Source: Craspedostauros australis (Eukaryota). Taken from it: a stretch of DNA of 42,551 nucleotides. Where the stretch lies: the NCBI GenBank assembly GCA_030167865.1, contig JALAGF010005623.1:1-42551 (forward strand), given 5' to 3'. Position numbers and translations under genes: made by a program. A model generated the notes under the pieces. That model was not told the DNA's origin and searched no databases. It saw only the letters and a list, made by a program, of their open reading frames with translations. Shown piece after piece: positions 1-42,551 of this stretch (position 1 is the stretch's first letter; each line of letters starts with the position of its first letter).

Positions 1-221
1 TGAAAAGTGCATGTGCAGTGCAGTGCATGTGCATGAAAAGTGCGTGTTAATCTGCATGTGAAGTGCATGTGCTCGGAAAGTGCATGTGCATGTGCAGTGC
101 AGTACAGTACAGTGCAGCCGAAGTGCATGTACATGCGCATGTGCAGTCGAAGTCCATGTGCAGTGCGCACAACTGCAATGCACATGCGTTGCACGTCCGC
201 CGGACATCCGCTGCACGTGCA
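1..221. repeat. TGCA/CATG-rich degenerate tandem low-complexity repeat next to an assembly gap
   Basis: Recurrent AAGTGCATGTGC-like and TGCAG/TACAG units throughout; ends at the N run 222-347. ORFs here are His/Cys/Met low-complexity shadows. Confidence 0.75.
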
Positions 222-1126
222 NNNNNNNNNNNNNNNNNNNNNNNNNNNNNNNNNNNNNNNNNNNNNNNNNNNNNNNNNNNNNNNNNNNNNNNNNNNNNNN
301 NNNNNNNNNNNNNNNNNNNNNNNNNNNNNNNNNNNNNNNNNNNNNNNAATCGCGTTTGTTGATGCATCATGACCAACCAGTTTGCGAATGACATTTATGC
401 TTGTGGCGGAAACAAATGCATGCTTCCATACAAGAATCATTGCGCCCTGTCCTCCAGACCTGTGATGCTCTTCCGAAACGAACACGAACGTCAGATGTTG
501 CGCCATTGCTTGGATGCAAATAGCGCACACCACTATTCCGTTGTCAAGGAACAAGCCCAAGCGTGAGCGGAGAAGAGCAACACTGCAATTGTCGCAAACA
601 TGTTGTCGTCATTCTCAGGATAAGTATGCACAGGACATTGTTCTTTGTTACCACGTCTGTAACAATGGTGTTCTGCATTCGCATCCTCCACATCGGGTCT
701 CGCCTTGCATCAGGATGCCAAGTTGAGGCTGAGAACGGGAATGCCAGAACTTTCTCTGTGTGGTGGAAGGAGAAGAGCGTGCTCGCACTTCACCACACAT
801 TCCAACAGTGCTGGGTATGCGGCAATGCAATGAAACAGCATATTTCTCCGCATGCACCTTGAGTACGCAGCACCACATTGGTGCGCCGCGATGCGTCAGC
901 ACCAACCCCAAAACCGATACGCAGCNNNNNNNNNNNNNNNNNNNNNNNNNNNNNNNNNNNNNNNNNNNNNNNNNNNNNNNNNNNNNNNNNNNACTCCTCC
1001 ACTCTACTGCACTCCCACATACTCTGTATCTCTCTTCCCTCACGAATACAAGCAAACATCAGACAACCAGGTGTGCGGTCATGAGTGTAAATAGACCGCT
1101 CCGCCGTCTTCGAATCACAACTGCTA

Positions 1127-1940
1127 TGTTCTCCGCATGACGCACTTGGATGCGCACACTTGCTCTGCTTGCAGCAATCCACCACCAATGAGTGCCATCT
1201 GTGTATCGCGCAACAGCAATCGGATTTGCGAAGAAACGTGCGTGGGCGAAGCGACTAAATGAGAACANNNNNNNNNNNNNNNNNNNNNNNNNNNNNNNNN
1301 NNNNNNNNNNNNNNNNNNNNNNNNNNNNNNNNNCGAAAACAACACGACTTGAACGTGTCTCGGAAATCGCGATACACAAAGTTGATGGTATCATTGTACA
1401 ACACATGGAGCAGTCGACATGGTATATGTGAAGTTCTTACAAAGCACTACACATGATGCCAAACAGATGCAATGGGACTCGTTTTGCAATCTTGGGAAAT
1501 ATGGGAAAGNNNNNNNNNNNNNNNNNNNNNNNNNNNNNNNNNNNNNNNNNNNNNNNNNNTGTTCTCCGCATGACGCACTTGGATGCGCACACTTGCTCTG
1601 CTTGCAGCAATCCACCACCAATGAGTGCCATCTGTGTATCGCGCAACAGCAATCGGATTTGCGAAGAAACGTGCGTGGGCGAAGCGACTAAATGAGAACA
1701 GTCCAAAAACGCTCTTTGCAAATGCGAGTAGAATTGCACAACCGGCAACTGTTTGTTGGAACAGCGAAAACAACACGACTTGAACGTGTCTCGGAAATCG
1801 CGATACACAAAGTTGATGGTATCATTGTACAACACATGGAGCAGTCGACATGGTATATGTGAAGTTCTTACAAAGCACTACACATGATGCCAAACAGATG
1901 CAATGGGACTCGTTTTGCAATCTTGGGAAATATGGGAAAG
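1127..1940. repeat. ~380 bp direct duplication (copy A 1127-1509, copy B 1560-1940), probably an assembly overlap artefact
   Basis: Both copies start TGTTCTCCGCATGACGCACTTGG and end GGGAAATATGGGAAAG. They are separated by N run 1510-1559. The N run inside copy A (1268-1333) corresponds to readable sequence ~1701-1764 in copy B. Confidence 0.85.
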
Positions 1941-4700
1941 CAATAACAGGAAATGCTGACATTTTCCCTACATCCGGGAAAATGTCGTCTATTTCCCCTG
2001 CTCCCTGCCATGTTGTCTGTCGCTTCGTACGCTGCGAATGAACCCACTGGTGCTCACCGATCAAGTCTTCTGACTCATCATCATCATTGTCGTCGTCGTC
2101 GTCGTCTTCGTCGTTGTGATGATTATCGTCATCACCGAAGAAGGCTGAAGGCAACTCACGTCTGTGTCTGTTTGTGTCTGCGCCTGCGTCGGGGTTGGTC
2201 TTGTCGTGCCTTCACAGGATTGTTAGGGTCTTGCAACGGCTGTTTCCGTTGCGATTGCTGTTGCAGCTGATGTTGATGTTGTTGTTCGCCGGGGTGGTTT
2301 GCAGGGATCAGTGTCGTCTTGGTTGTTTGTTTGTTCAAGATTTTGTGAGCGAAGAATGAATGGTCTGGGGATGGGAGGCTCATCCTCTCTCATTGTCTTT
2401 TGGAGCGAGTTGTTCGTGCTGTGCTCGCGTTGTCACTGTTGCCAGGCGTTCGTACAGGTGATCTCCTCGTTCTTGTGTGGCGTTCCTCATCTTCACCCCC
2501 ACGTGAGTAAACAAGCAACCAAGGCAAGTGAACGCACACATACGCACAGATCACCTCGTTCTTTCGTCTTTGACACAGGCGTGCAAGCCAAAGCGAGTGC
2601 AGCGTCCCCGGCATCAACGCCGTTCTCCCAGCCAAGGACAACAAAGGAAGATCAAGAACCGCGCTGTGGAGATTACATCGCGAATCAACGCGTTGCATTG
2701 GCGCACGAAATGGCTTCCTTCTTCTTCGCGTTTTGTCATCATTGGTTGGTGTCGTGCATCCGTGCGAGTCGTCGTAAGAAGTCCTCGGCGCGCCATGGAT
2801 TTTATTTCGTGGATCCCAAGGCGCTTCGGGTTGCCATGAGCGTTCGCGTTGCAGGTAGAAGTCGCGCCACAATCCAACCACAGATCCCCACCAACCACCA
2901 CGAGGCGCCAGGAACGCGCAAACGTGAGTGTGAAAAACTGGAAACGAACTGCTGCGTCATGCCCATGATTCTCTGTCTGATGGAACGTCAACATCGATTG
3001 CAGCAGCGACTGCAACGGCAACACCGGATTGAAACATTGGATGGCCACGAGACCACCCGCACGTGTGTCCACACGTGCACAAAACTTCAACAATTGGAAC
3101 AAAGAGGCGCCCACTTGTGATCACTACTACCTCTGGTATCAATACGGGGAATGATTCCGTTTTCCGTTTCTGTCGAGCGAAAGACCATCTTGGTGGAGAT
3201 CATATTTCCGAACAACTGCACCCATCCTGTTGCTTCAGCCCTGCCGCATCTCTTCTTTGTGCTTCCACCACCATTCTGCATTGTCATGAATTGAAATCGG
3301 GCTTCTCGAAATTATCTGTATTTTGGTCACAACCAATCTCTCGTTCGTGTTTTGCCGTCCGCAAAGGACGAAAACGAGAGGCATCATCCTCGATACCCTC
3401 GACAAATTGGAACCTGCGCCCTTCCGCCGTCAAGAGTGTAGAACCGAACGGCGATTCCAGGGACTTCGTCTGCCTGCGATGGGGATGACCTGTTGAAGAA
3501 CCATCGGTGCGCGATGCTACCAGGGCGAAGACGGTTTTCAGAGAGTATCCGCAGCACTCCTGATCGTATCCATTGGTATGCATGGTGCGCTGCGATTACT
3601 CGAGCAAGCAATCCAACCAAATGCCGACATCTGCTTGGCAGCAGTGACCGCACGCCGAGTCCTTGAGAGGATCCTTTGTGCACAAGGATGACAGATGTGG
3701 AAAGCGAAGCGGACACGAGATGCGTCGCATTGATCACATCTGAGATTCTTGCTCCGCAACTTCGTCGCAATGGCCCTGCTGGCAAGGTTGTGGTACCGAT
3801 GTCACGGATGCAGGACTTGGCAAGCCCCTTCCGCACAGGGGGTCGTTCTTGTCGATGTTCCTTCTGCGTACAGATACTGCCCGCTCTGGGCACGAGGTTT
3901 GCAAGCATTGGTCGTTTGGAAAGCGTTAGAAACCTGTATCTACGGTAACAGTCCCTGTTATCGCGGTGTGGTGTACATATGCAAGGAGAGTAGATTATGG
4001 GAACAATCTACAATACCAATGGCATCCTCTATTCCAATACTATTCCACATGAGATGTCACAGTGTATCCATTTCTATCATGGATGTGCAATGCGAGCATC
4101 GGGATGGACACATGTGGTGACTTGATACCACAACTTGTGGCTCGTGCGAGTACCTCTACCAAACGACTAACACTCAGTTCGCCTCACTTCATCGCGACAC
4201 CACAAATCAAAAAGGTACATTTTGTGAGACAAAACTTGTTTGTGGATTTGGGGAACGACGACGACATGTCTTTTCGACATATTTGGACCGTTGGAGCATC
4301 TCATGTTTGAAACACTATGCATAATAACGTCATATTAACGTTCAGACGAACGCAACGGTCGGATACGCATTTCTCTTCCAACACAAACGAAGAAACCAAA
4401 GAAAACGAAACAGTTGACACCACCCACACCGACACAATCACCACACACGCAGCAACGATCTGGTAATGTCGATCATTTGTTCTGTCTTGATCTTCTCTTG
4501 ATCTGCTCCACTCGACTCTATCTTACACTCTGATTACGAGGAGAGGACGTCCTCCTGCTTCTGGCCATCTTCAAATTGGCCCCATATTGATTCATTTCGT
4601 TCAACAAACGATCACAATCTCTTCATCCAGAACGAAAGCACCTCATCGGTCAACAAACATACCATACTTTACAGTACCGGCGAAAGGAGACAGCTCAATC

Positions 4701-6649
4701 ATGGAGATGACACAACCTCAACCCGAATTGTCGGAGGCCACGGCGTCGGTGTCTCCGCAAAAGCTACTGTCGACATCGTCGCGATCCAATGCTTCCCAAC
4801 CTCAATCTCCCTCGTTGCATCCCGCCATGGACGAGGAGAATGCGTCGCCATACAAGGCCATGTCGGAGCCCGGCGACTTCACAAGTGAGTTTTGATCATA
4901 ACACTGTCTGCCACCACCGCATGAGCATGCAGCTGCTGAGTTGATTGCGTTGCGTTGCGTTCTCGTGGCCGCAGAGAAGCTGTTTATTGTTGTTTCTTTG
5001 CGGATCTCACATCTCCTTTGCCATCTTCACTTGCCACCATCTCATTGCTCACACCACTTACCCGTACATGCACACATGTATCAACATCATATCCACAAAA
5101 CTGTCACACCCCAGAACCACCAAGAGACATGCAGCAATCTGCGGAAGCAGAGATGATCAAGGCCAACGAGCAAAACTCCGAACTGGTCATGGCCTGCTAC
5201 ATCGCCGTGGGTGCCATCGGCGGTGCCCTGGTGCGAATGCTGCTGGCGCAGTTGTTCGGTGAGGAATGCAACAACCCCGGCACCATCGGTTGGCTCAAGG
5301 CCAGCGCGCCACTCTGCGTGACGGGACAGGGTGAAACCTCGCAAGAGGATGGCATCGTCTTCCCCGACCTCGTCGCCAACATCGTGGGCAGCTTCCTGAT
5401 GGGATTCTTCGCCAGCGGCAGTGCGTTGGGCCTGGCGCTTCCGCTGAACATCGCGTGGGTACCGCAGAACCACTTCTTCCAGAGCATGACCATCGTGCAC
5501 AAGGCATTCACCACGGGATTCTGCGGATCGCTGACGACCTTCTCGAGCTGGAACACCGCCATGGTCGTGATGGCGTTCGGCACGGGTGGCGTGAATCGGC
5601 AATCGCAGCTGCTCAAGGCGCTGCTGGGATACATCATCGGTATGGAGACGGCGATCGGTTCGTACATCTGCGGCAACGCGCTGGCACGATATTGCCACAA
5701 GAAGGTGAATCCGATGCTGCACTACGAGACCAAGGCGCAGGCGCTGCGCAAGGAGGAAGGCGTGCACATCTCTAGCAACCTGCCGGACTTCGAACGTCGC
5801 TTCCTGCCGCAGCTGCAGATGAAGATGGAGAACTACGGTGAGACGCTGCCCATGGACCGCGTCGAGATGCTGGAGCATTGGCGCGTTTCCACCGTGGGCG
5901 TGCGGCGCGTGCGGCATCCCGAAGTCAGCATGCTGGAGTCGATCGAGACGCAGATGCTGGTGGAGCTGCAGCAGCAGGTGTCACCGGATCTGGAACACTT
6001 CGCACGCGCTCGCGGATGGGATCTCGACGCGTTGCAGCAGTGGGTGCTGTTCCGCTCAGGTCGCGAGATGGATCGTCTGCCGTCGGTGTCCACGCAATCC
6101 ATGACGGGAGTTGGTGTTGGCGCGCCCATCAACTGGAAGGCGTCGCCGTTGTTCTCTCTGCCCGTGTCCGCGGTGCTGATCTCCTGCCTGATGGTGGCGC
6201 TCGCCTTCTTCCTGGTCGTGCTGCGTCAGGACGAGAAGACGACGATCACGTACCGCACCATGTCCTACTCGATGTTGCTAGCGCCCCTCGGTGCCATCAG
6301 CCGGTGGCAGCTGTCGAAGCTGAACGGCAAGCTGGTGGCATTTCCGTGGTTCCCGGCCGGCACCTTCGCCGCGAACATCTTGGGCAGCATCGTCAGCATT
6401 TTGACGGTGGCGTTGGAGTACAGGTTGGAGGTGCAGTACGGTGACTTCGACTTCTGGACGGTGGGAAGCATCCGCGCAGTGCGCATCGGGCTGGCCGGTT
6501 GTCTGACGACCGTGAGCACGTTCGTGTCCGAGATCGTGAAGTTCCTGAAGTCGAACACGAATCATGCCTACCCGTACATGTACTGGACGTTGGGGACAGC
6601 AGCCGCGATCTCCGCATTCATCTATGGCCTGGCCGTGTACTCCATGTAG
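4701..6649 (+). CDS. FEX: Fluoride exporter FEX (two fused Fluc/CrcB domains); exons 4701-4884 and 5115-6649
   Basis: Domain 1: GGALVR (GxxxR), ANIVGSFLMG, TTGFCGSLTTFSSW. Domain 2: LGAISRW, GTFAANILGS, GLAGCLTTVSTFVSE. Intron GTGAGT(4885)...CCCCAG(5114) is phase 1 and joins MEMTQPQ... in frame. Confidence 0.9.
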
Positions 6650-7016
6650 AGCGGAGGATTCAGATGTGCTCTGCTCGTAATATGAGAGTTGGTAAGAGAC
6701 AGCACTCGGAGGACATTCAAGTTCAATTATCTCAATTGAGCTCGGCCAGGATGGGGGGATACGCCGCGTGCTGGGAGTACTTGCTCGTATAGTAATCTAT
6801 ATAAATGTAGATATGTCCATGCGTACATACAATGCGTGTAGTGAACCATTGTGGAATGCCTTTCAAGTATAATATAATACATGCATAGAGTAGAGTTCTG
6901 AATTGTCGTGCATAACCAGCAATCTATCTCTCTATCGACTTGATAGTGTTACTGTTGCGTTGGAGTACGCGAATGGAGGACCTCCTCGCTGGATAGTTTT
7001 CTGCAGATGCGGCGCA

Positions 7017-7621
7017 TCAAAACCACTGAGGACAGGGATAGTCTAGATGTTCCATGATGCATCGCTGCTCCGCCGCGCAGTAGCGACCAGGCGTGCAGCT
7101 GGTGCACTGCGTCTGCTTCTCATCCATGCAGACGACGCGGTCGTAGTCGATGTAATAAAAGGGCTGGTGTATGTCGGGATGGAATCGATCCCTGGATGGT
7201 TTGCGGTGGAAGCAGCGCGTCTGCTTGTTGTTGCAGGTGGGGAATCGCGACTCGACGCAAGGGCCGAGATCCGGTTCCTCGTCCGTTCCGTTGTTGCAGA
7301 GATCGGTGTCCGGGTCGAGGAACTCTGCCAGGTTGCGATTTTGCGTCATGTCTTGGTCCTGTGCTCGTTGCGGCTGTTCGGTTGTTTGATGGGACGAAGT
7401 TGAGCAGAACGATGATTGAATAGTGGAGGCAGCGAATTTGTGAGCGTGTTTGTTTGCTTGTATCAGCAAGAACGTGAGCAGCAGGCATGGCAGAACATCA
7501 TCTTGCTGAAGCAGGCAGCAGCATTGACATGTGGGGAACGCACCTGGGTATCGTGGACGCTGCTGGCTGTGCAGGATGTGGCGACGGCGGCCGCCGCAAG
7601 CATGAAAGTATACCGTTGCAT
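7017..7621 (-). CDS. Small secreted Cys-rich protein (~144 aa); exons 7621-7544 and 7373-7017
   Basis: Exon 1 encodes signal-peptide-like MQRYTFMLAAAAVATSCTASSVHDTQ, followed by donor GTGCGT. Acceptor GAACAG precedes 7373; both sides are phase 0. Exon 2 has an RNL motif, then a domain with 10 Cys ending ...YPCPQWF*. Confidence 0.75.
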
Positions 7622-8936
7622 GATGACAATGGCGATGATGGCGATGTTGATGGCTGTCTATGAATGTTGCGATGTTGTGATCTTGCTTGGATGGAAGTAA
7701 CGAAGGTGAACGGAAGAGAATGGGAAAGGGGGAGGGAGTGAGGTTGTGGTGGCGGGAATCCGTCTGCTCTTGGTGGTATGGAAGCGATCGTGGATGCTCG
7801 AGGAGCAAGGAAAGTCAATGGAACACTTGTCGTTCCGAAGAGTATTGCACTTGTGCCCTCACTCCACTGATACCCACACGAGAGGGAGTTGCATCTGCGA
7901 TGCCTACTGCCAACGCAAGGAGGAAGAACATCTGCGCCTGCAACAACAACGACAACAGGAGGAGGACGGCGTGATGTCCATGGTCACCTCCGGAACTGCG
8001 AAAGCGAAACGCTGAACAGCGCAGGCAGTTGACGGTTCCCAACGAAACACTCAGTCGTGTTGCGTCATGTTTGCGTCGGAGGCATACATGGCGTTAAACC
8101 GTTAACCCAAATTGATAAAGGGACATGAGCCCGTAGAATTTTGAATCGTTCGAAGGCCACAGAGACACCAAAGTTGGATGTTTCGTGAGCCGACTCAGTG
8201 TATTAATTTTATCCAGGGCTGAATATATATCATCCGACTTGAAAGAGCTGCGTTGAACAATCTTGTGTCACATTGCCACCACGACGGCGCAATTGTGCCG
8301 AACCAACACACATGGTGGAACACAATTTTTGTGGACGATGGCGCGATCGTCCCACCAATACTCACACAACACGCAGTACCCGTACTAATACTGGCGCAAC
8401 CACCGTTTGCACAACAAGACATCTGCAGGGCCAACGGGGGGAAGTACCAATCAATCGGACCATCGAACCGAAGTGAAGTGAAGTGGAGAGCGAGAGGGAC
8501 AAAGCAACAACAAATCCCAAGCGACGGCAAGGCAGCGGACAAAGCGAGGAAGGGAAGCATCCGAATCATACCACCACAACAAGAACAACAACAAGAAGAC
8601 GCACGACGACGCCTCCACAAGCACAAACGGCTATCTGCAGCAACCGCATCTGTTCACATTCTCCTCTTTGACATCGTCAACACGCTGGGCACGCTGAATG
8701 GTTCCATCGATCGCATTGAAAGCATCGACATCATCCGCAGCATCCACAACGATCACAGGCATCGGCCGTGAGTGTCCATACCGCCTATCACCTCTCATAA
8801 CACACATCGTGGTTGGCTGAAGTATAGTACTCTGTCTGATAGTCCGCAGGTCCGACTCCTCCACAATCTGCAAAGCGTTGTACCAACGAACGAAGCAAGA
8901 AGAACGAAGCATTATACCAACGAAGCAAGAATAACC

Positions 8937-11067
8937 ATGGACGGAGTGGAAGTGCAGGTGCAAGAGCCCGAGCATGCTCAACAGCCGCTGCAGCGGCAAC
9001 CCTCGCACCAGTCACAGCAGTCACAGCAACCCTCGCAGCAACAGTCGCAGCAACCCTCGCAGCCTCTGTCGCAGCGGCAGCATCAGCAACGATCAGTGAG
9101 CACGGGCCGCGGCTCCTCATCCTCCGACAAGCAGCGCATGTCCTCGCTGACCACCAAGGTCTTCGAACTCAGACCTCCGATGTCCATCACCGTGGAGGGG
9201 GCTTCCAGCACGGCCCCCACCAGCAAGAGCGCCACGGACGAAGACGCAGGAGGCTACCTCGACGGCTACCTCTCGGGACCCATAGGCGCCACCACCCCCA
9301 ACCCCACGCAGTCCTACTCCTACCCGGACTGCGACGAATCCTCGCTGGGCGGTCTGGGCGTGGAAGAGAAGGACGACGAAGACAGCAAGCAGCAGGTCAA
9401 CCGCTTCAGGGTCATCTGCTGCGTCGCCCTCGTCGCGATGCTCTTCGGAATCACGGGCGGCATCGCCACGCTCCTCATCAGCATCGATGGTGGCAACGGC
9501 GGCTCCGCCAGTTCCAACGAGGATGTGGATGCCGGCCAGGGCTCCGGTGGCGGCAACGCTCCTCCCACTCTTTCTCCCACTGCTTCTCCCACGGCTTCTC
9601 CTGTTGTGCAGCTCGTTCCAACGGAAAGCCCCACGACATCGCCTGTGGAGGACCAGCAGCAGCAGACACCGCAGCCCACTGCGGGATCCTTCACCAATGA
9701 GCCCACTGGACCTGCTGCTGCGACGCCCGTTCCCACGGAGATGCCTTCCACGTCGCAGCCAACCTCCTCCCCCACCCTGTCGCCCGCCACCATCCAATAC
9801 GAAGAGCTCCTCGACTTCATCATCGACAAGCAGGGAGGCCAGCCGCCTTCCAACGACCCGCAATCGCCGGAGCAGATGGCGCTTTCCTTCCTCATCGATC
9901 AGGACGGTGGAGTCACCCTCGAGGTGGCCTGGCAACGCTACCTGCTTCTCGTTCTAGAGAACACCTTCCTCCTCGATGCGTCGACATCCGTGCCCGCCTC
10001 CACCCTCTCCTTGAGACATGCCGGTCAGCGCAGATCCCTCGCGGACGCTCCCACCACCATCGCGGTCAAGAAGGTCGCAGAATGCAATTGGGCCGGAGTC
10101 TCCTGCAACCAGGACGGCCACATCACGGAGTTGCGCTTCGGAGCCCGGGGCCTGACGGGAAGCATCCCCTCCCACATCAAGTACCTCACGCACCTCACCA
10201 GGTTGGAGCTCAACGACAACAACCTGCAACAAGCCATCCCGGAGGACCTCTACGACCTGCTAGAATTGAAGCACCTCATCCTCTACAACAACAACCTCAT
10301 GGGCACCCTGTCCGAGGCCATCGCACAAACGCAGAAGCTCGAGCGAGTTTACCTCAACGGCAACAACTTCAGCGGGAACATTCCGCAGGGTCTCAAGTCG
10401 CCTCCAGGTCAACCTCGTCCATTGGGTAAGTTACATGCTTCATGTCATGTTGTATGCCATGCTGTATGTCGTGTCATGCCAACTCACACCATATCTTCTT
10501 CTCAACACAACACATCATAACACGACAACAGAGTACCTCAACTTGTACAACAACGACTTCAATGGGCCCATCCCCAACGGTCTGGAGCTCCCCAACTTGG
10601 TGTTCTTTGATGTTGGAAGGAATCAGCTGGGCGGCTGGTTGCCGAATGACCTTGCCGACTCATCCACCTCCTTGCGCTATCTGCATCTGGATCACAACAA
10701 GTTCGTCGGAACCTTCCCCACCAACTACGTCAACATTGGCAACGGAGGCCTCATCACCCTCACCTTCAACGACAACAAGCTCAGCGGCGATCCGCCGAAG
10801 AACTTTCCGACACAAAGTTCATTGGGTAAGTAACGCATGCGCGTTGATGTAAACTGCATTGTCTCTCTCACGCATCGATTCTCACACTCTCAATCATCTC
10901 ATCTCTTCACTCCAACAGTCCAACTGACGATGCAAAACAACCTCTTCACGACCAAGCTCGACAAAAAAGTCTGCGAACTCTCAACGAAGGGTTCCATCGT
11001 CGAATTCGAGGCCGACTGTTTGATCTGCGACTGCAGAGAGCTCTGCGGCCAATGCTCGGCCAAATGA
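8937..11067 (+). CDS. Membrane-anchored leucine-rich-repeat protein; exons 8937-10425, 10532-10825, 10919-11067
   Basis: Gln-rich N-terminus, one TM (VICCVALVAMLFGITGGIATLLI), Pro/Thr/Ser stalk, N-cap (ECNWAGVSCN), plant-type LRRs (LxxLxLxxNxLxGxIP) and a Cys-rich C-cap (EADCLICDC...). Two phase-1 GTAAGT...CAG introns restore the frame. Confidence 0.88.
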
Positions 11068-12080
11068 TATCCACACACTAGTCGTTTAATGAGTACTCTA
11101 ATAGAACTTGTATGAGTACTCTCCAAGCCACGCCAGGTGGCACTCCACGAAATCAGCGATGGTGACAAAGCAAGCACACGAAACGTGAGTGCGCAAGCAA
11201 CAGATGGGCACATCACTTCTCAACATGTGGATACAACGCGTCGTCGCTTCAACAGCATCACGAACCATGAATCGACAGCCGGAACAGTGCGCCTTTGTTC
11301 GAGTTTATGCATAAACACTGGCACCAAACGGCGGTGGAGTATGAGTGTTTGATCTACTCAGATGAGGACGATGCACAATTCGGTTCGGTATTGTGACAAT
11401 GTTAAGAATCACCCAGGTGCGCGAAAACCGAAAATGTGAGCAAATTTTTTCGACAACGCAGGCGTACTTCGTGACAGAAGCGCGCCTTGGCCGTCCCCTC
11501 ATCTTCTGTTCTCCAAACATCACACTTAACGGCAATTCACAAAAGCCGATGTCGAACGAAGAGCCATCACAATTCGTCGACAAGCCACAACAAGATGAAG
11601 ATACCCATGTCTGGAAGTGAGGGGTCGTATGAATGACGATCTTCGTTGTTCATGCTATCATACTACGGTGAACATCAACCCTGACCAATACCGTCCTTCA
11701 CCTATACATTCTGCCGCGTGAGCGATCGCAATGGGACCATTCGGTCCTGGCATGCAAAGATGGATGAAGGAAGCGGCGTGTCAGCTATGGAAATGATCGC
11801 AACGTTGCAACTCAACGGCATTTCCAACTCAAAGAGTAACTGAGAAGAAGATAGAAGCAGAACTTGTGATCGCGATTTCGCATGCTCTAATGGCCGTGCA
11901 AACACCCCAGAGTACCGACTCAACATGCTCCGGATGTTCACTATCGTCGGACATCTCTGTGGCGAAAAACCGATGTTTCGCTGATGCACCATTTCACCCC
12001 AAGCCCATCAAGTGCTCCAAATTAGACTCTGCATTCAGGGCAGATGTTCATCATGTTCGTACTGCCACACCATCCTGTTG

Positions 12081-13208
12081 CTATCGCTCCATCCGGATCT
12101 TCAGCACGTGAATGCGACCAGGATCTTGATATTTTGGATGCAGCACTGCGTTTGGCATGAACTCCACCTTCAGTCGCAACGATGCAGCTGCTTCGAAAAA
12201 GGCCGAACAGTCGAACCTTTCTTCGTAACAAACGATCGCCATCACGTTACCTCCATCGTCGCTATCATTCATGACAAAGGACTCCGTCGTGCGCAGCAAC
12301 TTCAGAATCGTTTTCGCCAACGGCCTCAGCAGATCGCTGGCGAATGGCAAGAAAATGTCCGTGCCGACGATCAGGATCGTCTTTTGTTGCTGCGTACCCT
12401 GACACGATCGTCGCAATTGCTGCTCCACCAGCGCAGGTGAATCATCGTCAGTCCAATCCAGCGGAACGGCGCAGATTGCGTCCGTCGCGGAACAAGACAA
12501 TCCGTTCAATGCCACGTTGTCTTCGATCAACTCCAAGTTGGGCTTGAGGTCTGTCATGATGACGTGCTGCGCATGCAAGCATTTGTGACAGTACAGCCCC
12601 AATGCACCCGTACCAGAACCAAGCTCGATGATTGCTGTCCGTCGCAGCTCTGCCTCAACATCAATTGTTATGGGCGGTGACGACGGGTTGGGCGACAGCA
12701 GCTGTTGCCAAAACTGGATTCTGGGGAATGCATGCGCCATCACCAACGCTGAATCCCACAAGTCTGATCCAGTGGAGTGCTTACGATGCTCCAATTGCAC
12801 CGTGACGCCATCGTTGATCTTGCTATTGCCGTTGGGATTGTCACCCCCGTCCCGCTCGCAGTTTTGATCCAATCGACGCAAAGTGAACGTGGTGATGTTC
12901 TTGTCGATCTGTTCCTGGAAGTTGGGGATTCCCCATTGTCGTTCCTTCCGAACGCGCTGGCTCGTGGCGACGCTGCTTGATGCTGGTCGCTCACTCGTCA
13001 AGCAGTCGTCGCCCAGTGATGCGAATGGATCTTCCTCCTCGTCTTCATTTTCTTCGTCGTCTGCTCCTTCTTCTGTCTGACCTTTGCTTGTCTCGTTCAT
13101 GATCTCTCTTGAGCAACCGTCATCACCATCCCCATCTCCATCATCGACATGAATAACGACATCGACGGCGGACTCATCATCAAAGGTGGTGCTTGGCATG
13201 GGAGTCAT
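12081..13208 (-). CDS. SAM-dependent methyltransferase, Methyltransf_16/METTL21-like (putative protein lysine MTase)
   Basis: Motifs STGSDLWDSALVMA, IIELGSGTGALG (motif I), VIMTDL, PLDW and IVGTDI after an acidic N-terminal extension. First ATG at 13208. Confidence 0.85.
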   Translation of the reverse strand: MTPMPSTTFDDESAVDVVIHVDDGDGDGDDGCSREIMNETSKGQTEEGADDEENEDEEEDPFASLGDDCLTSERPASSSVATSQRVRKERQWGIPNFQEQIDKNITTFTLRRLDQNCERDGGDNPNGNSKINDGVTVQLEHRKHSTGSDLWDSALVMAHAFPRIQFWQQLLSPNPSSPPITIDVEAELRRTAIIELGSGTGALGLYCHKCLHAQHVIMTDLKPNLELIEDNVALNGLSCSATDAICAVPLDWTDDDSPALVEQQLRRSCQGTQQQKTILIVGTDIFLPFASDLLRPLAKTILKLLRTTESFVMNDSDDGGNVMAIVCYEERFDCSAFFEAAASLRLKVEFMPNAVLHPKYQDPGRIHVLKIRMER

Positions 13209-13342
13209 GATCTCTTCCTGCAACTATTGACGAAGTGCTTGTGCGCATGTCCTGTGGCCAGGGAGTCCAACTTGAACTTGCGTTCGTTTGTTTCGCCTTC
13301 TCGCGCGTCTCGCTGGATTCAATCAAAGAAGGCTAATCCCAG

Positions 13343-13352
13343 ATGACGTCAC
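13343..13352. promoter_or_regulatory. CRE/bZIP-type palindrome (ATGACGTCAC) in a divergent promoter
   Basis: TGACGTCA at 13344-13351, between the head-to-head MTase and BT1 starts. Function is inferred. Confidence 0.35.
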
Positions 13353-13687
13353 ATTTGTGCCAAACATGAATGAATGAAAACAACACGACTAGTCAAGCGA
13401 GTCTAGCGTCCGTCGGAGACTCAATCAGTCCCGTCACAGAATGATGAGCCACAACAAAACACGTCACAAAATCTTGGGAAAACTGAGCAAAACAACAAGA
13501 GTCGAACAAACGCAGAAACACCGAATCGCGACAGAAAGATGACGATGACGATGGCGTCAACACCCACTCCATCATTCGCGTTCAATGTGTACGCGTACGA
13601 TACTCTTCCGCATCTCCATCATCACAATACGGGAAGAACGATTGCGTCATCAAGCCCTTGTAAACACCGAAATCACCGTCGATCAAG

Positions 13688-15523
13688 ATGAGATATAGTT
13701 TCGGATTGACGACGCTTGTCGGCATCCTCTGGGTGGGCAGGTTGTTTCCGTTGTTCATCGGAAATGATCCAGCATCATTCGTCGCAGCATTCGCACCACC
13801 GACACCCCTCGCAGCGCAGAGACGGCAATGGCAGCTGCACGATAGATCGCAACATTCACGTGGAAACAAGCGATCAAGGACGACGTGGATTAAGTTGCAA
13901 TCCACAACGGAGTCTTCTACTGTGTCGGAGGATACGGATTCTGCAAAGGAGCCAGCATCAGCAACGACAAAGGTCAACGGTGACAACGCCAAGGCCATCA
14001 CGCAGCTCGCATTGGACGAGTCCATGACAACGACAGTATCAGCAACAGATGCGCCACAAGCATCATCCATCCGCCAATGGTTTCAAAAGAATGTATTCCT
14101 GGGCATCGATCCCACGCCCGATGTCATTGCCATCGCCACCATCTACTTCGTGGAGGGCGCCTTGGGTTTGGCGCGATTGGCGCAGACCTTTTTGCTAAAG
14201 GATGAACTGCATCTGGGACCTGCCGAATTGTCGGCACTCACGGGTCTCTTCGCCTTGCCGTGGACCATCAAGCCCATTTACGGGTTCATCAGCGATGGAT
14301 TTCCGCTGTTCGGCTCCAAACGCCGTTCCTACCTCATCCTGGCAGGCCTCGTGGGTTGCGCATCGTACACGCTGCTGGGCAACGGGTACTTCGGATTGAT
14401 CGAGGGACAGCAGAACATGATCGCGGCCACTGTGGCGTCGTGCATCGTGAGCAGCGCTTGCATCGCCTTTTCGGACGTCGTTGCGGATGGAATCGTCGTG
14501 CAAAAGACGAGAGATTCGGACGATCCTTCCATCGCGGGTGGCTTGCAATCCTTGTGCTGGGGCAGTGCGGCGATTGGAGGTTTGCTCAGCGCCTACTTCT
14601 CCGGTTCCTTGCTGGAAGTCATGAAACCGCAACAGGTGTTTGGTATTACAGCCGTTCTGCCGCTCATCGTTGCCATGATCGCGTTGTTGATCGAAGAACC
14701 GAAGATGGCCGTGGTGGGCGCGGGTGCTGCTGCACCAAATGGTTCTGGTTCCGATGCAACGTTGGGCGCAATCGATGTCAATGTCAATGGGGACAGCAAC
14801 ATCATCAACAACAGCAGCAGCAACAACGAGAGTGCGGTTGCTGGCGTCCAGCAGCAGGTTGATTCGCTGTGGCAGGCCATCAAGCAGCCGGCGATTTACA
14901 AACCGGCTCTCTTTTTGTTCCTGTGGCAATCCACGCCCACAAGCGATGGTGCGTTCCTCTTCTTCATGACGAACGAGTTGGGATTCGGGCCAGAATTCTT
15001 GGGCCGCGCCAGGTTGGTCTCCGCCGCAGCCGGTTTGTTCGGTGTCTGGCTGTACAACCAGTACCTCAAGGACAAGCCCATCAAGGACATCCTGCTGTGG
15101 TCCTCCATTGTGAGCGCACCGCTGGGCATGACGTCTCTGCTCCTCATTACGCACGCCAACCGGGCCCTTGGCATTCCGGATGGCGCGTTCATTCTGGGAG
15201 ACGACGTCATCCTGTCCATCCTCGGTGAGCTCGCCTTCCTGCCGACCCTCGTGCTGGCTGCGCGGCTGTGCCCGCCGGGCATCGAAGCTGTTCTCTTCGC
15301 GACGTTGATGAGCATCAACAACGGCGCCGGGACGTTGGGAACGGAGATCGGCGCGGTCCTGACGAAGGCGCTGGGTGTGACGGAGAGCAACTTCGACAAC
15401 CTCGCGTTGCTGACGGTGATTTGCAATCTCACGTCGCTGTATCCGCTGTTCTTCATCGGCTGGTTAGATGGCGTGGGATCGAAGTCGGAGGAGGAGATCG
15501 AGGCGGAGGCGATGGAGAAATAG
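13688..15523 (+). CDS. Folate-biopterin transporter (BT1/FBT family, MFS), probably plastid-targeted
   Basis: IYFVEGALGLARLA, LPWTIKPIYGFISDGFPLFGSKRRSY, FSDVVADGIVV, LQSLCWG and LAARLCPPGIEAVLFATLMS are FBT-family motifs. N-terminal signal is followed by VAA-FAP and a Ser/Thr/Arg-rich transit region. Confidence 0.92.
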   Translation: MRYSFGLTTLVGILWVGRLFPLFIGNDPASFVAAFAPPTPLAAQRRQWQLHDRSQHSRGNKRSRTTWIKLQSTTESSTVSEDTDSAKEPASATTKVNGDNAKAITQLALDESMTTTVSATDAPQASSIRQWFQKNVFLGIDPTPDVIAIATIYFVEGALGLARLAQTFLLKDELHLGPAELSALTGLFALPWTIKPIYGFISDGFPLFGSKRRSYLILAGLVGCASYTLLGNGYFGLIEGQQNMIAATVASCIVSSACIAFSDVVADGIVVQKTRDSDDPSIAGGLQSLCWGSAAIGGLLSAYFSGSLLEVMKPQQVFGITAVLPLIVAMIALLIEEPKMAVVGAGAAAPNGSGSDATLGAIDVNVNGDSNIINNSSSNNESAVAGVQQQVDSLWQAIKQPAIYKPALFLFLWQSTPTSDGAFLFFMTNELGFGPEFLGRARLVSAAAGLFGVWLYNQYLKDKPIKDILLWSSIVSAPLGMTSLLLITHANRALGIPDGAFILGDDVILSILGELAFLPTLVLAARLCPPGIEAVLFATLMSINNGAGTLGTEIGAVLTKALGVTESNFDNLALLTVICNLTSLYPLFFIGWLDGVGSKSEEEIEAEAMEK

Positions 15524-15809
15524 AACTAATACAACTATGCATGGATAGGTTTGCATCCACTCTTGCTTGTCGTCCACCAGCCGAGCTATCTCAAGCACTT
15601 CTCGCCATGAAAGCCACACCAAAGACCCCATTTGTCTACTCCTATCTGTTCGATTCAACTGAAACCATTCTTCTTTATTGCGCTTTTACTTGAGTTATCG
15701 TGTCGGTATCGCTGTCGTTGTCATCGTTGCTGGCGCGTAGACGCTGAACTTGCTGCCTTCGAAGTCAGCAAGGGCTGCTGAAAGTTGCCTTCATCGTGAC
15801 GATTGCTGC

Positions 15810-18613
15810 TTACTCGGCTGGGGTGTAACCAGTGGTGAAGGCCTCGGCAATGTCGTGCATGGATTGCTCAGCGGACTCGGTGAGGACGTATCCGGAATCA
15901 ACGATTTCCTTGAGGACCTTGGAGTGGGCGGTCTTGACGTGGGCAAGGAAGGCGGCCTCGAAGGCCTGGATCTGGTCGACGTCGATGCGGTCGCAGTATC
16001 CCTTGACACCGATGAAGAGGGAGGCGACGACCTCCTCTGGCTCGTATGGCTCGTACTGGCCCTGCTTGAGGAGCTCGTACAGACGGACTCCACGGTTGAG
16101 CTGCTGCTGGGTGGCGGCATCAAGGTCGGAACCGAACTTGGCGAAGGCAGCGACCTCACGGTACTGGGCGAGCTCGAGCTTCATGGTACCGGCGACGGCC
16201 TTAGTGGCCTTGTACTGGGCGGCGGATCCGACACGGGACACGGAGAGACCGACAGAGATGGCTGGGCGCTGTCCCTGGTAGAAGAGCTCGGACTCCAAAA
16301 AGATCTGTCCATCAGTGATGGAGATCACGTTGGTTGGGATGTAGGCGGACACATCTCCGGCCTGGGTCTCGATGACTGGAAGGGCGGTGAGCGAACCTCC
16401 TCCGTTGGAGCGGTGCATCTTGGCGGCACGCTCCAAGAGACGGGAGTGGAGGTAGAAGACATCACCTGGGTAGGCTTCGCGGCCGGGTGGGCGACGGAGG
16501 AGGAGGGACATCTGACGGTAGGCGACGGCCTGCTTGGACAAGTCATCGTAGAAGATCACGGCATGCTTGCCGTTGTCGCGGAAGAACTCTCCCATGGCGG
16601 CTCCGGTGTATGGGGCGAGGAACTGGAGTGGGGCGGAGTCGGAAGCGGTGGCGGCGACGATGATGCAGTTGTCCATGGCGCCACGCTCATCGAGCTGTCC
16701 GACGAGCTGGGCGATGGTGGATCGCTTCTGTCCGACACCGACGTAGATGCAGGCAAGAGGCTCCTTCTTGGTCTTTTGGTTGATGATGGTGTCAATGGCG
16801 ATGGCGGTCTTTCCGGTCTGACGATCACCGATGACAAGCTCACGCTGTCCACGTCCGATTGGGATGAGGGCGTCGACGGCCTTGAGTCCGGTAAGCATTG
16901 GCTCGGAGACGGACTCTCTTGGGATGATGCCTGGGGCCTTGGCCTCAGCACGGGAGCGCTTGCAGGAGTCGAGGGAGGCTCCTTCGTCGATTGGCTGACC
17001 GATACCGTCAACGACGCGTCCGAGGAGCTCCTCACCGACTGGGACGTCGACGATGGCTCCGGTACGCTTGACGGTGTCACCCTCAAGGATGTCACGATCA
17101 TCTCCGAAGATGACAACTCCGACGTTGTCCTCCTCCAAGTTCAGGGCCATACCGCGGAGACCGCAGGCAAAGACAACCATCTCTCCGGCCTGGACGTTGG
17201 AGAGTCCGTAGACACGGGCGATACCATCTCCGACGGAGATGACGGATCCGGTCTCGGCGTACTGGACGGTGGTGTCCTCGGCTCCGGCGATGGCACCGAT
17301 CTTGCTCTCAAGGAAGCTGGAGAGCTCGAGGGTTTGGCTGGCCATGCCTCGGGTGGTGGTGAGGGCAGTGCGGCGGGCGGCCTAACGGGTTTGAAACCGA
17401 TCATTCATATTTGCAGTAGCACATTCAGTCCAGTCCAGTCCAGTGCAGTCAAGCCAAGTCACGGCATAGCACAATCCACATTATCGTGTGTTGTACCAGG
17501 CACGTATACAAATGCACGGAAATGCAGACAGTGTGGATGGAGTGAAGCGGAGTCCGCACCAATTGGTTTTGACGTGTTGACGCGGTTGGTTCGATTGTTC
17601 ACCATATGATTTGGTTGCGTTGCCGACACATTGTTTGATGGCAGGTGTGATGGGTGTGTTCCATGCAATGCAATGTGTTGCCGAGGAAGGTGTCCCAGCA
17701 CGTGAATGATTGGTTCGTTTGTTGATTGGTTGAAGTTCATCGGCAAATTCGTGGTTTACGTTTTGTCATCCGGCCAACGTATGTTGGATGGGTAGCGTGT
17801 TGGATGTTTCGTTCATGACCATGGCGTCGGCAAGACGGTATGGCAGCATCGTTGGGTAGGCGATGCAGCGTAACGTTGCACGCATTTGGTGTGTGTTCAT
17901 GCACAAGGTCATGGACATGGACATGCACAAAGTGCGAGAGTGGAAGAGAGAAGCGACAAGACAAGTGAGCCGATGACGTCGGATGGCGTATTCATGGGTT
18001 GAGCATGCCAATAGTCGTGCACGGCTCTTGTTGCACTGATAGCGTCGATGGATGGTAGATCGGGCAGGACTCGCTCGACATCTCATGGTAGGTGCGGCTG
18101 TGGAGTTCGTGGAAGGTCATCTCTGGGGTACCATCGGCAACCGACCGAATCTTCTGGATGACATGAGGCACTCCAAAATGACGCGGCATTGGATGTCCAC
18201 CAGCGGCATCATGACCTTTCCAGACTGCAACAGCATACGGCCGTCCATAGATAGAGAGATAGATAGAGATCTGCATGCATTCTCTCTTGCTCTTGGGTCT
18301 TCCATAAAGACGTAAGGCTCTGTCTAGCGCCGTTCCCAAAGCGAAAGATTTCATGTCGCTTGCCCGTGTATCGCTGCCGCCCCCAACAACCTCTCTGTCA
18401 GTACCACGAAAAAACCAACGTCATCACGCAAGGCACGAGTAATCGCGCGCAAATGCACTCTGCGACGCATCTTGGTGGTTCCTGCGAAGACCATGTGCAT
18501 GTTGCAGTGTCTTCGCCATCGTCTTCCTCCTTCGATCTGCAGCAACGTACCTGTGCGGCGGTGGCAAGAGCCACACGCTTGGCAACGGTGGAGACAGCGG
18601 ATCGGAGTGCCAT
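15810..18613 (-). CDS. ATP1: Mitochondrial F1-ATP synthase alpha subunit, nucleus-encoded; exons 18613-18551 and 17381-15810
   Basis: GDRQTGKT Walker [44 protein letters not shown] and [13 protein letters not shown]. Presequence [27 protein letters not shown] splices in phase 0 to [18 protein letters not shown]. The catalytic exon is certain; exon 1 linkage is inferred. Confidence 0.95.
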
Positions 18614-21337
18614 GGTTGAGTGCTATTTGTGGACGATGGCCAGTTTGTTGTTGGCTGTTTGAGGCCGTTTGGCTGCGCTGGTTTTGCTGCTTGGCACTCT
18701 CGTTGGTCTCCTTGCTGTTCATGTTGTTCGTGCGGCTCACAGAGCACACAAGCAGCAAACACCACGTGACAGCGGTTGGCTTGGATCTTGGCGACAACAA
18801 AGCATTGCCGTTGTTGCTCGTGTGCCACGAAGGTAGGTGCATTCCTACGGAAATCTGGGTACTGCGAACTCTGTGCGGGTGATGGACACGCGTTGGCGTT
18901 GTGCCTCCTGCGTTGCTGGCGACGCACCGCCACACCCAGACGGAATTCTGCGAAACGGAATCTGATCTATTGATTGGATCAATTCGAATAGAATGACTAT
19001 TTCAGCACCATTTGGTCATCCGAGATTCCATTCTCTTCGCTACTTGACGACGTTTTAATCGCATGGGTCATAGTGAGAATGAAAACCGATCACGCAACAA
19101 ACAAGACACATCACGAAATACTCGCAATTTCTTCGTGGGGGTACTCGCGTGATGTTGTGTTGTCCAAGATGAAGCCGAAGTACAAGGCTCGCCCCAATAC
19201 GCTGTTGTGGGCACCTCTCTTTCTCTTTCTCTCGCTTTCTCATCGTATCAAACACGATGGGAATGGGCAAAGCATGAACGCAAAGGTCGAATGGTGTATT
19301 CTCTTCTCCAATACTAGCAATCGTCTCCTGCAAGACTCGAGTAGACCGACAGTTTCATTTTCGGTTGATCGCAATGCTTCGCGAACTTTGAACCTGATCT
19401 CGAACATGTGAAGCATGTGTTCGTCCCGATGAGGATACGCGTACTGAGATGAAGGCGAGCATCCTGTGTTCGTCTCCATCCCGCAAGATCCCTTCGTTTT
19501 GCCGCACCTCTCGTTGACGATAGAGATGGCAACAGATTGTCGATGTGAGTTCAAGATGAAGTGCCAACGAGTAATCAGTTTCTTGACTACACACCAACAC
19601 TCGCTCTCTCTCTTTCTCTCTCTTTCCTTTTTGACACTCCAACAGAGACATCGATCCATCACAGACAAAGACAGAGGCGAAGACGACCCCAAACAAAGAC
19701 TCCAGAACAACGCAGAAGAGCGAAGAAAGCACGATTGGTGTGGTCCTGGAAACAGAAGCTGCCTGGTTCGGCCTCGGACGCCGGTGCTGACTTTTTGGAG
19801 GGAAAACGGGAAAAGTGACATCAAGAGAGGAGCGCGCGAAGGTGGATGATGTTTTCTGTCCTTCTCGATCCACACACCATGCCCACCCGCAGACTGTTTC
19901 TCTGCGAGCAAGAGGCTTGCGCTTGTTTCTCCTTGACTTGGTCTGTCTCTCGTCATTGCCGTCGCTGAGCATTGGCGTCGCCATCGCTGTTCTGGATGCT
20001 CGTAGAGTACTATTCTATCTTGCCCATGTCGTCACTTGTCCCCATGTCGCCGTTGTGGCTCGTGTCCATGCGGCTGCTTCGATTGCCGATCGTGTTGTTT
20101 ACGTCGCCAACAGCAGAATAACGGCGAATCGATCATCCCAAACATTCGCAGGAAAGAGAACAGCAACTCCAACCCAACAAACAAAATGAACTGCGTCAGC
20201 CCATCAGGATTCCATCCGTGTCTAAGATTTGCATCGGTGGAGGGATTGGTGGGAGTTGCCGCCAGGCGATGCGCAGTATCCGAAGGAGAAGTCTTGGGTG
20301 CGGAAGCGACGCGATTGCACTGCATGCACATGATGTGTGTTGGTTTCCGTTCAAACCAAAAAAGTGCGCGTTGACAGATTGCGAACGGAAGTGTGAACAG
20401 AACAGTGCAGCCAAAGAAACGCAAGTGGATTCTACAGCAAATTACTGCGTCAACGGATAGCGCACTTCCAACGGGTGTGCATCGTAACGTCAACGGTGTG
20501 AGTAGACGATGTATCCCTAGCGTGAATTTCATGTATTGAGTTGTACTTAATGAATCTTCGCAAGCTATTTACGCTTTGGAGGATAATACACACATGTTTA
20601 CATTTTTTCTCGTCTCCTCCGTTGCGCACCTGTCGGAGGCATGACAAAGCACTGAGTATCGGAAAAATTAAATTTGTTCGAACAACGCTGAAGGGATGCC
20701 TTGTGGCCAAAGAAGTTGAGTTGCAACCCTCATGTCGCGTTGCTTTGTGCGGTGCAGTTGCCATCATGGTGGTCATCGACATCGTTAGTGCTGTTGTTAC
20801 TGTTGTTGCCAGTGTTCTCTTCCTCCTTGTGTCGTGATTGTCGCTACGATCATCACGGATGGACATTCCATCATCACGACAGCCACAATCACATTCGCGT
20901 TCACAATCACAATCACAATCATCGACGAGCCGCACATGCACAACAGTCTACTTCTTGTCTCTACTCACACATTGGATCCATTGAGCTTACGGAAAGACGC
21001 AATCGCAAACGCATACAAAGGCAATAACATCATTGTCACCGTCACCATCATCGCATCACCAAGAAGACTGTGACGGAGTTCTATTGCATCACATCGCATC
21101 GAGGAACCGGAGACTTCATACCACAGCAGAGTATTGGTGGAATCGTTTGAATTTGAAACGATACCGATCGTCCCCAAGTCAGCCCAGCCCAGCTCACGCG
21201 GGATCACACACAACGCGCACCCATTGCGCCAAGAAGAGTCACGCAGTGCTTGACGAGAACAAAGAGGACCAAGAATACCATACTCTGCATACTCTGCACA
21301 CTCTGCATAATCCAGAATACTCCTCTCACACGACACC

Positions 21338-23820
21338 ATGAGATCGTTCCTGAGACTGCCACCGGCCTTCTGGCTGATGCTGATTGCCAGTAACAGCAAG
21401 AACAATGGCAATGGCAACAACGGCGCAATGCTGGTGGACGCAGCCCGAGTGCGCGTTCCCAGCCGCTTCCTGCAGCCTGGCAACATTGCGGACATGGACA
21501 ACCTGGACTCCATCCTGGATCACAGAGATCCCACCGTGGTGAGCACAGAAACAGCGCAGAGCGCTCCTGGCGTTGGAACCACAGACGATGGATCCGTCAT
21601 CTCCGGTTCCACAGGCAGCGGGGGTTCCACCGCAGGCTCTCTGCCCGTCGCGTCTTGGCAGCGCAATGGCGATGACACGACGTGGACCGTTCGAAGGAAG
21701 AGCCCCAAGTCCGCAGGCACCAAGAACTCCAAGTCCGCTTCTGCGACGATCACCTCGTCCGGCGATCTGGTGGACTGCGACTACGATTCTGATGGTTACA
21801 ATGCCACTGACACCAACACCACGGACACCAGCAACACCAACACGGGCAACACCAACACTGCCAAAGCCACCAGCCAGTCCAAAAAGGCGAGCAAGGCACC
21901 TTCCGCAACAAGACGAAGGAAGCTGCGCAGGGAACTGAAGACGGAGGCATCCAAGACGAAGAGCGTCAAGTCCGCCGTTCCAACCAGCAACCCCACAGTG
22001 TCCGCGAAACCGAGCCCGCCGCCAAGTTCGATGCCGACCGCACTGCCGACCACCTCCAGCGCCCCATCGCAGACCTTCAGCCCCACCAGGTCGACCAAGA
22101 CCCCGTCGAAAGACAAGACCAGCAAGGGCAGCAAGAGCGGCGGGAAGGGCGGCAAGGGCAGCAAGAGCCATTGTCCATCACCCACGGGAGCTCCAACCAC
22201 CTCCAGCAAACCCAGCACATCGGACAGCCCATCCTCGACCCCCTCTACGTCAGCACGCCCATCGACTTCGGCACGACCGACCATTTCAGAGCTGCCAACG
22301 TTCAGTCCGACTCTGGGAACCGCCAAGGGACCAACCCTCTCTCCCACCATGTCGGCCAAGCCAACCATCTCGTCGCAACCATCGTCGACCCCGACCGTCT
22401 CAACGCAGCCATCGCAGCCGCCATCCAGCAGCCCATCAGCGAATCCAACCATCTCGGTCCAGCCATCCAACGTGCCCTCCGTGTCTGCCAGGCCTTCCAT
22501 GATCCCAACTGAGACCAACCCAAGCAACGTCGTCAACCCGACCAACCCAACCGACCCAACCGACAACGACATCACCCCACCACCCACAAGAGAACAGTGC
22601 CTCAACGTCCTCTTCGAACGCAACGCACCAAACACGCAGCCGGACACCACCATCGCGCTCAGCATCCAGACCGACTACGACACTGCCACCTTCACGACTC
22701 CAAACGACCTGCAGGATCGGCTCAACCAAGTCGTCGGAGAGACCAGCATCGACGGTGCCGAGCAGGATGTCACGTTCCAGGGCATCATGTCCGCATGGAT
22801 CATGGGATGCGAAGATATGGTCGCCAATGTCACGCAGGAGCTCGAGGATGACATCAACGCGAGGCGTATCCTGCGGGCTCTGCAGGCCACCGACTCCTCC
22901 TTGGGTTACGTGCAGATCTCGCAGTTCGCCACGGACGGTGCGTTTCTCTTTTTGCGGTTGTTCCATTGTTGGGTTGTTTGCTTGCTGTACTCACTTGCGT
23001 GACATTCGATTGGATGATAGATTGTGTAGCCACCGACTGATCCACTCACACTCATATTTTTTCTACTCTCTCTCTCTCTCTCTTCCCATCACTCTGCCAC
23101 TGACCAATCCAACCAACAGGAGCATGCGGACAGCAACCAGCTGACCCCGCCCTTTCCTGCGCCAGAATGCGCACAGAAGTGGATGTCTCCGACAGAGGCC
23201 CAGATGCCACCAACGCCCTCCTCACATCGCGTGTTCTGGAAGCCTTCCAGCAGATCGGCGGCCTCCTGGGACTCTTCGGAATCAAGTTCGACGTCGATGA
23301 ACCTGCGACCGACCCTCCACGAGCAATTGGTGGTACCAACTCCGCAGGTAACGACCGCAGCAATGCCGGACTCATCGTTGGTGCCACCTCCGCTGGTTTG
23401 GCCTTGCTTCTCCTCCTCATCCTCCTCATTCGACGAAACCGCAACTCAGACGACCTGTCGCACCTCCGCCTCGAGGAGGATGACGACTTTGATGAGTTCG
23501 AGAAGGAGATTGGCAAGACGCGCAACGCGCACGTCATCGGAGAGGCCGACTCCATCGTCACCGGCTGGACCGGTTACACAGGCGACCAGAACGGCAGCGA
23601 CGAAGCCTCCGCGATGGGTCTGTTCGGTGCTGGCGGCGACGGACACCTAGGCAGCCCACTAGGCGACGTGCACATTTGCAGCTCAGCAACTTGCGACGTC
23701 TGCGAAAGAAGACGGCAGCAAGGACTCCAGTTCATCCCAGCTAGCACGCCTCCGAGACCGTCCGCCCTGCCGTATGACGCGTCGCGGGACTACACCGCCG
23801 ATGACACCGTCGAGCTATAG
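21338..23820 (+). CDS. Single-pass type I membrane protein with KxxK/Ser-rich and PTS-repeat ectodomain (candidate cell-wall/SDV or adhesion protein, ~766 aa); exons 21338-22937 and 23120-23820
   Basis: Signal-like N-terminus; RXL motifs (RFL, RKL, REL, RIL, RAL); Lys clusters (KDKTSKGSKSGGKGGKGSK); PSxxP repeats; TM GLIVGATSAGLALLLLLILLI-RRNR; cytosolic DVHICSSATCDVC. Phase-1 intron GTGCGT(22938)...AACAG(23119). Confidence 0.8.
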
Positions 23821-24190
23821 AAGCGGGATGACTCAATATCTTTCATATATGGCACTGGGGCATGCTTTGTGTCCATGGATACGATACTCATGTACATATG
23901 GCCCACGGTCACCGTTTCAATCAATCAATCAATGGGCTGGTTGATCAAAATTCGATGTTTGTAAAATACTCTGATACTATCACACGCTCGTACAGTACTC
24001 GTATCATACTCGTAAGTAGGTACTTCTCCTACCTCGTACAATAGTAACTACCATCATTCATAGCACCAGTATCACCACTTTACTGCAGTTTGCTCTCGCG
24101 GTCTACATTATCTGTGGGATGGTTGTGATGAAAGCATACATGCGTGCTATACTACACTCGTTCTCGTACTTTTCGTACATTATCGGTGCA

Positions 24191-25573
24191 TTACTCCAAC
24201 TTGGGAGCCATTCCAATGTCTCTGGCGTACTTGAGGCTGATGCCCTTCGATTCGAGCATGGCATCGATGTCCTGGTAGGTCGGTCTCGTCTCCTGCGTTC
24301 CCACCTTGACGTAATCCGTTGCGGCATCATTCTCAGCAAACACACCCCAATCAGAATTGAATCGCTTGATCATTCGCACATTTCCACCACGGCACACGTA
24401 CCCTTCCACGATGTAGGTGCTCTCAAAGCCCATATCCTCCAACCGCTTCAAAGAATTGCCCTTGCCACCCAAAAAGCTGGCCACCGATCCCAACAAGCCA
24501 CCATCGCGCGATGCCGAATCCAAGGCATCGTCCGTGATGCGCCATTGCGGATTGGTCATGGCCACGAGTCTCTTGGGTCCCGCCTGCGTGTGGATGGATT
24601 CGATCGCATCAATGGTCTCCTGCGTGGGCTGCACGAAGCAGCTGACATCGTCCTGCGGTCCGGTCTTGCCCTGCGTGATCCAAAGCCCGATGCCATCCAC
24701 GCCGGATTCGTCGACGGAGCGGTCCTCATCGATGCGCGGTGGCACGCCGCCAGCAGTGTTGCGCGAATATTCGCTGCGTTGATACAATTGCATTCATGGA
24801 ATCAAGCGCAGAGCCGATCGGGAAAGAGTAGAATATAATGGAACAGGTGGAAGCAACGACGATGGTTGGCGAGATGAGGTGAGACTTGTTATAATACATC
24901 ATTCTGGCACCTCCAAAAGTTGAAATTCTTGTCATGATGCCTATCTCTTGTCATTCCAATCCATTTCGGCACATTCCATTCAGCCACATTCAATGTAACA
25001 CGCCGCTGTCCACGACGACACACTCATGCGATGCTATCGCAATCACAGCGCAGGACAGTGCACAGCATAATACAATATAACATATCCGTAACACACGTAC
25101 CGCAACATGTCTCGCGCCGTCAGGGATGCCACACGGTACAACTGCATGATGCCACCCTGCCAGGTCTCATCCGGTGGCACGAGCACGGAGCTGGCCATGT
25201 CGACGTCCGCATCATTCTCAATGTACTGCAGCAGCTGATCGTTGTCGGGACTGCGTGGCAGGAGCACGCGGATGATCTGTCGTGTGACGCCGGCCTGGTA
25301 GGCATCCTTCATGGTGGTGGCGGCCTGACGCACCATCTCGTCATACGACAGCGGGATGGACAATCCATCCGTGATCTGCTGCTTGGAAGGAGTCTCGGCC
25401 TCGTTATCGGCGACATCGTTCGCGCTCATGGACATGCGCGTCATGGCGATGTCGGTGCTGATGTGGAGCATGCCATTGCTGCTGGTTGTGGATGCTGGTG
25501 TCACGGAAAATGCCGATGTGGTGTCCGCAGCAGCCAAGAGCAATGCGAGCGCTGTTGTAACTTGGAACTTCAT
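24191..25573 (-). CDS. Plastid-targeted DUF1995-like protein (~351 aa); exons 25573-25101 and 24773-24191
   Basis: Bipartite signal MKFQVTTALALLLAAADTTSA-FSV. Motifs IPLSYDEMVRQA...GVTRQIIRVLLP, DETWQGGIMQLY, VAMTNPQW and RPTY. Phase-2 intron GTACGT...CGCAG restores the frame. Family name is from memory of these motifs. Confidence 0.75.
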
Positions 25574-25843
25574 GGTCTCTGTCAGTGCAATAGACTATAT
25601 TACAGCACTTTTCAAAATCGTCGCCGTCGTCGTCGGTTTCAACGTTGTTATTGTTGATAGTGTTGGTGTTGTGGCAAAAGCAAATACACTCTTCGTTCCT
25701 CTGCTGATTGTGATGATGTCGAGCGGGGTGCAGGGTCAATGGTTTGATGAGATCGAAGCTCTGGTCATCTGTTCTGCCTCTGGTTGCGTCGCGAGGCCCA
25801 TCTGGATTTGTTCCGATTTTTGGGCCGGTCAGCACCCAAATTG

Positions 25844-25866
25844 TGAGTCAGGGTCCATGACGTCAC
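25844..25866. promoter_or_regulatory. TGAGTCA plus ATGACGTCAC bZIP-type sites in a divergent promoter
   Basis: TGAGTCA at 25844-25850 and TGACGTCA at 25858-25865, between the head-to-head DUF1995-like and PPase genes. Confidence 0.35.
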
Positions 25867-26426
25867 GGACATGCACACAAACACATACACCAACGACTAC
25901 ATGGACCAAATAATAATCGGAAACTGAACATACCGTATCACAGACAAAGGTACATGGAAAAGTGCATTGAAGATAGTCATGGATGTTCCACGTGGAGCAA
26001 TTATGGCGGACGAGTTGGCAACAGCCACGGAGAGCGTGGACACACAACACCAACGTGTGTTTCTTCTTCCACTTCGGCAGCTCCACACACAACGAAGAAC
26101 ACGCACGACGAAAGAACACACAGTGCTGTGAAGTGGCAGTTGGGATACCTTTGTGGTGTTGTGGCTGATTGGATTGGGCGAGAGAGATTCAAGACACAGG
26201 ATTTGTGTCCCTGGCCACGCACCTGGTTTGGCTGACACCAACAATGCCGATCATGTTGTCCTCGTCTCACGTGTGTTGTGCGTCTCGCGTGATGATGGGA
26301 CGCAGGAATCTTTGGTTGGTTGGTACGGCGGTTGCGAATGCACCTCCACCAGCGGCCTCCATCCAACGACTTGTGCACATCGTCGCATCCGCACACTCAC
26401 ATACCCTACAACCCCAAGAATCCAAG

Positions 26427-27233
26427 ATGAAGCTCACCGCCGCCCTCTCCCTCCTCGCATTCACCGCGCCAGCCACCTCCGGCTTCGCCCCAGCCGCCTT
26501 CGGAGCCCGCAACAATGCCGCCGCCGTCCTCTTCAGCTACTCCACGGAGCAGGCCGGTGAGGCCGCCACCGAGTCCTTCCGCCTCAAGTTCCAGGGCGAG
26601 GAGGGTGACATCTCCCCATGGCACGACATCCCGCTGAAGAGCGGAGACGTCTACAACATGGTCGTCGAGATCCCAAAGATGACCAAGGCCAAGATGGAGG
26701 TCGCCACCAAGGAGGAGAAGAACCCAATCGCCCAGGACATGAAGAAGGGCAAGCTCCGTGACTACCACGGACCGATCTTCTGGAACTACGGATGCCTTCC
26801 ACAGACCTGGGAGGACCCAACCGTCGAGCACCCAGAGCTCAAGTGCTTCGGCGACGACGATCCAATCGATGTCGTCGAGATCGGCAGCTCCGCCCTCGAG
26901 ATGGGAAGCGTCAAGGAGGTCAAGCCCCTCGGCGTCCTCGCCATGATCGACGATGGTGAGCTCGACTGGAAGGTCCTCGCCATCGCCACCGACGATCCAT
27001 TGGCCGCCGAGTACAACGACATCGACGATGTGCCTCTGGCCATCCAGGACGGAATCCGCGAGTGGTTCCGCTGGTACAAGACCCCAGACGACAAGCCAAT
27101 CAACGAGTTCGGATTCGACGAGAAGTACCTCGACGTCAAGGCCACCAACGAGATCATCGAGGAGACCCACGAGGCATGGAAGAAGCTCCGATCCGGCGAC
27201 ACCGAGGCCGGAAAGCTCTGGACTGGAAACTAA
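26427..27233 (+). CDS. Soluble inorganic pyrophosphatase (family I), plastid-targeted
   Basis: ISPWHDIPL, VVEIPK, NYGCLPQTWEDP, GDDDPIDVVEIG, MIDDGELDWKV and WFRWYK. Bipartite presequence MKLTAALSLLAFTAPATSG-FAP. Strong C/G third-position bias. Confidence 0.96.
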   Translation: MKLTAALSLLAFTAPATSGFAPAAFGARNNAAAVLFSYSTEQAGEAATESFRLKFQGEEGDISPWHDIPLKSGDVYNMVVEIPKMTKAKMEVATKEEKNPIAQDMKKGKLRDYHGPIFWNYGCLPQTWEDPTVEHPELKCFGDDDPIDVVEIGSSALEMGSVKEVKPLGVLAMIDDGELDWKVLAIATDDPLAAEYNDIDDVPLAIQDGIREWFRWYKTPDDKPINEFGFDEKYLDVKATNEIIEETHEAWKKLRSGDTEAGKLWTGN

Positions 27234-27730
27234 ACAATCCTCGAATGCCACAAAGTAGCTGTTCTTGAGTATGGATTGAGTATAATAGAATGATCTAATC
27301 TATGATATCATATCATACAATAGTGGACTAGAGTACTCTAGTAAACATATAATATCAAAATAGAATAGTACTTTACTGGTGGACCGATGCTGTCCTTGGC
27401 TGTGCGAGTCTATCGAACAACTGAAGTGGAATGCTCCGCCATCTCCGTCTCATTGAACTTGGTCGTTCTTGAAGTTTCGAACCACTCGACCACACTGTGG
27501 CGTCATCTCTGGTCCGTGTTTTGGTGTCAACGAAAGATTCAGTACACACGCACACACACACATCAAGAGAGATGCGATGTTGCCTTTCGGGATCTTCGTT
27601 TGGCATCAATCCCCACAACGACCACAATCGTATTACAACTAAACCGACACCCTGCCTACGAATGCAAACAATCAATTGCCACACAGACGCATTCAACAAC
27701 AGCAGCCGCAGCAACGACAACAGCCACAGA

Positions 27731-28267
27731 ATGAGCCGCTCCCTGCTGCGGCTCTGCGCCATCGCATGCGCTTTCGGCCTCGCGAGCTCGTTTTCTCCAT
27801 CGGCGCAGTCCATGAGACCATCCACGAAACCCTTGCGAAGCAATCGCAATCTCCATAAGCCTTCCCTCGTCATCCTCCATAACATCGACGGCAGCAAGGA
27901 CGATGAGATAGCAAAGCTGGAAGAACAGCTGGCCAAGTTGAAGGCCGACAAGGAGACGGCAGATGTACCACAGATGACTGAATCGACGCCTGAGATCCTG
28001 GAAGAAATCGAAATGGAGGCCATGTTCTCGGAGCGCTGGAAGGAGCAGGAACAATCCCTCAGCGAGACCGACTCCGATGCCGCAGAATCCAAGGGTCCTG
28101 GTCTCACAGGAATCATCGGTGCGATCGCGTTGGCTGTCGTCCTCGCTTTCTTCAGCCAAGTTCCCGTCGGCCAGGAAAATCTCAGCAGGTTCTCTGTCAT
28201 CAACAAGGGGCCTGATACCACCATCAATCTTGGTGATTTGAATGAGGCCCGGAAAGGTGATATCTGA
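27731..28267 (+). CDS. Small plastid-targeted membrane protein of unknown function (178 aa)
   Basis: MSRSLLRLCAIACAFGLASS-FSP bipartite signal, short coiled coil (EIAKLEEQLAKLKA), one TM (IIGAIALAVVLAFF) and a short C-terminal tail. Confidence 0.75.
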   Translation: MSRSLLRLCAIACAFGLASSFSPSAQSMRPSTKPLRSNRNLHKPSLVILHNIDGSKDDEIAKLEEQLAKLKADKETADVPQMTESTPEILEEIEMEAMFSERWKEQEQSLSETDSDAAESKGPGLTGIIGAIALAVVLAFFSQVPVGQENLSRFSVINKGPDTTINLGDLNEARKGDI

Positions 28268-28506
28268 TGGCTGTGCACAAGTCACATTGTGACATGAAAG
28301 CAATGCTGTAGCCAGCCAGGTGGAGCCAAACGGGGATCGCAGGCAGAGCATGCTCATTCACGACTTTCAATCCAGAACATGCCCACTCCAGTGTTCTATT
28401 GTATCGCATCACGCAAAAGCTAAATGGAATACTCTGCAATACTCTACTCTGTGGATTGTAGTAAAAACACTGCTATACACACCAACAGAGCTTCCCAGCG
28501 CATTCA

Positions 28507-31101
28507 TCATTGTCGCTTTGCCTTCTTCTGGATCATTTTGTGCCTCAGTTTCTCCCAATCTTTCACCGTCCATGGAAATCCAACTCTTGCATCCGGTTTG
28601 TTATTCTCTGCATCCGCGCGTTGCCATCGCCGCGTCTCGTCGCTGTGGACGCAGCGCGAATAATATCCATCTGCGTCTTGGTACACATTGGGATGCGACA
28701 GCGCCTTGTACATGGACCCTGCAATGACGCGAAAATCCAACGACACGCGCGTCTTGCACGTTGCATTATCGGTCGTCCAGTGCGTGCATACGGCGCCCGC
28801 GAACTGTTTCATTCTGCCCAACGCACCGATGATCGGATGCCAGTCTTGAGCGTTGGGTTGGGATTCCAGGAATAAGGATGAGGCGTTGCCGCACGTGTCG
28901 GGGTTGCCGATTTCGGTGATTGGGACGTAGAGGTTGATGGAACACGGATGATGGCCGTACATGACGTCGGCGTGCGGTCCGATGCTGAATTCGCCGGGCT
29001 GGACGATGCGGACGCAGGGAAAAGATTGGTAATAGAACTCGGTTTCGTTTGGAGCGATTGTGCTGAGATGAGGGATGCAGAAACTATGCACGAAGTCGTC
29101 GTACGCAGCTTGAAAGGACGCATGATGATTGTCGGTGGTCAGCGTTTGCAGGATGTCGTACTTCCTGCCCTCGTCTTCATGCAGCAGCGTGAGGTCGTAC
29201 TCACTCGGCAGTCCAAATGATTGCAACAACGCCGTGCGCAAAGGATGCTGCATCGCATCGTAACTCAAATCTCGTTCCAACGCGAGGCCGCCTTGCAGAA
29301 ATCTTTTCATGACTGCACCGTACCCGCCTTTCCCGGTGGCGTCGCAGATGGTTTGCAGTGCCTCGCTTCGGTGCCGCAGGGTCTTTTGCAAATGCGGTTC
29401 CATTACCTGTCGTAAGTGCAATGGGAATGGATGAAAAGGGATATTTTTGGAGTGATTCGTCGCACTGGCGAGGCTGGAACCGAACCATTTCGGGTTGTTT
29501 GGCTTCATTGTATTGGCGGCGGGGGCGGCAGCTGTTGTTGTTGCTGCGGGTGCATGGACTGCTGTTGTCGATGCTCCTGGCGCTATTGAAGCGGACGCAA
29601 TAGTGTTCGCTGAAGGTTGCGTTGATGTTTCCGAATTGAGCATCTCCTCAATTGTGCTGATGATCTTCGTCGTGCTTTGATCGCGATAGTAGGCGATCTC
29701 TCGGAATCGACCTGTCTCCACAGGCACCTCGAAGAATTCTCGCTGTCGCTCTCTGTCCGCGTCATTCATGAACCCATGCACGACAAGATCGATCCCCCGA
29801 GCCGCCATAAATTCTGCTGTCACGATGAGCGGGCATGGACAAACGACCTCATCGACGTACTTGATGGCCTCAATGATTGCAACGCGATCTCTCTCCCGTA
29901 TGACCGGTGGTCGTTTGTAACCCGCAGCATCATCATCTCCCGTAACCCCAATGATAACACGATGGCCAAGATCCGAGCATTGCTTGATCGCCTCCAAATG
30001 TCCGACATGGAACAGATCGAACACACCATCCATGTACACAGTGCCGACTTTGGTGATATTGTCTTTGGTGTTGCTCATCGTGCCATTGCCATTGCCATTG
30101 TCGTTGTTGCTGGCAAGCCACTCGTGTTCTTTTGTGCCCTGCACCTCCAAGTATTTCAACAATTCTTCCTTGTTGAAGTTTGTGGGACGGCGTGCTGCCC
30201 TCGACGTTGGTTGCATCGGTAGATAGTGCTTGTCTTGCAACGGCTGCTTCGTACTGTCCATCCACGTTCCTCCAGGTGCGATGAGCGGCGGGAGGTCAGT
30301 TCCGGTGTCATCCTCACCGTTTGCAACGCCATGATTCGCGACGTGTGTCGTCGCCGATGATGACGTCGCAGCCTGATGAGCGGTGCTCTGGTAGTACACA
30401 TCGAAGCAATCGTCGCCGAATGCTCGTTTCAACAGCAGAACAGGTGTCTGCGGACCCTTGATGTGGACGACTGGTCCCATCTTCAGATTGGCTTGCAACG
30501 GAAACATCTCCTTTTGACGATACACCTCCTTTGGCCACATCTCCACAGCCTTCCGTTTTGCGAAGTGCCAAAACGAAGCGAGTTCATCGCTGCCGGTGGC
30601 CGATGCAGCAGCTGACGCGATGGTGTCCACAATGCCGTCAATATATGCTTGCTGTTGCCGTTGGCCATTCGCCTTCACACCAACAACCTCATTGACGAGC
30701 TGATCCATGGATTCATATCGCCGGATGACAAAGATGTCGATGAAGATGTTGTTCATCTGCTTGGGACGTATCCGATCGCCGCCCTCCCATGGTGCGATCT
30801 GGTATTGGTACCGCTTGCCGATCAACGCCTGAAGCTGGTCCTTGACGCGCTGGTACGCAGATCCATCGCCAGGACCTTCGTCGTGATGATCGATGATGGA
30901 TATGTCGATGTCATCATCGCAGAATAGAATCGAATGCTGCCGAATCGCACCCAGCAACGATCCCCCGGTCACGATGTAGTCCACTCTGAGCTTGTCGAGC
31001 GCATCGACAACCACCTGAAGCGTCGTGTACAGCGCATCCACTTCCTTGCGAGAGATGAGCGTGGGATCGGGACCCTGTTTGGGTGCAGCGACCTTTCCCA
31101 T
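28507..31101 (-). CDS. Three-domain fusion: LicD-family nucleotidyltransferase-fold + HxGH cytidylyltransferase + StrG/PhyH-like Fe(II)/2OG dioxygenase (864 aa)
   Basis: N-terminal GGSLLGAIRQHSILFCDDDIDI...IDIF (LicD). Middle VYMDGVFDLFHVGH...AIKYVDEVV...VVHG...STTKII (~30045-29640; choline/ethanolamine/glycerol-P cytidylyltransferase family). C-terminal YQSFPCVRI...PHADVMYGH...HWTTDN...TRVSLDFR (HxD...H...RxS). One uninterrupted ORF. Confidence 0.85.
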   Translation of the reverse strand: MGKVAAPKQGPDPTLISRKEVDALYTTLQVVVDALDKLRVDYIVTGGSLLGAIRQHSILFCDDDIDISIIDHHDEGPGDGSAYQRVKDQLQALIGKRYQYQIAPWEGGDRIRPKQMNNIFIDIFVIRRYESMDQLVNEVVGVKANGQRQQQAYIDGIVDTIASAAASATGSDELASFWHFAKRKAVEMWPKEVYRQKEMFPLQANLKMGPVVHIKGPQTPVLLLKRAFGDDCFDVYYQSTAHQAATSSSATTHVANHGVANGEDDTGTDLPPLIAPGGTWMDSTKQPLQDKHYLPMQPTSRAARRPTNFNKEELLKYLEVQGTKEHEWLASNNDNGNGNGTMSNTKDNITKVGTVYMDGVFDLFHVGHLEAIKQCSDLGHRVIIGVTGDDDAAGYKRPPVIRERDRVAIIEAIKYVDEVVCPCPLIVTAEFMAARGIDLVVHGFMNDADRERQREFFEVPVETGRFREIAYYRDQSTTKIISTIEEMLNSETSTQPSANTIASASIAPGASTTAVHAPAATTTAAAPAANTMKPNNPKWFGSSLASATNHSKNIPFHPFPLHLRQVMEPHLQKTLRHRSEALQTICDATGKGGYGAVMKRFLQGGLALERDLSYDAMQHPLRTALLQSFGLPSEYDLTLLHEDEGRKYDILQTLTTDNHHASFQAAYDDFVHSFCIPHLSTIAPNETEFYYQSFPCVRIVQPGEFSIGPHADVMYGHHPCSINLYVPITEIGNPDTCGNASSLFLESQPNAQDWHPIIGALGRMKQFAGAVCTHWTTDNATCKTRVSLDFRVIAGSMYKALSHPNVYQDADGYYSRCVHSDETRRWQRADAENNKPDARVGFPWTVKDWEKLRHKMIQKKAKRQ

Positions 31102-32486
31102 TCTCGCAGTTGAGGTGAGCGCCGTTCCCTGTGGTTGTGACAGCTACGGAGATGAACGTACTTCTGATAGGCTGGCTATCTCTCTCTCTCTCTCTCTGGA
31201 GGAAACGTTGCCGCTGCTACTGTCACTGTTGCTGTTACTGCTACGATTCCTGTTGCTTCCTCTCGTGGTGCAAGCATGATGGCGATACAAAGTTGGATGT
31301 CGGAGGCGAGCGGCGGGTTGTTGGGTGCAGATGAGGTGTAGGAGCAGCACCAGTATTGGTGACGATCACCCATCAAACAAGATCGTTTGCTCGAAACCAG
31401 TTCTTAGGCGTGTGCTCCATCTGATTGGACGTGACAACTCTTCGGCTCATTCGTGGATAATACTGCATCCATCGTGATTGAAACCAGCTCCTTCCAGTCA
31501 TGGTTTGATCCAATTTCTCCGAAAAACAACATCACAGATCCACGATCTCCGTTTGTGAATGTCACTATTCCACCGCTGTCTTCTTGGTCGTAGTTTGGGA
31601 GCACTTGCCTTCTTCGGTGGGGACTGGCGCTCGGATGGTGAATTCTCTCTGCCACCTTGACGCCCTCACTTTTTTGTCGCTGTCGTCGTCGTTTCCCATC
31701 CCAGCTCGCTTCGTCCTTTGGTAGAAGCATCCGCCATGGATGATAAATGTTGCGCCGGTTCAAATGGAGGCTAAAAGAGAGGAGCGGTTTGGATCGCGAG
31801 GAGTGCAAGTTACTCGTAGGTACTACTACTATGAAGGTGCGTTGGGTGGAAGCCAGCAAATGTCAGCGAACATCATGTCTCTTGTCCTTGCTCTCTGCGG
31901 ATCACCTCGGAGCCTGCTCGCCTCCCGCGCAACGACACTTCCATCGGTCTTGTTCTTGGTGGAGAGATCGGGAGTGGGGGAGGAGGCGAAACGAATCAAC
32001 CGCAGGCAGCCGGGCGCGACGCATGTTGGTGAAGTGGAGCATGAGTACAAGCAGAGCCCTCGGTGCGAGCAAGCAGCAGTCGGACGGTTGCGATACGCAC
32101 GTCCCTTTGTGTTGGGTTCGGTCACACTGCGTTGAACCGTATCACTCCACTCTATACTGTCTACAATGTGCTACAAGTAGATCTATGCGTTGTGCTGTGT
32201 TGTCTTGTATACATGATGCTATTCTATTAATACATTCGAGTACGGCACGATGCATGCCATCGTTTTGCTTGATTGCAAACCGCCATGTTGTTGACATTTC
32301 TTGATTCCTTTGGCTGAAGATCCCCGTGCTGCTCAATCATCGAGATGGATATTGCATCCGTCCAGATGAGGCACTTGGAATTTGGGCGTTGCATCTTCCT
32401 GCTTGGTCAGCGCGATATTCCAGTTCTACTCTTGTGGTATTCGTCCCCCCCATTCATGCTTCGACAGCCGCGATGCATGCGCCATG

Positions 32487-32792
32487 TCATATCTGCTGCT
32501 GCTTCATTGTGATGCCGGCAAAGATGGACGGTCGCAGCGTGACTTTGCGGTCGCTGTCCTGCTCCCGCCGTCTCAGCTTTCTCCAGAATATTCGGACGCA
32601 GATCTCCTTGACCCTGCATCGGATCGTCGATTCATCCTCGTATTCCTCGTCGGACTTGGCGGTGGCGTGCATGACGCGCTCCAGCATGCGTGCGATGGCC
32701 GTCACGTTCCTTTGCTTGTCTTGGGGGGCGATGGATGTTTCCACCAGCATCGTCTCCAGCTTTTCAATCATCTGCGATCGTTTGGGATTCAT
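32487..32792 (-). CDS. Small stand-alone KIX-like (Med15/CBP KIX_2-type) domain protein (101 aa)
   Basis: RSQMIEKLETML...IARMLERVMHATAKSDEEYEDESTIRCRVKE matches the three-helix AxxLExxxxxxAxSxxEYxDxxTLxxR pattern. It is preceded by a CA-rich 5' UTR like those of other genes here. Confidence 0.65.
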   Translation of the reverse strand: MNPKRSQMIEKLETMLVETSIAPQDKQRNVTAIARMLERVMHATAKSDEEYEDESTIRCRVKEICVRIFWRKLRRREQDSDRKVTLRPSIFAGITMKQQQI

Positions 32793-33514
32793 GATGGCGC
32801 TTGTGTTGTGTGTTGTGTGTATGTGTAGTGGTGAGTTGTTCTGTGTTGCAGCGAGCGGAGTACGGATAGAGTATGATGTTGTCAATGCCCAGTCTTGAGT
32901 TTTATGAGTATGAACATCGATTCAACACATTTCTTGGCTGGATGTCTGCGTCCCTCAATGGATGATGCTCAGAGGTCGTCGCTTCTTTGTGTGTGAACGC
33001 GGGGACGGTCTCGCAAACGGCAACGCCGGAAGATGCGCGAGGAGAGGTCCCTCTCGCTCGAACAGTTGTCTCTGGTTGCATCGGTGGTGTTGTCGTGGAT
33101 GTTGATGATCGCCTCTCTTGTTTCGGACACCAAACACGCGACTTGTCTTGCCATTTTGTGACGAGAACTGGCATCGGACAAATCTATCCTGTTCTTGTCT
33201 TTGTACGGATAGGGTCCTTCCGAGGCTTTACCATCCGTGGATACGATCGTTGAAGTCGAACTTTTTGACTACTTTGAACAAAACGAATGCAAATCATCGA
33301 CCAATTGGAATCAAGCTTGGAACGAAACGAAAAACGAAATCGACCATGGCGGAAATTGAACGCCGGCGAATGGCGAAGCGCCGCCGCGCCAAGTCCAGCA
33401 ACTGAATCATCATCATCATCATCATCATAGTTGTAGCCTCTGTGTTGGGAACTATTCCATAATATCATCCCAAATCACACATGCACACACACACACACAG
33501 TATAATTTCCCACC

Positions 33515-35155
33515 ATGCCCTCCGTAAACAAGAAGAGGATACCGGAGCGCGACCCGTCCGTGTCATGGGATCCCTCGGTGACGGGCGAACCGCCGCTGAA
33601 GAAGTCAAAGAAGAAGAAATCGAAATCCAAGCGATCGAGCGACGATTCCAACAAAAACAGCGGGAGTTCCGCTGGCGGTTCGAGCGGAAGTGGGAGCAGC
33701 AGTCATGCGTCGCCATTGGAAAAGTGAGTGCAGAGTCTTGCGTCTATTCGAGCAGAATAGAGTCGCAGGGATGGATCGCAAGACGGGGACTCATACACAC
33801 TCATGCGGACGCTCACATTCATGTATCCTGTTTCCTTCTCCCCCCGTCTCCCTCGTCTCTCGTCTCTCCACTATTTCCATTTAACGAACAGAACTGCAAC
33901 GCGAGAAGGTCAGATGATGGCGCAAGTTCTATCCACGTTCAACACCATGGAGCATTCGCGCTTCGAGGCATTCCGACGCGCAACGTTCGGCAAGGACGTC
34001 ATCTCGCAGTACGTGGCGCATTGCATCCAGGAGCGCATGGGAACCTCCACATCGAAACTGGAAACGAAGGTGGAGTTGAAGGACGTCGTCGCGCCAGGAC
34101 AGGCATCCGAAATCACCATGATCGTCACGGTGCTGGCCAAGCTGTACGCGCAGCGGCTGGTCACGGAGGCTCGCAAGGTGGCAAACATTGACAGGATCGC
34201 GAGCAGCAGTAGACCCAGAAATAGCAGGGTAGCCAATACTCAATCATCGTCGGATGCCATCCAACCGCGGCATGTGCGCACCGCATTTCAAAGACGCCAG
34301 GCGCATGGATTGGACCCGGGATTCTTCCTGCAAGGCACGTCGATGCACCAGCAGAGCTGCGCCGTCGCAACGCGCGAACGCGAGACGTACAATCACAAAC
34401 GGCAAGTCACATTCTTTGTGCAGGATGAATTCGACAAGGAATTTCCTGCCGACATGGAAACGACGGATGATGGCGACGATAGTCAGAATGAGAATGATGA
34501 GAACGGCGACGAAGAGCAAGGTGACCAAGATGATGATGAAGAAGATGGTGCCGTTGACGAGAACAGCAATGATGACGCTGGCAGCGGTGATTATGGGAGC
34601 GACGAAGAGCCCGTGGAACCTTGGTTGCAAGTCGATGACAGTTGCACAGCAAGTGCAGAAAGGAAACGGTTGATGGGCTTGGACGATGACGATAACATGG
34701 AAGATGCCATGGAAGATGCTATGGATGATGCCATGGACGACGCCATGGATGATGACAGCGAAACAGACAATGACGATGACAAGGGCCAAGGTGATAGCAA
34801 CGAGGACAGCAAGGGTAAGGAGGAAGACGAGGGTAAACAAGATGGTGGCGATGACGATGATGGTATTGGTGATGGTGGCAAACAGCAAGACAGTGCCAAT
34901 GTGAATGCCGATGACACATCCAACAAAGAAAAAGACAGCACCGCCACGATCGACGATGAGAAACGCGGCGAAGAGCAAGAAAAAGCGAACATTGATGGCA
35001 AACCTGGCACAAAGAAAGGCAGTACCAATTCGGATGACGGTACCAATGAAGACAAGGTTGACGACACAACCAAAGGTGATGGGAAGGATGACGAACCAGC
35101 CGCGATGGAAGTCTCGCCAACCAAAGAAAACCAAGAAGGCTCAGCCAAGGAATGA
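33515..35155 (+). CDS. TAF11: TFIID subunit TAF11-like histone-fold protein with long acidic C-terminal tail; exons 33515-33723 and 33892-35155
   Basis: VLSTFNTMEHSRFEAFRRATF...IVTVLAKLYAQRLVTEARKV...IQPRHVRTAF is the TAFII28 signature. Exon 1 carries a basic NLS (PPLKKSKKKKSKSKR). Phase-2 intron GTGAGT...GAACAG. Confidence 0.8.
34697..34753 (+). repeat. 12-bp coding tandem repeat (MEDA/MDDA x5) in the TAF11 acidic tail
   Basis: ATGGAAGATGCC ATGGAAGATGCT ATGGATGATGCC ATGGACGACGCC ATGGATGAT. Confidence 0.7.
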
Positions 35156-35410
35156 ACTCGACCACACCAATGCAAAAAGAAGCACTCCATTATACTCGAC
35201 GATCGATTCTACTAGTCCAATTTTGTATGCGTATGGTACAATGCTATTCCTAAAGAAGTATTCTCTATGATGGTAGAGTAATACTTGATGTACTGTTACA
35301 TTGTGTATGGTACATATTGCAATCGAGACCGCTTCAGTGCATGCGCTATTTGTACGTACGGCACACACTCGCACAGCACCATACACCGATCTTGTGTCCT
35401 GCAACCGAAC

Positions 35411-38203
35411 TCAGACGCCCACGATGTGGTAGTTCCGCCTCAGCAAGGTCAAGGATATCAGCACCAATGCCAAACCAGGAAGGATGAGCAGATTCAGCAA
35501 GTTGCGGATGCTGATCAATCCCATCCAAGTGATGAAGGCATCGCCGACGGCACGTCCGGACGTCCCCACCAACGTCGTCAGTAATCCAGAGTTGAATGTA
35601 CCGACGGCCAGAGCTGATGGCACCACCTTGCTCATCATGGACGCCACGAAGGATTCGCAGGCTTCGATGCCGGAGAATGCGACCAACGAACCGACCACGT
35701 ACCGCAAGGGCCCCACGGCGAACACGTGTGTGTCGTTGTAGGAGTCGCTGGACTCCGCATCGACCAGATCGGTGGGATCCACCAGGAGCAGCATGCCGAC
35801 GATGGTGATCGTCATGAACCAGGATGCCAGCAGCCGGTCCGAGTGGTACTGCGACATCCAGCCGGCCAGTATGCTGATGGGGATGACGACGATGCCGTTG
35901 GCGAGATGCAGCGATCCCACGTTCTTGATGCTCCAGTGGAATCTGTTCTTGGTGATGACGGAGGTGGATCCGACGACGGATTCCAACGAGATACGTTTCA
36001 TGAAGATGAGGACCATGCACAGCGCTGTAGCACGATTCATGTTCCTGATGCAGTAAAATGGGCTGTTCATAAGCACACCCTTGTTCGCGCCACCAGCGCC
36101 GCCACTGCTACTCCCGCTGTCGTCCTCCTCGTCATCGTCGTCGTAGTAATCGGACTTGGCGCAGTCTGATCCATCATCGCGCATGGCGTCCGTTGTCGCG
36201 AAGCCGCTTCGTGGTTCGTCCATGCTGAGACTCTGTTCCAGCTCCGCACTTTCTCGACGTTTCAATTCCGCTAGGCCTGATCTCCTGGGCTCGCGGAAGC
36301 TGACGATGACGGCAATGAGGTAGATAGCCCAGCAAAGGGCCATGAAGTAGCCGGGCCCCGTCATACCGTTGAAGTACTGCATGCCGAGGAACGGGAGGTT
36401 GAATTGGAATGGTGTGACCATGTCCAGCGCGATGGCCATGCCGGGACCCAAGGCCGCACCGAGCGCTGTCATGAGCGCAAACGCCGCGCTCGCCATGGTC
36501 CGCAGTGAGAATGGGGTCGCGTCCGCAACGTATCGGCGATTGATGATTCGGGGTGCGCCGAGTCCGGTGATGGCACGGCCGATGAGGCACATCTCCATGC
36601 TCCTGTAGCTGTAGGCCGCGGCGTAGAGGGTGTTCCCGATCATCATGAGGAGGCTGGCGAAGACGATCGGTTGCTTGTACGATGCGTTCGTCCAGAAGCT
36701 GTACCCGACGGAGGACAGCAGCGCGAACCACGGCGCGGCACCGATCATGATGCCGGACAGCGCATCAGAGCTGCCGAGCGCGTTGGCATAGTACGCCGAC
36801 GATGGTTCGATGATGTAGTTGTTCATCATGAAGAGGAAGCACGATATCAGATTCAGGATCAGAGGCCACACGTTGGTAGAATCCATCTGTGACATCGCCG
36901 CGAAGGAAGAATCCCTTGACGACCACATCATGGCGAGGTCGTGGTTGCGGTAGATCCACCGCACGAGGCGCCGCATATCGGACTGCAGGCTCTGCCCTCG
37001 TGCGCGGAGATTCTCTGGCTCCAGCAGCAGGCCGGATCGTTGAAATCCCACCACAATGTACTGTCGCATCATGTAAATGAGCCGATCTTTGACCACGATC
37101 TGTCCGCCTGCCACCTTCTCACATCGCTTGAGCGTCTTGTCGAGGATGCGGTGCACGTCGCAGATCTGTTCCTTCATATCGCTGGGATCGATGCCGCCGT
37201 CCGCCGTTGTGTTGTTCTCGGCACTGTTATCGCTGATACCTTGAAAGAACTTGACCAGCAAGTCCGTGTGAAGATCCTTCAGGACGCTCATGCAGAAGAA
37301 GGTGTCATTGAGACGACCTTGCCGTTTGAGGTCCCATTCCGTCAGCGTGATGCCGTCGTAGGTGAGGACGATCGCATCATACTTGAGCAACAATTGCCGC
37401 ACAGTGATGATGTTGGCCACACAGAAGGCGTAGATGTCAAGCAGCTGCTCCTTGAGCTGTCTCCGGGATGGCCGCAGTCCTGATTTCCCAATCTCGATCT
37501 GAATGTTGGCCGTTGGTTCTTCCTGTGTGGTCGTGCCCACCATCGCAGCACCGCCATCTGTCGGAATCAATTGTTGGGTGCTTTGCTGTTGCTGTTGCGG
37601 TTGTATTTGCTGTTGCTGAACTTGCTGCGGCTGAGAGTACCCGGCAGCAGCGATGTCCTTGTAGCCATGCTCTCGATCACTCGGTGCGTCGCTGTCATCC
37701 TCATCCGCATCATCGCGCTGTATCCAATGCTCCAGATTGTGAACCACTTTCTGATGCAACTCCGACGCTCTCCTCAGCTCACCCTCAATGAAGTTGGCAA
37801 AGTCGACACGCTCCTCCATATGCAGGCGATGCATCATCTGCTTCCAGTCCAACCCCGTGCTGGTTCCCTTATCCGCAGCACCCTCCACGCGATCATCCAG
37901 CGACATCGAGTACCCCATCGTGTCTTCCGCTTGCTGCGCTCCCGCCTCGCCATCAAAGCTGCGAGCCGCCATCACGGGATCCTCCATGGGCGTTGTGTGG
38001 ACGCCTTCCACCACCATCTCGATGGGCTCATGCTTTCGGAATGAAATGGGTGGTATCGCATCTCCGCGTGAGAATGAACGCGCCCATGCGCGACGTTGCT
38101 TGCGATAGAGATGCAGCTTCTCCTTGGCGGCTGCGTAGTCGACGTAGTACTCGATCCACTCAGTCTTCTGCGCCTGTTTGTACATCTCATAGTAGTCCGT
38201 CAT
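35411..38203 (-). CDS. SPX-MFS protein (VPT/PHT5-like putative vacuolar phosphate transporter)
   Basis: N-terminal SPX (EWIEYYVDYAAAKEKL; NIITVRQLLLKYD), then a multi-TM MFS (LNLISCFLFMMNNYIIEPSS, GRAITGLGAPRIINRRYVAD, SLMSK-like ASMMSKVVP, FNSGLLTT). Start placed at MTDYY; an upstream in-frame start at 38257 is possible. Confidence 0.88.
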   Translation of the reverse strand: MTDYYEMYKQAQKTEWIEYYVDYAAAKEKLHLYRKQRRAWARSFSRGDAIPPISFRKHEPIEMVVEGVHTTPMEDPVMAARSFDGEAGAQQAEDTMGYSMSLDDRVEGAADKGTSTGLDWKQMMHRLHMEERVDFANFIEGELRRASELHQKVVHNLEHWIQRDDADEDDSDAPSDREHGYKDIAAAGYSQPQQVQQQQIQPQQQQQSTQQLIPTDGGAAMVGTTTQEEPTANIQIEIGKSGLRPSRRQLKEQLLDIYAFCVANIITVRQLLLKYDAIVLTYDGITLTEWDLKRQGRLNDTFFCMSVLKDLHTDLLVKFFQGISDNSAENNTTADGGIDPSDMKEQICDVHRILDKTLKRCEKVAGGQIVVKDRLIYMMRQYIVVGFQRSGLLLEPENLRARGQSLQSDMRRLVRWIYRNHDLAMMWSSRDSSFAAMSQMDSTNVWPLILNLISCFLFMMNNYIIEPSSAYYANALGSSDALSGIMIGAAPWFALLSSVGYSFWTNASYKQPIVFASLLMMIGNTLYAAAYSYRSMEMCLIGRAITGLGAPRIINRRYVADATPFSLRTMASAAFALMTALGAALGPGMAIALDMVTPFQFNLPFLGMQYFNGMTGPGYFMALCWAIYLIAVIVSFREPRRSGLAELKRRESAELEQSLSMDEPRSGFATTDAMRDDGSDCAKSDYYDDDDEEDDSGSSSGGAGGANKGVLMNSPFYCIRNMNRATALCMVLIFMKRISLESVVGSTSVITKNRFHWSIKNVGSLHLANGIVVIPISILAGWMSQYHSDRLLASWFMTITIVGMLLLVDPTDLVDAESSDSYNDTHVFAVGPLRYVVGSLVAFSGIEACESFVASMMSKVVPSALAVGTFNSGLLTTLVGTSGRAVGDAFITWMGLISIRNLLNLLILPGLALVLISLTLLRRNYHIVGV

Positions 38204-39753
38204 GATGGTGCTTCTGCTTCTGCTTCTCGTTGTGCTTGCGATTGCGATTGTTTCCAACCAATGCGATGTGATGCGGATTGATTGGCCTTGTTTTGGTTTG
38301 TTGGCAGCAGCCAGCGTGGAATTCCACGGTTGTTCACACTCTTTCTCAATCTTTGACGTGATCAGCAGCCACGTGCCATGGATTGGGTCGCCACAATACT
38401 GTATTCTCTCGAATGGCAGAGCACTCTGCTCAAATCGAGTTGACGATGGAGTACGCGAATGTGCAGTCGATCACTTTTCCCTCCAACTCTTCCACACTCA
38501 CACACCATCGCACTTTGCCGTTGTCCTCAACTCCGCTCACCTCACAAACTTCGTGGGCACGCAAATGGCCGCAACGGCGTGTGCTTCCGCATCGAACTCA
38601 TTTCAGTTCAACGGACATGCCCAACATGTTTCACTATCGGATGCCATAACGTCATTCCACGGCTGCGACAGTCGCATGACGCTTGTTTAACATCTCCTCT
38701 CATGTCGAAGCACTCCTATGAGTCAACTGGGCACATGTCCCTCGAGCCGACAAGCCAGCCCATGTTTCTCCAGCAAAAAATGGAGAACAATGCAAAAAGT
38801 TGTTCGATTTGGCGACCAACACGGAACTGTCGGACAGACAATGAACTGTTGGTCTCATTCTTCTTACGAGGTCTAATTGTTCTTGAACGAGGTCTTTCCA
38901 TCAGCAATGGAATATGCGGTGGTATACTCATTATTCATAAAACGGATGTTGGGTACCATTCAGAATTGTTCACTTTGTCGTGAAACGTGATGATGCCGGT
39001 TGATGTAATTTGTCATGGTTCGGCTTCGGCTGCTAAGGTCGTTGTGCTGTGCGGGTCTTGACAACAAGCGATAGGCGACGCAACAAGTATGGAACGGGGA
39101 CGAATGCGGTGCTCTTGGGTCAACAAGGGTCTGCGCTATGTGACGTTGTAACTACCTTGAACTACCTGGCCCCTTTGTGTTTTCTCGCATGGTGTTGGTA
39201 TACTCCACGTTGCTCGCGTCGTTCTTTGCATCTTTGCTGCATCTCCGGGAATGGTACCAAACAAGAATGTAGGTATGGCACCCTTGAACTGTTGTGATCG
39301 ATATTCGCGTTAATGTTAACCCTGTTATCTCTTAGCTCGCATAGTCGTAGTAGTCTCCCCGCTCCACCCCACCCCCATTGCTCCCATCACGCACAGAACT
39401 GTGCCACATGTGCGAAACGCAGGTTCTTCCTTGGTCTTGCGCTCCCCTGCGAAATGCAAGATATTCGCACCTGCATCCGCATCTCGGCGTATCGATCATA
39501 GCATCGTGGAGCAAAATACTTTATCTTCACATCACACCTCTGCATATGTGGAATCATATGTAGATGCATCACATATGCGTATGGTGTATACGTTGTTGCT
39601 GTTGTTGTTGCTGCTGCTGCCCCGATACATGATGATGCATCCGTGTCTGCGTTTGCGTCCGCGTCTGCAACAGACTGGACCGCCTATCGTTGGCAGCATC
39701 TTCGTCACCGGCACGATCACGGTGGAATGGCCAGCCGTTCCCAAACCAACGCT

Positions 39754-41148
39754 TCAAACTCCCCAGGCCTCGAGCATGTCTTGTTCCGCGAGGACCCTGG
39801 CCCACAGCTGCAGCGGGCGGCTCAGGTGCAGCGATCGTGCCCGTAGCATGCGGTCCCTCAAATCGGCGTGCAGCGATCCTTCCTGCGTCGTCTGGAGCTT
39901 GTGGTACGACTGCAGGACCGCCTGGCAATGCTTCTTGCGTTGGAATCGCAGGCTGGGAATGAGTTCGACCTCGAATCCGCGCAGAGGCGTGGTCGCACCA
40001 TCGTGAGTGCGCACGGCGCATCCTCGTTGCAACGCTGATGCGTATCGTCGCAGGCGCTGCGCGGAGAAGCTGTCGCATGTGGCCTGTCTGCATTTGTTGA
40101 CGATATCGAGGTACCATCCCGGGTTGCACATGGGTTGCTGTCGCAGCTCGTCCATGGAGTCATGCACGATGCGGTCGTAGTCGTCGCAGTGGTACCAGGC
40201 CGCCTCGATGTCGTTGCTCGTGAGCACGAGGGTGGACTCGAGGTATGTGTTGCGTTCGAGATGGAACTTGACGCGCCGTCGCGTGGATTGCTGCTGCGGC
40301 GCTTCGTCTCGAGCTTCCCGTGTTGGGCGATCCTGGTGGCGTGGAACTTGCGCAGCTGCGCTTGCGATGCTGCAACCGCTGCGGCTGATGTAGGTGGCGG
40401 CCGTCGCCGTGGTGCCTTCCGAACAGCACGATGCGCAGTCGCTGGCCAAGCTGTTCTGATGGGACGATGCCTCCATCGTCGATGCGGCAGTTGACTCGGC
40501 ATCGCTCGCGGGGTTGTGCCTCATGATGTCAAGCGCCTCATCCACCATGACCATCGCCGACTTGGCGGGTGACAGCGGTCCGAGTGGTGCAGCAGCAGCC
40601 GCCGCATCATGCTGCGGTCCTTGCTGGTGGTCCCCATTTTGGCCCTTGCGTGCGTTCTTGTAGTTGGGGCTGTTGATCGCGTTGGCCAAGCACACGGATT
40701 TGGTGGTGTGCAGCAGCGTCTTCCTGTCGGACCGGGCAGCAGCCCGCACCTTGCGCAGAACATGCAGAGGTGATGACAGTCTGGGCGGAGGTGGCAGTTG
40801 GGCATCTCCGCCTGCGGTTCTCATCTTGCTGGGCTGCGGCCGCGGCTGTGATCGCACTTGCTGACGTTGCTGAGGATTCTGCTTGCGCGTTGATCGCAGG
40901 AAGCGGCCCGTGTGCTTTGGCGGCGGCGATCGGAACATGGCTGCGATGGTGCGCTTTGCGAATGCTGCTGGTGTTGGTGTGGAAGGTGATGCAGCTGGTG
41001 ATGCGGTAGGTGTTGCCTTTTGTGGTCTTGGTGATCCCAAGCAGGAGTTTGTGGTGTTGATGATGCTGGAGATGCTGTGCTCGCTGTTTTCGGCGGCATC
41101 GTCGCCGATCGAGTCTGCGCCGTAAGGAACTTGAAGCGCGGCAGTCAT
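39754..41148 (-). CDS. Diatom-type hypothetical protein with RRVKF...WY...RGFE...AxxD motif set
   Basis: Long ORF with a disordered N-half, then RRVKF, AAWYHCDDY, LRGFE, AVLQ and WARVLAEQDMLEA, a motif series I recognise from an expanded uncharacterised diatom family. First ATG at 41148. Confidence 0.7.
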   Translation of the reverse strand: MTAALQVPYGADSIGDDAAENSEHSISSIINTTNSCLGSPRPQKATPTASPAASPSTPTPAAFAKRTIAAMFRSPPPKHTGRFLRSTRKQNPQQRQQVRSQPRPQPSKMRTAGGDAQLPPPPRLSSPLHVLRKVRAAARSDRKTLLHTTKSVCLANAINSPNYKNARKGQNGDHQQGPQHDAAAAAAPLGPLSPAKSAMVMVDEALDIMRHNPASDAESTAASTMEASSHQNSLASDCASCCSEGTTATAATYISRSGCSIASAAAQVPRHQDRPTREARDEAPQQQSTRRRVKFHLERNTYLESTLVLTSNDIEAAWYHCDDYDRIVHDSMDELRQQPMCNPGWYLDIVNKCRQATCDSFSAQRLRRYASALQRGCAVRTHDGATTPLRGFEVELIPSLRFQRKKHCQAVLQSYHKLQTTQEGSLHADLRDRMLRARSLHLSRPLQLWARVLAEQDMLEAWGV

Positions 41149-42303
41149 GGTTGTTCTTCTTGCTCTGCGTTGTCTTGCTTGGTCTTGCGATTTCTTGCTG
41201 TGGTGTGCTTTCTTGGTCAACTATGGTGTGTTTCGTTGTGGCGTGTTGGGTTGTGGTGTGATTCTGGCGTTATATATTATTATGGTGTCTTATGGGAAGG
41301 AAGCACGGTGCTCTTCGAATCCTTCGCGTGCCACAGCTGATTCGGTTTCTTGGTCGCCCTTCGTGTTTCAACGTGCTAATGCCCGCGCGCCGTGTGTTCT
41401 CCTGTTTTCTTGCTCGCACGGGCAACAGAGTTTGTGATTGTGTTACTCGTGCGTATTTTGCCTCAGTTTCTTGGTTGCCTCCATGAAATTGTGGAACTTC
41501 GTCGTGTCTGCTCGCTTGCTCTTTCGTGGCTGTAAGAAATCGAATCGACAATGATTCTCCGTTGTGGCATCCGTCCGTTCCCCCAAATGAACAGCTGCCC
41601 TCCAACAATCACATGAGTCCAAACACCGCTGGCGACTCGAGACAAAGGAATGGAAGCAGCAGCAACAACGACGACAACAACAACGGCAACAAGACTAGCA
41701 GCAACAGAAGGAGACTCACCCCAACTGCGGCTCCTCTTGCTCTCACTAGTCGCACTACTCGCACACAACGAGGTGACGCCTGCTCACCCTTCCTTGTGGA
41801 TATGATCGTGCTCTCGGGGTGCGTTGATACTGAGCGGTTTCGCTTTCTATCGCTGCAAGTGGCATGAATCAGCGCAACTTCTTCTTGAAGTTCACAACTG
41901 TCTTCGCCCTTTCTCGCCCGCATACTCAGAGACTTGTATCGCCGCGACCAGCGCATTCTAAGTTTAAAACGGCCGGTCGCAAGCTGTATACGCGATTGTG
42001 CGAACGGACGAACATCAGGGATGCAATTGCGTACCTTTGGGAAGCAAGATGGAGATCGTTGACAAAACTCTTCCTTGGATGTGAGGTTGCCAAACAACGG
42101 AATTCCCGAATGGCGTGATCGTGAATGGCAGTGACAAACCTTGTACGGATAGACGTTTGGTACGAACATGTGCGAACAGCTCGCAAGGACACCTCTCATC
42201 TCAATGCGTACGACCTGCGCCAAACCGTAAACTGTTCACGATAACACTAGTTGTGGAGTTTTACTCGTGATGAGTCGTGATAAAGTAGACTAAAATAGAG
42301 CAC

Positions 42304-42357
42304 NNNNNNNNNNNNNNNNNNNNNNNNNNNNNNNNNNNNNNNNNNNNNNNNNNNNNN
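42304..42357. other. Assembly gap with AT-rich flanks
   Basis: N run. Both flanks contain TAAAATAGA and are markedly more AT-rich than the genic sequence. Confidence 0.6.
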
Positions 42358-42551
42358 TTAAAATTTAAAATAGACAGTGCATTCGGACGCTTGGCTATCG
42401 CTTATTCTGAATATCGAAGTTAAATTTGTATGAACTTTATTTTAAATGTCGTTTTGGCTTGCTGTGTGTCAGGTGGTGGGTGCAAAAAATTCTCGATGGC
42501 ATCATGCTGCCCTACCTTCACCACCCATGATCATCATTATCATCCCTGGCA

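Follow-up and report, generated by a model that had tools for sequence, protein, structure and literature searches.

The window analysed here is the whole 42,551-nucleotide stretch of DNA from the diatom Craspedostauros australis. It carries on its minus strand an open reading frame (P0001; 28507..31101, (-)) that encodes a LicD/FKRP-like domain, then a cytidylyltransferase and then an Fe/2-oxoglutarate (2OG) dioxygenase, in 864 amino acids followed by a stop codon. The start is the first ATG, 14 codons past an in-frame upstream stop; the open frame begins at 31143 and the stop codon lies at 28507-28509 (-). Comparison of our own domain HMMs with the six-frame translation revealed a single copy of each domain in the window, and no kinase or transporter companion genes were seen within it. 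The frame is uninterrupted, the protein is colinear over 97-100% of its length with many diatom proteins, and its homologues display 42-53% identity over 97-100% coverage, with E values as low as 5e-286. In an alignment of 22 homologues, the motif residues of all three modules are invariant or nearly so. Judged by its sequence, such a three-module reading frame is far beyond chance. The original prediction had described one 864-residue frame with three enzyme signatures, and every motif that it named is present at its place. Its proposal that the gene is intronless stands as far as colinearity with full-length relatives goes, some of these being transcript-derived (the 'type:complete' MMETSP/EukProt ORFs P0006, P0039 and P0054).

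The modules are separated by two low-complexity linkers. Linker 1 (residues 331-352; 30046..30111, (-)) is Asn/Gly-rich, with 7 N and 3 G among 22 residues, and its length differs from homologue to homologue in the alignment of 22. Linker 2 (residues 491-544; 29470..29631, (-)) is Ala/Thr/Ser/Pro-rich (14 A, 9 T, 7 S and 6 P of 54). These counts match the Asn/Gly-rich and Ala/Thr/Pro-rich linkers noticed earlier. The assignment of the three parts to LicD, cytidylyltransferase and dioxygenase was likewise borne out by profiles, fold models and conserved residues, so that the protein combines three real enzyme modules on one polypeptide.

The transferase and cytidylyltransferase modules

The LicD/FKRP-like phospho-alcohol transferase domain (residues 8-330; 30112..31080, (-)) was delimited by a structural model, fold matching and profiles. 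It consists of a core (8-240), a disordered loop (241-278) and a conserved C-terminal extension (279-330), and its predicted structure has a pLDDT of 82.4. The top fold match of this model was FKRP (6kaj_A; Z 14.2, rmsd 2.9, 175 residues aligned), the runner-up reaching only Z 8.6; Foldseek also returned FKRP (E 2e-5) in all of its best 11 rows, and all 30 named matches in the Atlas were LicD. At the sequence level, similarity to FKRP is marginal (E 0.028), and Pfam LicD (PF04991) scored 20.6 bits against a gathering cut-off of 22.6, over profile positions 6-36 only. The same profile matched 18 of the 22 aligned homologues at E<=0.01 (best 2.2e-6) and gave 54.1 bits on P0236, a relative in which LicD is fused to the same oxygenase family. 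The DxD-type metal/diphosphate motif of the nucleotidyltransferase fold, DDDID (D62-D66; 30904..30918, (-)), was located by translation and alignment and aligns to FKRP WDYDVD, with D62, D63, D64 and D66 invariant in alignments of 22 and 29 sequences. It sits inside QHSILFCDDD (residues 55-64), which is indeed a variant, as had been pointed out, of the LicD motif HxGFIPWDDD. Around it, GGSLLGAIRQHSILFCDDDID aligns to a 21-residue FKRP segment with which it shares the motif GGSLLGA.R...D.D.D, whereas the diatom motif QHSILFCDDDID is replaced in FKRP by a different 13-residue stretch. Further downstream, NIFIDIFVI (residues 118-126; 30724..30750, (-)) contains invariant F120, D122 and F124, and the fold suggests that D122 is the later-strand acidic residue with a catalytic role. 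Invariant residues of the domain thus comprise G46, G47, L49, L50, G51, R54, D62, D63, D64, D66 and D122. In the model, residues 8-330 adopt the FKRP/LicD catalytic fold with its Asp-rich metal motif.

The central domain (residues 353-490; 29632..30045, (-)) is a single-copy HxGH cytidylyltransferase that resembles ethanolamine-phosphate (ECT) and choline-phosphate (CCT) cytidylyltransferases, matched by Pfam PF01467 at 62.7 bits (cut-off 21) and by PDB sequences, the best being human ECT (3elb, E 2.6e-37). Weaker PDB matches were obtained with Plasmodium CCT (72.8 bits), rat CCT (60.1), 5x3d (43.5) and TagD (30.1). The translated CTP-binding signature HVGH (residues 365-368; 29998..30009, (-)) is nearly invariant in the homologues, and S476 and T477 of the STT motif (residues 476-478) are conserved. 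In contrast, the Arg-Thr of the RTEGISTT-type motif is replaced: AYYRDQSTT of the diatom protein aligns with human ECT KRTQGVSTT, and the homologue consensus is YYxxLSTT. The chemistry or the nucleotide handling may therefore differ, and in the 3elb alignment the second domain of ECT likewise has no such Arg-Thr. The domain is matched by both domains of 3elb; an ECT/PCYT2 orthologue was rejected, since ECT contains two cytidylyltransferase domains in tandem and the diatom frame gave a single HMM match. The central domain is thus ECT-like in sequence and not an ECT orthologue. An identity as CCT was discarded as well. The choline-pocket residues of CCT are HDD..Y and CPW; in the alignment, the diatom protein has HGFMND where Plasmodium CCT has HDDIPY, and CPL in place of CPW. 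With HG as in ECT instead of the HDD of CCT, and Leu for Trp, choline is a less likely headgroup than phosphoethanolamine or glycerol phosphate. From the list of headgroups proposed earlier, choline is therefore disfavoured and a phosphonate gains no specific support. PMC8587909 describes ECT/PCYT2 as the source of CDP-ethanolamine and also of CDP-glycerol, the donor that FKTN/FKRP use.

The dioxygenase family and its contexts

The third module (residues 545-864; 28510..29469, (-)), identified by a model and a conserved site, comprises an N-terminal helical part, a double-stranded beta-helix core and a GFPWT tail, and its predicted structure has a pLDDT of 90.5. Its best fold matches were PtlH (Z 12.2, 205 residues aligned), ThoJ (11.4), PhyH (10.9) and PHYHD1 (10.8), within a set of 32 chains at Z>=8; Foldseek yielded 110 matches at E<=1e-3 with 2OG oxygenases first, among them SptF, FtmOx1 and AndA (E 3e-6 to 1e-4). 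The first two iron ligands lie in H710-A-D712 (28966..28974, (-); H in 203/223 and D in 216/223 family domains), the third is H774 (28780..28782, (-); 212/223), and the 2OG C5-carboxylate is bound by R785-V-S787 (28741..28749, (-); R 212/223, S 205/223). Glu746 is found in all 223 family domains. Sequence searches of Pfam, PHROG and the PDB with this domain gave no match. Neither Pfam PhyH (PF05721) nor another 2OG model matched the 864-residue protein at E<=1, and no Pfam model matched the oxygenase parts of 54 long family representatives at E<=0.001. For 14 viral relatives, Pfam yielded just two matches, both sub-threshold: PhyH at 18.3 bits and 2OG-FeII_Oxy at 17.5 bits. A cut-off of E<=1e-3 takes in 2,471 representative clusters of the family, and one of E<=1e-30 still 557. 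Residues 545-864 thus form a PhyH-like Fe(II)/2OG dioxygenase in which the HxD...H...RxS site is complete and which belongs to a large unnamed family without a Pfam model. Double-stranded beta-helix, HxD...H and RxS are shared with the PhyH-clan oxygenases (PtlH, ThoJ, PhyH, PHYHD1 and EctD, as well as the sugar-acting AviO1/EvdO1/EvdO2, SnoK and KanJ); the diatom family differs in its own N-terminal helical region, E746, its GFPW/F tail, the lack of a Pfam match and its recurrent fusion to LicD. Among the relatives that consist of the oxygenase alone, many have a long N-terminus that is rich in Ser and apparently disordered.

This degree of conservation bears on whether the modules are active at all. 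One or more of them could be non-catalytic, the cytidylyltransferase or LicD acting for example as a nucleotide-binding part or scaffold of what is effectively a single enzyme, and the sub-threshold Pfam score of LicD and the missing Arg-Thr of the cytidylyltransferase are in line with this. We regard it as very improbable: HxGH, K396, STT, DDDxD, D122 and HxD...H...RxS vary little or not at all in sets of 22-223 sequences whose overall identity is only about 40-50%, as expected of active sites under purifying selection.

The fold itself gives no preference for a sugar over some other acceptor, because the top matches span small-molecule, peptide and protein hydroxylases. In a protein-modifying pair, the oxygenase would hydroxylate Pro, Lys or another residue of a cytosolic or nuclear protein, and LicD would add the phospho-alcohol to that hydroxyl. 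Such a pair would follow a known design. LH3 (PLOD3) of humans and L230 of mimivirus are bifunctional hydroxylase-glycosyltransferases, in which a 2OG oxygenase and a group-transferase are fused and take successive steps on one acceptor. The fold search did return protein hydroxylases (PHD2, Z 10.4; a Trichoplax prolyl hydroxylase, 10.5; LH3, 8zgc, 8.2; the mimivirus lysyl hydroxylase, 6ax6, 7.8), and the Ser-rich N-termini are compatible with a protein substrate. The diatom oxygenase, however, is PhyH-like and is joined to a phospho-alcohol transferase in place of a glycosyltransferase; its highest-scoring fold matches are small-molecule enzymes of the PhyH type (PtlH, ThoJ, PhyH, PHYHD1 and EctD), and we know of no LicD-family enzyme that modifies an amino-acid side chain directly. 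A protein-modifying pair is accordingly held to be unlikely.

All three domains were detected with our HMMs in 101 of the 120 homologues listed, whose carriers include named diatoms and Triparma. LicD and oxygenase without a cytidylyltransferase were found in 15 of 118 new family representatives, 13 as LicD-DOX and two as DOX-LicD; a Pfam scan of 54 long representatives confirmed LicD in 12, diatom transcriptomes contain two-domain forms and one relative combines cytochrome b5, LicD and oxygenase. The coupling of LicD and oxygenase is thus independent of the cytidylyltransferase and exists in both domain orders. Relatives of the oxygenase are also encoded by viruses: all 39 IMG/VR loci found encode one of 200-280 amino acids (E 5e-13 to 3e-30, own HMM). 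Their identity is only 24-33% and the catalytic core alone is covered; the iron and 2OG residues are conserved in them, as 11 sequences show. Glycan-biosynthesis neighbours were present at all 11 viral loci scanned (73 ORFs within 3.5 kb), in the form of glycosyltransferases, nucleotide-sugar dehydratases, epimerases or dehydrogenases, DegT aminotransferases, sulfotransferases or FkbM methyltransferases, and no LicD, cytidylyltransferase or PEP mutase was seen among these 73 ORFs. A viral gene neighbourhood is no proof of the same substrate class in diatoms. Taken together, LicD-oxygenase fusions without cytidylyltransferase and viral glycan loci without either partner suggest that the oxygenase works on the acceptor or a glycan and not on the CDP donor. 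The activate-tailor-transfer pathway first envisaged is supported in part: its logic of activation and transfer fits the domain identities, whereas tailoring of the donor is made less likely by the two-domain fusions and the viral loci.

Were the donor tailored after all, the oxygenase would hydroxylate the headgroup, either free or linked to CMP/CDP, as in the conversion of 2-aminoethylphosphonate (2-AEP) to 1-hydroxy-2-AEP or that of a choline/ethanolamine analogue; the cytidylyltransferase would activate the headgroup and LicD attach it to a glycan. The same three activities could be joined in phosphonate tailoring modules, with a PntC/Fom1-type cytidylyltransferase, a LicD-like transferase and a PhnY*-type hydroxylase; PhnY* is an instance of PhyH-type hydroxylation of 2-AEP. 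Cytidylyltransferases of the HxGH superfamily do act on phosphonates, and 5x3d, labelled phosphoenolpyruvate phosphomutase, is presumably the cytidylyltransferase domain of Fom1. A diatom study moreover proposes that ECT-annotated enzymes cytidylylate 2-AEP, on the basis of the KEGG pathway and expression data rather than of an assay (PMC9765203). Against this, the diatom domain is much nearer to ECT and the CCTs (72-131 bits) than to 5x3d, fusions without any cytidylyltransferase exist, and the viral contexts of the oxygenase are sugar clusters in which none of the 73 neighbours is a cytidylyltransferase, LicD or PEP mutase. Donor-side tailoring, including that of phosphonates, thus has a low probability.

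A putative cytosolic phospho-alcohol pathway

Crude hydropathy scanning of the 864-residue protein revealed no N-terminal hydrophobic segment or transmembrane-like stretch, the highest 19-residue Kyte-Doolittle mean being 1.48, in agreement with the earlier statement that it has no signal peptide or N-terminal anchor. By the same crude scan, a hydrophobic N-terminus was present in one of 98 three-domain, none of 15 LicD-DOX and two of 153 oxygenase-only relatives. The diatom protein is therefore probably soluble and cytosolic. Fukutin and FKRP, eukaryotic members of the LicD family, are type II Golgi membrane proteins; no Golgi anchor of that kind is predicted for the diatom protein, in which the scan saw neither a hydrophobic N-terminus nor a transmembrane-like stretch, a comparison that applies to the fukutin/FKRP subfamily and not to the LicD family as a whole. 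No glycan that serves as an acceptor in the cytosol of diatoms is known to us.

With its ECT-like chemistry, a soluble protein of this kind would be at home next to the Kennedy pathway, and a lipid headgroup enzyme has to be considered. Its LicD-like domain would work at a membrane from the cytosolic side, with diacylglycerol or a glycolipid as acceptor, and its oxygenase would modify the lipid or headgroup. The substrate of PhyH, one of the closest fold matches, is a lipid CoA ester, and residues 25-126 weakly match NCBIfam Mf1, a LicD-type diacylglycerol cholinephosphotransferase (E 2.6e-6). The Mf1 score of 27.7 bits is nevertheless far under its cut-off of 225, FKRP, which modifies glycans, is the nearest match in structure, the viral relatives of the oxygenase lie among glycan genes and not lipid genes, and the hydropathy scan revealed no amphipathic or membrane segment in the protein. 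A role in lipid synthesis consequently seems improbable.

A close parallel is the mammalian pathway for ribitol-phosphate and glycerol-phosphate modification of alpha-dystroglycan, in which FKRP/fukutin act with PCYT2. According to PMC8587909, PCYT2 supplies CDP-glycerol, from which FKTN/FKRP transfer glycerol phosphate to a glycan. The diatom protein resembles this pair in that its N-terminal domain best fits FKRP and its central domain is nearest to PCYT2/ECT; it differs in fusing both activities, in adding an oxygenase and in lacking both a type II anchor and a stem domain, which predicts a place in the cytosol and not in the Golgi lumen. Activation by CTP followed by LicD-family transfer to a glycan is also the logic of the bacterial Lic pathway (LicA kinase, LicC cytidylyltransferase and LicD phosphocholine transferase) and of TagD/TarI-type CDP-alcohol pathways. 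LicC, however, belongs to another nucleotidyltransferase family than the HxGH/ECT-like activator of the diatom, which has no kinase or transporter nearby and is part of a single eukaryotic polypeptide with an oxygenase.

Our preferred reading, tentative and with a probability of roughly 0.45, is that the protein works in the cytosol, where it produces CDP-ethanolamine or CDP-glycerol and passes the phospho-alcohol on to a glycan or glycoconjugate, the oxygenase tailoring the acceptor side. The central domain would convert CTP and a small phospho-alcohol, most likely phosphoethanolamine or glycerol 3-phosphate, into the CDP-alcohol, and the N-terminal domain would pass the phospho-alcohol to a hydroxyl of a sugar-containing acceptor with release of CMP. 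The oxygenase would hydroxylate this same acceptor, making or altering the site, and the CDP donor would not be its substrate. The fusion would hold donor synthesis, acceptor tailoring and transfer in one place, within the compartment where the CDP donor is otherwise committed to phospholipid synthesis. More speculatively, and with clearly less likelihood, this might be an undescribed cytosolic system of diatoms and Parmales, in which the oxygenase hydroxylates a sugar or protein site that the FKRP-like transferase caps with ethanolamine phosphate or glycerol phosphate, which its cytidylyltransferase partner makes in situ. In giant viruses, hydroxylation in the cytoplasmic factories where glycans are built would fall to this oxygenase family too. 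If true, a main primary producer of the ocean would contain an intracellular glycoconjugate of a new class, bearing a phospho-alcohol.

Taken singly, the three kinds of enzyme are well known; combined in one soluble eukaryotic protein, they are without description in the literature searched, where no published account of the three-enzyme architecture was found, as the original prediction had supposed. LicD fusions, viral glycan clusters and the near absence of a hydrophobic N-terminus (crude scan) provide clues to the function of an oxygenase family without a Pfam model. They offer a concrete starting point for a possible, so far unrecognised decoration with phospho-alcohols in the diatom cytosol, and bear equally on the part that orphan 2OG oxygenases play in giant-virus glycan synthesis. 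Parmales are the sister group of diatoms, and the named carriers of the architecture all belong to silica-forming lineages, which suggests a possible tie to silica-cell-wall biogenesis. In public annotations, homologues are called 'glycerol-3-phosphate', 'ethanolamine-phosphate' or 'choline-phosphate cytidylyltransferase', names that ignore two-thirds of the protein and by which reconstructions of diatom lipid pathways could be misled.

The fusion gene and its homologues

The 864-codon ORF runs uninterrupted on the minus strand of the window, from 31101 to 28507, within an open frame that begins at 31143 and has its first ATG 14 codons in, and the N-terminus of the encoded protein (MGKVAAPKQGPDPTLISRKEVDALY) agrees with the conserved start of its homologues. 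Translation of the ORF placed the signatures named in the original prediction of a LicD, cytidylyltransferase and dioxygenase fusion exactly where they had been claimed, namely DDDID at residues 62–66 within QHSILFCDDD, HVGH at 365–368, STT at 476–478 and the oxygenase motifs HAD at 710–712, H774 and RVS at 785–787. The composition computed for the two linkers also agreed with their description as Asn/Gly-rich and Ala/Thr/Pro-rich.

Searched against ~5.8 billion proteins, the sequence yielded 187 homologues, the best 120 of which were listed. The top matches covered 97–100% of the query with 45–53% identity (E values down to 5e-286), and the named sources comprised several species of Nitzschia, Thalassiosira, Skeletonema, Cylindrotheca and Epithemia together with the bolidophyte Triparma. 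HMMs derived from the homologue alignment, one for each domain, showed that the order LicD–cytidylyltransferase–oxygenase is conserved in 101 of the best 120 of the 187 homologues; among the same 120, LicD and cytidylyltransferase alone were present in 18, and LicD and oxygenase preceded by cytochrome b5 in one. The last is P0099 (791 aa), where the cytochrome b5 domain (PF00173, E 2.7e-15) is followed by LicD and then the oxygenase without a cytidylyltransferase, an arrangement that may indicate another electron or haem link to the oxygenase. The 18 LicD–cytidylyltransferase proteins (P0104–P0121, ~480–520 aa) and 20 further proteins with cytidylyltransferase and oxygenase only (P0127–P0153, some 440–570 aa) may be genuinely split genes or else fragments left by gene models broken at the linkers; some are encoded on long contigs (50 kb for P0109 and 65 kb for P0127, for example). 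Since the three-domain homologues P0006, P0039 and P0054 are full-length ORFs derived from transcripts and marked ‘type:complete’, the single-polypeptide form is expressed in relatives.

In a quick maximum-likelihood tree built from 29 listed homologues, for which the careful tree search is unfinished, the window's protein has a long branch and lies among raphid pennate-type sequences. Two three-domain proteins with other labels, P0018 (Paraphysomonas imperforata MMETSP0104, a chrysophyte) and P0054 (Didymoeca costata from EukProt, a loricate choanoflagellate), are nested within the diatom ingroup of this quick tree, a placement that suggests contamination or gene transfer. A wider range based on them was therefore rejected and neither is counted as broadening the taxonomic distribution. 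The named carriers, that is, diatoms and Parmales plus the labels of P0018 and P0054, are all silica-forming.

The three domains

The Pfam LicD model matched the window's protein with 20.6 bits, below the cut-off of 22.6, and over profile positions 6–36 only, and 18 of 22 aligned homologues matched it at E ≤ 0.01. The AlphaFold model of residues 1–330 (pLDDT 82.4, with a disordered loop at 241–278) superimposed on the catalytic domain of human FKRP (6kaj) with a Z score of 14.2 and an rmsd of 2.9 Å over 175 residues; the next match was an aminoglycoside nucleotidyltransferase at Z 8.6, just three chains reached Z ≥ 8, and rows 1–11 of the Foldseek search were all FKRP. The best PDB match by sequence, over GGSLLGAIRQHSILFCDDDIDISI, was also FKRP, with marginal significance (E 0.028), and a language-model atlas gave LicD in 30 of 30 named matches. 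Across 29 sequences, the Gly-rich loop, R54, D62, D63, D64, D66 and D122 do not vary. By fold, sequence, atlas and invariant residues, the region was therefore accepted as a LicD/FKRP-type phosphotransferase domain, and the earlier claim of a LicD domain with a variant motif holds. Segment 279–330 is not linker: it is conserved (G278, W280, P295, Q297, R304, T307, E325), and the model packs it against the domain.

The central domain matched PF01467 with 62.7 bits (cut-off 21). Its best PDB relative was human ethanolamine-phosphate cytidylyltransferase (ECT; 3elb, E 2.6e-37), both domains of which matched (74.0 and 55.8 bits), followed by the choline-phosphate cytidylyltransferases (CCT) of Plasmodium (72.8 bits) and rat (60.1), 5x3d (43.5) and TagD (30.1). 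In the printed PDB alignments, the domain has HG(F) like ECT, in contrast to the HDD of CCT, and a Leu in place of the aligned Trp of the CCT CPW motif; these CCT residues, HDD and the CPW Trp, help to hold choline. Of the ‘.K(G/R)’ motif, the domain retains the Lys (K396), after which comes an Arg peculiar to the family (R397), and the RTEGISTT-type motif lacks its Arg-Thr, reading AYYRDQSTT in the window's protein and YYxxLSTT in the family consensus. Judged on the PDB ranking, pocket residues and motif alignments, this is a single-domain cytidylyltransferase that is ECT-like yet not orthologous. Its specificity is not readable from the sequence; ethanolamine-phosphate and glycerol-3-phosphate are the most economical guesses. 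The entry 5x3d carries the PDB label phosphoenolpyruvate phosphomutase and is presumably the cytidylyltransferase domain of Fom1, which acts on a phosphonate; that the oxygenase of the fusion tailors the donor or a phosphonate is, on the whole, unlikely.

For the C-terminal domain, searches of Pfam, NCBIfam, PHROG and PDB sequences gave no match, and PDB searches with a single oxygenase sequence and two profiles returned nothing meaningful. The model (pLDDT 90.5) is a double-stranded β-helix of the PhyH type, whose closest folds were PtlH (Z 12.2), ThoJ (11.4), PhyH (10.9), PHYHD1 (10.8), a proline hydroxylase (10.7) and EctD (10.6); at Z 8–10 came the sugar-acting AviO1, EvdO1 and EvdO2, SnoK and KanJ, as well as prolyl and lysyl hydroxylases, and Foldseek was led by SptF, FtmOx1 and AndA. 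A protein acceptor and a lipid acceptor were also considered, each rated as improbable as tailoring of the donor or a phosphonate. In 223 full-length family domains, the iron ligands are kept at H710 (203), D712 (216) and H774 (212) and the 2OG-binding residues at R785 (212) and S787 (205), and a family-specific Glu, E746, is invariant (223/223). The reading in which one of the modules is non-catalytic is rated as the most improbable. The predicted complex of LicD (8–330) and oxygenase (545–864) scored 0.00, which makes no call either way.

Fusion partners and viral relatives of the oxygenase

When 1.84 billion representatives were searched exhaustively with a profile, 2,471 proteins were retrieved at E ≤ 1e-3, 557 of them at E ≤ 1e-30, and the nearest atlas clusters, which bear no protein names, lie in Haptophyta and Chlorophyta. 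A prokaryote scan of genome_contigs with one pattern from a smaller alignment gave 16 matches, none confirmed by tblastn, a result that does not show that the family is absent from prokaryotes. The oxygenase stands alone in 97 of 118 further family representatives, many with Ser-rich N-terminal extensions; the others are 13 LicD–oxygenase, two oxygenase–LicD, one cytidylyltransferase–oxygenase and one three-domain fusion, with four split hits. Pfam found LicD in 12, a cytidylyltransferase in two and a SAT-like domain in two of the 54 longer representatives, and the two-domain LicD–oxygenase form is present in diatom transcriptomes (Extubocellulus, Asterionellopsis). Because LicD–oxygenase fusions without a cytidylyltransferase occur in both orders, the conserved partnership is that of LicD and oxygenase, and the cytidylyltransferase is an addition to this pair. 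The SAT-like proteins, P0208 and P0220, have an acyltransferase-type domain (PF16073, E 2e-10 and 3e-11) fused to the oxygenase.

Further, a scan of IMG/VR identified 39 loci (giant-virus MAGs in several cases), each encoding a 200–280-aa relative of the catalytic core (E 5e-13 to 3e-30 with the family HMM) that shares 24–33% identity with it and has the same catalytic residues. A weak match of one viral relative to the PHROG family ‘endonuclease V’ was disregarded. ORFs were computed for 14 loci (129 ORFs), and 73 neighbours from 11 loci were scanned, leaving out L006, L012, L028, some short ORFs and the oxygenase ORFs. Sugar genes lie within 3.5 kb of the oxygenase in every one of the 11 loci, the neighbours including glycosyltransferases (GT2/10/11/17/25), GDP-mannose dehydratase-type and RmlC-type enzymes, UDP-glucose dehydrogenase, UDP-GlcNAc 2-epimerase, DegT aminotransferases, sulfotransferases and FkbM methyltransferases. 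None of the 73 neighbours matched LicD or cytidylyltransferase, and the diatom-derived HMMs of these two domains had no match anywhere in the 39 loci. Giant viruses assemble their own glycans in the cytoplasm. In locus L022, which also holds GT11 and a UDP-glucose dehydrogenase–methyltransferase fusion, the viral oxygenase relative (7749–8498) is adjoined by an ORF at 10672–11583 (−) that weakly matches the C-terminal domain of RXYLT1 (25.9 bits against a cut-off of 27); RXYLT1 is the xylosyltransferase acting after FKRP in the dystroglycan pathway.

Proposed reaction and genomic surroundings

A crude hydropathy scan detected a hydrophobic N-terminus in one of 98 three-domain proteins (a truncated model), in none of 15 LicD–oxygenase proteins and in two of 153 oxygenase-only proteins; the window's protein has none, as the original prediction had said. 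This near-absence sets the family apart from the Golgi-anchored fukutin (FKTN) and FKRP and points to a cytosolic location. The central domain would convert CTP and a phospho-alcohol into a CDP-alcohol and PPi, the N-terminal domain would transfer the phospho-alcohol from this donor to an acceptor hydroxyl with release of CMP, and the C-terminal domain would turn an acceptor C–H into C–OH, or perform a related oxidation, while converting 2OG and O2 into succinate and CO2. The favoured reading, at slightly less than even odds (about 0.45), is that the acceptor is a glycan or glycoconjugate and that the oxidation takes place on the acceptor side.

In its proposed working, the diatom fusion resembles the PCYT2 and FKTN/FKRP system or the bacterial Lic/Tag pathways, to whose logic it joins a hydroxylase, as in the LH3-type hydroxylase–transferase fusions. 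According to one report (PMC8587909), PCYT2, that is, ECT, produces CDP-ethanolamine and CDP-glycerol, and CDP-glycerol is used by FKTN/FKRP. Having a single cytidylyltransferase domain, the fusion is no ECT orthologue; it is no CCT either, as its pocket residues differ, and no fukutin/FKRP-type Golgi enzyme, as it lacks an anchor. Its oxygenase matches no existing Pfam model. A search of open-access PMC and bioRxiv found no paper on the LicD, cytidylyltransferase and oxygenase architecture. The fusion is real, conserved and uncharacterised, is made up of known kinds of enzyme, and offers a testable hypothesis.

Around the ORF, the window is ordinary eukaryotic nuclear DNA that also encodes an F1-ATPase α/β-type subunit, a BT1 transporter, a TAFII28-like factor, an MFS transporter, CrcB and an inorganic pyrophosphatase; no pathway companion genes were seen within it. 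Five runs of N totalling 363 bases lie near the window ends (222–347, 926–992, 1268–1333, 1510–1559 and 42304–42357), none close to the fusion ORF. The pyrophosphatase gene (26244–27233, +; PF00719, E 1.8e-44; N-terminal extension of ~135 aa) terminates ~1.3 kb away from the fusion ORF on its 3′ side, and its product would clear PPi from the cytidylyltransferase step; the locus being eukaryotic, this adjacency is probably chance and no functional tie is claimed. The one sequencing run considered, X1, which is possibly RNA, has no contig on the fusion ORF and is silent as to its expression. One X1 contig covers 28300–28485 with 100% identity, ends 22 nt short of the fusion stop codon and belongs to the neighbour on the left, a convergent ORF at 27572–28267 (+) without a Pfam match.
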